The notes under the pieces: generated by a model
Database searches by the model: none
Seen by the model: only the letters and a program-made list of their open reading frames with translations
What the model was told of the DNA's origin: nothing
Position numbers and translations under genes: made by a program
Shown here: positions 1 to 64,000 of the stretch, piece after piece
How the letters are laid out: the number at the start of each line of letters is the position of its first letter
Position numbering within the stretch: position 1 is the first letter of the stretch
Source: Macrostomum lignano
Lineage: Eukaryota
Assembly: GCA_002269645.1 (NCBI GenBank)
Contig: NIVC01000384.1
Span: 434,001-498,000 of the forward strand
Direction of reading: 5' to 3'
Length of the DNA: 64,000 bases

Positions 1-1138
1 TGTACTGAACATACCTGCCGGGCATGGAATCGGCTTCTCCGTCGTGGTGGGACAGTAATAGCCCTCCCGGACAGATCTGACAGCTGCTTTGTCCAGGGTC
101 GGGTTGGTATTTACCTGTTTCGCATGGCTTGCAGGTTCCAGCGGCAGTATCCAGATAAGTTCCTGGAGAACAGACCACAGGAGGTGGCACAGGAGTGAGG
201 CATTGTCCCTCGGAGCATCTGACACAGCTGATCCTCTCGCTCGGTGAAGAAGAGCTGGTGAATCCCGGTGGACAGGGCACGGGCAAGTTCTCCTTTTGAG
301 GGCAATAGTGACGGCTCGGGCACAGCACACAGCGGGTTTGTTCCGCTCTACTTTGGTAGTAGCCAGCTTCACAGCTTCTGCAGTTCACAAGATATTGTGT
401 GTACCTGTAGTAACCATTTTGGTAGCCTGGAGGGCAGGAAATCGAAACATTTTTTGGAGCAGGACATTCGCGACCTTCCGGACAAAGAAGACACTTGCTC
501 TGACCGATCTTGTCTTGGTAATAGCCATCAGAACACGTTGCACAGTTCACTCTGTCGTTCGTATGATATCTGCTGACAGTTCCCGCAGGACAGGGTATGG
601 CTCTATTCTTCGGAGCCGGGCAGTGTCTTCCCAGAGGACAAGGAAGACACTGTCTCTGGCCAGGCTTGTCTTGGTAGTAGCCATTGGAGCAACTAGCACA
701 GTTGATTCGATATTCAATGAATCCGTTGTAGCTCTGCATACCTGGCGGACACGGAATCGCTCTAGTTTTTGGAGCTGGACACTTGTGTCCATCAGGACAC
801 TTGTGGCAGTATTTCTGACCAGGCTTATCTTGGTAGTAGCCATCGGAGCAAGTCCGACAAGCCTGGAATTGTTTACTCCAATATTGGCCCGGTTTGCATG
901 GCGTCACCTCAGCGGCTTCACCTAAGAATGCTTCTAGGAGTAACAAGGCACCAAATATTTCTATTAGATTGGACACAGCCATTGTCTCTTACTCTGTCAG
1001 AAATGCTTGACTCCATGCAAAAAGACCTTATCTATATATACGCATATATATACTTGTTGCAGACAAGAAAACAGGTCTAGTGGAAAGACAGCCGGATGCA
1101 ATTGCGCAGAAGATAAGCACTTCAATCAAGCTAGTCAT
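1..1138 (-). CDS. Secreted cysteine-rich repeat protein (GCC2/GCC3, ephrin-receptor-like Cys repeats); 5' part of gene, continues beyond window start
   Basis: My translation of the minus strand: exon 1138-1054 (MTSLIEVLIFCAIASGCLSTRPVFLSAT, signal-peptide-like, phase-1 GT donor) joins exon 921-1. That exon repeats C-x-x-GYYQDKxGQxxCxxCPxGxxCPAP..IPCPxG about 5 times. It is absent from the ORF track because the frame runs off the edge. One extra G at ~62-70 shifts the frame. Confidence 0.75.
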
Positions 1139-1683
1139 GTAGCGAAACAAACGTGGAAACTCAGCATCTGGTGGTTAAAACGAGCAGGATATAGAACGAA
1201 TCAAAAAAGCACGTTCGAGATCGTGATGTCCACTAGTGCAGAGCAGCTGTTCTAAGAAAACAAAAGAGGAGATAACGCAATAAAAAAAACTGGCTTTACA
1301 CTTCCCTCAGCATTTTATGACTCATAAAAAACAAATGGGCAAAAGAAGAGCAACAGCAAATAGTAGTATATTCTGAGTCTGCTTCTCATCTGCTTTAAAA
1401 TTCGTAAGCTGATCACCTCATCATCATTGGAATCATCATTTCGGTGTCTATTTCGCTCTTAAATAGGATTCATTTGAATAAAAGCTTTAGTACCTCATTG
1501 GTTTAAATATTCTGTATATCCTAAATGCAGGTAGTACCATCTCAATTGTGAGCAGACACAGAAGGACGCAGAACAATGGAGAGCAATGAAGTTGATCAGT
1601 AGCTCGATTGGCAGTTCATTACAGTTGGTGTGATGGGTGCCCAGTCAAACCCATCTGCCGAAATTTTCTCATTGTGGGCTTGC

Positions 1684-2110
1684 TCAACTTTTTGAAGGTG
1701 ACCGCAGGCGCTTTTCTCCATGAACGGCAAAGTCAACTCCAAATAAGACTTCGTCCATCACTGCTCCACCAGCGACGCCTCCAGCAACGGCCCCCACTGG
1801 CCCACCAACAATAAAACTACCAACGCCGCCGTTCACAACACCGACAGTTTGCGATGACGACTTCATTGCGTTGGGCACCGCCGTCTTTGTCGCCACACAT
1901 ATAATGGATGCCTGCCGCCTTTCACATGACCGACAACTGGAATGGTGTCGACGGCATTGGATACGACTTTCACAGCTGAGATTCTCTCGCATACTCGGTG
2001 TTGCCAGCGATGGCTGCCCCGGCTGCGCCTATTTGGGACACAATCGGACACCCTTTGGCAAAGTTCTTTTGAGTTTCCAGCGCTCCATCGGTGTCGCCTG
2101 CTGTGGCTTG
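1684..2110 (-). pseudogene. Frameshifted glycine-zipper-type small protein gene
   Basis: Three consecutive frames give NAVDTIPVVGHVKGG / IHYMCGDKDGG / NAMKSSSQTVGVVNGGVGSFIVGGPVGAVAGGVAGGAVMD. This is a continuous GxxxG-rich motif broken by two frameshifts near 1915 and 1880. Family recognised from memory only. Confidence 0.5.
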
Positions 2111-2959
2111 AACCGCACTTTTCGCTTGAAAAATTACCGGTCGCTGTTGCCCATCTCAAGAACAGAGACTACTGAAAATTGAAGGCGATCTATTTAATTT
2201 AGCCCAGGTTTCTGGTGAAGCCTAGGGCACTTTTAGTAACCTGTGAGTTGTTATTTTTTGCTAGAAAATAATTCTGGCAACTGACCTCCGGCTTACACAC
2301 AATTCACTGGAATCTCGAAACGCAATGACAAGCGCTGGTTGCTTGATTTGTCATTTTTTACAGCCTGTGTAGTGTACCTGTGTGTGTGTGCTTTCCTATA
2401 CCAAAATTTACCCTCTTTCACCATGCAGTGTTTTCATTTTTCATCGGCCACTTTGGATAGCAGATCCCCCTATAAGTGTAGCGCCAAACTCCCGCTCGCG
2501 TTTTCCTGTTGCTGCTTCCATGGCAACCGCATGAAACCTGAGTAGAGCTCATGCAAGTTTAGAGAATCGCCTATTAGCCGTATTACTGGTCGGCTGCCTG
2601 AAATTTTCATGCCCCCGTTTGCCAAAACCGGGAACCTCTCGTGTGTTTTCCCAGCAGCCAATTCTCTCCGTTTGAGACCGCGCTGCTCTTCCTGTCAGCC
2701 AGTCTTGTTGCTGCTGTTGCTCCAAGAAGCAGTGTGTTTGTGTTCCACTCTTACCTTTTCTCTCAGCCTCATAGTCCGTCAGTTTTCTGATATTTAGCTC
2801 GTAGCAAGGGCTGTACCGCTCCCATTGTAGCCTGCAATAGAGGGTGGGCGACAACATGGCACTGCAGTTTGCCGCTCCTTATGGCCATGGTAAGAAATTT
2901 TGAAAATTATAACATTTACGCCGTACATCAACTCAGTCAGTTGGTTATTATTTAGCTAG

Positions 2960-3321
<362 letters not shown>

Positions 3322-3524
3322 GCTAAGTTTCTTAACAATGCACGCTTACCTCAGCATTAAACAGTCATAGGAGCCTTTTAATTTTTCTAGGAAACGAAGT
3401 CTGCCGTCCTTTTACATGTATTGCTTTTTGCGGCTATTAAAATTTTTCATTCTCTAAATGATCTATCGTCTAAATACTTCGTGCTGGCAAGTACGAGCTT
3501 ACTACTGCTATTGTTAGGAAACTT

Positions 3525-3527
3525 AGC

Positions 3528-3558
<31 letters not shown>

Positions 3559-3569
3559 ATACTAACTAG

Positions 3570-3622
<53 letters not shown>
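3525..3622. repeat. (CTAA)n microsatellite, inverted partner of the TTAG array
   Basis: About 95 bp of CTAA units, preceded by ATTGTTAGGAAACTTAGCAA. This is the reverse complement (1 mismatch) of TTGCTAAGTTTCTTAACAAT, which follows the TTAG array. Confidence 0.95.
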
Positions 3623-4766
3623 ACATGCTTGACGAGAAACTTATTTAGTATCAAGTTATAGATTGTCATGCGGGTGGTGTGACACAGATCAACCGTGTCT
3701 AGATACACTCGTAGCCGCAGAATGAGGAATGATAGTGCATCTGGTACTCCGAGGGGGGTTAAGATGGCTAGTCTATATAACTAAATCATTACTAAACTAA
3801 ACTGATAAAGATTTCACTCCGAATTCACCTTTAAATGAATATATGTCTCCTAAAAATGTTCTCCAACTGACGAGCGACGGAAAAGTTGTTTGAAAACAGA
3901 AAAAATTCCCACTAAATTATAGCTTGTAGAAAAATAAAACTGAGAAAAAAACTGAACTTTCTGAGAAGGTTAGAGTATGGATGCAATTTCCCATAAAATT
4001 GCAGCAAAAGTTAAGGATTCTGAGCAGGCGATAATGGCCTCAACAGATCTCTATCATTTGTTCTCATGGGAGAGAGCTCGCTACCACTTGTTGTAATGTC
4101 TACACTGCATCGTTTTAGCACTGCCACTATCCAAAGATAGGATATAAAAAAACAGTTTGCATAGCATGTCTAGCCGTGGCTGGGCGGGCTTCGAAAATTG
4201 GCATTTGACAAACTTCAAACCGCCTCTGCTTCGCTTTAAATTGTTCTAATGAATGATTGGCAGACATTTGCCTGACTGAGGCTTTTATCAGCATTGGATT
4301 CTGCTGGTACACTTTTGTGATTTCATATCTTTTCTGTTGCTTTCAGTCTACAAAGGACGGAGTATTTCCAGGTGAGTATCACAGCTGCCGTCGGATGCGT
4401 CCTTATGAATATCTCTCTCTACGAAAACCAGTGTAAAAAAACTTTTTTTAAAAATTAACGATCTGCATTTTAGCCAATCACTGAACAGGTAATTATGGCT
4501 GCAGATTGCACAATTGATGGAACCAAACCGGAAATTCAGACCTGAAATGGCATAAAAAATGTTTATGCGTTTAGCAATATACAATCTAATTAAATCTGTG
4601 TTTTTGTTGGACACTTGCTCTTTGCAGTATTCTCTATAATGCTATACCAATGCTTGTCTGTTTAATGCATAGCGTTTTCGAGTTGTAGCGACCTGTGCCT
4701 TCTACGTACGGGTGCTTCTTATCCATGGAGATTTCGGCAGTGGACTAAAATTTTATTACTAACGTC

Positions 4767-5209
4767 CACAGATACTAGAATAACTAAATGGGCCACTCAG
4801 CACATTTGCGTGTAAGCTACTTTCAGTTCAGTAGTAAGTTAAACTGAAGCATTTTAATGTATTTTTAAAGCCAAGGCTCATTTATTGCCTCTTACCCTCC
4901 AATTAAACCCTCCAACCGCGCCTTTCCACACTACCCCGCCCGTCCCAATTTTATTGCCTTTCTCGGAATTCCAGCCTAAAGCGGCCATGTACATTTCAGT
5001 GGACTGGCTAATGTACATTACTGCTGAACCAATTAGCAAGTTGTTTACGCCTGCAAGGTTGTGTGGGCTTCTAAACTTATCAAAGTCATTTCAGCAGCCT
5101 TTTTTATAAAATAGCTTATGCATTCCTTGCTACGGAGCTGAAAGTAGAAAGCTGTTTTGCTAAGTATATATATGCCTGAGTGGCCTATCTAGTTATTTTA
5201 GTATCTGTG
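4767..5209. mobile_element. MITE (~440 bp) with ~35-bp imperfect TIRs, copy 1
   Basis: Left end is CACAGATACTAGAATAACTAAATGGGCCACTCAG; right end is CTGAGTGGCCTATCTAGTTATTTTAGTATCTGTG. A homologous copy lies in opposite orientation at ~19220-19652. No TSD resolved. Confidence 0.75.
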
Positions 5210-5601
5210 CTACTACTAACTCATATATCATTTAACTCGATATCAGCTGATACTGCTAAACAATATTTATATATACTTGACCTGAGTCTTCTTGCATAAA
5301 ATTAAAAAGTTTTTTCGTGCTTTTTGGAAGAAAGATTAACATCGTGTTTTGAAAATCCAACCATGAAAATTTTTATTGATTCTTACGCCATATTTCAGGA
5401 AAGTAATTTCTTGTAAATTTGCTCTCAAGTTGCTTTGAAAGCAGATACATTATGTGCAGAAACTCAGGGTCAGTCTCAGGGTCAAGTGCATATCTCCGGC
5501 GTTTCTTTGCTCTATCCTTGTTAAACTAGACAAACCGTTTACTCGTAAAATCGATTCTATTATAAAATTGCGCCTAAACTGGACGTCCCCGCAGACGTCT
5601 C

Positions 5602-8600
5602 ATGGAGCTGGGACCTCGGCCTCGACCGCAGACGAAGAGCCTCTGGAAGGTGTCAATCAGTGGCACAGCGCCGCCAGGTATTTTTTAGTCCGAAAAACGG
5701 ATTACAATTAAACAAATTAAGTTTCTGATCCCACTGAGGCACTCCCTCCCCCAAACTCGGCAGTGACCTTGAAGAGGGGCGGCCTGGTACCAGCGATAGG
5801 ACGCGCGGCGCAGGCTCAGCAGCCGCAGCAGGACGTGATGATTCTGATGTCGAGCGGTCAGGAGCTCGAGTTCCGCCTGGCGCCCGAGCTGTCGCAGTCG
5901 CTAAAGCCCGGCCAGCTGCCTGACGAGGACGGAGCCGTCAGCAGCACCGGCCCGCGAGCGAAGCGACGCGCCCCAGCTCAGCGGTCGCAGAAGCCGCCAC
6001 AACAGGTCACCGTTGGAGTTGTGCAACTCGGCGATGTCTATGAGTTGCCGCCGGCCGCAGCCCCTGTTTCCACATCAGTGCAGAGCTTCTCAAAGACGCT
6101 GAGCTCGATGTCACCTGGCCAGGCCGTGGAGGAGTTCTCTTTGGGTCGAATATACCCAGGAGCTCTCGGGGCGCCCAGAGCCGGGCGCATGCAGCTCGTG
6201 GGTCAGCTGCAGCCCATCGCTGAGCCGGACGAGGAACCGAAGCAGCAGGCAAAGTTTCCCGGTCTGCCAGAGTCCAGGCATCCCCGTAGGCAGCCGAAGT
6301 TTATGCAGCAGTTGCAGCAGCAACAACAACAGCAACAGCAGCAACTAAAACAGAGTTGTCAATTATCGCAGCCGAAGCAACAGCAGTTTAGCTTCGGTCA
6401 ACTACCTGAAGCCAAGCAGGTTTCGAGGCTTCCTCAGCATCTTCAGCAGCTGCAGCAGCATCAGGAGACTCTTCAAGGCCAGTCGGAATTGAATCTGAGA
6501 CGCGGAGCGTTCCCTGTCTTGCCACCGACAAAACAGAAGAAATTGACTGGGCCAAAACCAGAAGGTGAGTCGCAACATCAGAAGAGTGTTCAACAAGGAA
6601 CAGAGTTGCGGAATTCTTTGTTAGAGCCGCTGCTGCAGCAGCAGCCTCAGTCAGAGCAGCAGCCACTCCAGCAGCAACTGCTCCAACAACTGCTCAACCA
6701 GCAGCAGCCTCAGTCAGAGCAACAGCAGCAAATGATCCAACAACTGCTCAACCAGCAGCAGCCTCAGTCAGAGCAACAGCAGCAAATGCTCCAACAACTG
6801 CTCAACCAGCAGCAGCCTCAGTCAGAGCAACAGCAGCAAATGCTCCAACAACTGCTCAACCAGCAGCAACAACTGCCTCAGTCAGAGCAGCAGCCACTCC
6901 AGCAGCAACTGCTCCAACAACTGCTCAACCAGCAGCAGCCTCAGTCAGAGCAGCAGCAGCAACTGCTCCAACAACTGCTCAACCAGCAGCAGCCTCAGTC
7001 AGAGCAGCAGCAGCAACTGCTCCAACAACTGCTCAACCAGCAGCAGCCTCAGTCAGAGCAACAGCAGCAACTGCTCCAACAACTGCTCAATCAGCAGCAG
7101 CCTCAGTCAGAGCAGCAGCCACTCCAGCAGCAAATGCTCCAACAACTGCTCAACCAGCAGCAACAACTGCCTCAGTCAGAGCAGCAGCCACTCCAGCAGC
7201 AACTGCTCCAACAACTGCTCAACCAGCAGCAGCCTCAGTCAGAGCAGCAGCAGCAACTGCTCCAACAACTGCTCAACCAGCAGCAGCCTCAGTCAGAGCA
7301 GCAGCAGCAACTGCTCCAACAACTGCTCAACCAGCAGCAGCCTCAGTCAGAGCAACAGCAGCAACTGCTCCAACAACTGCTCAATAAGCAGCAGCCTCAG
7401 TCAGAGCAGCAACAGCAGGATGTACTCGCTCAGTTGCAGCAGCAGCAGCAGGACCGCCAACTAGCGGAACGCGAGCAGTCAGAGCAACTTTCGTTTCAGA
7501 ATCAATCTCAGCTAGATGAGCAGGAGCAGCAGCATAAGTCTCAGTCAGAGCAGGAGCAGCATGCTGGTGAAGCGACAGATTCAACTATTGACGATGCTGA
7601 CAAGACACCGACATCGAAGACGCCAGTGGAGACAGACTCAGACAAAGAATCGGACAAAGACTCAGAAGAAAGCGAAGCTGCGATGCCGCTTGACGATGGC
7701 GAGGATCTGGGAGACGAGGAGGAAGAGCTCGAGGCGGTCGACGAGATCGACGTTGAAGAGGACGAGGAGGACGACGACCTGCCGGAGCTCGAGCTGCTGA
7801 CCGGACCGCTGAGCCTGGGCCGCCACCCAACCGTTGACGCGGTGTTCAGAGGCTCTCTGGACGATCTGCCAGCGATGCCAAGTAAAATTGTGCGAATTTT
7901 CACCAGCTCAACGTTTACGGGTGAGTTTTGGTTGAGAATTGGGGAACGTCATCCCATCAAAATATCTTGGCTCCGTAGACCTCGTGATCCTACGCTGTTT
8001 GATGTTTAATGCAGACACCGGAGTGGAGCGCAACTCTCTGATGGAAAGGGTCTATCCGAAAATCAAGGAATACTGCCGGGAGAAGCACGGGCTGGAATTT
8101 CAGGTAGGACTGAAATATTTATCGATTTCTGGTAGGTCAACTGTCTATGGCAGTGAACGAGGCATAGAAAGCACAGACAGAATGCCCACATATAGAACGC
8201 ACCTAGACAGTAAGCACATAGAAAGAATAACAGGGACAGAATACACATGGACAAAATACACATGGTGGACAGAATACACATGGACAGAATACTACGTAAT
8301 GTGCAGATTGTTGTTGATTTTGGAGGTGAGGTGGGTGTCAGAGCCAATGCAAATTCAACGCCTATCTAAATACATTAGACCGATTCTAATTGGTCCAGAG
8401 TCATTATGTGAGACATTTATACTCTCATGTAAAATCTATACATGTAATCAGTGTACACTGTGTCGTACAGCAGCGACGACCAGTACAATATAGTACGCAT
8501 AATTAGCGCTTCACCGTAGCAGTTGTACGCAGAAACGCGCGCGCCCCCAGCCCCGCACAATGCAGCATTGGTGTACGCAGAATTAACTGTCCATATTAAC

Positions 8601-11600
8601 TGTCCATATACCAAAAATTGGCAGAATTAGAGCGCCCACCCACCCCATAACTGTCCATATTATTACTTGTCCATATTTACTGTCCATCCCAAAATTGGTG
8701 TACGCGCAGAATTGTAGCGCCCGCCCACCCCATAACTGTCCATATTATTACTTGTCCATATTTACTGTCCATATATACACCCAAAATTGGTGTACGCACA
8801 GAATTGTCTGTGACCCCCACAAAATTGGCGGCCCCACGCGGAGGCATGATGAGTCAGTCAGCCAGTAAATCGCCGCTGTCCACCCCTCTGCCCTGCGCTG
8901 GCCGCTATAGCTACCTGCAGCAGTGTTACGCAACAACCCGGTCGAGCCAAAATGCTAACTTTATAGCCAGACACGTCATCAAGGTCTGAAAACACAAACT
9001 TCTATGCATGAAATATTCTCGTTTAACAAGATGCCAAACCAATTTTGTTCAGACAGCAAACTATAAATAAGAAAATTTGGATTCTCGGCCGTTTATCTAA
9101 ATTCACCAAGTTCAATTAACATCCCAATCGTGTGGAAAACGCAGTGTTTGACAAGCAATTTTTGGTTGCCAAAGCACAAGAGGATCAGACCGCCAAAGCA
9201 TGAACTGCCAACAACTTGGAGCAAGGAGCAAGGCCTCCAACGCCAGCACCGAAAATAGGTACAAAAGGCTCATTTTTTTCTGGAATCCTCGATAACGACA
9301 ACACCGTAAAAAGCTCGTTAACATGTAATTAAAACAAAAACTTATTGAGACTCTCGGGTATATAAGCACCAACCTGGAGCACCAAGCACCCGTACCTGCA
9401 AATTTTTGTCGGATTCTCGGCAGTTTTTCAAGCTCGAATAACATCCCCACCACTAGTGCGAACAACGCAGCAAGTGCTTGACAAGAAATGAGCTGGATTT
9501 CCAGAGACTACCCCCTATTATCGAACGAGGAAAAAGACGAATATGAGGCCTTGAAAAAATATGCTGACTGGTTGTGCATTTGCCACAGCAAACCGATTTC
9601 CGAGCGATTAGTCACCTTCAATGCCAAGGTCGAGGAAATTGATCAAGGCCCCTACGACAGCCAAGACTACGCAGCAGCCAGGATAAATGAGCAACTACGG
9701 GACAAAATGAGATTCAAAGCTGATTTAGCACGAATGGAGAGACTACTGGCTCCGATACTAAGTGAAGAGCATCGCCAAAAAATACGTTTTCGGAACCATC
9801 AAGATCTGTATAATCCGTCGTGGGAGGAGCAACAAAAGATTTGGAATTTTTGGCTGCCAAAGCACAAGAGGAACAGGCCGCCAAAGCTTGAACTACCATC
9901 AACTTGGAGCAAGGATTTCAGCACACCCCCAACGCCAGCACCCGAAAATAGGAACAAAAGGTTCATTTTTTCCGGAATCCCGATAACGACAACTCTGTAA
10001 AAAGCTCGTTATCGTGTAATTAAAACAAAAACTTATTGAGACTCTCGGGTATATAAGCACCAGCCCGGAGCATCTGCAAGCGCCCGTACCTGCAAATTTT
10101 TCTAAACAGACAAGAGACATGGAGACAGTGCAAGACTTCAACTGCGTCAAGCGAGAGCTGCTGGCACTCAAACCGCGAGGTCCGAGCTTCAACGGGGTTG
10201 AAACGTTTGACATTGAATATGACGAACAGGGACCTCTCTACTTGGCCAATGCGGTCCCTGTTTTGATCGTCAAGGGCGTGCGTACTGACAACGAAGGTCG
10301 CGAATTCATCATCATTGCACAAAAACACATTGAAAGCTGCATACCCTACACTTTCAACACTGTGGCGGAGCACCTTTCCAGCGAAAGTCTAGCTCTGCTG
10401 GGCTACAACCCAGCGTTTGGAGGTGACAGTGCAGCGTTTGGGCTGGCTCACGACTTTAAAATGTACGACCAAAACGGACTGCCTGTAGAGGATTACAAAA
10501 ACAAGAGCGGCTACTACAGGATTCTGTTTACTCTCGACACGGCCGTGATTCGAGACGCTGTTTTGACCGCAATGCCAAAAATTCAACAGCTACAGTTTGT
10601 CGAAGAAGCCAAACAGGCATTCGATCGTTGCTATTGGACGCCACCTCCAAAAATCAAGGTAGGCGCCAAGAAAGTAAGCAAGAAAGCAAAGAAACCACCA
10701 AAGCTTGTCAAGGAGAAGCAGCCAAAGGTGCCTAAAAATCAGGCCAGAAAGCGACAGCATCAATCGAAACTAGTAGCAGCCAACGAATCAAAGAAGCGGT
10801 CGAAAGCCCCAAGAAGGATACGAAAGTAAAAACTGCCGAAAAATCTACTTGCAGAACGTCGAGTGTGTGAACCGAGTGTTTTGCGCGAAATGGAGCCGCA
10901 TGCCTGACTTGGACTGGGCGAGCGCACGGACATTTCGCAGACCAAGAGCTCTTATCAATTTGCGAATAGGAAAATGTACAATCAACTTTTTTCAGCGTTC
11001 TTTGTCTGCAATTGTATTCGGTTGTCGCTCCATCAACCAAGTTTTGCGTCTTTTTCCTCAATGTAAACCAATTTCTGTTGTTGTTACCACTAGTACTTAC
11101 CGCGCTGAAGTAGACAGATGGCCAAACTTTTTCCAAATTGCATACCTCGGGTCCAGCTGGGTGAAGTGGGAGTGTGAAGTTTTCAATGGAATAGTAATAA
11201 AGTCTCCATTTCGCAATGCTAAATGTTTATTATGCGGAAAGAATGGCCGCCTTGTTTTCCTTGGAATACGAAACTTTAAAGAGCTCTGTCAAATGTACGA
11301 TCATGTGACTAGCGTTTTGCATGTCTAATCCATGTAGCTGTTGCGTAACTTTACTGCTTTACCACTGTACCGAATTTGTATGTACGTACAAGCTGCTATG
11401 AAATTGTCTATAAATATATTGTGCATAAATTGCAGTGCACTGCAACCAACATGACAAACGGAATCTCCAGACTATGTTCTTGTCGCGGCGAGCTCGCAGA
11501 GCTCGCCAAAGCCCGTCCCACTCTTCGGCGGGCCATTATTCGAGGTGCAGGCAAGGAACTGATTCATTGTCTCTGTGAATTGAGTCACAACGTGCTCCGG

Positions 11601-14600
11601 GGAAATATCGATCTTTCTCCGAAACAGTATCTGCGATTAAAGCGATACAGAAGATCGTTGCGTGAATTGGCAGACACAAAATTGTCTATAAATAGGAAGA
11701 AGAATATGCTTCTCTCGAATCCTCAAGTCGGTGGCTTTCTACCCATCCTTGCATCTGTTGCTGCACCGCTAATATCAAGCCTGTTTGGCGGACTACTTGG
11801 TCGCTAAAATGAATAAATACGTTGTTGTACCAGAAGAAGAATTTAATAGACTAAGTCAAGGCGCACCCCGAGAAATTGCATCCAAAACAGAATATGAAAA
11901 ACTCATTGAATACAACACTCAACTCCAAAATAAACTAAGTCAGATCAAGCAAAAGAAGAGTAATCGTTTTCCTGAACGACAACAACGTGTTTGGGACATG
12001 CTGACAGAAAGATACCCAAATTTGGAGTACAACAAGTCGTGGGAAATTGTATTTGATGGAAAAACCTGGCCAGGAAGCAATATTTTCGATCTATTGAAGG
12101 AGATTACATCGAATGAAAGGCGCGACCGCCCAAGCCCAAAATATAGTACCGCTTTTTGGGCCCTGGCCGAAGAGGCAGATATTGCAAAAGCTCTACTAGG
12201 ACGACGCCAACAAGAAGAAGTCAGTGTGAAAAAAGAAGTCGGCACGGATCCGGATCGAGACGATTTTTTAGTCGAGCAAGCAATTGGAACTAATGATTTC
12301 TACAACGACTTCCACAAAGACCAAGCCAGTGGCCTGAATGAAATTAAAAAATATGAAGATCGTGGCAGCGATGCCTACAGGCATGCTTCATACCAACTTC
12401 GCGAACCAAAGAGGCGGCAGAAACCAGCAGTAAAATACGAGACGTTAAAAAAACTATAAATAGAAATCATTTTCATGATATATAATCTGTTTTTGGATCA
12501 TGGGTGCCGCAGCTGTAACTTCAAAGCTTTGCTCAGACAAACCGTCTGTGGAGTTCAAGTGTAATTACTCATGCTGTGCATCGAATCTAGTTGCGAATGA
12601 GGGTGAAAACCGCTCTTCGGAGAGTGTACGAACAGGGGGACGCCGCTTTTACAAATGCTGCCCGTGTATATCAGGAGGCCAAACGGCTGGTCCCCTCCCT
12701 GACGAGACGCCAAACCGACGAATGGCTGAAGACCCAATCGAGCTACACCCGGCACAAGAGGGTTAAAAGAAAATTCCAAACAGGAAAAGTAATGTCAGGA
12801 GGCTTCATGGAAACTGTGCAAGCGGATTTGATGGACATGTCGCGATACGAACAATGGAATGATGGTCATCGATATATTCTAGTTGCAATTGACGTGCTTA
12901 GTAAATTGGCTTTTTGCAGCAATAAAATTGAAAAGCGACACTCCAAAGGCTTTTGAAAGCATGATCAAAGACTTCCCCATTAAGCCTTTATATCTACACG
13001 TTGATCGAGGTACCGAGTTTTATAACAATCGCATGCAGAACTTACTGAAAGCCCATAATATCAAAATGTACAGTACAAACTCTGTATACAAGGCAAATAT
13101 GGCTGAAAGGCTGATTAGGACTCTCCGAAAACGTTTAGCTCGCTACTTTGAGCATAAAAACACGTGGCGTTGGATCGACTATTTGCCAATATTGGTTAAA
13201 AGTTACAACAACACAGTACACTCTACTATTGATATGAAACCTTCGAGTGTCGGTCTGCACAATCAAAAAGAATTGTGGGAAAAGCTCTACAAGGATCCTG
13301 AATATGATGAACCAGTTTACCAAAAAGGGGACTTTGTCAGAATTTCAAAATCTCGTCGAGCCTTTGACAAGGAAGCATACGATATGTACAGCGAAGAAGT
13401 TTACGTTTTGTCTCAAGTATGCCCGGGACCGCCTCATTTTTATCGCATTTCCGACCTCATCATTTCGTTAGTTGGCGCGGCTATCCCGAGTCGTTCAATG
13501 CATATGTACCAGTTGAGGAAGTTATAAATATAAGACAAGGATGAGCACACATACACTCGAAACGTGTAGTATATTACAATGCATCTATTCCTATCTAGCA
13601 ATGCGTGCGTTGAGCACTATCCTGAGAATAATTCGGCACATTATAGCATTAATTTGCCCGACACCCTCCACTTTCCGAATCATGAAGTCTGCATCGAACG
13701 GATCTACTTTTGTAAAGAATTCAAAACCGTCCCCGATAATCGAATGGTTGATGTCCTGACCAACGCTCCCGAGGATGAAGTGATTGACATTGAGGTGAGA
13801 GAAAAACCCGCCTCCACGTATAAACAGTTTGCGTCGGTTTCTCTCCTCGCGGGGCTATCAACAGCCAACGAAGTGGTTGATGCAATCATCGCCGATCTAA
13901 AATATGAGCAAGACGATAATGCGATGATTTGCATTGAGCGTTCACAGGAAGGCCAAATTTCAATTGTGAACAAATCATGGTATGGTGCGAACATTAGGCT
14001 GTCCAGTAATGTGCGTAGCATGTTTAAAAAGGTTGATGACGCTGGAAATAAATCAAATATCGAAGTAACGACTTTTTTATTAAACCCAAGAAATTCGTTA
14101 GTATTCGCTATAGAATTGGAGTCCTCCTCCTCCATAGAGAGTCCCATGACTCTAACGTTTGAAAAGAGTGTCTGGCCTTCTAGAACGTCACTGCGGATTG
14201 CTAAAGGATTCTACCGCACGCCTGATGAGCTCTTAAATTATGTTAATGGAGCGCTTTGGGGCGTCGTTTCAAAGCTCCCAATAAGTCCAGCGACGAGAGT
14301 GGATGCATTCCGCTACAACCCTTTTCTGAACCGGTGTGAGTACAAACCATTGAAAACATTTTATTCGACATTGGAGAGCTTGCTGCCATTCTCGGCTTTC
14401 GCGAAGATGTTTTCAATGAAACTCCAAAGACCGCTAAACGACCAATCGATTTAACAAATGGTGTACAAACTATGTACATCTATTCAAATATTGTCGACTC
14501 TGCCATTGTTGGAGACGTCAAAGTCCCCCTGCTTGGGGCAATTCCTTTGAATGAAAAGGTATACGGCGAACGAGAGTACTACGAGTTTGTCAATCCATCC

Positions 14601-17600
14601 TACTTACCGTTGGTGAAACACCCATTCAAAACCATTGAGGTGCAAATCTGTGACGATATGGGCAAGTTAATGGATCGGATTCTTCGAGGCAAAACTGTTT
14701 TATCGATCAACATTCGTGAAATTAAGCTATAAATAAAGAAGTTTTCACGAATAAAAGGTAGCAACTGATCGACAATATGCCTTCAATCTTGATCGGAGGA
14801 GCTTTACCGGTATTTTCCGGTGCACAGCGCGGCAACGGCCTGTTTGGCAGCATTGCCCGATTTGCCCTGCCAATTTTAAAGAGTTTTGGCAAAAATATTC
14901 TTCGCCACGGAACACGAGCCCTAGCTACAACAGTTAGCGACACACTCGATCAAGGCGGGAACTTGAAAGAAGCGGCATTGCGTAACTCTGTCCAGGCAGC
15001 TAAAGATGCTTTCAAGGACACAGTCGCACAACGAGGTAGCGGCAGACAAAGACGAAGAAAGATGACTAACAAAAAAACGAGAAAAAGACTGCAGCATTCT
15101 GATATTTTCGACTCTATAAATAAAAAAACCCGTGCCAAAACTGATCTGTCTATTAGAGCACCACACTAAGCCGCTGTTGAAAGAAAAATGACTGAGTGCC
15201 TGTGTACAAAGTCGGAATTCGAGCTATTTGCTCCTCGCGCACACCAAATTGCTGCAATTAGCGCTACCACTGAAGAAGTTCACCCTGTTGCCAGTGTTGA
15301 AAATGCCAGCGTGGTCGAATTTAGGATTGTTGGTGGTGAGACGTTTATCGATCTTAACGACATTGACCTCGAGATTAAGGCCCGCGTTAAGCAGTCTAAT
15401 GGTACAAATCTTGCTGCTGATTCGAATGTTGCGCCGGTCAATTACGTCCTTGAAAGCATGTTTAAAAACGTCACGTTGACAATCAACGGGACACAAGTAG
15501 AGTCGAGCAATAACAACCACGCTTACAAGGCCTATATTCGCACGTGTTTGAATTACGGACACGATTCAAAAACCAATCAACTGAGAATGATGGGCTACGC
15601 AAAGGACGCTGGAGGTCAAATGGCTGTGGTTGGAAATCCTGGCTTTGTAGCCCGCAAGGCGATGGCGGCAAACTCACGCACTTTTCACCTTTATGGACCT
15701 CTTAGTTTAGACTTTTTTGTTACCAACGACCGAATGCTACTACCATACACTGATATGGTGACTACGCTGACCATGCACAATTCCGGCTTCGTTCTGGAAA
15801 ACCACGCGGACGGGGTTGATGCGCGGCTAGTACTCGAGAGTGCCAAACTACATGTGCGCCGCGTCAAGGCAAACCCCCAATTGGCATTGGAGATTGAAGA
15901 ACAACTAGGCAAACAGAATGCAATCTATCCGATTGAGCGACTTGTTGTGCACAACACTTCAGTGGCTGGCGGTGTTCGGGACATGTCAATCAACAATATA
16001 TTTCCTGAACAAAAGCCTAAACTAGTGGTTGTTGGCATGGTGAACAGCGGCGCGTACAACGGTGTGGCTACACATAACCCGTTTAATTTTGAGCCATTTA
16101 GTGCCGACAGTGTCGCTCTGTATAAGGACGGAGTCAGTCTGTGTGGACAACCGTTTACTCCTCGATTCGGTGTTCATAACTATGCTCGCGAGTATGCCAT
16201 GCTACTAAAAAGCCTAGGAAAGATGAATCGGGACCTGGATATTGACGTATCATATTCCGACTATGGAGCTGGCTACTGCTTCTTCGCCTGGAATCTCATG
16301 CCCGACATGGAGCTGGGCGGGCATAGCATGCCTCGCGAGCGAGGGAATCTGACGCTACAAATAAAGTTTTCTGCTGCCTTGGCCGCAGGAATCAACGTGT
16401 TGGTGTTTGGCTACTTTGACAATACTGTGCAAATCACTCGCGGTCGTCAGGTTATTCTAGACTACGTGTAGAAACAAACATCTCTTTTTTATTCTCGAAT
16501 AACGACCATATTCATGCCGATATGAATAGTCTAGATATATTAGAACGTCTAATACTACCTGTCCCTGTTCGAGTAACACCAGTTGACAGGATTCCGCAGC
16601 CTGTTTATCCTGCTGCATACGTGATTAACTTTGACACTGGCAATCTACCAGGCACTCACTGGGCTTTAATTTGTCTTCATGCCGATGAGAGCGTGACATT
16701 TTTTGACCCCTTGTGTATCGATCCTGTGCCAGATTTATTAAAGTTGTGGATCGCAAAGTATGTCCCTGTGGAGGTGGCCATGAACCGGCATCCTGTACAG
16801 CATCAGCTAAGTGTGACCTGCGGGGCTCATGTAATATTTGTGGCTGAAAAACACTTTCTGGAGGGTCTGTCAATTGAAAAAATATTGCGCGACTGTTATA
16901 GCACAAATCTTTACGAGAACGACTTGATGGTGCAGAATCACTGTCTACAAATAAAGCAGCATCATCCATAAATATGATTGGGCTGCCTATCAAAATGTAT
17001 CAAACAATAGACCCCGACTCTTTAAAATTTGCCCCCAAAACGTCGGCAATTTTTGCTGGGGTGGCTCAAAGCGGTAAGACCACACTTGTGAAAAACCTAT
17101 TGAGACAAGAATTTTTTCAAGATCCGAAGCCGATTCGCGTAGACTGGTTTGGCCACTATCCGGATCCTGAACTGTTTGAATTGCCGTACCCTGTAAATTT
17201 TCGTTCGTGTACATTTGATCCTGAACAATATGTCCCTGAACCAAATATTCTGCTTGTCGTCGACGACCAAATGCATGCCATGGAAAAGAGTGGCGCTTTT
17301 ACAACTTTTTTCACGCGCAAAGTCTCCCACGTGGGGTTCCGACTTTGGTATCTTGTGCAAAACCTGTTTGCAAAGGGTAAGGAGCACCGAACTCAGTCGC
17401 TCAATTCGAACTACCTTGTTTTATTCCGCAATGTACGGGATGCCAGCACAGTGTCTCATATTGCAAGGCAGCTGGTCCCCACTAATCCAAAAAGTTTTGT
17501 CAAAACGTATGAGGATGCTACTCGCGACCCCTACTCATACTTGATTGTAAACTGTTTGCAAAATGCTCCTGCTCGCTATTATTCAAACGTTTTGGGTCGT

Positions 17601-20600
17601 CACCCAATTGTGTATGCTAAATAAATATACGTATCAAAGTTCGGCCGGCTTTTTGTGTAAATATATATATACACCTTTTGAAAACTTATTTGGGAGAGGG
17701 GTTGGGGGATGACGTAATTGTCTCGGAGTGTCGACGAGGGCTGAATTCTAGAGAGTGAAGTATGGAAGGAGTGGAAATAACAGGCTGCAGCAGCGATTTA
17801 CAGCGGCTGACTCATCATGCCTCCGCGCGGGGCCGCCAATTAATTGTGAGGGGTCACAGACAATTCTGTGCGTACACCAATTTTGGGTGTATATATGGAC
17901 AGTAAATATGGACAAGTAATAATATGGACAGTTATGGGGTGGGCGGGCGCTACAATTCTGCGCGTACACCAATTTTGGGATGGACAGTAAATATGGACAA
18001 GTAATAATATGGACAGTTATGGGGTGGGTGGGCGCTCTAATTCTGCCAATTTTTGGTATATGGACAGTTAATATGGACAGTTAATTCTGCGTACACCAAT
18101 GCTGCATTGTGCGGGGCTGGGGGCGCGCGCGTTTCTGCGTACAACTGCTACGGTGAAGCGCTAATTATGCGTACTATATTGTACTGGTCGTCGCTGCTGT
18201 ACGACACAGTGTACACTGATTACATGTATAATTAGATTTACATGAGAGTATAAATGTCTCACATAATGACTCTGGACCAATTAGAATCGGTCTAATGTAT
18301 TTAGATAGGCGTTGAATTTGCATTGGCTCTGACACCCACCTCACCTCCAAAATCAACAACAATCTGCACATTACGTAGTCAGAATACACATGGACAGAAT
18401 ACACATGGACAGAATACACATGGACAGAATACACATGGACAGAATACACATGGACAGAATACACATGGACAGAATACACATGGACAGAATACACATGGAC
18501 AGAATACACATGGACAGAATACACATGGACAGAATACACATGGACAGAATCCACATGGACAGAATACAAATGGACAGAATAAACATGGACAGAATACACA
18601 TGGACAGAATACACATTGACAGAATACACATGGACAGAATACACATGGACAGAATACACATGGACAGAATACACATGGACAGAATACACATGGACAGAAT
18701 ACACATGGACAGAATACACATGGACAGAATACACATGGACAGAATACACATAAACAGAATACACACGCCAGGTCGTCGACATGCGCTGGGGAGTAAGAGA
18801 TGAGGCCACTGACGATCACATGACAACGGAGCTCTGCCTACGCGAGATCAAGACCTGTCAGAGAGTCAGCGTTGGCCCAAATTTTGTCGTCCTGCTCGGC
18901 CAGAAATACGGCTACCGGCCCGTCCCAACCCTGATCGACGCCCAGGAGTTCGACATGATCGTGGCCGCTGTGCGGCAGGGCGGCGCAGAGAAGGACGCAG
19001 CCTGCCTGGAGCGCTGGTACAAGCGCGACGCGAATATTGTGCCACCTGTGCAGGTCCTCCAGCCGATATCGTCCATATTGATTCACTTCAATAATAAGGT
19101 GAGAATTGGGGATTGGGGAAAGGGGAAGGGACAGAGCATCTAAATTATGGTTAATGCGTTGTTCATTCAACTTTGATAAATTGTGTAATGTGCAAGAAAA
19201 TCCTCTTTAATTAAATTCCATCACATACTAAAATAACTAGATGGGCCACTCAGGCGCAAAACAGCTTTCTACTTTCAGTTCAGTAGCAAAGAGGAATGCA
19301 TAAGCTATTTTATAAAAATAAAGGTGGCTGAGATGCTTTTGACTAACTTAGAAGCCAAGCTTGCCAACGTAAACAGCTTGCTAATTGGTTCAGCCATAAT
19401 GTACATTAGCCACTGAAATGTACATGGCAGATTTAGGCTGGAACAACCGAGTAAGACAAAAAAAATTGGGTGGTGGGGCAGGGTAAATATGTGTGGAGTT
19501 TGAGGGTTTAAGCTTGGGAGGGGGTAAGGGCCAATAAATGAGCCTTGGCTTTAAAAATACATTAAAATACTTCAGTTTAACTTGCTACTGAACTGAAAGT
19601 AGCTTACACGCAAATGCGCTGAGTGGCCTATCTAGTTATTCTAGTATCTGTGAGTTCAATTAAGCAATCTACTTTGATTTCTTTTGCAACACAAAAATTA
19701 CGAATTTCAGGACAAGGTGGGACGAAGCCTCTCTGTAATCTGATTTTAGATTAATTCATTTTAGAGGCTATTAATTCGGAGTTTTTTTAAGCTTTCAACG
19801 TTATTCTATCAGGTTTTACTTCTAATTGTTGTTTTGGGTGTCCCATATTATAAATAAATGACATAATTTATAACTGCCTGATAAATGTTTACAAGCTAAA
19901 TTGTGCTGCCAAATATCTGGATGTTAAAAATGAAACTTTAATATTAAACCCCGCTAAACTCTGCAAACTTGACTGCACAACTTCCCCAAAAACCGCAGGG
20001 CATGCAAAAAATGATGGAAGCTCACCAGAACGAATGGTGGTCCACAATGTCCTCGATGCAAGTGATCTTTCGACAGGCCGCCGATTCGCTGTTTGCCCAG
20101 GGAAAACTTGACGCAGACCAGAGGCACAACTATTTCATGTCGGGTGCGTTTCCAAGCTGATTTTGAATTTTTGACAGCATCATTAGATCGGTAAAAATGC
20201 CTGTGAAGTTTCCTAAACGCGTCCGAGAATCTGAGATTTCGAGGTTCTTTCCCGAGCAGTGTCCGAGGATCATTCCCAAACAGTGTCCGAGGATCATTCC
20301 AAAACAGTGTCCGAGGATCATTCCAAAACAGTGTCCGAGGATCATTCCCAAACAGTGTCCGAGGATCATTCCAAAACAGTGTCCGAGGATCATTCCAAAA
20401 CAGTGTCCGAGGATCATTCCAAAACAGTGTCCGAGGATCATTCCAAAACAGTGTCCGAGGATCATTCCAAAACAGTGTCCGAGGATCATTCCAAAACAGT
20501 GTCCGAGGATCATTCCCAAACAGTATCCGAGGATCATTCCAAAACAGTGTCCGAGGATCATTCCAAAACAGTGTCCGAGGATCATTCCCAAACAGTGTCC

Positions 20601-23600
20601 GAGGATCATTCCCAAACAGTGTCCGAGGATCTTTCCCAATTCCCAAATCGTGTCCGAGTATTTTTCTACCAATGTCCGAGAATACGAGGTCTGAGGATCT
20701 TTCCCGACTAGTGTCCCAGGCTATTTCCGGAATAGTGTCCGAGGAACTTTCCCAAAGTGTCCGAGACTCTTTGCTAAATAACGTCTGAGGATCTTTCCCA
20801 ACTATCAACTAACCAGTAGGAAAAAGCACTCAGAACAGTGTCCAAAGATGTTCCCGAGTATTGTTGGAGGATCTTTTACAGTTTTCGTGTCTCCGAGACT
20901 GAATCCTCTGAACTGTTTTCTAAAATTATCTTAAACAGTGTCTAATAATCTCGTCTAGAAAGCGTTCTCTAAAATCACCCTTAAACAGTGTCCGACCGTC
21001 AACAATGTGTGGAAGGGGTGTGGTTCTATCTGCTTGATAATTCCACTGGTGTTACCAAAGTTGTAAACAGGGATTTTCCTCTGTCTTAGTTGTGATAGAT
21101 TACAGTTCACCTCTGGGCATAAGTCTTAACATTGGTCTGAGTATATTAGTCTTATTATACATGTAGGTCGTAGTATATATCTACTGGTAGCGTTGTTATT
21201 CTGCACTGGTAGCATTTGTACTCTGTACAGGCAGCGTTCTTTGTAGGCCTGAGCGGTATATTACTGTTAGTAGTATACGTATTGCATGTATATCTCTTCC
21301 AGTCCTGGGAGTTTCTGAGATTAGAGGGTTACGGCCTTCGGTATTCTACGAGCATATATGATTCGAGATCTACTTCGTTTCTTCCTGGACTCGGTATTCT
21401 ACTTATCAGTAGTAAATAAGGTACATGCTCCTATTTCACTCTCAGAAAATTAACAGTCTTTTTATACAAATTTTTAGGATCGTTTTAAACAAAAGAATTA
21501 CAATTTTTTTAGAAAAAGCGCGTATTGAAACAAATTGTTTTTGTTAGAAACGCGCGGACTTCAAATTTCTAGAAAGATAATATTTTCCACAAATGCTCGC
21601 CAGACTCGCCAGACTCTGTTTTAGCGGCAATGTCCAAGCGAAACAGTAAAACTACGAGCGAACATTAGCCAATCAGAAAAGCTCTTCAATCGTTAACAAC
21701 CCACTAGATTTTTAACGGATCCCACGTACCGTCTCTGCCGTCCCATCAGTCACGGAGCGTGAGAACATTCACGGTATCCTAACCGCGGACAGCAACCACC
21801 GGCACACGCTGGCTTTCCTCCGCCAGCTGGAGGGCATCAGCCTAGAGAACTGGCGGACCGCCAGAAACTTCATAGACATGTCCGGCCCGGAGGTTGACCG
21901 AGAAGCCCAGCGGCTGATGGACGATCTGCGCGATCGAAAAATTCCGGAGCGCCTCAGAGCGTCCTCGATAATTCGGTATTCACAGCCGTGGGTAGATCCG
22001 TCTGGTATTCACCTGGATACGCATAAAGGTAATTAAGAAAAATTCTTGGATGAATAAACTGTTTGAACACATTTTTACTCTTTGTAGTTTAACCTGCTAG
22101 TTCCGCCTGTAGACACACGCGTTTCAAGTTCTATTTACGTTTTCTTCTTATTACAATATACTTTGGCACGCAGGTACACAAAGGGTGAACAGTGGTTCCT
22201 GACTTCTTTCTCGACAGGCATGTACAAAATTATAAATGCAACATGCCTTGGGGACTTGATGCTTAAATTTGTTCAGAAAAGCTTTATGCTACGACTCGAG
22301 AACGTCATCCAAAACCTGAAAAAGAGTTCGGCTCCTGTGTTTCAATGGATCGAGGCCTTTGACCACCGTGTCAAAGATTTTTCCATAAGCAAACTTAACA
22401 GTAGGAATACCAAGCAATTTTTCCTCCCGTCGAACTACCAAGGAGGGGGGGAAGTGGTTGATCTACAGATAGTTGCAACAGGATGTCTATAGTCACCTGG
22501 TGTCATCTGTTGAAGGTGCTGACGGCGTCGGGATGATAGTGGAATGCTTGAGAGACCAGCTGAAGATGTCCGGCAGTTTTGATTTTCCAACTGTCGAGGC
22601 TTGATCAGCGAAACTCGAGAAATTTGCAACTGCGTGTCTATAGTCACCTGGTGCCACCTGTTGAAGGTCCAGAAGCTCCGCCCAGGTAAAAGCCAGTGAC
22701 CAACGAAGTCAGAGCTGATGCAGACACATGTGATCGACATGCTAATGAAATTTGGAGGCACATTGGCGCACAGGGGTTGTATTGAATCCGACCCTCTGGC
22801 AGAATCGTGGAGTATCTCGACAGTCTTAAGGGCTTGCAACTTGATTCTTGTTTGAAAAGGTGCGCAACAAAACGTTAGCCCGTGTTTTTGTGCCTGCGTT
22901 GCTTCGTTCCTTAGCAGCAAAAAAATCTTCAAGGGGGATCTCCCTTGCTAGTTCTACTGTTAAACCTGTAGCCCAAACAGAAACGCCTTTTCCCTCCGCA
23001 GAGTACATTGACCAATTCTGCGACACTTTCTACATCCGGCTGGTGAAACTCATCGATCGAGGCGCCCGCCGCAACCGGCTCGTATCCAAGGACGCGACTC
23101 TGGCGGAGATCCTGCAACACCTGCTGGTATGCGCCAAGCTATGTGAGGTAAGTGGAGAAACGAGCCTTAATTAACCTAGGTAGTAGAACACACCGTTATT
23201 ATAATTCGTTTACCCCCTATAGGATAAAATATCCCAATAACCGATATTAGTCCTGGACATTAACGAGATTTTGTGACTGATGTCCAGAATCCGAAAACTT
23301 TTCAGCATCTAAAAGACTCATCCAAAGACGAAATGAAATGCAAATCGACTACAATTATTCAAACTTTTTAGCTTTTTCAGGGCCGCGAGGCCGACCTGCA
23401 GAAAATTCGCAACTACTGCCGCGACCCGGACAATCGGCAAATTTTTATCATCTACGGCGACCCCGGCTGCGGCAAGACGTCGCTGATGGCCAAGTCCTGC
23501 GGTCAGGTGAGCCGATGGGATGACAAAGCTTACTGGAGAAGAAACTTGAAAGTTTATAGCTAGCTAAATAGCTTTATTACGAGTAGTTAAACTTGATTTG

Positions 23601-26600
23601 ACTGCCGCATTGTCCTGATTGCTCCTCAGGTGAGAGACTGGTTTCAAGATGAGCAGTCTCAGCTGCAGCAAGTGGAGCCCTGCATCGTATTCCGACTGTT
23701 AGGTACGTCTCCGCAGAGTTCCTCTCTGCTAGTCCTGCTCACCAGCCTGTGTCACCAGCTGAGCTTTCTCTATGAGCAGCGCACGGTTGACATCCCCGAG
23801 GAGTTGCCCCGACTTATTCAGCACTTCAAGCAGCTCATGACCTTCGCCACTCTGCAGAGACCGCTGCTGGTGTTCCTTGACTCTCTGGAAGAACTATCGC
23901 CTGAGAACAATGCTCACCTGCTCCTGTGGCTGCCAGATAAGCTTCCACCAAACGTCAAAGTAGTATTGTCCTCGTTGCCAAACTTCCATGGCCTGTTGAA
24001 AACATTTAAGCTGAAGGTATCCAGAACTGAGAACTTCTTAAAGCTGGACGATCTTGGCAAGCCGCTGTCGCTTGAGGTGCTGAAAGTGTGGCTCCGGTCG
24101 GCTAACCGAAGCATCACCGAGCAGCAGTGGCAGGTGGTCGACAAAGCCATTTCAAAGTGCGCCTCACCGCTGTTTGTCAAGATTGTCTTCGACGAGATAA
24201 CGCGCTGGCGCTCCTACGATTCGCCGGAGAAAACCGTGCTGTCCTTCAACATCTTCGACGGCATCATGCAGCTGTTCCAGCGCATCGAGAACCAGCACGG
24301 CCTCATACTGGTCACCCATGCTTTTTCCTACATCACAGCGTCAAAGAGCGGCATCTCCGAGTCCGAGCTGGAGGACAGCCTCTCCTTGGACGAGAAGGTT
24401 CTCAACGATGTGTATCAGTACCACCTGCCTCCCAGCAGGCGCATTCCTCCGCTGCTCTGGACGCGAATTCGCAATGAACTGCCCGGCTTCCTGGTTGAGA
24501 AGGAAGCGGACGGGGCGAGCGTGGTCTACTGGTACCACCGGCAGTTCTTCCAGGTATGCGAGAAACGTTACTTTAAGAATCTCAACTTCAAATCGAGCAT
24601 CCATTCGAACCTGGCCGATTACTACCTGGGCAAGTGGGCCGGCGTTCCCAAGCCGTTCGCCTACAGCGAGCTGCAGAAGCAGCGCTTCGGATTGAAGGAC
24701 GTCAATTCAGAGAGCGACCGGATGGTACCGCCGCAACCGCTGCGTCTGAACGACGGCACCTCGCGGACAGCGGCTCGGTACAACCTGCGCAAGCTCAGCG
24801 AGCTGCCCTTCCAGCTGCTCAAGTCCGGCCGAATGGCGGAGTTAGCTAGTGAATGCCTCTTCAACTACCAGTTCCTTCATGCCAAGCTCAGCGCTTTTCC
24901 TCTGCAGGCGCTCTTGTCAGATCTGGACAGCATGATCGCGAAAACCAACGACAAGGACGCTCGGATTCTCAGCGAATGCCTCCGCTTATCAGCCAGCATC
25001 ATCACCAAGAGCCCGAACATGCTAGGGCCGCAGGTCAGTGGTCGCCTGTTGCCCTACTACGCAAACTACGAAAAAGTTCGCAACCTCATCCACGAGTGCG
25101 ACCGGGAAGGCCCGACCCACTGCGCTCTGGTGCCTGGACATCACTATCTGTACACTCCGGGTGGACCTCTGGAGTACTCACTCGAGGGTCATCAGTTTGC
25201 CTGCTACGGTATGCAGGTGACCAGTGACAGCAACTACCTGGTATCCGTGTCCAATCAGTTCATCATCTGGGACCTGCAGACAGGAGAAATATTTCGTAAT
25301 ATACCTGTGCTCGGCCTGCAGGGAATCACTCGCGGGATGAGCGTCGATTCAGAGGACAGGCGGGCAGTGAGTTACACAAGCAACAACCAGCTGGTGTTCA
25401 CAGACTTGGTCTCCGGTGAGCATAAGTTCTACGATATGCCCAGGGAGGCCGAAATTCGCGGGGTCTTAATCACATCGGCGACCTGCCTTGCGTATACGGC
25501 GCGCGGCTGGTCGGAGTTCAGTCACTCCGCCGAGCTGACGAGCTCAAATCAGCTGCCTGAGAAAGAAGACGGCTGCGTCGAGGAGATTTTGCACTTTGGC
25601 TTTAGCGGAGACAGCGGCGGTGGAGATTCCGACAGGGAATTCTACTTCTGCACATCCGTTGCCATGGTAGACGCACGAGGCTCCGGCGGCGTGGACGCCG
25701 GAGAATCATCAACGACTAGAGAGTTTAAGCTTTACTTTTGTAGAGACATTACGCGCAGCCTTCGCTACCACACAGGTCTGGCGATGGGTCGGCAGCAGTA
25801 CTTTCTGGCTGAGCGCTCCAAAGAGGACGCCTCGCTTGACTTTGCTATCCATCGATATGTCAGAAACCATCAAGGTGGAAGCGACCGAGACGCTGGATTC
25901 GGCGTTAGAGAGGCAGCCTACGTTCACAATGTCGAGGAGTTTTGCGGCTTGACACTCAGCGATGATGAATCTATTCTGGTGGCCGCCTGCTCCAACGAGT
26001 TTAAGCTGTGGCACCTCACCTCGCAGAATCGTCCCTGCGTTCTGGCACTTCTGCCCAAAGGCTGCCAGAATATACCGAATCGGAACCCTATGCAGAACCT
26101 GGTTGCTTTCAGTCGTGGCAACGAGTTTATGGTTGCCGCTCTGCGCCACTTGGTCCTGGTCTACTCCTGCAAAACCGGCACCCTCATGAAGAAACTGGAC
26201 GCTCATTTCGGCCGCGTCATCGCGTTGACTAGCTCGGCACCGTTGAACCGCCTCATATCATCCGCTATGGACAAAACCATCAAGGTTTGGAACTTCAACA
26301 ACATCATGGAGCGCGTGTTCAGCATTCCCCACATGGAGAAGCCAATAGATTCGATTTCACTAGCAAAAGACGGTAGGACAGCGCTGACTGTAGCTCGCAC
26401 CCACCTGGGGCTGTGGGACCTTCAGCGGGGTCACTTACTGCGGACCTTCTCGGCAAGTGGCAGCGCTATTATCTTCAAGGCGATCATCTCGCACGATGCA
26501 ACCGCAGCCGTATCTGGTGACAACCGACGTCTGGTCTTCTGGCGTCTACCAGAAGGCGAGGCGACGCAAACGCGAGACTGCGGGCCTGTGGTTGGACTCG

Positions 26601-27556
26601 AGCTGTCGCAGGATGGCGCCAAGTTGGTTGCAGTTAGCACTGACAAGCGAGCCCCGAAAACAACCAGCCTGGTGTGCTATTCCATGCCCGGAGGGGAACT
26701 TCTTTTCGAATTCGAATACTACCAAGGCGCCGAGTTTGTGGCGCCAATTTTTGCGCTGGACAGCGCCAGACTGCTCGTGCCATGCGCTGCCAACGACGAC
26801 GACTTTATCGTGTCGTTTTACGACGCCGCGTCCGGTGCTTTCCTCGACAAGACGAAGCCGCGGTTAGGCGGCAATGACGCAAAGCCGGTGCGCCAGCTGG
26901 TGGCCTTGCCCGGCAAGCCGGCCTGGCTCGGCCTCATCACTGAGGACCGCGGACACATCTGGGATGTCAGGAAGAAAGCGGCAGTGCGCTCGGTGCCCGA
27001 GTGGCAGGGCGACGTTACGTCCGACGGCGCCTACGGGCTCTTCTCCCCGCTGATCGGGGGCGTGAAGCTGCTCGACCTGCGCAAGCCGCAGCACTCCAAG
27101 TGGATCCTGCGACGCCAGGCTGCCGACGGAGTCTTCCCCAGCTTGACCGTGTTCACCAACAACGACAAGTACATCGTACACTTTCACAGCGGTCGCAAGA
27201 CGGTGCGGCTTATTCGCGTCGCAGACGGCGCTTTACTAGCCGACTTTAAGGTGCACGCCGAGGTCAAAGCGCTGGTCGGATGTGTTGACAACCTCGGCGT
27301 CGTCTGCGGCGGCGTCGACGGTTCGCTGACGCTGCTGGTGATTGCGGATCCGTCGGAGCCCGACTTCGCCGAGCAACTGGCGTCTCTACCAAGCCGTAGC
27401 GTGGAGTTGGTGCTGCGCGACCGAGCTGGAGGCGGCAGCGGCGGTGGCGACGAGGCTGCGAATCTGCCGATGGCGGCGGGCGTGAGGGTGGCTCGGCTGG
27501 TCAGTCAGTGGCGCATGAGTCGGGTGGACAACTCTAAGGCCTGCTGCGTGCAGTAG
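5602..27556 (+). CDS. NWD2: NACHT and WD-repeat domain protein (NWD1/NWD2 family STAND NTPase), multi-exon
   Basis: Inferred exons: 5602-5677, 5764-7920, 8015-8103, 18772-19098, 19999-20143, 21750-22028, 23002-23147, 23372-23506, 23630-27556. All have GT-AG boundaries with compatible phases. Motifs: [44 protein letters not shown]-loop GDPGCGKT, Walker [17 protein letters not shown]40 repeats, C-terminal CCVQ. NWD1 versus NWD2 orthology cannot be resolved by eye. Confidence 0.92.
6640..7420 (+). repeat. Coding tandem repeat (14 copies of an 18-23 aa unit [18 protein letters not shown]) in the NWD N-terminal exon
   Basis: PQSEQ occurs 14 times in the 5763..8009 translation; DNA units of ~54-69 nt are nearly identical. 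Confidence 0.93.
8160..8290. repeat. Left, degenerate part of the 15-bp minisatellite (GACAGAATACACATG) split by the Maverick
   Basis: Units decay leftwards (gacagaatacacatgg, acaaaatacacatgg, gacagaatgcccacat) and resume at 18380. Confidence 0.8.
8291..8817 (+). repeat. Left terminal inverted repeat of the Maverick
   Basis: Reverse complement of ~17850-18379, except a small indel near 8431-8440; weaker similarity continues to ~8877. Contains internal ACTGTCCATAT subrepeats and an ~85-90-bp direct duplication. Confidence 0.95.
9488..10000 (+). CDS. Maverick left-arm ORF1, 170 aa, unknown function
   Basis: ATG start ~130 nt after a GGGTATATAAGC box. No recognisable motif. Its 3' end is duplicated in decayed form at ~9120-9310. 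Confidence 0.6.
   Translation: MSWISRDYPLLSNEEKDEYEALKKYADWLCICHSKPISERLVTFNAKVEEIDQGPYDSQDYAAARINEQLRDKMRFKADLARMERLLAPILSEEHRQKIRFRNHQDLYNPSWEEQQKIWNFWLPKHKRNRPPKLELPSTWSKDFSTPPTPAPENRNKRFIFSGIPITTTL
10119..10829 (+). CDS. Maverick left-arm ORF2, 236 aa; possible OB-fold ssDNA-binding protein with Lys-rich tail/NLS
   Basis: ATG ~70 nt after the second GGGTATATAAGC box. [11 protein letters not shown]...[10 protein letters not shown]...[10 protein letters not shown] resembles the C-terminal strands of T7 gp2.5/NCLDV-type SSBs (manual pattern match only). The last ~55 aa are very basic. Confidence 0.6.
   Translation: METVQDFNCVKRELLALKPRGPSFNGVETFDIEYDEQGPLYLANAVPVLIVKGVRTDNEGREFIIIAQKHIESCIPYTFNTVAEHLSSESLALLGYNPAFGGDSAAFGLAHDFKMYDQNGLPVEDYKNKSGYYRILFTLDTAVIRDAVLTAMPKIQQLQFVEEAKQAFDRCYWTPPPKIKVGAKKVSKKAKKPPKLVKEKQPKVPKNQARKRQHQSKLVAANESKKRSKAPRRIRK
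10849..11328 (+). CDS. Maverick left-arm ORF3: divergent TATA-binding-protein (TBP)-like protein
   Basis: Two-repeat match to the TBP core: [14 protein letters not shown] ~ NIVSTVNLGCKLDL; [14 protein letters not shown] ~ TTALIF..MVCTGAKS; [12 protein letters not shown] ~ YEPELFPGLIYR; [25 protein letters not shown] ~ [25 protein letters not shown]. The frame is open from 10777 but the first ATG is at 10900, so the start is uncertain. Confidence 0.7.
   Translation: MQNVECVNRVFCAKWSRMPDLDWASARTFRRPRALINLRIGKCTINFFQRSLSAIVFGCRSINQVLRLFPQCKPISVVVTTSTYRAEVDRWPNFFQIAYLGSSWVKWECEVFNGIVIKSPFRNAKCLLCGKNGRLVFLGIRNFKELCQMYDHVTSVLHV
11451..11807 (+). CDS. Maverick small basic virion protein with C-terminal amphipathic GGFLP segment (pX/'gasderminX'-like)
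   Basis: ATG 11451 lies ~40 nt after [27 protein letters not shown]...[11 protein letters not shown] and [27 protein letters not shown] fit the conserved animal Maverick/adintovirus ORF. Confidence 0.75.
   Translation: MTNGISRLCSCRGELAELAKARPTLRRAIIRGAGKELIHCLCELSHNVLRGNIDLSPKQYLRLKRYRRSLRELADTKLSINRKKNMLLSNPQVGGFLPILASVAAPLISSLFGGLLGR
11809..12459 (+). CDS. Maverick conserved accessory protein (PZ-like)
   Basis: ATG 11809 directly follows the upstream stop. The motif [23 protein letters not shown] resembles the W..GE...G..I.GSNI.DL motif of Maverick ORFs that precede the integrase. Confidence 0.6.
   Translation: MNKYVVVPEEEFNRLSQGAPREIASKTEYEKLIEYNTQLQNKLSQIKQKKSNRFPERQQRVWDMLTERYPNLEYNKSWEIVFDGKTWPGSNIFDLLKEITSNERRDRPSPKYSTAFWALAEEADIAKALLGRRQQEEVSVKKEVGTDPDRDDFLVEQAIGTNDFYNDFHKDQASGLNEIKKYEDRGSDAYRHASYQLREPKRRQKPAVKYETLKKL
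12597..13544 (+). pseudogene. Maverick rve/DDE integrase with C-terminal chromodomain, disrupted by a frameshift and an internal deletion
   Basis: Catalytic motifs [16 protein letters not shown] and AERLIRTL, plus YNNTVHS and GDFVRISK. There is a +1 shift at the T-run ~12910-12914. After YRISDL (~13458) the frame jumps to the chromodomain remnant [21 protein letters not shown] (13461-13544), and the usual intervening segment is absent. Confidence 0.9.
13579..14732 (+). CDS. Maverick minor capsid protein (penton), one frameshift near 14370
   Basis: N-terminus LFLSSN...YPENN..HYSINLP..L; C-terminus LAAILGF...[30 protein letters not shown]...YLPL...[11 protein letters not shown]. ORFs 13579..14454 and 14472..14732 are joined by a -1 shift. 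Confidence 0.88.
14777..15169 (+). CDS. Maverick basic core (pVII-like) protein
   Basis: [29 protein letters not shown], second QRGSG, Arg/Lys-rich tail. Positioned between penton and MCP as in animal Mavericks. Confidence 0.8.
   Translation: MPSILIGGALPVFSGAQRGNGLFGSIARFALPILKSFGKNILRHGTRALATTVSDTLDQGGNLKEAALRNSVQAAKDAFKDTVAQRGSGRQRRRKMTNKKTRKRLQHSDIFDSINKKTRAKTDLSIRAPH
15188..16471 (+). CDS. Maverick major capsid protein (double jelly-roll, hexon-like), intact 427 aa
   Basis: CTKSEFELF..., [45 protein letters not shown]...[23 protein letters not shown]...L....[10 protein letters not shown] are all typical Polinton MCP motifs. Confidence 0.95.
   Translation: MTECLCTKSEFELFAPRAHQIAAISATTEEVHPVASVENASVVEFRIVGGETFIDLNDIDLEIKARVKQSNGTNLAADSNVAPVNYVLESMFKNVTLTINGTQVESSNNNHAYKAYIRTCLNYGHDSKTNQLRMMGYAKDAGGQMAVVGNPGFVARKAMAANSRTFHLYGPLSLDFFVTNDRMLLPYTDMVTTLTMHNSGFVLENHADGVDARLVLESAKLHVRRVKANPQLALEIEEQLGKQNAIYPIERLVVHNTSVAGGVRDMSINNIFPEQKPKLVVVGMVNSGAYNGVATHNPFNFEPFSADSVALYKDGVSLCGQPFTPRFGVHNYAREYAMLLKSLGKMNRDLDIDVSYSDYGAGYCFFAWNLMPDMELGGHSMPRERGNLTLQIKFSAALAAGINVLVFGYFDNTVQITRGRQVILDYV
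16522..16971 (+). CDS. Maverick adenain-like cysteine protease (C5 family), intact
   Basis: VINFD...PGTHW (His), FFDP (Asp), Q...S.TCG (oxyanion Gln and catalytic Cys). Confidence 0.93.
   Translation: MNSLDILERLILPVPVRVTPVDRIPQPVYPAAYVINFDTGNLPGTHWALICLHADESVTFFDPLCIDPVPDLLKLWIAKYVPVEVAMNRHPVQHQLSVTCGAHVIFVAEKHFLEGLSIEKILRDCYSTNLYENDLMVQNHCLQIKQHHP
16974..17624 (+). CDS. Maverick genome-packaging ATPase (FtsK/HerA, A32-like), intact
   Basis: Walker [10 protein letters not shown], Walker B LLVVDD, FTRKVSH...[18 protein letters not shown]; AATAAA at ~17620. Confidence 0.95.
   Translation: MIGLPIKMYQTIDPDSLKFAPKTSAIFAGVAQSGKTTLVKNLLRQEFFQDPKPIRVDWFGHYPDPELFELPYPVNFRSCTFDPEQYVPEPNILLVVDDQMHAMEKSGAFTTFFTRKVSHVGFRLWYLVQNLFAKGKEHRTQSLNSNYLVLFRNVRDASTVSHIARQLVPTNPKSFVKTYEDATRDPYSYLIVNCLQNAPARYYSNVLGRHPIVYAK
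17850..18379 (-). repeat. Right terminal inverted repeat of the Maverick
   Basis: Reverse complement of the left TIR; ends in ...TTACGTAGT, followed by the TSD CAGAAT. Confidence 0.95.
18380..18770. repeat. 15-bp minisatellite (CAGAATACACATGGA)n, ~26 copies, running into the splice acceptor at 18771
   Basis: Near-perfect units; the last unit degenerates into ...ACACACGCCAG|GTC. Confidence 0.97.
19220..19652. mobile_element. MITE copy 2 (inverted relative to 4767-5209), in an NWD intron
   Basis: Ends are CACATACTAAAATAACTAGATGGGCCACTCAG and CTGAGTGGCCTATCTAGTTATTCTAGTATCTGTG. The internal sequence matches the reverse complement of copy 1. Confidence 0.75.
20245..20700. repeat. 24-bp intronic minisatellite (CAGTGTCCGAGGATCATTCCAAAA)n
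   Basis: About 16 near-identical units, with degenerate units continuing to ~20870. It produces the spurious ORFs at 19954-20808. Confidence 0.95.
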
Positions 27557-28943
27557 GGGGATTGAAGTGTTTCAACAGGAGCTACAGTCATCCATGCATA
27601 CCGAATGAAGCAATTTTTTTACCTCATTCAAAATATTTAGCTGACCACTTTAGATATCTTTGCAGAATTACGATTTTGAGTCCCTTGTTTTAGTCGATTT
27701 AGTCATATCTGTAAGCTATAGCTATTATACGTAAATGTCGAGCGTATTTGTCCAAGATTTTTAATTCGAATCAATGTAAGCTTAAGTTCATTATTGTCGA
27801 TAAATTGGCACAGATAAAAGCTTGATAATAAACTAGCTTAAATCAGATCAGGTAAGCATGCCTGCAACAACTGCAGCCTGCAGACGACGCCATTCTTTAA
27901 TGTACGAGCTACTTCTCGCATCGAATAATAGTTAAACAACTAAAATTTCTTTTGACCCACAGTTGCCCAGGTGTAAAATTCTCTTGTTCTAAACTTTCCT
28001 TGATAAAACAGATTAAAATATCTGACTTTCTTACTGAGAAAGTAAGTTTACCACCCTAACAAAAGTGCAATACAGCTTTTCTATATTTATTTTTCTAATT
28101 GCTTTCTTTAACGTGTAGTAAATAAGTATTGGAACTCTGCATATCCGTATGGATTTTAATTAGTCAATCAGAAGTCGAGGCAGCTTTGATAAATAATAAT
28201 CCAATAAAAGCACGCATTCAAAAGTCAAGTGTATTAACAGCTGATGCATGTAGTAGTGTACATTGTTCTTTATTTGTTTCAGTCATGAATAAATATGAAC
28301 AGCCTAATCTGATTCCCATCAAGGTTTCTAAAGATTTAATGTTCTTTAAGTCGGTTTAATCATCACAATATACTAAATCTCTATGATCTGACCGTAATAA
28401 GTTACTAATTGCCCTTCGTTTACAGTAACAATAAACTAAGTAAGCTGGTTCTATGGCATGTTCAAATATAACAAATGTGCGAGCCAATCTATTTTTAGAG
28501 CTGGGGTAGGCTAGCTGACTGTATGTACACTGCACTAAGGTCTTTTTTCTTACCCCAATGTACACACAGATATATGTACATTAGTATTAGGGCGAGTCTG
28601 AACGGGAGGGCTGGGTAAGAGAGAGAGACAATATTCCCGCCTTCCACTGCGGTGTACAATGAACGCACATTTAACGTTTAAACGTGCATAGCAGTGTGAT
28701 ATTTATCAATTTCTACTACCACTCTCCTCCAAGACACCAACTATATGAAGCATGCAATCCAAACAGAACAAAGCGATATACATGTGAAAGAAAATAAATA
28801 GATATTTACAAAATCATCTAGCAATATTGTGCGCAATCGTCACACAGACTCACGGGTGAGGCAAGGGATGCTTGCTACATTGCAAACAGCGCTAGATTCC
28901 ACCATGCTACTTTAAGGCTTAAGGAAGGAACAGAAAAATCTCA

Positions 28944-31638
28944 CTAATCACTCTCCAGCTCCACAAATTCTAACGCTTCGTTCACTTTTCCGACAACGGC
29001 TCCGCTTTGCTTCGCTGTTGAAGGCTCGAAATTGTCTTTTTCTTTGGATTTTTTCTGCTTTTTGTCCTTCTTTTTCGCTTTCTTTTCCTTGTCCGTCGGT
29101 TGTACGTCATTAGCATCCTCTGCCGAGGCCCCTTTTTTAGTCTTAGTTGATTCAGCTTTATCTTTCTCTTTTCTGCCGCCACTATCTTTGTTCTTTTCCT
29201 TCTCTTTCTTCTTCTTTTTCTTTGATTTTTCTTTTTCACCGTCGTTCTCGGATTTGTCGTCGTCCAAAGCGCCGCCACCTTTGCCGTCCTCGGCGTCGCT
29301 GCCCTCGCTGCCGCTGTTGCGGGACCGCCAGCGAGGCCGGCGGATGGTCAGCTTGTCGCGGATCTTCTTGCCAACCGACTCCTGCAGCTCCGGGATGTTG
29401 TCGGCGTTGCCACTGCGGCTGCTCCGATCGGCGTCCGAGTTGGCGCCGTCGCTGTCGTTGGTGACGATCACACAAACGCCGTCGTCGCGTTGACGACGAC
29501 TCAATGACAAGTCGGCGTCCGATGTCGACGAGCGTCGACGTCGATTGAGCCGGCGCTGTTGACCAGAGTCGACGCGCTCGCCCCATTCGCTGGCGCAGTC
29601 GCCGTCGCCGCTGCCGTGCGCTGAGGACGCTTTGCGCTTCTCTCGGTGCTTTCTGATCTTGTTGCCCAGCTTGTAGCCGGACTCGATTGGGAACTGCACG
29701 GTTCGGCGGTGCGCGTTTTGTTATTATTTAACAGCTGATTGTCTGTTGTTGAATTTGTGAGTTCATGGCTGAACTCACGGGTAAGTTCGTGAGTTCGTGA
29801 CTTCATAAATTCACCAAGATCGTGAGGTTTTCAGTACTTACTCGAATAACTTTGCCCATTTTCTTAAAACTCCTATGCCTCTTCGACAGCTCTTCCGGTT
29901 CCGCCTGCAATTCGCAAGAGAATTTTCAGCAGTTTCTTAGAAAGTGTAGTGACAGCCTATCTTTCTGTTGTTAATGTAAGAAAGAACACACAAAACAGCA
30001 TTTAAGATACTATCGAGTCTGTTGGCTTTGCAAATTGATACTGACTGACCCCTGGCACGGGCGATCTCGGATTGCGCCGCGACAGTCGACCAGTCGGATT
30101 CAAATTAAAGACGCCGCCGTTCGACTGGAAAAGTTCATGGAAAGAACTTTTGAGCCACGGATGAGGGGTCACGGTGAATCATGCAGCCCCAGACTACCGA
30201 GCAATAAACTTTTGAATAGTAATTTTGACAATTTTCTACGAAAATAGTGATAGCTAACTAACAACAAAACAACAACAGAATTGAATTTGTCTTGGCCTCC
30301 CCCGGAGAGATAAGAAGGAAGGAAAGAGGAGAGAACCGAGAAGAGACACAAACCCTGAGCGGACCAAATTGCTATTGTGAAGTTTCAAAGGACCCGAGGG
30401 CCGGATAGAGGAAGCTTCGCGGGCCGAAGTTTGCCGATCCATGACTTAGGTAGAAGCTTTACGCTAACGTAAAGCCAGATTTTGAATATTTTCTAAGATA
30501 CAAAGTTTCTCAAACCTCTACTCAAGTAAGTCTAAGCAATAATTTCATTGCCATCAGACAGGCTACCATAAAGCAAACAACAGCGCAGACTCACTTCATC
30601 TTCATCATTCTCATCAGCATCAGCATTATCGGTGTCTTCTCCGCTGCTCCTGCGACCTCCGCTAGCACCGTTTCTTTCCGGCTTTTTCGACCTGCTTGAT
30701 GTCGCTTTCGCCGTTGCGCCTTCAGTTTTGGAGCGTTTCTTTTTGTCCTTGTCGCTCTTTTTCTTGCTACCTTCGTCGCCGCCGCTGCTGCTGCTGTCGT
30801 CGAGTGCCTCGCCATCATCGTCCCCCTCTTCCTCCTCATCGTTGCTCCCGGCTCCGTTTTTCTCGCGTCGACGTCGCCTCGCCTCGCGCAGCTTCCGACG
30901 CGCCCGCTTCATGTAGTCCTCGCCTGCGATGATCTCGTCCGGCTGCTTGAAGATCAGCCGTCGCAGCTCCATCTTCTTCTCGTGCAGCCAGGCTTTGCGC
31001 TTGGCCGGCTTGTCGCGGGCCTCCTCGAGCTCAATCTGCGACACCAGCTGGAGCATTCGCTCGCGAATGGCCTCGCTGCGGAGCTCCTGCGGGATCGAAT
31101 GGCGGCCGTTGGGAGGCTTAGGCTAGATAGGGGACATTATTGGCAGTTTACATCTGAGAGACCAACTCAATTGACTTGTCTTAGCAATCAGATATTATCA
31201 TTGCTATTTATAGCTAGTAATTTTTCTGGGGCCTTGGTCAAGAAGAAGAAGGTACAGGTACACGTAAAAGGTAACGTATGAATGCAGAGAGAGGGACACT
31301 GTCCTACTGCCCTTGAGGACTGTCCTCCAGTTGCGTATGCCAATGTTTTATGGAGGTATAACCAAAATATAGATCCCCATTGAGTAGCAGTCCTAGCCGA
31401 TTTCATTCACCTTCTCACGCTGTAGCAGCCATCTGGGATTTTTGTTTGAAACAATGCCGCCATCCCGAGCAGATTTCGGCTCCTCTGCTGTTGCCGCCGC
31501 CGAATCGTCCGGCACGGTGAACAGTTTGAGAGTCTGGGCGCTGATTGGCGCGGGACCCTCCGCCGCCGCCGAGGTCCCCTGACTGGCACCGTCGATCACA
31601 GGTGAACGACCTCGCCTCCGATCTTTTTTACTGCTCAT
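28944..31638 (-). CDS. Highly charged, probably disordered orphan protein, 5 exons
   Basis: Inferred exons 31638-31411, 31122-30595, 30124-30050, 29904-29842 and 29693-28944 are all GT-AG and phase 0, and they join into one open frame rich in K/R/D/E/S. No domain recognised. Confidence 0.7.
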
Positions 31639-32159
31639 GATGCTGTTGTTGCTGCTGATGATGATGATGTTGAGTCAGAGTCGACCGACTTAGCTGTGTG
31701 CTCCTCACACTATGCTACTCTCAGTTTTTCTTACCTTAGCTTGAGCACGGCCATTTCAGCAGTCAGGCCATCTAACTGCACTTGAGTAGAGCATGATGAA
31801 GGGTTAGAAAAGATTCTGCACTGGGACAATGATGAAGACAGTTGCAGAGTAGGCGAATTGGGGTTGGTTGGCTTTTGGACACACTGCCCCCCCACCTGGG
31901 TTCAGTGTGGTTAAGTGTACTCACCACCCCTGCCTCACAGACCAGAGAAGAGTTTTTTGTGCGCGCGAGGTGTATGCCAGCGTGAAAATTGTGAGAGCCT
32001 TTTGCTTATGGCTGTACAATGCCCATGCCGTAGCTAGTGTGTTCAGCTTGCACAGTGAAATGAGTGAATAGTACGAATGACTTTGAGTTTCGGAAACCTC
32101 TCGCTCTTTCTATGCATTTTTGGCTCATGAAGAAGCTGATATTTAAATGAAGGAGGCTG

Positions 32160-32290
32160 CACGTTCTAATCGCAGAGATGTCAAGGCTTACTGGGGGAAT
32201 CGCAGAGATGTCAAGGCTTGTTGGGGGAATTGCAGAGATGTCAAGGCTTGTTGGGGGAATTGCAGAGATGTCAAGGCTTACGGGCGTAAT
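32160..32290. repeat. 30-bp tandem repeat (AATTGCAGAGATGTCAAGGCTTGTTGGGGG), ~4 copies
   Basis: Seen directly; related units occur at ~46820-46950. Confidence 0.8.
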
Positions 32291-32730
32291 TGCTTAGGTG
32301 TCAAGAAAAATAGGATTCAAATAAGTAATTTTCTCCAGAACGGGGCACTAAATTGCTAGTTTCTAAGACTGCTCGACTGATTCGAAATGGTTTCTAATTA
32401 AAGAATCAACAGATTTGTAGTGCGCTTTCAAGTTGACTCAAGACAAGTCATTTTGAAGCTGCCCGACGTGATATTATACTGTGCTCTGGGCTTCATTTAA
32501 TCATCTAGACTGCTCAGCAACTTGTTTGCTCTGGCCTGAAATAATTATTACTCCACGTTGGGTATTAATCCACTAATGCTTCATCCGTTGCTACAAATCG
32601 TGAAACTTCTGTCAGCACCAAATTCCCAATATGTCTGTCACCTTCGAAGCAAGCAAAATGCGGGTGAAGCTTCAGCAGCGCCTGTCTCTCTTGTGTACTT
32701 TTTCTAGGTCAACTTTTTCTCGGCTGTATT

Positions 32731-33197
<467 letters not shown>

Positions 33198-33698
33198 TAA
33201 AGCGACTTAAGTACCATGGTGTTAGGAAGCACACTTTTACCTTAACCGTTTCCCTGTATCCCAACTTTTGTCTAGCTTTATGTTTTTATTTTATCAATTC
33301 AAGCTCATACAACTATTGCTAAACAAATGAGGTATTTCTGAAATACGAAAGATTTATTAAGCTAAAAAGTCAAATATCGTTTGTAAAGATCTGTCCAAAC
33401 CGAACCGAAGTTATGACTAATACTTTCTTGAAAGATGCCACATAGTGTGTGTAAACTCGGTCAGCCTTCGTGTCTGTGCGTAAACCAACCCCACTCTATC
33501 GAGCCTATTCTCTCCATCAGTGTCTGACTCAGCAGCCTCCTCTCAAGCTATTCTCATTCTTCGAGCTAAAGAGATAAAAACTGTTTGAGCACAAGCAGGT
33601 ATAAAAATATCTTGGCCCAGGGTCATGCGGTCTGGCGTGCATCCAGCATTTTCAGCCGAGCAGAAACCTTAGACGCTAATTACAAGCAGTGCACGTCA

Positions 33699-35903
33699 AT
33701 GGACGACGAGGAGCTTCGCTATGGCATGCGCTGCCGCTACCTGCGAGACGAGCTGGTCGAACTGCCGCCCGGCGGCCGGGTCATCCGCACGCTGGTCAGA
33801 AACGACGGCCTGAAGCACCGAAATGTCACGTGCGCCTTCATCGTGCGCAGCGACGGCGACCCTGGCGAGACGCTCCAGCCAGACGGTGTCGGCGGAGCCT
33901 CATTCAGCGGCATCCTCGTGGTGCGCTGCTTCGGCGTCTGCTGCGACTGCACGCTGACTGTGCGCCTGCGGCTCAGCGTCGCCGTCGGTGACACCACGGT
34001 GTGCAGCCGGCCTTGGATGGAGGGCGTCGAGGTAACCAGAATGCACTATTGCAATAATGCAGTCGCGGCCTGTACATGCAATCCTCTGACAGGAATTTTA
34101 CTACGTGGGCCGCGATAAAATGGTCCAAAACTTTGCGAAATCTAATATACAGAAAATCCAGAAACCCGTGCAGACGGAATTTGGGGCAATTGTGCCGGGT
34201 TTGGTTGTCCTGTGATTCACCCCTATGAAGGCCCAGACACGGAAAGTTGACATATAACCTGACGAAGTCAGGGTCGCGCTGTACACTCTGTGTGAGCGTG
34301 TGTACAAGTGCAGTATGTACATGGTCACAAGTATTCTCAGACTGACTCCGCATTAGTCAGTCTAACCCAGATTAAATCCGGCCCCTCTGGCCTTCTAGAT
34401 AACCGATGAGGAGTCGGCCATCCGCTTTGCCGGAATTCTGCGTCTGGGCGACTTCGAGACAGGGGCGACGTCGGCGCAGCTGGTTGAAGTTCGCCTGCAG
34501 TTCGACATCAAAGCCGCCGCGCCCAGCTTTCTGCAGGTGCCGAGGGTGCCCACATTCCAATGGACACTGCTCAATGACGAGGAGAAGCAGATGGTGGAGG
34601 TTGGTCGGCGGATTTCTAATGCCTTTTTAATATAGGAGTGAAATTGGTGCAATTGGGAACTGTAGCTCGTATGAAGAAGGCAAGTGAGATTTGGGGGTTG
34701 CGAACTTACCTGGGACTGAAGTTGATGAGGGAGTGTGAACTTGGAGAGTGAAGCATTGGAGTGTGATCTGTACACAGGAGTGGACTAACTGCTCTATAAA
34801 TCCTATTCGGAACCATAAAAAACATTCATATACCACAGAATATGTATACTAAACAACATTAAAAAGTCGCCACCTTTGAGAGTGCGCAGTAAACTCTATC
34901 TAGCTCAGTATTGACTTTTGAGTGACGCAACTTGCGCCACGCGATGCAGAGTTGGGCTGAGTGAGGAGGGATTGGGAAGAGCGGAAGGCAAAGATTGGGT
35001 GGATTGAAGCTTCCGCCCGGTTTTCATTGTTTTTTCAAGCATTTTTTAAATATCAAAATGGTTGGCCAGGTGATAGACGCTGGTCGAAAGACACTGCCTA
35101 CTGGGGCAAAGGGTGGCGACTTCTCAATGTTTCTGAGTATATATTCCGTGTTCATATACAGTTTAGCATCGAAGCTGAAGAGCTATTTGCTTAATTTAAA
35201 ATTCTCCCACAATCGCGTGTCCTCATGCACATGTAGAACTATAAAAATGGTGAGATGGCAACTCAAATCACAGGTGAACTGCTCAGACGGAGCCCTGTGC
35301 GCTGAGCGCAGCCTACTGATGCGCGAGTCCTCTCTGTGGAAGAGCCGATTGTCCAACTCGGACTCAAACTCGGTGGACTGCAGCGAGTTCAGCCAGTCCG
35401 ACATGAAGGTGTTTCTGTTCTACCTGCAGACTCAGCTATTCTTCGACCTGGCCAGATTCGATACCTTCAATTCGATGGCGCAGATTGCCGTGCGCTATTC
35501 CGTGTCGGGCGTCGTCAAGCGCTGCGCGATGTTCGTCAACGACTGCGTCCTGCTGGCGGAGGCCGGCAACAGGCAGTCGGCTGGAGCCACCAGCGCCGCC
35601 ACCGAGGCAACGGCGCCAAGCGGCGGTAGCCAGCAGTCCGTCAGCTCGAAGGTGCGCTGGACGCCCGACGATCTCGTTGCAATCTGGCGCACCACCGTGA
35701 GCTACCTGGGCGAGGACGGCCTCGGCAAGGCGCTGATGCGCCTCATCAGCCAGTCGAGCTACTCGGAGATTGTCAATTTGAGCAGCTTCCAGCAGCTGGA
35801 TGCGTTGACTAAGAGTCAGTTCTATCATCAGTTCCTGCTGTGCAAGGAGAGCAGCCGCGGCATGGCGACCGGAGGAGCTCCGGCTGCCGCCCCTATTTCT
35901 TAG
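33699..35903 (+). CDS. BTB/POZ domain-containing protein, 3 exons
   Basis: Exons 33699-34031, 34399-34599 and 35274-35903 are phase-0 GT-AG. VNCSDG..AERSLLMRESS..KSRL....S..DMKVFLFYLQT....MAQIAVRYSVSGVVKRCAMFV matches the BTB pattern. A beta-rich N-terminal region precedes it. Confidence 0.7.
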
Positions 35904-37094
35904 AAACTGGACCTTTGGCCAGGAATTTTGTCTTGAGCTACATATTGTACTGTTTTTGTTTGTTATTTTGAGGAGCTCGACGCTATCGAATGTTTCTATA
36001 CTTACTATTAAACCGGCAAAGTGAATGTAGAGTCATTAAAAAACCCAGTTCACTACTAATAGGGACTCGATGCGTCTCACTCAGTCAATGTTGTCGACTA
36101 TGTTGACAATGACAGCTCCTGTTTAATAAACTTACAATCTCTATAGACCTGTTTTTCAACCAGTTTTCAATGAGTTACGTTGTCAAGAATCAGAAAAGCG
36201 GAAATTTCCCTGACAAGACGCTGAAGAAATTATAATGCTTTTGTTTTTTGAGGATCCATTATTTCTTTCTCAGTCAAACAAATTCTTTGAATCCAGTGTA
36301 TAGGGAAGACAATCCCATTCTGACTTTTCTGATCGTAACTTTATACATTTAAATCATTATAATAGAACTATTTTTTATTTAGTAGATGAGTCTGTCCCCG
36401 TGTTGATGTAGATTAATCTACTATAAGTTAGAAAGAATCGAGGCATAGCGACCCTTAATGCTACTTACAAATAGCTACTTCAGTAGTATAAATAATAAAA
36501 AAACTTTCACGCGGTGACGTCGTCTCTGATGCGTCTTCTTGGGCGATGTCTTGGAGACCGTCGTGGGGACGTTTTGGCAGGGGGTGCCAGCATCAGCAAT
36601 GGAGCCAAAGCTAAGTGCATGTAGATGTAGTTGTTAAGGGAACGGCTAGCCAAGATTCATTCGGAACAGGGACGCGAAAGGCCGCTAAATCACCCTAGGG
36701 GTCCGTACTCGCACTGCGCTTAATTTCAAATGCGAGTCTAAGAATTAATCAAACCAAGTGGCTGATCTCACACGTATTGATTCTGCAATCTTTTTGGCGG
36801 TGATTATCTTCAACTTCATGCAATAATGCCTTTCAGGTGCAAACTCCTACGATCTAATTTATTGTTTTCGCAGCGGTGCAAAACAAGCTTTTTTAATTAG
36901 CAAATGCAATTTTCACAGAAAGGTAATTACATGTAATTATCTAATTTTTTCGATTGTGCCTAACTACCCGACTTACTTGACTCAGCTCCGGATCGATGCA
37001 GCGAGGAGGCGTCGCCGCCCATTCCGCTAGCCCCTGGCGACCACGGGCAGCTGGGTGCAGCGGGTGTTGCTCAGGGAGATCCGGTGGTGTCGGT

Positions 37095-37385
37095 GTCCGC
37101 AGCGCGGTCCCCCTCCGGAGAGTCCAGGAGATAGATGGTCGCTCATCCAGTAGCCCTTAGGTAGCGGACGTACTGGCAGAGATTCTCGGGCATAAAAACG
37201 TCGGAGAGGTCCTGGGTTTGGGCAGAGGTGGGTGAGCCTGTCCTGAGTAAAGACGGGGCATTCACAGATGAAGTGCTCCGCATTATCGACACCGGAGAGG
37301 CAGAATGGGCATTCCTCACTGCGGATTTTTAACTGCAGGTGGCGATGCCTGGCAAAACTGCCATGGTACCGATGTTCCCGCGGTT
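37095..37385 (-). mobile_element. 5'-truncated non-LTR retrotransposon (LINE) ORF2 C-terminal fragment
   Basis: Minus strand reads HGSFARH...[24 protein letters not shown], the C-x2-C...H...CP zinc-knuckle-like end typical of LINE ORF2. A frameshift then leads to ...[13 protein letters not shown]. Confidence 0.6.
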
Positions 37386-38808
37386 GATTCTACGAGCTAA
37401 ACTACCAGAGGATTAGCCAAGGATCACGGTAGTAAAACAGGACGTAAAACTCAAAGATCGTGTATTTTTAGAGGCCAGTTTTTTTTGGGGGAAAAAATAC
37501 ACTGAGATGGGAAAAATATTCGTATTTTATACAACTGTGCAGTGAACGTTTCACTTTCATATTGTTTTCTTTTTATTTAATAGGCCCATGACAAGTTTGT
37601 ATGCACTAACTGTGCACGGATGTATGCAAGAACTAATATGCATTGAAATGGAATTATACCTATAATAAGGGCTCAAGAGTACCTGAATGCAACACTTTCC
37701 TATCTCCGCGGTGCATTTTTCCCAGGAAATTTGGCAAAGAAAATGACGCGATCTTTAAGTTCTACGTAACGAGCATGACGTATGCTTTAATTTTACGCTG
37801 TGAAAAACACAAAAGCGAGTTTTCTGGGCGATCTTGCTCTGGGCTCAAACGAATCAGGTAACTGTGATCGCCCACGCACGGTTCAGTGAAGGAGCTGCGC
37901 TTTGATTAACGGCCTTCTCATATTTCAAAAAACGGAAACGATTTAGTCAGCTGTAGTGAAGTCATCACGCATGTCTTGCTTAAAATCCCGTGTGTTTGGA
38001 GAGGTTTCACTCAAACCCGGTTTAGAAAAAAACCAAGCCAAGCACATTCGTTTCTAAGTGAAGATTCCGTGATGCGGGAAAGGTCGAGTTGGCTGTGTTT
38101 CTCTCTGCTGCTGGGCGTCGTCGATTTGAAAGTATTTATTTTTTAAGAGAATTTAAAATTCAAAACCGAAACCCGTACAAGAAAAAAAAACAATGAACGT
38201 AGGAAATTAGTGTTGAAAATCAACTTAAAAAAACGTGCCAGCGTCAGGCAGATGGACGAAGGGTGACGATGCGGGGAGATTTTGTTAGCGTCTTCGCGCC
38301 TAAGCTGGGAGAAGATCGAGCAAAGTAATGATAGTTGGAAAATCGAAATTCAAGCCGCGGAGACTTCTGTAATAGATTTCGACGCAGCGAGGCGGAGAGT
38401 CAGATGAGGAAACAGGGGGGCGGGTTCGAGACAGGGCGAAAGTACGGTACGAACTAAGCTTTGGCTAGAAATCAGACACAGGACAAGGGGTCGCACAAAA
38501 GTCGCAGAAAGAGAAGCGGGGGTTTGAAAGGCCGGCGGATAAAGCGTTAAAGAATAACGAGCCGCAGGCAAAATAATTTGCTTAAACTTTTTTTGGAAAG
38601 CAACACCGCAAACAAAGAACTATCGTACGGAGATACAAAAGCAAAGCTACCTCGAGTGTCTCTCTTTGTCCTTCTCGAGTTTAGGTTTTTTTAAAGTCTG
38701 CTCCTTGGGTTTTGGGCCTCGACGCGTTTATAGCGCGCTTGGTGGCTGCTTTGGCAACTAAATTTAAGCAGATAGAAGTCTCGGCCTGCGCCTACGCTGG
38801 CCTGGCAG

Positions 38809-40078
38809 TCAGTTCATGGCCTGGGTCGGGCTGGTCTGCCCGCGCAGCATGCCGCTTAGAGCCTTGGCCGCGCCCATGCTCTTTGGACTGGCGGCCGACT
38901 TGAAGGAGACCTGCAGGGTCCGGTTGCCCACAGTGTAGCCGTTCAGCGACTGGATAGCCAGCAAGGCCTCCTCGTAGTTGCTCATCGTGACGAAGCCGAA
39001 GCCGCGGCACTTGCTGGTGCCGGGGTCGCGGATCACCTTCACCGTCTGGACGGCGCCAAACGGGCCAAACAGCTCCCAGAGGATCCGGTCCTCGGTCTCC
39101 GGCGCCAGGTTGTAGACGAAGATGCTCCAGCTGCCGCTGGAAGTCATGCCGCCGCCCTGGGCAACCATCGACTGGGCCAGGAGGGCCGAGTTCGGTAGGC
39201 TGCTGGCCGCGGCCATGAGGTCGCCGATGCCGCTGATGCCATTGTTGATCGGGCTCTGGTACTTGCTGTAGTTGCGGGTCAGAGCGGCCAGGTGCTGGAT
39301 AGGGCTGCCCAGCTTGGCGCCAGATGGCGAGTGCATGCTGCACTGCTTCAGGAAGCTGTTCACCAGATTGCTGCTCTCCTGCCTGGCCGCGCTGGGACTG
39401 TTGGCAAACTTCACCGTGATTGGCTCGCAGCCTTCCTCCGGTGTGTAGCCGTTCAACTGCTTGATGGCGTCCTCGGCCTCGCTGCGCTGGTCAAACCGGA
39501 TGAAAGCGACGCCGCGCGACAAGCCGGTCTTGTTGTCGTACAGAATGCGCAGCGTGATGATCTTGCCGCACTGGGAGAACAGGCGCGACAGCTCCTCCTG
39601 GGTCATTCGTTTGGGAAGACCGCAGATGTACAGATTGGCACCCTTGATGGCCTCGGAGCTGGGCCGCGCCAGAGACACTTTAATAGTCTTGTTCTGCAGT
39701 CTAAGGCCATTCAGCGTCTTAATGGCCTTGTCCGCCTCTTTCGGCTGCATGTACTTGACAAACGCGTAGCCCAGACTCTCGCCAGTGGTCCTGTCGCGTA
39801 CTAACTTGCAGCTTTCGACCTCGCCAATGCTAGAGAATAAGGCGCGTACGTCCTCTTGAGCCATCGAGGGTGGCAAGTAGTTAACGATCAGGTTGGTGCG
39901 GTTCTCTAGAATTTCGGTGTTTGAAATCAATTTTAGTATTTAGATTTATTAGGCTAGACTATGCTAAAATTTCAAACCAAGCTAAATTATGACAGCAAAA
40001 TCAAATGACCTTACCGCTATCAGTTGAGCCGCATGAAGAATTGTTGGTGTCCTTGCCCAGAATGTCTGTCGAAGCCAT
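38809..40078 (-). CDS. elav: ELAV/Hu family RNA-binding protein with 3 RRMs
   Basis: Exons 40078-40015 ([10 protein letters not shown]..., phase 1) and 39905-38809. [63 protein letters not shown] and LQVSFK are diagnostic. Confidence 0.96.
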
Positions 40079-40758
40079 TTTGTTTGACTAAATCGGTTCT
40101 TAAAGAGAGAGAGAGAGCTGCTCTAAAATCTATTTAACTTGAAAGTTCGCGATGGAATTAAGCGCTTTTTGAGCAGAGTAAACTCCTTTGTCTTGCCTTT
40201 AACTTGCGCGCGAAAAAATGCTCGGTGATGGGCTATTGACGCGAAAGACCTCTCTCTGCTTAGTTGAAAGAAACTCTTCTCTGGCAGGGATATCCTGTAC
40301 TGCCGGGGGACTCGGCAACTCTGTCCATAAACGACAGAGTTCTCTCCCGCTGATTAGTCTATGGCCAGGGGCTGCAGCAATTCTATTATGACAAACGCAG
40401 ACCCACCACCCCATTCCCCCAGTGTGCATATCAATGACAAGTGAATATCAATGCATGGGGCGAATTCTTTTCAACGTAAAACTATGCAGAAATTCTAACA
40501 AAGTTCCGTGTTGTACTTTTATTGGTCACAGTCTAGTTGAAATGACCGTGTTTAAAACAGTTCTAAAGTAACTGTTAAACTAGCCAAATTACAGGTACGC
40601 GCCCTTGCAGAGGCCGCAGCTGATGTGCACAATGATAATAATAACCATTATTATTAATTGGTATCTAATTTGTGCTTCAACAGAAGAAAATGCACAAATG
40701 TCACTTCATCATTTATTTAACAAAGCCATCAATTTTGGCTAAAATAACACGAATTTGA

Positions 40759-43700
40759 TTATTCTAAAGCAGAGGCCAAGTCAGCACAGGTCAGTTTAAA
40801 GTTCATCGGAGCTCTGGAATCCGCGGTGTCAAACAGAGTCTTCAGCGCTTCGCTGACGCACTCGTCCTTCGCCTGAGCGGCTGTTTCGCCAAAGCCACTG
40901 GACAAAAATTCGCGGCGAATGTACAGCCCCACCTGCCAGCGGGAGGGCGAGGAGGAATTAGGATATTTATAATTGCCCAAGTCTTACTGGGATATTTTAA
41001 GCCTAAATCCCAGAACGATTTACTTACAATCCGAATCCCAAAATGGGATATTTAGAATCCGAATCCAAAAATGGGATATTTAGAATCCGAATCCAAAAAT
41101 GGGATATTTAGAATCCGAATCCCAAAATGGGACATTTAGAATCCGAATCCCAGATGGGATATTTGGGATTCCCAGAATGGGATATTTAGAATCCGAATCC
41201 CAAAATGGGATATTTCATTTCCAAATCTCAAACTAGGAAATTTCCAACTCCGAACCCGCACCTGAAAGCAGGAGTAAACCGGCGATTCGGGGGCCGATTG
41301 GCCCATCAGACGGAACTCGAGCGGCTCGTCAGCCGGAAATCCGGCAGCGGCCAGCGACTCTGACAGAAGCGGCAGGCGCCGCTGTGCGTCGATGGTCCAC
41401 CATTCGTTGATGTCGGAGTTGTGCAGCCGAGTAAGCAGGAAGTCGCGAGTCAGCCGCCAAGCCGCTTCGTCGCCCTCGCTGAGGTTCGGGCAGCAGAGCT
41501 TTGCTGAAGCGACCAGAGCAGCGAAAGCGTCCGCCTCTACGGACAGGGGCAGCATCGACGGGCGAGTGTCCACCCCGGACAGGAGCTCGGCCAGGCCGAG
41601 GTGTCCAGCAACGAAGGAGAGGCTCTGGTCTGAGGTGAGCAGGCTGACGGCCTGGGAGCAGCGGGATATTTGAATCTTGGTTGGGAACAAATCTTGAGTC
41701 AGTTGGATTCTCATGGGGGAGATTTTTGAGTCAGTTGGATTCTCATGGGGGAGATTTTTGAGTCAGTTGGATTCTCATGGGGGAGATTTTTGAGTCAGTT
41801 GGATTCTCATGTTGGAGATTTTTGAGTCAGTTGGATTCTCATGGGGGAGATTTTTGAGTCAGTTGGATTCTCATGGGGGAGATTTTTGAGTCAGTTGGAT
41901 TCTCATGTTGGAGATTTTTGAGTCAGTTGGATTCTCATGTTGGAGATTTTTGAGTCAGTTGGATTCTCCTGGGGGAGATTTTTGAGTCAGTTGGATTCTC
42001 ATGGGGGAGATTTTTGAGTCAGTTGGATTCTCATGGGGAGTTTTTGAGTCAGTTAGATTCTCATGTTGGAGATTTTTGAGTCAGTTGGATTCTCATGGGG
42101 GAGATTTTTGAGTCAGTTGGATTCTCATGGGGGAGATTTTTGAGTCAGTTGGATTCTCATGGGGAGATTTTTTAGTCAGTTGGATTCTCACGAGGAGCTT
42201 TTTGAGTCAGTTGGATTCTCATGATGGAGATTTTTGAGTCAGTTGGATTCTCATGGGGGAGATTTTTGAGTCAGTTGGATTCTCATGATGGAGATTTTTG
42301 AGTCAGTTGGATTCTCATGGGGAGATTTTTGAGTCAGTTGGATTCTCATGATGGAGATTTTTGAGTCAGTTGGATTCTCATGATGGAGATTTTTGAGTCA
42401 GTTGGATTCTCATGATGGAGATTTTTGAGTCAGTTGGATTCTCATGGGGAGTTTTTGAGTCAGTTAGATTCTCATGTTGGAGATTTTTGAGTCAGTTGGA
42501 TTCTCATGTTGGAGATTTTTGAGTCAGTTGGATTCTCATGGGGGAGATTTTTGAGTCAGTTGGATTCTCATTGGGGAGATTTTTGAGTCAGTTGGATTCT
42601 CATGGGGGAGATTTTTGAGTCAGTTGGATTCTCATGATGGAGATTTTTGAGTCAGTTGGATTCTCATGGGGGAGATTTTTGAGTCAGTTGGATTCTCATT
42701 GGGGAGATTTTTGAGTCAGTTGGATTCTCATGGGGGAGATTTTTGAGTCAGTTGGATTCTCATGGGGGAGATTTTTGAGTCAGTTGGATTCTCATGGGGG
42801 AGATTTTTGAGTCAGTTGGATTCTCATGGGGGAGATTTTTGAGTCAGTTGGATTCTCATGTTGGAGATTTTTGAGTCAGTTGGATTCTCATGTTGGAGAT
42901 TTTTGAGTCAGTTGGATTCTCATGGGGGAGATTTTTGAGTCAGTTGGATTCTCATGGGGGAGATTTTTGAGTCAGTTGGATTCTCATGGGGGAGATTTTT
43001 GAGTCAGTTAGATTCTCATGATGGAGATTTTTGAGTCAGTTGGATTCTTATCTCACATACTTAGATAGCTTTCCAGGAAAAAACCGGTCGAATTTTCATA
43101 GAAATAGCATGACAGATGAACCAAGCTGCAAAATGTCCCACCTGCTCCCGCAAGTCCTCGGGCACGTGCGGCAGCTCTCGGGCCAAGAAGCGGCCGCAGT
43201 GCTCAGCAATGAGGGCGCGACCGGTCGGCACGAGTTCGGCGTTGTCTCTCGGCATCGACTCAGCCGGTGTTGACGACGTTGCCATGGCAACGGAGTCCGA
43301 GCTTTCGTCGTCGAGCTCGTAGCCTTTAGCGACGTTTTGATGGGCGCTGGAGGAATCTGCAGTGACGCCTGCCAATGCAGCAAATAAGGGTTTGGCTTTG
43401 TGACGTCACTAATTAGGGAAGGATACAGAGAGTGACGTCACAGACTGGATCGGGATCCTCTGAGTAACGTCACCAACAGGATAGAGATACCGTGAGTGAT
43501 GTCACCGATTGGATAGGGATCCTGTGAGTGATGTCACTGATTGGATAGGGATCCTAAGAGTGATGTCACTGATTGGATAGGGATCCTGAGAGTGACGTCA
43601 CTGATTGGATAGGGATCCTGAGAGTGACGTCACTGATTGGATAGGGATCCTGTGAGTGATGTCACTGATTGGATAGGGATCCTGTGAGTGATGTCACTGA

Positions 43701-46479
43701 TTGGATAGGGATCCTAAGAGTGACGTCACTGATTGGATAGGGATCCTATGAGTGACGTCACTGACTGGATAGGGATACCGTGAGTGACGTCACTGACTGG
43801 ATAGGGATACCGTGAGTGACGTCACTGACTGGATAGGGATACCGTGAGTGACGTCACTGACTGGATAGGGATACCGTGAGTGACGTCACTGACTGGATAG
43901 GGATACCGTGAGTGACGTCACTGACTGGATAGGGATACCGTGAGTGACGTCACTGACTGGATAGGGATACCGTGAGTGACGTCACTGACTGGATAGGGAT
44001 ACCGTGAGTGACGTCACTGACTGGATAGGGATACCGTGAGTGACGTCACTGACTGGATAGGGATACCGTGAGTGACGTCACTGACTGGATAGGGATACCG
44101 TGAGTGACGTCACTGACTGGATAGGGATACCGTGAGTGACGTCACTGACTGGATAGGGATACCGTGAGTGACGTCACTGACTGGATAGGGATACCGTGAG
44201 TGACGTCACTGACTGGATAGGGATCTGATCAGTGAAACTATAAATAAAATCGTAGATGTAGTCAAAATTAGAAACAAAAGTTTCTTAAGCTCTTTTTAAG
44301 CCCTAGATAAATCACGACGGTGCACTCGAAACTAAAAACATATGCCTTCTCCGCCTTAAATGAGCAATATTTTCCACTTCAATAATGATGGCATTTAGCC
44401 AAGGTGAATAAATGAGGGTTAGAACTGTGCCAGCAGGTGGCGATACACAAATAAAAATGATTCGACACGAAACAGCCGGTCGGGGATAAATCATATCGGC
44501 ATGATTAGACACGGATGTCTCCGATGAGCTGCCTATGCGACAGCAGGACTCAGCAGAGAAAAAGATTTGCAGGAGATACGCAAAAATCTTAGAGAAATTC
44601 TCACAGACACCTTGAGCGATTCTCACACATATTTGAGCGATTCTCACAGACACCTTGAGCGATTCTCACACATATCTGAGCGATTCTCACAGACACCTTG
44701 AGCGATTCTCACACATATCTGAGCGATTCTCACAGACACCTTGAGCGATTCTCACACATATCTGAGCGATTCTCACAGACACCTTGAGCGATTCTCACAC
44801 ATATCTGAGCGATTCTCACAGACACCTTGAGCGATTCTCACACATATCTGAGCGATTCTCACAGACACCTTGAGCGATTCTCACACATACTCGTATCTGA
44901 GCGATTCTCACAGACACCTTGAGCGATTCTCACACATACTCGTATCTGAGCGATTCTCACAGACACCTTGAGCGATTCTCACACATATCTGAGCGATTCT
45001 CACAGACACCTTGAGCGATTCTCACACATATCTGAGCGATTCTCACAGACACCTTGAGCGATTCTCACACATATCTGAGCGATTCTCACAGACACCTTGA
45101 GCGATTCTCACACATATCTGAGCGATTCTCACAGACACCTTGAACGATTCTCACACATATCTGAGCGATTCTCACAGACACCTTGAACGATTCTCACACA
45201 TATCTGAGCGATTCTCACAGACACCTTGAACGATTCTCACACATATCTGAGCGATTCTCACAGACACCTTGAACGATTCTCACACATATCTGAGCGATTC
45301 TCACAGACACCTTGAACGATTCTCACAGACACCTTGAGTGATTCTCACAGACACCTTGAGTGATTCTCACACGGACATATCTGAGCGATTCTCACAGACA
45401 CCTTGAGTGATTCTCACAGACACCTTGAGTGATTCTCACACGGACATATCTGAGCGATTCTCACAGACAACTTGAGCGATTCTCACAGACACCTTGAGAG
45501 CGATTCTCACACACGGACATATCTGAGCGATTCTCACAGACACCTTGAGAGCGATTCTCACACACGGACATATCTGAGCGATTCTCACAGACACCTTGAG
45601 AGCGATTCTCACACACGGACATATCTGAGCGATTCTTACAAACACCTTGAGCGATTCTCACACACATATGTGCCAGCAACCCGGGCTCGATTCCAAGTGC
45701 AGTCACATTAATTTGTGCCTAAATTGGAATCTCGGCTTGGCTCTGCTCGTGCAATTAACGCCCTTGAGGGCCAGCTCCCAAGACACAGTGAAGTGTACAT
45801 GCCTAACGATAAATAAAGTCAGGGCCACTGTACACTCCTGTGTGAGTGTGTGCCTGCTCAGTTGAGTCGGCGGAATGGGCAGTGATGCCTCTCGCCGGTT
45901 GTGTGCCTATGTCGCTTAAAGTGCGCCAGGGTGCACACAGCCCCTTTGCCTTTAAAAAATGAGCAGGACCAATATTATCAAGAACTAAAAAATCCTTTAA
46001 ACCTAATAAACTTAATTACCGACTTGATCGCTACTTAACTAAATGAACCAGCTATGTAATTAGGCCTGATTAACCAACCAACAAGCTAACTCACCATCCG
46101 CCTCCGCAGACTCCCGAAACGTGAGCACCCTGTCCAGCCACTGCTGGCTGAAGCCGGCCAGTCCAGCCAAACCCAGCCGGTGCGCGGCGGCCGACAGCTC
46201 GGCCCGGCGGCTCCAGTTGGACCAGACGGAGCGCGGCCGCTCCGGCTCGGGCCCGGCCAGCATTCGCCGCCTGTAGAGATCCTCGCGCATCCGCCTGCGC
46301 CAGCGAGGATCCGTGGCCAGCCTGGTGCCGTGCATCACGTTCGGCGTCTGACGCGGCGGAGTCAGCGGCGCCACCGGGGCCGCCTCGAAGGTGGCGACCG
46401 GCCGACGAGAGGCGGCGACGACGGCAGCGAAGTGCTGGCACAGCGGATGACGCCGACAGAGGCTGAGACGGGACAGCAT
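40759..46479 (-). CDS. MRPL44: Mitochondrial large-subunit ribosomal protein mL44, 4 exons
   Basis: Exons 46479-46095, 43368-43142, 41651-41262 and 40932-40759. PEPERPRSVWSNWSRRAELSAAAHRLG ~ human [33 protein letters not shown] ~ RDFLITQM; EFRLMGQS ~ ESRLTRQS; VGLYIRREFLSSGFGET ~ VGLYCDKKLIAEGPGET. Confidence 0.9.
41030..41210. repeat. ~28-bp intronic tandem repeat (AAAATGGGATATTTAGAATCCGAATCC)
   Basis: About 6 copies in MRPL44 intron 3. Confidence 0.85.
41695..43050. repeat. ~32-bp intronic minisatellite (TTTTTGAGTCAGTTGGATTCTCATGGGGGAGA)n
   Basis: About 40 copies filling MRPL44 intron 2. Confidence 0.97.
43470..44225. repeat. ~32-bp minisatellite (GTGAGTGACGTCACTGACTGGATAGGGATACC)n containing the palindrome GTGACGTCAC
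   Basis: About 23 copies in MRPL44 intron 1. Confidence 0.96.
44600..45665. repeat. Composite 22+22-bp minisatellite (TGAGCGATTCTCACAGACACCT / TGAGCGATTCTCACACATATC)n
   Basis: Alternating dimeric units in MRPL44 intron 1. Confidence 0.96.
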
Positions 46480-46549
46480 ATTAGTGGTTTGTCAGCGACT
46501 GATTGACGGCTGCAAGTTGCAAGTGGAGCACCATGATTTAAATTTTACT

Positions 46550-46790
46550 GGTTTCTATGATTCATATTTCTGGTTTCTATGATCCATGTGCCTGGTTTCT
46601 ATGATCCATATTCCTGGTTTCTATGATCCATATTCCTGGTTTCTATGATCCATATTCCTGGTTTCTATGATCCATGTCCCTGGTTTCTATGATCCATGTC
46701 CCTGGTTTCTATGATCCATGTCCCTGGTTTCTATGATCCATATTCCTCTTTCTATGATCCATATTCCTGTGTCTATGATCCTTATTCAAG
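46550..46790. repeat. ~22-bp tandem repeat (CTGGTTTCTATGATCCATATTC)n upstream of MRPL44
   Basis: About 10 copies. Confidence 0.9.
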
Positions 46791-47794
46791 CGTTATATAA
46801 TTCAAAACAATCCAGGTTTCATGGCTAAGATGTCAAGGCTCATAGGGGGAACTGCTGAAATGCTGTGGCTCGCAGGGGGAATCAAGGTTAGGGTTCAACC
46901 ATAAGACTCACAGGGGGAATGCTGAGATATCAAGGCTCACAGGGTTAGTAAGGTTAAGCCATGGATTAAAGAAATTTTTAATTGCTAAAAATTTCGATTG
47001 CTTAATCAGTGCCACTCGGAAGCTGGAAGCTGTTCGGGCTGAATCTCGTATAAATCAATTAACCAAATGAAAAATTAGCAAGAGTAGTAAGGAATACTAC
47101 GGGAAAGCTAAAGCAAATAATGAAGCACCCATGCTCAAAGCAGCGTTTTCAAACACACTACAATGTGAAGTGCTATTTTTAAGCAATCTGTTTATTGCAC
47201 GCCTGATAGACAATGACAATTGCGCCAGGGAAATCTGCTGGCAACGAATGAGCCTGTTCTGCTTTGAAAGCAGGGTAAAGACACACAAACACCATTAACG
47301 TTTCTAAGCGCCCTTGGGTCGGTGACACGAAAGAGAGCGACAGGATCAAGCATTTTTTCGTAAAATCACTAAACTGAAAAGATTCGCCATCGCCACGCCC
47401 CCTGCAGCAACGCGTCTTTTGTGTTTGCCTTAAAAATGAATCCCTCCAATTAAAAAAGCTCGCTAATCTGCAAAATGTGAAGATCACGCATACGCGTTAA
47501 GTCTCCGGGAAGCAAGGCAAGCGATCTGAGACAGCACGCTAAGGACTTGCTAGACGAAACGGGAAACGATTGGCATAATGAATAACAAGAGGGGAGATGA
47601 GCAGCTTATCAACACTTGTCTCGCTCTCTCTCGTTCTCTGGCTCACTCGGTTTGGTTTAGGCAAACAAACAGTGGACCAATAGTGTGTGACAGCGAATCA
47701 GATTTTAAACCAGTCAAGAGAGGAAGGTACTAAATAAAAGGTAGGCGCGTAACACACAGCTAGCAGCGTCTGTCACAACAGCCAAGAGCCAGCC

Positions 47795-48928
47795 ATGGAG
47801 GAAGATGGCCAAGTCTGTGCAAAGATAAACGGCACTGTTGATAGCAAATGTTTGGCTTCGACAAACAACGGGACATCCAATATCAGCAGTGCCGAAGAGC
47901 TGCTGAGCAGTGTCACGCTGGCGTTCTGCTGTGGCGCAGCCGCAATGCTAATGATCTGCATTTACTGCTTGAACAGGCCAACATTCAACCGCCACAAGCT
48001 GGGCTGTCTGTTAATTTTGCGCTGGAACTGCGCCGCGGACATTGCTTGCCTACTGAACAAAGTGACGTTCATGCTGGTTAACAGAAATTACAAATCACTT
48101 GAAGGCAATCAACACGTCCTAGCCTGGGTATGCAAACTATACCACATTGGCGAGAGCCTCACAATGAATGTGCAGACCTTGCTATTGGTGCTATTTGCTT
48201 TAGAGCGTGGCGCCATTGCTATTGATCTGCGCTTTGGATTGAAACATTTCAGCCAGTTTCGATTGAAAATCGGCGTTGTCCTTGCCGCTGTGTTGATTCT
48301 GGCCGCCCACCTCAACTACATCTGGATGTATAACATCGGTGCGAACTACATTTCTCTCGATAGAAACAACACCAACTGGGAAACAATCTACGAATGCCGC
48401 GTAACTGCCGAATTCCTGGTAATCTATAACATTGTCGCCATTATCGATCTCGTGGTGTATTTGTACGCGCCAATTCTGGTTTGCGGCATCTCGGCCGGAA
48501 TCGTTATTAACTGCTGGATTCGCAACGGATTAGAACGGCCGAGCGTTGTGTTCGGCAAGACTAAGTCGAGTAACAATGGAAACGCCAGCCAAAGCCACGC
48601 GGGAGTCCTGAATAGTCTGGATTGGCTACATCGGAACATGAAAGTGCTGCAGCTGATCATCAGCCTCGTGTGCTATCTACCGCTAGCCACTACTGGCCTG
48701 ATCCGAGCCGTTTCCATTCACCACCAGCTGCCAGTAGACGAGAAGCTCTATTTAATCATGAACTATATCCTGCAGCCGATGAAGAACGTCCTGTGCGCCT
48801 TGGCTACCACCGCGTTCGTTGTGCACCATCTCGTCGCTACGCGACAGCGCAAAGCCAAACGGAGTCGCTGCCAGAAAGCAAAAAATCAATCGGAGGAGGA
48901 ATGCATCCCTATGCGAGTCATTGGCTAG
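47795..48928 (+). CDS. Orphan rhodopsin-like (class A) 7TM GPCR, single exon
   Basis: About seven hydrophobic segments; TM2 A-D-x-x-x-L (AADIACLL), TM3 Cys (VCKLY), ERG at the DRY position, ECL2 Cys (YEC), TM6 CYLP. N-terminal N-glycosylation sequons (NGT, NIS). Confidence 0.82.
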   Translation: MEEDGQVCAKINGTVDSKCLASTNNGTSNISSAEELLSSVTLAFCCGAAAMLMICIYCLNRPTFNRHKLGCLLILRWNCAADIACLLNKVTFMLVNRNYKSLEGNQHVLAWVCKLYHIGESLTMNVQTLLLVLFALERGAIAIDLRFGLKHFSQFRLKIGVVLAAVLILAAHLNYIWMYNIGANYISLDRNNTNWETIYECRVTAEFLVIYNIVAIIDLVVYLYAPILVCGISAGIVINCWIRNGLERPSVVFGKTKSSNNGNASQSHAGVLNSLDWLHRNMKVLQLIISLVCYLPLATTGLIRAVSIHHQLPVDEKLYLIMNYILQPMKNVLCALATTAFVVHHLVATRQRKAKRSRCQKAKNQSEEECIPMRVIG

Positions 48929-49006
48929 TAATATGCAAACCAAGCAAATAGTGATTTATAATATGAGAACTACAGTCATCATTGACTTGTCGACTAAACC
49001 AATCTA

Positions 49007-49563
49007 CAGGGTGTCCCATAAGTAACTTTACAACTTGTTTCGTGAATAACTTTGTGATTAATGCTTGGATCCCCACCAGAGTTTAGCATAAGAAAATATA
49101 TAGAAAAGGGATTTTTTGACACCAAAAGCATGTTCATACGTTGATATTTTATTATTCAAATGGTAATTTTAAAAAATACCAGATCCAATCAGATTTCTCC
49201 TGACCTAACGCCCTTGGATTACTGGTTGTGGGGCGATCTGAAGCAGAGAGTCTACGCAACGCAGCCGCGCACAATCGATGAGCTCCGACAGAGGATCTCA
49301 GACGAAGTGGCCCAGATTTCGCCTGAGACGCTTACCAAAGCCCTGCTGGACTTTCCGCGGCGGCTGGAGGCCTGCCTTAAAAACGGCGGTGGCCACATCG
49401 AAGGACCCTGAACGGACTGTATTTTTTAACGTATGAACATGCTTTTGGTGTTAAAAAATCCCTTTTCTATACATTTTCTTATGCTAAAATCTGGTGGGGA
49501 TCCAAGCATTAATCACAAAGTTATTCACGAAACAAGTTGTAAAGTTACTTATGGGACACCCTG
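49007..49563 (+). mobile_element. Non-autonomous IS630/Tc1/mariner derivative with 136-bp TIRs and a transposase C-terminal remnant
   Basis: TA flanks at 49005-49006 and 49564-49565. TIRs 49007-49142 and 49428-49563 start CAGGGTGTCCCATAAG and show 3 mismatches by eye. Internal SPDLTPLDYWLWGDLKQRVY..PRTIDEL..RI...R...C...GGHIE. Confidence 0.92.
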
Positions 49564-51332
49564 TACATTCCGAGCAAATTGTTTCTGTCCAGTTCAAAAA
49601 AATCGAATCGTTTTTTGCCTAAATCTGTCCAATTTTTCCTCACACTAAATGAAAGTTTGTCTTTTCAACTTAACTCGTTACACTACCTAAGTTGTTGAAG
49701 TGCTTGTTTGTTTAATCAGTCTGTTGTTAAAGAGAATCTAACATTGAAAGTATATATTTTTGTGTCCTTTTTTCCGCCTGATAAAACACTGTTTTGACGC
49801 TGCTTTGTTTTGCCTATCGTCTGCAAACTAGCCGAGCTAACTCGTTTTGAACAAAAATAAATAGCACCAATTTGAATGTACGCTTTTGTGCGCTAGAGAT
49901 TAACAACATGCCTTAGTTATTGACCTCACCTACGGCATTCATTCGATTGCCTAAAGTTAGGCTAAATTTGCTAAAGAATTTGAATTAATTAAGTCAGTGA
50001 AGTCATGCTTTTTACAAAGGCAAAAATTAAAGTCCTTTGCTGGCACAGTTTTTAATTAAAAAAAATAACTCCCGCCAAGCGATCCTCTACAGGTGAAAAA
50101 CGCCTAGGCGTACAATTCCAAGCATTCGTCAGGCTAAAAGCTATGAAGCATGATCATCTGAGCAGTTGGTCATCGCTAATCAAGATTAAAAAACCGAAAG
50201 AAGATATTTTATCAAGCCTAAGCCTTGAGATGATCTGGAACATAATCCCTTACTCCCACACAGCAGACAAGTTTGCATACGAGGAACAATGTTATTCAAT
50301 TATTAAATTTTAATCAGCACATGACTTCAGGTCTTCAATTGTTTCACTAATTAAATATTGCAATTACAAGTATCGGCTATCGCTATATACAACCCACTGA
50401 TAAACGATATGTATCGATAGTAATTTTGGGCCACAATAAAAATCTATTAAAACATGCAATATTCAGTTAATAAATTAAGACAACAAGGCATTAAAATATA
50501 ACTTATTTATGCAAAAAAAGAATTACGCCTGAAAATACTTTTCAAGTAGAAATTGATTCTTTCAAAACGATTTTACAAGGTAGATGTAAAGATGTTTATT
50601 AGAGGGGGTATTTACCTCAGATGTCAGGTATTTACTTCAGTGTTTTAGAAGGTTTCTAATTTTGGATGCCAAGGACTTCATAGCTTGTTGAGTTTCCTAT
50701 GGGTTTTTTAGCAAGAGTCTGGATGTAAGTCTTACAAGGGATGGTGGGACACAATGTCATTGAAAAAATTTTCTATGAAAGCAAGCAGGAATGAACCGCC
50801 CACATCCGCCCTAGCTTAATGGATTAAACTCGGATAAAAATACGGGTCCATCTAGCAATTCCAGATCCGCCCACCGTGTTTTTAAACATAGATTAAAAAA
50901 TCGCATCTACGCTCCTACTCGCAAGCTTTTCTACAACAAAAATCCGACAACGAATTTTCATTTTTTCAGAGTCGTCTCAGAGTCAATTTGAGGCGTTTGA
51001 TTGTCTGCTACTCTGAAACGACTTTGGTGCCGTAGAGTCACTGAGTTGCGTCTAAAGCGCATGTGTGTCACTTTATGAGTTAGAATCGCATATAGTAGAG
51101 CAAACCGCTAACACAAGGACTTTTAAAACGAGTTTTTCGTGTATCTTTTCCGATTCCGCAACTCGCATGATGCACTCGTGACTCAACAGTCGCTAGAGTC
51201 AATAGTGAGCTGTTTGCAATTACTCTCTTTAGCGATTCTTGGATTGCAAGTTTTTAGTGATCTAGACGGGTGTGGGATGAATCCAGAAATATGCATGGGA
51301 TATTCCACAGACAAGTTAAAAGACGCCGAGGC

Positions 51333-54300
51333 TTAACCGGTTGCATTAGAATCCGTCCCGGCCTGCTCCGGCCCCAGCTCCAGATCCAGCAGCATCTGGG
51401 CGAACGCTTTGCCTTGGGGATCGTAGCGCAGCGAGGCGACCCCGCCGCCGCCCAGGGACTGGTCCAACACGAAGTTCAACGCCCGCAGTCCGGGCAGCTC
51501 GTAGCGGCGCACCAGCTGGCGGTGGTCGCGGTCGGTCGGGAAGACATGCTTGAAAAAGTCCGCCACCACGTCCGAGGTCAGGCGACGACGCAGTAGGGGG
51601 TAGAACTCAGGACGTCTGGCCAGCACGCCGATGTTGCAGGCGTCGCCTTTGTCACCGCTGCGAGCGACCGCTAAGTCGATGAGGCGGCAAGGCAGCTGGA
51701 ATAGAGATGGTGTAGAATTTAACATACAATTATTAATATTAAGGTAAAACTTTCGGGACGCTTAGGGAAGCATAGTGTTGAAAAGGATGTGTTGCGGGGA
51801 AGGATGAGATTTTGAGAAGAATGGTATTTATATAAAAATGGAATCTGGGGCGGACGAGATTTTTAGAGACGGATGGGATTTAGAGACGGATGGGATTTGA
51901 GAATGGATGGGATTTAGAGACGGTGGGATTTGGGAATGGATGGGATTTAGAGACGGTGGGATTTGGGAATGGATGGGATTTAGAGACGGATGGGATTTGG
52001 AGACGGATGGGATTTGGGAATGGATGGGATTTAGAGACGGATGGGATTTGAGAATGGATGGGATTTAGAGACGGATGGGATTTGGGATGGATGAGAGTTT
52101 GGGACGGATGAAATTTGGAGACGGATGGCATTTGGGGATAAAAAGGATTTGGGACGGATGGGATTTAATGACGGCTGGGATTTGGGGATGAATGGGATTT
52201 AGAGATGGATAGGAAATGGAGACGGATGGGATTTGGAGACGGATGGGATTTACGAGAGATGGGATTTGGGGGACTGATGGGAGTTTAGGATGGATAAGAT
52301 TTGGGGACTGATTGGATTTGTGGGGCGGATGGGATTTGGAAACGGATGGGATTCTGGTACGGATGGGATTTGGGGATGGATGGGATTTCAGGACGGATGG
52401 GATCTCAGGACGGATGGGATTTCAGCACGGATGGGATTTCAGGACGGATAGGATTTGGGGACCGACGGGATTTGGAGACGGATGGGACTAGGGAACGGAT
52501 GGGATTTGGGGACGGATGGGATTTGGGGACGGATGGGATTTGGGGACCGATGGGATTTGGAGACGGATGGGACTAGGGAACGGATGGGATTTAATGACGA
52601 ACGGGATTAGAGAATCTGAATTACACTAGTCAATAAGTTAAGAAACTCTTAACCAACCTTAATCGAGGAAATCTCACTCTTGACAGCATCGGGCAGTTCG
52701 TCAACATCATCGGACTCATCCACAGTACCTTTGTCGAATTCATTCGCCGGCACATCGCACCAAGCGTCTATGGTGCTAATGGTGCGGCCGCCAACGAAAT
52801 GCACCTGCGGCTTGAAGGCGGACCGGTCCACCTGGCGGGTGACCAGCCGCAGCACCGGGGACACCTTGGGCCGGCCGCCGACCAGCGCGGTTAGACCCGG
52901 CGCCATCCCGGTGCCGGCTGGCGCGATCTCCCGGGACAGGACCTCCAGGGCCTCCTTGGACTGGTGCTTCGCAGCCAGCCAGAGGGCCACTTCGCGAGGA
53001 GGCGCCGACTGCTGCTCAAGGTGCCGTAAGGACGGGGAGAAAGCAGTGCGATTGCAGTCACAATACTCAGTGAGAGTCACACAATACTCAGTGACAGTCA
53101 CACAATACTCAGTGACAGTCACACAATACTCAGTGACAGTCACACAATACTCAGTGACAGTCATACAATACTCAGTGACAGTCACACAATACTCAGTGAC
53201 AGTCACACAATACTCAATGACAGTCAAACAATACTCAGTGACAGTCATACAATACTCAGTGACAGTCACACAATACTCAATGACAGTCAAACAATACTCA
53301 GTGACAGTCATACAATACTCAGTGACAGTCACACAATACTCAGTGACAGTCACACAATACTCAGTGACAGTCACACAATACTCAGTGACAGTCGTACGAT
53401 GCTCAGTCACAGTCACACAATACTCAGTGACAGTCACACAATACTCAGTGACAGTCACACAATACTCAGTGACAGTCACACAATACTCAGTGACAGTCAC
53501 ACAATACTCAGTGACAGTCATACGATGCTCAGTCACAGTCACACAATACTCAGTGACAGTCACACAATACTCAGTGACAGTCACACAATACTCAGTGACA
53601 GTCACACAATACTTAGTGCACTCACAGTTCCACTTTTCCCGCTGGCGCCAAACGCATCTTCAGCGCCGATCACTTGCACGGTGACGTCAGTGAAATCAGC
53701 GTAGTCGAGGTGCTGGAAAATTTGACGCACGCTGAAAAATAAAAAAGATTGGCTTTTAATGACAACAGTAAAAGGCAGCCATAAAAATGGGCCTAAAAGG
53801 TGGCATTGGGAATGCGACTGGAGGCTAATATTATTGGGTAAGATTGAAGGGCAAGATTAAAAGGGCAAGACTGAAAGGAGAGACTGAAAAATAAAATTAA
53901 GGTGTGAGATTAAAGCTTAAGATTGAAGGGTAAAAATGAAAAAGGGTAAGCCTGAAGGGTGAGATTGAAGGGTTAGACTGAAGGGTAAGAATAAAAGGGT
54001 AAGATTTAGGGCTGAGATTGAAGGGTAAGATAGAAGATTGCGATAGAAGATTGCAATTGAAGGGTGAGATTAAAGGGTGAGATTTAAGGGTGAGATTGAA
54101 GGGTGAGATTGATGGGTGAGATTGATGGGTGAGAACGAAAGCTACTGGAACTCACCGCTTGAGCACGGCCTCGGCAGTCAGTCGGGCTTTCTTAGCGGCC
54201 AAGCCACCGGCCACCACCGACACGGCCGTCAGCCGGTAGCCGTCCATCTCGCAGCCGCTGACCTTCAGCTGCATCGGCGGCGGGCGGCCGCGAGCGCCAA

Positions 54301-54681
54301 GGACCGCTACGCGATTTTCGCCAGCCTGCTCGAGTCGAACCCGGCGCAGATCGAGGGTGCAGTCGGGGAGCAGGTAGGCCGCCGGGTCTCCGATCTCGTA
54401 GACAATCTGCTCGCCAACCGTCTCAGTTGTGACCAGCCCGCCTGTTCCCGGCGGCTTCGTGATGAACAACCGGCCGTCGCGATGGCACTCGGCCACGGGG
54501 AAGCCGATGCTGTGCCAGTCCGGCACGCTCTCGTAGTCGGTGAAGATGCCGCCAGTGCACTGGGCGCCGCACTCGACTATGTGACCGGCCAAGCTGCCTG
54601 CTGCCAGCAGGTCCAGGTCGTGGGGAGACCAGCGGAACTGGGGCCGGCGGGGAGGGCGGAACAGGTGGATGCTGGCAGACT

Positions 54682-54772
<91 letters not shown>

Positions 54773-54801
54773 CACAGACACACAGACAGACAGACAGACA
54801 C

Positions 54802-54852
<51 letters not shown>

Positions 54853-57800
54853 CAGACAGACACACAGACAGACACAGACAGACAGACAGACAGACAGACA
54901 TTACAATTACAGCTGGATATACAATCGATTGCAGTACAAATCCGTTTTTTCAAAAAGGAATTATTACTTCGGCTGTCCGGAAAGTCGTGAGAATGTGTCA
55001 ATTAAGCAAGAAAGCAGCAAGCTGTTGACGTGGCACACAGAAATTTTCAATAATAGACTCATATATGTCTATGGTGAAAATTCTTGTTATTCTAGTAGCA
55101 AAATTGGGGGCAGGGGCGAGCTCAGTATAAAGTGCTCAATAGCAAATGCAACGCGGTGATCAAGTTTGAAAATTTTGACAGCGAGTTCTTCAAAATGGAA
55201 GACTTCCAGGGTTATGCCTATGCTAGATACCGTCTTGGAATCTCCGCTCTCAGCTGCCATGACGAGCTGCTCGAAGTTTATGGAGATGCTGCACCAGGTC
55301 GGTCAACGGTTTACAGATGGTATTCGAAGTTCCGTGACGAAGCATTTCCCCCGGTCTCAGCTCCTCGGACTGGCCGGCCACGGTCAACAAGGACAGCGGA
55401 ACTGATCGAAACCTGCCGAGCTCTTATTGAAGAGGATCCAAAAGTTAGTGTCCGAGACCTCGCTGACTTTATGGAAGTTTGAAAAACAACAGTGCACGAA
55501 ATTTTGATTGAGGATTTGCACCTTCGAAACGTTTCTGCCGTCTGGGTTCCGCATGCTCTATCCGAGGAGAACAAGACTGCTCGCATCAATTGTGCCAAGC
55601 AATTCGCAGGCTTTTTTACAACGAGGGCATGGAAAACTTTTGCGACAAGTACGTGGTGGAGGATGAGACGTGGGTGTACCTGAACAACACTGGCACAAAG
55701 CAAAACAACAGGTGCTGGCTTGGCCAAGGAGATCATCGGCCCCAGGTTGTCAGGCACTCAGTCGGCAATGCAAAGACAATGCTTCTGGTTGCTTTCACTC
55801 CAAACAAGCGCTTCTCCATCGAATCCACAGCCCCAAAGCAAACTGTTGATGCAAATGGCATAGTTGAGTTCATTCGGCACACGGGAGACCTATGGCGTAC
55901 TCTGAGGTCAAAGCCAATTCATCTGTTGGATGTTCTTTGGCAGTGGGACAATGCGCGACCTCACGTGGCTCGTTCTGTGCAGCAGTACATGGAGTCCCGT
56001 GGAGTTCAGCTGGTGTTTCAGAGTCCTTACAGCCCAGACTTCAATTTGTGCGACCGTTTTTTGTTCAGTAGGATGAAGACTGATCTCTCCAGGCGAGTGT
56101 TCAGCGACCACAATGAAGTTCGAGAAGCTGCGTTGCAATGGGCAAGAGGCCTTGACGAAGATTGCTTGAAAAGAGAGGTTCAGCGACTCGTTGACCATTG
56201 CCAAGCTGTAATCAACGCAAGGGGAGATTACATTACCAACTAGTACAGTTATCGTGTTTTTTGATAGTTCTGACTGATTTTTTAAATACATTCTCACGAC
56301 TTTCCGGACAGCCGGGTAATAATAAGGCGAAAAATCAGTCACCTAAATGATTCTCAGACGTGTTTAATACTTTTACTACTTCATCCCGAGTGCTAGGGCT
56401 AACCCCCCATCAGATGAACACGATCCACGTGAAGGGGAGTAAGATAAAGAGGCCATAGTATTCAAAACTTCCTGCCTCGCGCATTCGAGTGCAAATCAAA
56501 CAGTTTTCATATGAGAAAGCACAAATGCATTGGGCAGGGCAGGATTGAGGAAGGGCCGCAGGAACTGGGACGCGAATGCAGATAGCCTTGTCAGTTAATT
56601 AGGTAGATAAAATCGCCATCTTTAAATCGGAAATCGCTATCAGTCAGGTAATTTCCTCCGCACACTATTCAAAAACCTTGTAGCTAATTTAAATATGGAA
56701 AATTTCGAAAGGAAATTAAGAAAAGTCAACTGAGAAAACAAAGAATGAAAACCGACAGGCACTGATCAAATCAATGAAATAGCCAGGCATTTCAGACCTT
56801 CGGACTTCTAAAAATAAAGCCGAGTCGGGGCTTCGAAGGGCCATTCGCGGGGCGTTTAGCAGCCTTTCTTGGTGACTTTAATCGCCTTTCTCAGTGAGGT
56901 GAGTTTAGGTGAGTTTAGTGCGGCCTTTCTTGGTGAGTTTAGTGCGGCCTTTCTTGGTGAGTTTAGTGTGGCCTTTCTTGGTGAGTTTAGTGCGGCCTTT
57001 CTTGGTGAGTTTAGTGCGGCCTTTCTTGGTGAGTTTAGTGTGGCCTTTCTCAATGACTTTAGTGTGGCCTTTCTTGGTGAGTTTAGTGTGGCCTTTCTTG
57101 GTGAGTTTAGTGTGGCCTTTCTCAATGAGTTTAGTGTGGCCTTTCTTGGTGAGTTTAGTGTGGCCTTTCTTGGTGAGTTTAGTGTGGCCTTTCTCAATGA
57201 GTTTAGTGCGGCCTTTCTTGGTGAGTTTAGTGTGGCCTTTCTTGGTGAGTTTAGTGCGGCCTTTCTTGGTGAGTTTAGTGTGGCCTTTCTTGGTTAGTTT
57301 AGTGCGGCCTTTCTTGGTGAGTTTAGTGTGGCCTTTCTTGGTGAGTTTAGTGTGGCCTTTCTTGGTGAGTTTAGTGTGGCCTTTCTTGGTGAGTTTAGTG
57401 CGGCCTTTCTTGGTGAGTTTAGTGTGGCCTTTCTTGGTGAGTTTAGTGCGGCCTTTCTTGGTGAGTTTAGTGTGGCCTTTCTTGGTGAGTTTAGTGTGGC
57501 CTTTCTTGGTGAGTTTAACGTGGCCTTTCTTGGTGAGTTTAGCGTGGCCTTTCTTGGTGAGTTTAGCGTGGCCTTTCTTGGCGAGTTTAGCGTGGCCTTT
57601 CTTGGTGAGTTTAGCGTGGCCTTTCTTCCAAAAACAGAGAGAAATCGTTTTTTAACTTTCACAAAAACAGGCTGCTCACCTCGTGAATCAGCGGTCCAAG
57701 CACCAGAGCGCTGTCTACGCATCTGCCAGTGATGACAAACTGAGCCCCGGCGTTCAAGGCCTGCGCTATGGGCTGGGCTCTGGGAAGCGACAACGGAATG

Positions 57801-60159
57801 CGAATAGTTGTTGCTAAGGAAGAAAGTGCATTGAGATCTTGTCTAGCGCGTAAATTAACTTCCCCTATTTAACAGCCCTTTTAAATTATGCGCAATGATG
57901 CTCCAGGCCAAAAGAAGACAAAACTAGTAAGCATATAGTTGGCAATCGTAATCAGCTGGTTGGGCACTCGTAATCAGCTAGTTGGGCACTCGTAATCAGC
58001 TGGTTGGGCACTCGTAATAAGCTAGTTGGGCACTCGTAATCAGCTAGTTGGCACTCGTAATCAGCTAGTTGGGCACTCGTAATCAGCTAGTTGGCACTCG
58101 TAATCAGCTGGTTGGGCACTCGTAATCAGCTAGTTGGCACTCGTAATCAGCTAGTTGGCACTCGTAATCAGCTAGTCGGGCACTCGTAATCAGCTAGTTG
58201 GCACTCGTAATCAGCTAGTTGGCACTCGTAATCAGCTAGTTGGCACTCGTAATCAGCTAGTCGGGCACTCGTAATCAGCTAGTCGGGCACTCGTAATCGC
58301 CCCAAATACAAGCAAATCCTCACCCAAGATAGGCGTTGGCGTTTATCAGCTTGCCTGACAACTCGCCAGGCATCAAACTTTTCGCGTCATCGCCCGTTAC
58401 CACGGCAACAGATCCGGACAAGTCTAAGCCGACATTCTTGCCGTAGGAGATTAGGAATTCGGCGCAGGATAGGGGATTAATTCCGCCAGCGTTAGTAACC
58501 ACTCGAATGCCTATAAAAGAGTAATTAAATTAAGGTAAGTCCAAGTCTAATGAAAATGGATTATAACAACTATTCATGTAAGTTAATAACTAATTAATTG
58601 CACCGACCTTGCTTAGAAATTTCCTTTAGCATCGGACCAACGCCATGATTAATAAAATCAGGGGCAAACCCCAGCTTCTGCAATGCGGAAAAAGAGAAAG
58701 CAACGATTATTAATGTGGAAAATTTTTGGCGATTTCAATCCTATCATCCTACTATGAATGGCAGTAGTGTTGGATAGAGTAGGTAACTCAGATTTTCCAA
58801 CGCATCTAATGCGCGGCGCGGCTTAAAACAACTTTTCTGGTAGTTTGGCGCCATTCATTAAACAAAACTTGTTTGGCGCCATTTTCCAAACTCAGCTGGT
58901 TTGGCGCCATTTTCCAAACTCAGCTGGTTTGGCGCCATTTTCCAAACAGAGCTGGTTTGGCGCCATTCATTTAAACCCAGCTAGTTTGGCGCCATTTTCC
59001 AAACAGAGCTGGTTTGGCGCCATTCAGACCCAGCTAGTTTGGCGCCATTCAGACCCAGCTAGTTTGGCGCCATTCAGACCCAGCTAGTTTGGCGCCATTC
59101 AGACCCAGCTAGTTTGGCGCCATTCAGACCCAGCTAGTTTGGCGCCATTGAGACCCAGCTAGTTTGGCGCCATTCAGACCCAGCTAGTTTGGCGCCATTC
59201 AGACCCAGCTAGTTTGGCGCCATTCAGACCCAGCTAGTTTGGCGCCATTCAGACCCAGCTAGTTTGGCGCCATTCAGACCCAGCTAGTTTGGCGCCATTC
59301 AGACCCAGCTAGTTTGGCGCCATTCAGACCCAGCTAGTTTGGCGCCATTCAGACCCAGCTAGTTTGGCGCCATTCAGACCCAGCTAGTTTGGCGCCATTC
59401 AGACCCAGCTAGTTCAAAAAGCAAACTGCATTACCGGACTCTTCATCTTAGCCCCAGCCAGCAGAGACATGGTGATTTCTGACAAATAGTCTGACACCAA
59501 ATAGTCGATATTGCCGTGTTTGACCAGCTGCTGAGCTGAAATGCAATTTAGTTAATGGAATTAATAGATATCGCAAAAACAACGTCGACTTTCCCTAAGT
59601 AGTCCTTTAATCTAATCCCATCCCCTAATCCAATTTCATCCCCTAATCCAATCCCATCCTCTAATCCAATCCCATCCCCTAATCCCATCCCATCCCCTAA
59701 TCCAATCCCATCCTCTAATCCAATCCCATCCCCTAATCCAATCCCATCCCCTAATCCAATCCAATCCCCTAATCCAATCCCATCCCCTAATCCAATCCCA
59801 TCCCCTAATCCAATCCCATCCCCTAATCCAATCCCATCCTCTAATCCAATCCCATCCCCTAACCCAATCCCATCCTCTAATCCAATCCCATCCCCTAATT
59901 TAATCTCTTTCCCCTAACCGAATGCCTCCTTGTCACCCATCCGTACCATCATCTACCTATCCTATCACTGCCTCATTCATCACTCACTTGACACGGACGT
60001 GTCTCCCCAGAAGCCAGAAGAGCACCCGATTCTGCAGACATTAGTCACAGGCCGCCTGCCCGGATTTAGACAATGGCACAGCCGATGGCTTACTGCAGTC
60101 TGCTGTCTAGGTAACAGCAGGGAGGTCAGCTTAGCACTGTGGCAAGTGGCTGTCTGCAT
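51333..60159 (-). CDS. atuA: Acyclic terpene utilisation AtuA family (DUF1446) protein, 9 exons
   Basis: Exons 60159-59988, 59535-59435, 58677-58608, 58510-58324, 57779-57680, 54637-54156, 53731-53626, ~53010-52658 and 51695-51333. Motifs [106 protein letters not shown]. Confidence 0.93.
51865..52610. repeat. Degenerate G-rich minisatellite (GACGGATGGGATTTGGA-like)
   Basis: Fills the last AtuA intron. Confidence 0.9.
53060..53612. repeat. 21-bp minisatellite (CAATACTCAGTGACAGTCACA)n
   Basis: About 26 copies in an AtuA intron; produces the spurious VTVTEYC ORF. Confidence 0.96.
53840..54130. repeat. Degenerate ~13-bp repeat (GATTGAAGGGTGA)n
   Basis: Purine-rich units in an AtuA intron. Confidence 0.75.
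54680..54900. repeat. (GACA)n microsatellite near an AtuA splice acceptor
   Basis: Reads (CTGT)n on the transcribed strand, ~40 nt upstream of the acceptor at 54638. Confidence 0.95.
54967..56316 (+). mobile_element. Mariner (DD34D) DNA transposon, full length, in an AtuA intron
   Basis: TIRs CGGCTGTCCGGAAAGTCGTGAGAATGT at both ends, flanked by TA (54965-54966, 56317-56318); ~1.35 kb. Confidence 0.93.
55192..56243 (+). pseudogene. Mariner transposase with an in-frame stop (55480-55482) and a frameshift (~55600)
   Basis: HTH ([19 protein letters not shown]), GRPR, WVPHAL, EDETW, WDNARPH and [13 protein letters not shown]; 34 residues separate the second and third Asp. Confidence 0.93.
56895..57625. 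repeat. 24-bp minisatellite (GGTGAGTTTAGTGTGGCCTTTCTT)n
   Basis: About 30 copies in an AtuA intron. Confidence 0.97.
57945..58298. repeat. 22-23-bp minisatellite (GGCACTCGTAATCAGCTAGTTG)n
   Basis: About 15 copies in an AtuA intron. Confidence 0.95.
58845..59413. repeat. 25-bp minisatellite (TTTGGCGCCATTCAGACCCAGCTAG)n
   Basis: About 20 copies, with more divergent units on the left side. Confidence 0.96.
59610..59920. repeat. 21-bp minisatellite (CCCTAATCCAATCCCATCC)n
   Basis: Fills the first AtuA intron. Confidence 0.92.
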
Positions 60160-62078
60160 AATTCGATACAGAGCAGGCCTACTTATATAGAAGTTACATG
60201 AAGGCTCGAAGATTTGCGTCTAATTATTAATCTATTTTTCTGAAAAAAAAGAAATAGAAAAATACTAAAATTACTGCAATTTTAAAGTTTTGGAATGACT
60301 AATTTGCATTCTAATTGTTTACAAGCAATATTTTATACAGACAGTAGTAATTATCATTTGGGTCGCAGATCAAACTCCAAGTCACAGGCGAGTGTACATG
60401 TCTGACAATAAGAAAGCCAGGGCTGTTGTACACTCTGTGTGAGCTTGTGTACGAGTGCGTGACTGCGTACAGGATCGGTGCGCTTGCGTCAGCGAAATGG
60501 GCAGAATTGTGGGACGATGCCAGATCTAAGAAAAGAGTTTATTGTTAAAGATCAAAGAAAAAATTCTTGCTTTTCCAATTTCATAACCTAAGCATTTTAT
60601 ATTAATTAGGAGAAACAAACAACATAGACAGAAAAGAAGCTGTGATGCTACTTAGTCAATTGTTTACATAGTAGACTAGATAAATGCACTTTTGTAACCA
60701 TGTTGCAAGCAATCTATGTTAGTACCTAATCTGTGTCTACCTAGCTTATAAAAAATGTCATTTAGCAACTAGAGCCAAATTCATACTGTATACTCTTTCA
60801 TGTATTCTCAACTATAATGACACAGCTGTTCTCAAGACTCAATTTATCACATTTTTGTTTTACAAAAAAACTTTCTTGGTCAGATCCTTGAGGCATATGT
60901 AGAGTACCAATATATAAATTGAAGCATATATGTATTTGTAGTAGGGCATAATTTGGGGATAGAAATAGATGCGGGACAAATATGATTTTATGCTACTATC
61001 AGTAGTTTCAGCCTGGGGAAGTAATTAGAGTGGGGGAAAATTGCTAGTTTTGGGATCCTTTAAAACTACAGAGCAGTTGGGCTCTTGGGAAAGCAGAGAT
61101 TCTGTTTGTGATCCCATTTGTGATCTTGCATATGCAATATTTCTAAAATTCAAGCAATTGGTAAGGAAGCAAAGAAAAGGGGAAATATAATTTAGGAATG
61201 CACAGAGGAGTCTTGCACAGAGCACATAGGAAGAATAGGGGAGTAATGTAACAAACCAACTTTTGTACAAGTAACATATTCTTTTCTTTATTAAACTTGT
61301 GTTAACTAAACTTTATTGGTATCCTGACTTGATTCTTTAATATCTAACACTAGAATTAGGGAACTCAGGGACCTAGTGGCAGCGAATCTACCAATCTTAA
61401 CCAATATAACCAGTAAATCCACTAGAAAATCCTTAGCACAGAAACCAGTAGCTTAGCTGCGAGGTTACACGCCCATTCCATATTGAAAAATGTAAAATGT
61501 TAAAATTAATCCATGACCCCATCTATGCCCTATACCACATTGAGGCAACTGCGGGCATGCAGAAGCTGCTGTGCAGTTTGACTACTAGCTTGGCTTGGCA
61601 CTCAGCCCAGTAGTGGAAGAAGCTGGTAAATCTATAGTAATTGGTCATGAATCTTAAGTGGCAAGGAGGGGCAAAGGTAGGGATAAGTAAAGGTGGCTAT
61701 AACAACCTGCAAGAGTAGGCAATGACAATTGAAAAATTGAACTCAAGACCTATAGCACATTGACATATTCTACTATGATGTCAAAGAATGTTGCATACAT
61801 CTTGCTATTTGAATTAGTTGAATATCAGTTTGCCAATTGGGTTTATGGCAAATTGTCCAATATTCATTACTAGTTAGCCATAGTTAGGAAGGTATCCTAT
61901 ATGCCAGAATTTTCTAGTGTGCATTAGCCCTTTATAGTTTATTGGCATGCATATTTGGCATGCTTGAATCTTAAAATAGGTACAAATATCTAACTATCTT
62001 CTAGTTTCTGTAAAAGGTAGGAGTTTGTTTGAAAGAAAAAAATAATTAAATGTGATAGTGCTATTTTAAAGAATTTAG

Positions 62079-62418
62079 ATCATACATGCCCAACACCTGT
62101 CCGACCTGTCTGAACCAGACAGGTGAAATAGCCACCGGCCAAGGTAAGTCGCAAAATCAAAAATGGGAAAATGAAAAAAAATTAAGGGAATAAAAAAGGA
62201 GAGGAAAAGAAAAGGAAAAGAAAGGAGGAAGAGAGAGGAGAAAGAGGAGAGAAAAAGAGAAAGAGAAGAAAAGAGAATAGAGGAACTAAGTCGCAATCAG
62301 GAGGAACTAAGTTGTAATCAGGAGGAACTATGTTGCAATTGGGAAGAAGTAAGTTGCAAATCTGGACTAAGTTGCACTGCACCAGACAGGTGAAATTTTG
62401 AGGTTGGTCATGTATGAT
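62079..62418. mobile_element. Putative 340-bp MITE
   Basis: 16-bp TIRs ATCATACATGCCCAAC / GTTGGTCATGTATGAT (1 mismatch); TTAG flanks both sides (possible 4-bp TSD); internal duplicated CCAGACAGGTGAAAT. Confidence 0.55.
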
Positions 62419-64000
62419 TTAGATACCACAACTTATAACCTATAACCTATAACCTAACCTTATCTCATAACCTATTTTTCCTTTTAAGCCTTATTTGCAC
62501 TGCTTTAACAACAAAAAAAGAGAAATTGCACTCTAAGCCTTGAAATTGCACCCTGAAAATTAGGCCCTAGGCATAGGGAGCAATTTTGCACCTTGTCTTG
62601 GGCGAAAAAACCCAGTTCAGCACTAGGCCCTAGGCCTTTTTAGGCTTTTATTGGAATTTGGTCTGAAATACTTTGTTACCAAACTCCCCCAGCCAGTTAA
62701 CAAAATTTTTGCATTGTCAAAATTGAAAGTTTGTCAAAATTTAAGCTCAATCTGTCCATTCTAATTGTAGCTTTCGAGTGCCCAGCCATAGTTTCAATAT
62801 TGAAGAGGAGTTCGTCAGTTCTCAGTTTCTAAATTTTCCTTTTTTAAAATCAAGGGTAAAATGGTGTAGTGTACGTAGTATGCAAATATAATATTAATAG
62901 GGGCCAAAATAAAATTAGGCCTAGGGCTTAGTTGAATTTCTGTTCCTATACATTTGTGACGATGTTGATATTAATCCTTAAACATTAGTGTTTATGCACT
63001 GCATTTTAAATTTTTTTGCTGTATATAACATAGAATGATACAAATAAAGGAAATATTAAGAAAAAAGAAATAAAGGATCTTTGAATTTGACAGTTTGTTT
63101 TATCGTATGTTGCCTTTATATGATAGGTAACTTAACGTATGGTTCAATCGCTAATCTACTGTTCCCCTCAGTTTTCGGTAATCTTTTATTCGTATTTTCC
63201 AGGTGGTTCCATCTTAAGTTGTCACATTTAGTCATTTACTACAGATTGCAGCTGCTGCATGCTCCTCACTCGCGTGAACTCGTTACTCGTGTAGGTAAAC
63301 TGACTGATAAAACTAAACTGTTCATATTTCCGCAAAACTTTCTAAGAAAGCATTATCAGGTAAAACAAATAGCAAACCCACTTAGAATACAGAAATCATT
63401 CTTGTAGCACAAAAGTCACAGTCGCCAGCTTTGTTTTTTGTTTTTATGTTTTTAAAAAACAGAAAGTGAAAGAAATGAAATTTTTCACTGTACATGCATG
63501 CTTCCATTAATTAGCATGTTATATATTTATTAACGTGTTTGCTGGCACTGGAGGCGCAGCACTGCCGATGGAGGGACGTGGAACGGTGATTGGGTGGTCT
63601 GTTCATCCCTCATCCCATCGAATTTTTAGAATTAGATCAGCGCATTACTGTTAGCTTGTAAATCTCACGAAAACGTATACTGTACTAAAAAATTGTGGTC
63701 TCACCCCCTTTAGAGGGACGGGATGGTGATCCAACTGCTGCCCCCTTGCGCCGCCATGCACTGCTTTTTGGATTTATTTTCATATAATAACATGTATCAA
63801 AATCGAGTGATTTTCACAGTGTTACTTTCCAATAGGAATTAGCTAGATGCAATCACATCACCACAGAGGCAGCGGGTTGCGGGATTGCGTAGTCAGGGGG
63901 CGATCGATCTGAATGATGAATCAAAATTTAAATCGCACTTAAGGTTTATCCGTAACTCGCTGCTACATTTAAGCTTTTACTTGATAGAATTGTTTTATTT

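Follow-up and report, generated by a model that had tools for sequence, protein, structure and literature searches.

The window, the whole 64-kb stretch of DNA analysed, carries one copy of a Polinton-type element of 10,089 bp (8291..18379). Features are given on the forward strand unless stated otherwise. The element is bounded by TIRs of 588 bp on the left (8291..8878) and 592 bp on the right (17788..18379, reverse strand), and a TSD copy with the sequence CAGAAT adjoins each of them (8285..8290 and 18380..18385). The initial annotation had described both the TIRs and the TSD as intact, and this was confirmed. When the two TIRs were aligned, 579 of 594 columns were identical and 8 contained gaps, identity being uninterrupted over blocks of 143 and 381 bp; as the outer TIRs are near-perfect, the insertion is likely to be recent. 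The left TIR starts with 5'-ACTACG and contains internal repeats of 85 bp and of 13-16 bp. The termini of this one copy within the window read 5'-ACTACG...CGTAGT-3', an imperfect triplet repeat. TSD lengths from 3 to 9 were tested and a match was obtained at 6 only. The left copy lies inside a 15-bp host minisatellite, around which CAGAAT would match by chance in one register in 15, and the length of 6 bp agrees with the Maverick norm despite this context. The element is housed in a GT..AG intron (8104..18771) of an NWD2-like NACHT-WD40 host gene, and the intron would measure 573 bp without it. An Rfam search gave 0 matches, and an exact look-up of 10 element proteins in a protein collection found none of the 10.

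Accessory genes, integrase and virion module

Three accessory genes follow the left arm. ORF170 (9488..10000) has no significant family match. ORF236 (10119..10829) is conserved, with 6 homologues at 57-61% identity, one of which (P0018) sits on an 8,848-bp contig, and encodes a beta-rich protein with a basic tail. By eye, it had been presumed to resemble an SSB. No test lent support to this label: Atlas, PDB profile, Pfam, PHROGs and phage tblastn searches were all without a match, comparison with T7 gp2.5 alone gave an hhalign probability of 0.1, and the structure model has a pLDDT of 36, at which a Foldseek result is meaningless.

The third gene (10834..11328; first ATG at 10900, giving 142 aa, with the true start uncertain) encodes a TBP-like factor, as initially annotated, and both sequence profile and fold support this assignment. 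A homologue with 63% identity (P0024) passes the Pfam TBP cut-off, the TBP-like profile matches PDB TBPs (E 8e-6), and the C-terminal half of the predicted structure aligns with TBPs (Z 9.8, rmsd 2.5, 78 aligned). The model supports a TBP fold for the C-terminal repeat, the N-terminal repeat being modelled at low confidence. The protein of the window by itself gave no Pfam or PDB match, and an Atlas search with the ORF returned only scores of 0.8 or less. Seven TATAAATA boxes, a motif that amounts to a near-canonical TATA box, were found on the same strand (0.2 expected), and six of the seven precede genes of the virion module. With a TBP-like gene and a strand-specific TATAAATA box ahead of the virion genes, the element suggests a simple model, open to testing, of how Polintons may control their late genes.

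The next gene (11451..11807, 118 aa) encodes a protein with a C-terminal GG/F, which we take to be a protease-site-like motif. By tblastn it has counterparts in related Polinton loci (E 5e-14), placed after the ATPase gene there, and it is called the PM-position gene from gene order (PMC8097293). The PZ-position gene (11809..12459, 216 aa) is named from its position only, and tblastn against its counterparts in two related loci (L001 and L004) gave no match. A small Cys-rich ORF (12500..12766) lies 45 nt behind a TATAAATA box and overlaps the start of the integrase; it has no Pfam match and, judging from its first residues (MGAAA), its product is possibly myristoylated.

The RVE (retroviral-like) integrase gene (12597..13544; Pfam rve, E 6.5e-5) is broken twice, by a frame change between 12883 and 12956 and, near 13420, by the absence of about 30 residues of a distant homologue, with the chromodomain-like tail encoded in a different frame. 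The minor capsid protein, or penton (13579..14732), is split over two frames with a change near 14340-14380, and the frame that encodes its C-terminal part aligns with L003 from residue 14 onwards (E 4e-16). The PW-position core protein (14777..15169, 130 aa, with a basic tail) matches L003 by tblastn (E 7e-9) and is likewise named by gene order (PMC8097293). The remaining virion genes encode the major capsid protein (MCP; 15188..16471, 427 aa), an adenain-like cysteine protease (16522..16971, 149 aa) and, after the protease, the packaging ATPase (16974..17624, 216 aa); these three frames are open and their motifs are kept. Inspection of the protease showed the motif residues His, Asp, Gln and Cys to be present, and the protein is 31% identical to the L005 protease, itself a weak match to Peptidase_C5. 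Neither the protease nor an MCP profile retrieved anything useful from the sequences of the PDB. MCP, penton, protease and ATPase each match genes of pPolB-bearing Polinton loci. Beyond the ATPase gene, the stretch 17650-17720 contains a TA-rich run and a CRE-like site, which might represent the orphan inward-facing promoter of a lost convergent gene.

The earlier view that the virion module is kept was upheld, MCP, protease and ATPase being open and the penton frameshifted; the initial annotation does not mention the breaks in integrase and penton. The proposal that the element packages itself found no support for the present copy: given the penton frameshift and the two integrase breaks, a frameshift and a deletion, it should not be taken as self-packaging or self-integrating. 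At most, it could supply MCP, protease, ATPase and accessory proteins.

The missing polymerase and the left arm

The longest ATG ORF of the element has 427 aa, as first reported, and the longest stop-to-stop frame 433 aa. The reported absence of pPolB was upheld by Pfam, tblastn and motif searches, which small remnants could still escape. None of the 262 six-frame segments (at least 25 aa) of the element matched a DNA polymerase family of Pfam at E<=0.1, the best tblastn hit that three pPolB fragments of related Polinton loci obtained in the element had an E of 0.60, and pPolB motifs that were matched in L004 and L003 had no match in it. Pfam overlooked a 277-aa polymerase fragment of L003. 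When pieces of 60-360 nt were planted as a control, tblastn recovered them in 1/18, 0/17, 1/16, 1/14 and 1/11 trials; such sensitivity is poor, and a search with distant pPolBs is too weak for excluding remnants. There is no space for a whole pPolB gene, since the largest ORF-free gap measures only 609 bp (8879-9487); about 1,240 of the 8,909 interior bases lie beyond the called ORFs, and in L004 the polymerase half alone needs at least 1,575 bp. No helicase or primase that might replace pPolB was found among the Pfam matches of the six-frame segments, and ORF170 and ORF236 are too short, and without a family match, for an SF1 or SF3 helicase or a primase-polymerase.

The MCP groups with animal Polinton MCPs. 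Its clade mates are 78-80% identical (support 100/100) and the next relatives are at most 38% identical; the ATPases of close relatives are 79-87% identical. Among these close relatives, private substitutions are highest in the element (31 vs 13-21 in MCP and 9 vs 1-6 in ATPase). The order MCP-PRO-ATPase seems to be shared by the close relatives, the 3,422 and 3,773 contigs recurring for both MCP and ATPase homologues; no listed MCP or ATPase homologue sits on an 8,848-bp contig. A polymerase is present in both related families with judgeable flanks. It lies upstream of the ATPase-PM-PZ-INT block in five loci (L004-L007 and L009) and is convergent, after the protease, in L003; these pPolB-bearing comparators are distant, with an MCP identity of about 31%.

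The left arm, which is the arm holding pPolB in those five loci, contains a duplicated stretch (9062..9407) that is a candidate deletion scar. An orphan TATAAATA box comes first, then a leader-like stretch, then a repeat of sequence from the end of ORF170. The leader-like stretch (9079-9159) resembles 9411-9489 (66%, E 0.001) and is joined directly to 9157-9407, which is 88% like 9845-10101, a segment spanning the ORF170 3' end and the promoter that follows it. We read this arrangement as a putative tandem paralogue of ORF170 with an internal deletion, the candidate scar lying near 9157. Losing about 355 bp of the paralogue explains the scar fully, and pPolB need not have been there.

Origin of the element

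The best explanation, which we favour tentatively, sees in the element a non-autonomous Maverick/Polinton that inserted into the germ line not long ago. By internal deletion of pPolB, it may well have descended from a pPolB-bearing Maverick family, whose ancestral length we infer to have been about 13-15 kb; quite possibly pPolB was lost before integration and the element was mobilised in trans. In this scheme, a complete sister that shares the ACTACG ends would provide the terminal protein to prime an excised linear copy at its TIR ends and the pPolB to replicate it, and it would wholly or partly supply integration and capsids too. The pPolB of Polintons includes a terminal-protein domain (PMC11071308) and the element has no gene for a terminal protein, helicase or primase, so helper-dependent replication is its most likely mode; to that extent the initial annotation stands, its self-packaging part being unsupported.

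The left-arm scar near 9157 and the integrase deletion, which would be a second deletion, may serve as circumstantial evidence for a deletion derivative. Neither a sister copy nor a helper was found in the window. The 8,848-bp contig of the ORF236 homologue is a weak hint of a longer left arm in relatives; against this, its length is near that of the 8,909-bp interior and would fit a pPolB-less relative with an uncalled capsid gene. Scaled from one mutational event in the 2 x 530 bp of TIR, 8 events are expected in the interior (95% range 0.2-47). The breaks in integrase and penton may therefore be younger than the insertion, or errors of the assembly, and do not prove mobilisation in trans. 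PolB-less Polintons are already known: in the butterfly Pieris mannii, TIR-flanked polB-less polintons with highly similar polB-bearing sisters were judged still mobile, according to the available text of a preprint (10.1101/2025.02.07.637071). A deletion derivative would enlarge, by an example from a Polinton clade not yet characterised, the small record of polB-less Polintons that can persist and perhaps move in trans, which bears on a replication mode so far inferred rather than shown.

The element could instead be a one-off fossil, in which a complete Maverick integrated, pPolB was then deleted in the chromosome and the copy never moved in its present form. We consider this unlikely, yet the strongest of the rival readings. 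Decay is the rule in vertebrates, where 96% of Maverick loci are reported as degraded (PMC8097293), and the element itself has at least two deletions and two frameshifts, a number of lesions compatible with that predicted after insertion. The scar near 9157 lends circumstantial support here too, and the excess of private substitutions in MCP and ATPase is as expected of a fossil, though an outgroup position would fit too. However, a multi-kb deletion that erases a whole gene without a detectable piece while leaving the TIRs near-identical is less expected than inherited loss, weak as remnant detection is. An assembly artefact, whether through omission of a segment with pPolB or through base-calling errors that mimic frameshifts, is very improbable. 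The window is repeat-rich and the left arm carries a 260-bp duplication, but there is no N in the window, and a neighbouring host frame runs through 1,319 codons without a break; collapse of the duplicate copies is unlikely as they are only 88% alike and too different.

Two further readings make the absence of pPolB a property of the lineage. A stable satellite lineage, a Polinton clade of about 10 kb that dropped pPolB and the terminal protein long ago, maintained its virion, integrase and TBP-like genes by selection and borrows the replicase of another Polinton or virus, with the present copy as a slightly decayed member, is improbable. The distinct close clade described above, the unusual gene order seemingly common to it, and the compact layout with all genes on one strand speak for it, as does the resemblance of the 8,848-bp contig to the interior in length; that length is absent among contigs of MCP or ATPase homologues, the left arm is rearranged, and the published polB-less polintons have close polB-bearing sisters (10.1101/2025.02.07.637071). 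Replication by host polymerases aided by the element's own SSB-like and TBP-like proteins is very unlikely and found no support. The TBP-like gene is real and ORF236 is conserved, but a TBP acts in transcription and the SSB label could not be confirmed; linear ends require a terminal protein, in Polintons a part of pPolB (PMC11071308), and the pPolB-less PLVs and Tlr1 have helicases (PMC5499653), of which none was found in the element.

More speculatively, and with slightly less probability than the satellite lineage as such, long-lived "satellite polintoviruses" of about 10 kb might exist in animals, borrowing both replicase and terminal protein from a helper and expressing their virion genes from a dedicated TATAAATA late promoter that a TBP mimic of their own would read, in convergence with the late transcription of herpesviruses. 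If the clade proved pPolB-less throughout, it would represent a satellite virus of Polintons in animals, one that surveys demanding pPolB plus integrase miss by design; one nematode study filtered in this way.

Comparison with known systems

The element resembles the Mavericks/Polintons of animals (PMC8097293) in its long TIRs (about 590 bp, against 46-1,447 bp in those elements), 6-bp TSD, RVE integrase, mCP-PW-MCP-PRO block, ATPase, and PM and PZ positions. It differs in size and content, intact vertebrate elements measuring 12,723-24,620 bp whereas the present one has 10,089 bp and no pPolB; in the ATPase, which precedes PM there and follows the protease here; in its end motif, ACTACG instead of the (AGT)2, (AG)3 or (AC)3A of vertebrates; and in having a TBP-like gene. 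Relative to an autonomous Maverick/Polinton, long TIRs, 6-bp TSD, virion module and a (broken) RVE integrase are present and pPolB is missing. Adintoviruses/MELD viruses (PMC8502044) share hexon, penton, adenain, packaging ATPase and an rve integrase with a chromodomain-like tail; they are defined by an OTU-bearing PolB, absent here. A figure legend in that paper labels a TBP for MELD viruses of non-animal datasets, and its available text does not connect TBP with a promoter motif.

Polinton-like viruses (PLVs) and Tlr1 (PMC5499653) also have a virion module without pPolB. In contrast to the present element, with its protease, its RVE integrase and no detected helicase, they lack the protease, carry SF1 or SF3 helicases and, for PLVs, mostly have no RVE integrase; membership was rejected on the presence of the protease and the lack of a helicase. 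TBP mimics of beta- and gammaherpesviruses such as KSHV ORF24 (PMC12529657, PMC7498053) are similar by analogy only, in pairing a viral TBP-like protein with a TA-rich motif before virion genes; here the box is a near-canonical TATA box, the protein is some 140-165 aa long, and further late-transcription factors were not identified.

With Polinton ends and genes and no replicase, the element corresponds to a non-autonomous polB-less Polinton. The polB-less polintons of Pieris mannii and the Gypsy-replaced group (10.1101/2025.02.07.637071) share with it TIRs, canonical polinton proteins, the lack of polB and an apparently recent origin, and their mode of mobilisation is left open in the available text. 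In those elements, LINE or LTR cargo coincides with polB loss, whereas the present element is cargo-free and compact.

Boundaries, insertion site and genes of the element

The initial annotation placed a compact Polinton/Maverick with complete termini at 8291-18379 (10,089 bp); the feature is real and its description correct. Pairwise alignment defined TIRs at 8291-8878 and 17788-18379 with 579 identities over 594 aligned columns, the mismatches clustering at one site near position 145 and in the innermost 65 bp, so that identity is uninterrupted over 143 and 381 bp. A 6-bp TSD, CAGAAT, is present on both flanks, and only this length fits among lengths 3 to 9. The element ends in ACTACG..CGTAGT (8291-8296 and 18374-18379), which is none of the three end-motif types given for vertebrate Mavericks in the available portion of PMC8097293. 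The insertion target is a 15-bp minisatellite in a GT-AG intron of an NWD2-like NACHT-WD40 gene of the host (5721-27556, + strand). The intron runs from 8104 to 18771 and would measure 573 bp if the element were removed; the gene also has a long exon of glutamine-rich repeats (5721-7920) and an open frame of 1,319 codons. No second copy is present in the 64-kb window. Elsewhere, the window carries a 243-aa DDE_3 (Tc1/mariner-like) transposase frame (55512-56243, + strand) and, at 38809-39939 on the - strand, an open frame encoding three RRM domains that looks ELAV-like on inspection.

All called genes are on the + strand: ORF170 (9488-10000), ORF236 (10119-10829), a TBP-like ORF (10834-11328), genes at the PM and PZ positions, a small Cys-rich ORF, integrase, penton (minor capsid protein), PW, MCP (major capsid protein), protease and ATPase; PM, PZ and PW were named from the gene order in the part of PMC8097293 at hand. 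Scanning an MCP alignment against bacterial genome contigs gave 52 pattern matches and nine comparator loci, all on contigs labelled bacterial MAGs (L001-L002, L004-L007 and L009 on a Rubritalea MAG). These Polinton loci, whole or partial, are of animal type and presumably represent host contamination. By tblastn, they matched PM, integrase, the C-terminal part of the penton, PW, MCP, protease and ATPase; PZ and the N-terminal part of the penton had no match in the nine loci. The ATPase (16974-17624) lies after the protease, not ahead of PM. The small ORF (12500-12766, + strand) has its own TATA box, overlaps the integrase start and begins with MGAAA; it possibly encodes a myristoylated virion protein. 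Just inside the right TIR, a TA-rich run with a TGACGTAA site (17625-17787) is possibly an inward-facing promoter without a gene behind it.

The claim that the virion module was kept holds for MCP, protease and ATPase, whose frames are open with their motifs by inspection, and is doubtful for the penton, whose conserved C-terminal part lies in another frame than its N-terminal part (change near 14340-14380, for which splicing or an assembly error could also account). In the integrase, a frame change falls between 12883 and 12956, about 30 residues of the L004 integrase have no counterpart near 13420, and the chromodomain-like tail lies in another frame.

Absence of pPolB and other replicases

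The reported lack of pPolB, the protein-primed DNA polymerase, was upheld. In a Pfam scan of every six-frame segment of at least 25 aa, none of the 262 segments matched polymerase, helicase or primase families, save weak P-loop matches on the ATPase. With three pPolB fragments as queries, the best tblastn E value in the element was 0.60, and pPolB motif patterns had no match within it. Short remnants may escape such searches, as planted pPolB pieces of 60-360 nt were recovered in only 4 of 76 trials and Pfam overlooked a polymerase fragment in L003. The main point is settled by space: free sequence amounts to about 1,240 of the 8,909 bases in the interior, with no gap longer than 609 bp, so that room for a whole pPolB gene is lacking. 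As Polintons are defined by pPolB plus integrase in the literature excerpts available, this is no autonomous Polinton; its architecture is that of a Polinton and fits a non-autonomous derivative.

Among the comparators, pPolB lies upstream in five of nine loci (L004-L007 and L009, near-identical copies of one family; PF03175 at E 4e-17 in L004), and in L003 the protease is followed by a convergent polymerase fragment that has a DTDS motif and matches the L004 protein at E 2e-4. None was found in L001, L002 or L008 within the DNA at hand for each. Both families that can be judged thus have pPolB, at an MCP identity to the element of only about 31%. Behind its pPolB, L004 also carries a gene weakly resembling PC4, and its sequence at about 12.7-18.4 kb is retroelement-like. 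In P0016, an Ephemera danica NCBI protein, an rve integrase and an MCP are joined, which probably reflects a faulty gene model.

The TBP-like gene and its candidate promoter motif

The most distinctive side finding is a TBP-like gene together with a promoter motif. As a single query the ORF had no match. The proposed TBP-like factor is supported by other results: of its two homologues (63% and 41% identity), the closer clears the Pfam TBP cut-off (24.6 vs 22.9 bits), and a three-sequence profile against PDB gave TBPs or TBP fusions as the first 35 of 38 matches (best E 8e-6). The predicted structure (mean pLDDT 52) best matches TBP chains, over the C-terminal repeat only (Z 9.8, rmsd 2.5, 78 aligned; best unrelated chain Z 6.4), and viral TBPs top its BFVD list (E about 1e-3). 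The SSB label given to ORF236 found no support in any test.

The motif TATAAATA occurs seven times, on the + strand only (9062, 11409, 11687, 12455, 13523, 14728 and 15115), whereas 1,000 shuffles gave 0.22 occurrences on average and never more than 2, a significance that is overstated because the motif was picked after the repeats were seen. Six of the boxes precede virion-module genes: five lie 42-73 nt ahead of an ATG (PM, small ORF, penton, PW, MCP) and a sixth lies 122 nt before PZ. The seventh, at 9062, is an orphan. None occurs within 110 nt before protease or ATPase; TATATAAG instead precedes ORF170 (9359) and ORF236 (10050). L004 and L001 have TATAAATA once each and L003 has none. We hypothesize that the viral TBP-like protein acts at these boxes; host TBP could serve equally well as their reader. 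A TBP label for MELD viruses exists in a figure legend (PMC8502044; 10.1101/697771, available in part), and among the papers listed on the subject none links a Polinton TBP to a promoter.

Origin, replication and known counterparts

Three MCPs (78-80% identity) form one clade with that of the element (100/100 support), which sits on a long branch; the remaining MCP homologues have 38% identity or less. The ATPase has five homologues (79-87%) and ORF236 six (57-61%), mostly on short contigs where size is given. Contigs of 3,422 and 3,773 bp recur for MCP and ATPase homologues alike, which suggests that an ATPase after the protease is a trait of the clade.

According to the accessible text of PMC11071308, pPolB of Polintons contains the terminal protein as its N-terminal domain, so the element is without both primer and polymerase. 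The most economical route would be replication in trans by the pPolB of a sister acting on the TIR ends, and the ACTACG ends would indicate which helper to expect. We tentatively favour a trans-mobilised deletion derivative. Deletion of pPolB after insertion is possible and somewhat less probable. In the left arm, 9157-9407 and 9845-10101 share 88% identity, and there is a weak similarity (66%, E 0.001) between 9079-9159 and the leader of ORF170; by its sequence the arm reads as a tandem ORF170 paralogue with start and middle deleted, behind the orphan box. This scar lies in the arm corresponding to the pPolB location of L004-type elements, and a loss of about 355 bp accounts for it as well as loss of pPolB. 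With one mutational event in the outer TIRs (2 x 530 bp), about 8 would be expected in the interior (95% range 0.2-47), so the breaks are not datable as before or after insertion.

A stable satellite lineage without pPolB, which would be of high interest, is unlikely. An ORF236 homologue on an 8,848-bp contig cuts both ways, this size being close to the 8,909-bp interior yet missing among the contigs of MCP and ATPase homologues. Of the suggested helper-dependent satellite or defective element, helper-dependence stands as most likely, there being no primer, polymerase or helicase; this copy has a broken integrase and penton. Replication by host machinery is very improbable, and an assembly error, which could explain the penton, is just as remote. 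A defective, helper-dependent element of a kind already known, from an uncharacterised clade, is most likely. Small non-autonomous Polintons are reportedly present in Repbase from the work of Kapitonov and Jurka in 2006.

At 10,089 bp the element is shorter than intact vertebrate Mavericks (12.7-24.6 kb), 96% of vertebrate loci being degraded (PMC8097293, available portion). Unlike PLVs and Tlr1, which lack pPolB and carry helicases in its place (PMC5499653, in the part available), it yielded no helicase in the six-frame Pfam scan. Literature on related elements, as far as accessible, describes swaps of the replicase and meldviruses in which other replicases occur and PolB is missing; within that scope it gave no example of a cargo-free element of ~10 kb with a virion module and no replicase. 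In butterflies, the accessible text of 10.1101/2025.02.07.637071 describes TIR-flanked polintons without polB that are seemingly still mobile and have polB-bearing sisters.

Follow-up and report, generated by a model that had tools for sequence, protein, structure and literature searches.

A TBP-fold domain in a polymerase-less Maverick of Macrostomum lignano, a candidate promoter-recognition factor

Virus-encoded proteins with a diverged TATA-binding protein (TBP) fold, like the one described here, are reported for Nucleocytoviricota and mirusviruses (PMC7221094; PMC10132985). In the account of viral TBPs given in PMC7221094, the regulator surface of the first lobe is also lost, most giant viruses bring a TFIIB gene with them, and the two glutamate positions of TBP that touch TFIIB (C.L3.2 and C.L3.4) both vary in the giant-virus proteins. 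The KSHV protein ORF24 is described as a fusion of a TBP fold with further domains that steers host Pol II to TATTWAA, a short late box specific to the virus; devoid of the TFIIB-contact acids, it makes direct contact with Pol II, works with five obligatory viral partners and requires all four intercalating phenylalanines plus the proline (PMC12529657).

For Mavericks (Polintons/adintoviruses), one direct precedent was found: a TBP label stands in the legend to Fig. 5, a MELD-virus figure, in Starrett 2021 (PMC8502044). TBP terms had no match in the text supplement of that article, and the preprint 10.1101/697771 belongs with the same comparison. Given this label, the original prediction for this locus, to which no described Polinton TBP was known (subject to a literature check), slightly overstated the novelty. 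TBP and TATA terms were absent from the main texts of 10.1101/2024.03.25.586562, PMC11161782, 10.64898/2026.06.19.733378, 10.1101/2023.10.06.561300 and 10.1101/2023.08.22.554363. In the open-access literature, we found no report of a polymerase-less Maverick lineage, of TBPs in four animal lineages of these elements, of introns in them or of lineage-specific boxes. We know of no account of the way in which Mavericks, once integrated, turn on the genes for their virions, and the route of activation bears on whether such elements still act as viruses.

The TBP-fold domain and the element that carries it

The window is the whole 64,000-nt stretch of M. lignano DNA that was analysed (contig NIVC01000384.1, positions 434,001 to 498,000), and all coordinates are given within it. 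A frame of 159 codons at 10849-11328 (plus strand) had been predicted to encode a TBP-like protein, and was confirmed with N8, D20-L21, T44-x-x-x-F48, G58-C-R-S, WECEVFNG and GRLVFLG, that is, with the motifs quoted for it. The window protein alone had no match in Pfam and, by phmmer, none in PDB. On PF00352 (curated cut-off 22.9 bits), the 77% identical family-B copy (see below) scored 22.5 bits and the database relative P0005 24.6 bits; the suggested Pfam check thus gave no match for the window protein, a score just short of the cut-off for family B and one above it for a relative. Database relatives of the frame comprised two sequences at 66-67% identity and a further four that a profile search added, including an archaeal-type TBP, and a 7-sequence profile reached the TBPs of PDB with a best E of 2.4e-6.

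The AlphaFold (AF2) model of the frame (pLDDT 83) has the complete two-lobe TBP topology. Foldseek matched it to TBP with a best E of 7.6e-9 (TM 0.72-0.78 for the top three); 44 matches had E <= 0.001, and TBP was present in every match listed. VIA-align superposed 155 residues on yeast TBP (Z 14.3, rmsd 3.6); the Z values for TBPs were 14.3, 14.0, 13.3, 13.2 and 11.9, and the best non-TBP value was 7.0. Among viral structures in BFVD, giant-virus TBPs came at the top, and the ESM Atlas gave no usable match for the TBP frame or for ORF2, the frame upstream. The predicted TBP-like gene is borne out by these models and by its relatives, and we regard it as virtually certain that the domain has the TBP fold.

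A genome search with the TBP frame gave 90 matches, many of which are fragments and which do not equate to independent insertions. Near-full-length matches fell into family A (21 matches, 94-100% identity, two with a stop) and family B (21 matches at 77%, none with a stop); the remainder were partial or degraded. Thus 40 of the 42 near-full-length copies are without an internal stop, and the frame is conserved among element copies, against the possible refutation named in advance. Between the families, dN/dS was 0.085 for the TBP frame, similar to ORF2 (0.096) and to the C-terminal half of the integrase (0.088), at a dS of about 1.7, which is near saturation. Judged by these ratios, the TBP frame is under purifying selection, and it is almost certainly a working gene.

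The frame lies in an insertion of 10,089 bp (8291-18379), a Maverick with terminal inverted repeats (TIRs) of about 530 bp (left, 8291..8817, plus strand; right, 17850..18379, minus strand), in which the paired arms, I2 of 143 nt and I1 of 381 nt, are 100% complementary. It is bordered by a 6-bp target-site duplication (left copy CAGAAT, 8285..8290; right copy 18380..18385; both plus strand) and sits in a 15-bp minisatellite (repeat family D17) within a host intron. The genes described here are on the plus strand. ORF1 (9488..10000, 170 aa) is conserved in family B with a dN/dS of 0.15, and is followed by ORF2 (from 10119) and the TBP domain. Downstream of these come a 118-aa ORF (11451..11807) with an amphipathic C-terminus and a weak homologue in lineage 3 (the lineages are defined below), which we take to be pX/GasderminX-like, and a 216-aa ORF (11809..12459) with a weak homologue in lineage 2. 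The retroviral-type integrase (12597..13527; rve E 5e-4) is split over two frames in the window copy and is one 359-aa frame in family B; its identity to the integrases of lineage 2, among them one with both rve and chromo matches, is 36-42%.

Next is a putative minor capsid gene (13579..14732, two frames in the window copy), the product of which we assume to be the penton, followed by an Arg-rich 130-aa ORF (14777..15169) that presumably encodes a core-protein-like product. The 427-aa frame at 15188..16471 (dN/dS 0.04) had no Pfam match, and we take it to encode the major capsid protein. A putative cysteine protease (16522..16971), which we assume from its motifs to be of the adenain type, has a lineage-2 counterpart that matches PF00770, and a P-loop packaging ATPase (16974..17624) completes the module. 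The integrase, putative capsid, protease and ATPase genes are all on one strand, and the capsid/protease/ATPase module is 27-41% identical to the matching genes of elements in the same genome that bear a protein-primed DNA polymerase B (pPolB).

Gene order was identical around five family-A and five family-B copies, and tblastn found no pPolB in 20 stretches around these copies, with the same query that detects lineage-4 pPolB at 29-33%; the absence of the polymerase is therefore a lineage trait. On its gene content, the element is a non-autonomous, polymerase-less derivative of a Maverick of the Polinton/adintovirus type. Both the Maverick context and the missing polymerase had been foreseen in the original prediction.

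TBPs of other Maverick lineages and the residues retained

A PF00352 scan of the genome returned 150 scored matches out of 330 candidates, 12 of which were the host TBP and a TRF2-like gene. Flanks were examined at 10 non-host loci, and all 10 lay among Maverick genes; these loci make up lineages 2 and 3 (70-91 bits on PF00352; two copies of lineage 3 were available for the box search), the window copy being of lineage 1. The TBP of lineage 2 has its own ATG, and a convergent pPolB is found alongside in several copies. Lineage 4 came from 8 of 16 elements with 31-33% capsid identity that had been picked as a presumed TBP-free control. TBP frames were found in 9 of 12 lineage-4 stretches, in five subfamilies (the three misses were at a contig start or did not reach the site); all five subfamilies are 40-46% identical to L161, and three of the five exceed the PF00352 cut-off. 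Homologue searches thus yielded TBPs in four Maverick lineages of this one genome, some of them clearer than the window copy.

In a tree of 31 rows, which included six cellular rows and left out giant-virus rows, 25 element-type TBPs fell on one side of a branch (support 96/99), outside the host TBP and TRF2, and lineages 1 and 4 were joined (99/98); an earlier run with 26 rows had given a long-branch warning. In the suggested phylogeny, the comparison with host TBP and TRF2 set the element TBPs apart. Eleven database rows (P0003-7, P0010-12, P0014-16) are without genomic context: IMG/VR scans for it came back empty or with a single phage contig (L091) that is unrelated, and metagenome scans came back empty or with 14 loci, of which the three inspected were cellular TBPs and the other 11 weak partial matches.

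Residue roles were taken from the descriptions in PMC7221094 and PMC12529657, and the first-lobe alignment of the window TBP may be off by a few residues. Among the residues kept are N8 (the first Asn), F48, F112, E108, E110 and the C-lobe Gly. Two of the four intercalating phenylalanines are therefore retained (F48 and F112, in the NFF and EVF named in advance); the first is lost and the fourth is Cys129, the replacement that had been suspected. The second DNA-contact Asn is Thr81 and the C-lobe Pro is Asn113. Helix 2 of the first lobe, noted beforehand as shortened, has 7 residues (62-68 in the AF2 model), with a 12-residue gap relative to the host TBP. Positions N8, T44, N46, F48, T81, T83 and F112 on the concave face are invariant or nearly so in the rows that cover them. 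With the TBP fold and a failed four-Phe test, the protein is a TBP-family derivative and not a canonical TBP.

E108 and E110, which correspond to the acidic positions C.L3.2 and C.L3.4, are invariant in all seven lineage-1 rows, and the TFIIB-contact site reads Glu-x-Glu in 20/20 rows of lineages 1-3 and Asp-x-Glu in 5/5 of lineage 4. A search for TFIIB itself (PF00382), which a highly diverged TFIIB could escape, found none in the element ORFs; its 15 matches in the genome were on seven contigs and none was multi-copy. A complex prediction for the TBP domain and the second exon of host TFIIB, run without alignments, scored 0.00, which speaks neither for nor against binding.

Predicted splicing of the TBP gene

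The frame at 10849 opens with TTG and is without an ATG start. The sole nearby in-frame ATG is codon 18 in family A, which is CTA in family B; a start at this ATG (10900) was rejected, being unconserved in family B and removing strand 1 of the fold. Both families carry splice-like signals in phase 0: a donor, AAG|GTAGG, after ORF2 codon 180, and an acceptor, TTGCAG|, where the TBP begins. The frame is better read as a spliced exon that begins at 10855, two codons inside the predicted frame. Donor and acceptor are kept in 30 of 30 loci, and the acceptor ends at 10854 in the window. The predicted intron (10659..10854, 196 nt) measures 196-206 nt in 21 family-A loci and 67 nt in nine family-B loci; it barely aligns between the families, with identity dropping to 11/30 right after the donor. 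Elsewhere in both ORFs, stretches of identity reach the length of those at the splice signals, and the lineage-1 acceptor is weak and A-rich (pyrimidine fraction 0.4-0.5). A donor of this kind also closes the adjoining host exon.

Comparable signals are present in lineage 4. In all five subfamilies, a pyrimidine tract (pyrimidine fraction 0.65-0.9) with YAG precedes the aligned start of the TBP. In the upstream ORF, a phase-0 GTRAGY donor marks the corresponding end in the alignment, and it is the sole nearby GTRAG in four of the five. Further upstream, donor-like sites in 5/5 and listed acceptor-like sites in 4/5 subfamilies suggest a second, phase-1 intron. In Logan contigs from four of four public runs, which are only guessed to be RNA and whose contigs drop rare forms, the predicted intron or acceptor was crossed unspliced and no splice joint was listed; a search of sequencing runs showed no holder on record as RNA. 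A programmed frameshift from ORF2 was rejected, as copies differ in their frame offset, remainders 1 and 2 both being present.

On these signals, we consider it likely that the TBP frame is exon 2 of the upstream ORF2 gene, joined to it by cis-splicing. ORF2 codons 1-180 (10119..10658) would form exon 1 and the TBP-fold domain (10855..11328; 157 codons and the stop) exon 2, and the predicted product is probably ORF2(1-180) followed by 157 TBP residues, about 337 aa in total. Intron retention is predicted to yield ORF2 with a basic tail, the unspliced frame extending to 10829 with a Lys-rich end. The original prediction overlooked the missing start codon and the probable place of the frame as the second exon of the ORF2 gene. 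Exon 1 itself was modelled by AF2 with a pLDDT of only 33 and had no match in Pfam, PHROGs, NCBIfam or PDB. A resemblance to OB-fold single-strand-binding proteins was unsupported, PF10927 having matched nowhere, controls included. By eye, exon 1 of lineage 1 looked plausibly homologous to that of lineage 4, and the comparison did not rise above shuffles (hhalign probability 1%).

Upstream boxes and the proposed mode of action

The reiterated TATA boxes of the original prediction are real: TATAAATA occurs seven times on the coding strand of the window element and not at all on the other (shuffle mean 0.12, maximum 2). Six of the seven lie 42-142 nt ahead of ORFs of the integrase/capsid module and are kept in family B. 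All on the plus strand, they are found at 11409..11416 (42 nt before the ORF at 11451), 11687..11694 (inside the 118-aa ORF, 122 nt before the ORF at 11809), 12455..12462 (before the integrase), 13523..13530 (before the minor capsid gene), 14728..14735 (before the core-protein-like ORF) and 15115..15122 (73 nt before the major capsid gene). The seventh (9062..9069) has no large ORF behind it in family A, and in family B one such box precedes a 117-aa ORF. There is no TATAAATA directly ahead of the TBP frame: ORF1 and the TBP gene follow TATATAAG, at 9359..9366 before ORF1 (a candidate 'early' promoter for host TBP) and at 10050..10057, 69 nt before the ORF2 ATG and in the same place in family B (both plus strand). 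TATATAAG is also found ahead of PC4-like and TBP-linked genes of lineage 2, and no box of either type precedes the protease or ATPase genes of the window element. A role of the boxes as poly(A) signals is unlikely, as two are inside ORFs before the stop, 73-122 nt ahead of the next ATG.

Each of three lineages has its own word. Counts on the plus/minus strands were 7/0 and 5/0 for TATAAATA in lineage 1, 8/1, 10/0, 7/1 and 7/0 for TTAAGAA in lineage 2, and 7/0, 7/0, 10/0 and 5/0 for TATAAG[CT] (TATAAGY) in lineage 4, against shuffle maxima of 2-5, and each box was at chance level in the other lineages; these counts are partly circular, since the motifs were defined post hoc on the elements counted. 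About half of the listed TTAAGAA sites are within 34-57 nt of an ORF start. In the two copies of lineage 3, no single box was found and none of the three lineage boxes was enriched. TATAAATA is a canonical TATA box; TTAAGAA and TATAAGC fall outside the consensus TATA(T/A)A(A/T)(A/G) given in PMC2396422.

Our main reading, to which as a whole chain we give a probability of about 0.5, is that the protein serves as a dedicated factor for promoter recognition, through which host TFIIB and Pol II reach the capsid-module genes; its binding to DNA and to TFIIB is predicted. Host TBP and Pol II would transcribe the early ORF2 from its canonical TATATAAG box. The RNA would either keep the intron, giving ORF2 with the basic tail, or be spliced at the weak acceptor, giving the ORF2(1-180)-TBP fusion, probably as a minor or delayed isoform. 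The TBP domain would then bind the TATAAATA boxes of the integrase and capsid-module genes with one Phe per lobe and an altered DNA face, and Glu108 and Glu110 would recruit host TFIIB and Pol II. Shortening of the first-lobe helix 2 would remove the surface for TFIIA, TAF1 and Mot1/BTAF1, so that host control is bypassed. The result would be an early-to-late switch in which integrase and virion genes come after, and DNA replication would be supplied in trans by a polymerase-bearing element or by the host. An extension that we advance tentatively is that each lineage TBP has co-evolved with its private word (TATAAATA, TTAAGAA or TATAAGY), forming orthogonal TBP-promoter pairs that use host TFIIB, with alternative splicing of the early gene as the temporal switch.

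Several observations count against the main reading: the unspliced contigs, the weak lineage-1 acceptor, the equally long identical stretches elsewhere in both ORFs, the absence of a box before the protease and ATPase genes and of any single box in lineage 3, the post hoc definition of the boxes, and the non-significant exon-1 homology between lineages 1 and 4. In addition, TATAAATA is canonical, so that host TBP could read it, and the protein lacks two of the four Phe (first and fourth), the second Asn and the Pro, whereas ORF24 requires every Phe and the Pro. The last two points enter the proposal that host TBP or helper-virus machinery reads the boxes while the fusion does something else, e.g. 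bends terminal DNA or couples replication to packaging. This is improbable, if not strikingly so. It accommodates the eroded DNA face of the TBP, its probable fusion to a 180-aa partner and the need of a polymerase-less element for a helper, and we presume a resemblance of TAAAT and TAAG to the late initiation words of poxviruses and baculoviruses, which would also favour it. It is opposed by the invariant TFIIB-contact acids, by non-canonical boxes that follow the TBP lineages, and by spliceosomal introns, which suggest nuclear Pol II transcription. The protein could instead be a decoy that has given up productive DNA binding and ties up host TFIIB (or Brf), damping host transcription or defence. 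The acidic stirrup of the C-lobe is indeed the best-kept surface, with two Phe, one Asn and the Pro lost, and a weak acceptor would restrict the dose of a toxic product. A decoy, however, would also block the Pol II genes of the element itself, leaves the lineage-specific boxes unexplained and does not fit with concave-face residues that are invariant or nearly so, and we hold it to be quite unlikely. The prediction of this locus had offered a dominant-negative TBP mimic beside an own promoter-recognition factor; the mimic is the less likely of the two, and the factor is the best-supported reading, strengthened by the lineage-specific boxes, with its binding still only predicted.

Production of the TBP domain alone, through spliced-leader (SL) trans-splicing onto the same acceptor or from the TTG, would leave its role as it is and alter the gene structure, and we judge it unlikely. 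Trans-splice sites of M. lignano are described as enriched in [T/C]TNCAG, with an SL that ends in ATG (PMC8629364); TTGCAG fits this pattern, the SL ATG would be in frame, no ATG occurs within 259-277 nt upstream of the TTG, and a (weak) database search for longer, fused TBP forms found none. Trans-splicing has no need, however, of the phase-0 donor that the two families share at one codon and that recurs at the matching aligned position in all five lineage-4 subfamilies; moreover, lineage 4 is without the TTG start, one of its subfamilies has a stop right before the acceptor, and no SL loose end fell at 10855 among 14 of 18 loose ends. That the frame is a decayed, functionless host TBP once captured by the element would agree with a divergence too great for Pfam and with the many fragments among the 90 matches, and is refuted by the selection on the frame (dN/dS 0.085); the 40/42 stop-free near-full-length copies, the confident full fold and the homologues in 4/4 lineages examined also speak against it, and we give it next to no credence.

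If the promoter-recognition reading is true, a 10-kb element that has neither TFIIB nor an RNA polymerase uses a single protein to redirect host Pol II, by a route unlike those of giant viruses, which supply a TFIIB themselves, and of herpesviruses, whose mimic does without TFIIB. A TBP would then have been naturally reprogrammed to non-TATA words, and spliced genes, which ORF-based surveys overlook, would join Maverick annotation. Four TBP lineages, three with their own box, in one laboratory flatworm provide a matrix for the study of promoter specificity.

With cellular TBP (PF00352), the window protein shares the two-lobe saddle over its full length (Z 14.3); it differs from the host TBP (L031) and the TRF2-like protein (L037) in being borne by a mobile element, with 15-19% identity to them, and in having no start codon and probably being fused behind a viral exon. 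In contrast to giant viruses, the 10-kb element keeps both glutamates and no TFIIB or RNA polymerase was found in it, which would make it reliant on the host for TFIIB and Pol II. Other Mavericks (PMC8502044) share the TIRs, the 6-bp duplication, the integrase, capsid, protease and ATPase, whereas the window lineage is without pPolB, and the elements of this genome differ in their TBPs in four lineages, predicted introns and lineage boxes. The closest working analogues are KSHV ORF24 and the TBP mimics of beta- and gammaherpesviruses, the Maverick protein being known from sequence and model; compared with ORF24, it retains the TFIIB-contact acids and has two of the phenylalanines.

Putative promoter block and predicted TBP exon of the window element

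The window element (the polymerase-less Maverick at 8291-18379) contains an internal duplication of ~250 bp with ~89% identity (window 9157-9407 versus 9845-10103), which puts one and the same TATATAAG promoter block ahead of both ORF1 (9488-10000) and ORF2 (from 10119). The acceptor bases at window 10849-10857, which adjoin and enter the predicted TBP exon (10855-11328), translate by chance as Leu-Gln-Asn and resemble the start of strand 1 of host TBP. The Asn of this triplet is a less likely candidate for the conserved TBP Asn than residue 8 of the window protein, which is more likely to be the conserved position. An AATAAA motif is found within the TBP exon, at window 11196, and could mark the end of an intron-retained ORF2 transcript.

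The host gene interrupted by the window element has parts at window 7900-8103, 18770-19100 and 23837-27556. Its N-terminus is Gln-rich, and one exon of 1239 aa resembles a NACHT/WD40 (NWD-type) protein.

Family B (L116:7030-8197, L113:5439-7462), the other family of lineage 1, has terminal sequences that differ from those of the window element and two additional upstream ORFs of 259 and 117 aa. The ATPase gene was duplicated in one family-B copy. For the 375-aa open frame that spans ORF2 and the TBP frame in one family-B copy (G000:C4486:38527-39600), an indel has perhaps fused the two frames into one.

Gene content of lineages 2-4 and possible polymerase loss

Besides TBP, the second transcription-factor-like gene of lineages 2 and 3 is a PC4-like gene (L059:2430-3158, L070:606-1301; 22.5 and 15.2 bits against PF02229, both below the cut-off of 25); none was found in the window element. 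An ORF that overlaps the TBP gene or sits ahead of it in both lineages (L075:593-1450 and homologues) had no match in Pfam or NCBIfam, and is presumably exonuclease-like. One TTAAGAA lies a short way upstream of the lineage-2 TBP start.

Lineage 4 carries genes for a dUTPase (PF00692, L143:6042-6575) and for a phospholipase A2-like protein of the parvovirus type (PF08398, L140:4045-4464). The gene upstream of TBP seems to have an additional phase-1 intron (L161:4692-5918, L158, L160, L164, L167), and most of the tails that intron retention would give it are rich in Ser, Asp and Glu. Its domain may resemble OB-fold single-strand-binding proteins, a resemblance backed by none of the tools applied.

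Polymerase loss in these Mavericks may be recurrent, because only a short piece of similarity to protein-primed DNA polymerase B (pPolB) is left in some lineage-4 copies (L143:6826-7917, L166), and the pPolB matches of lineage-3 copies L154 and L156 cover only ~230 nt.

Archaeal-type and host TBP genes

Archaeal-type TBP genes were found in two metagenome contigs (L120:1675-2265, L121:530-1084), beside what are presumably restriction-modification-like and helicase genes, and were used solely as outgroups. Host TBP (L031) and the host TRF2-like gene (L037) occupy three loci each, duplicates included, and at each of these a single open frame holds the core.
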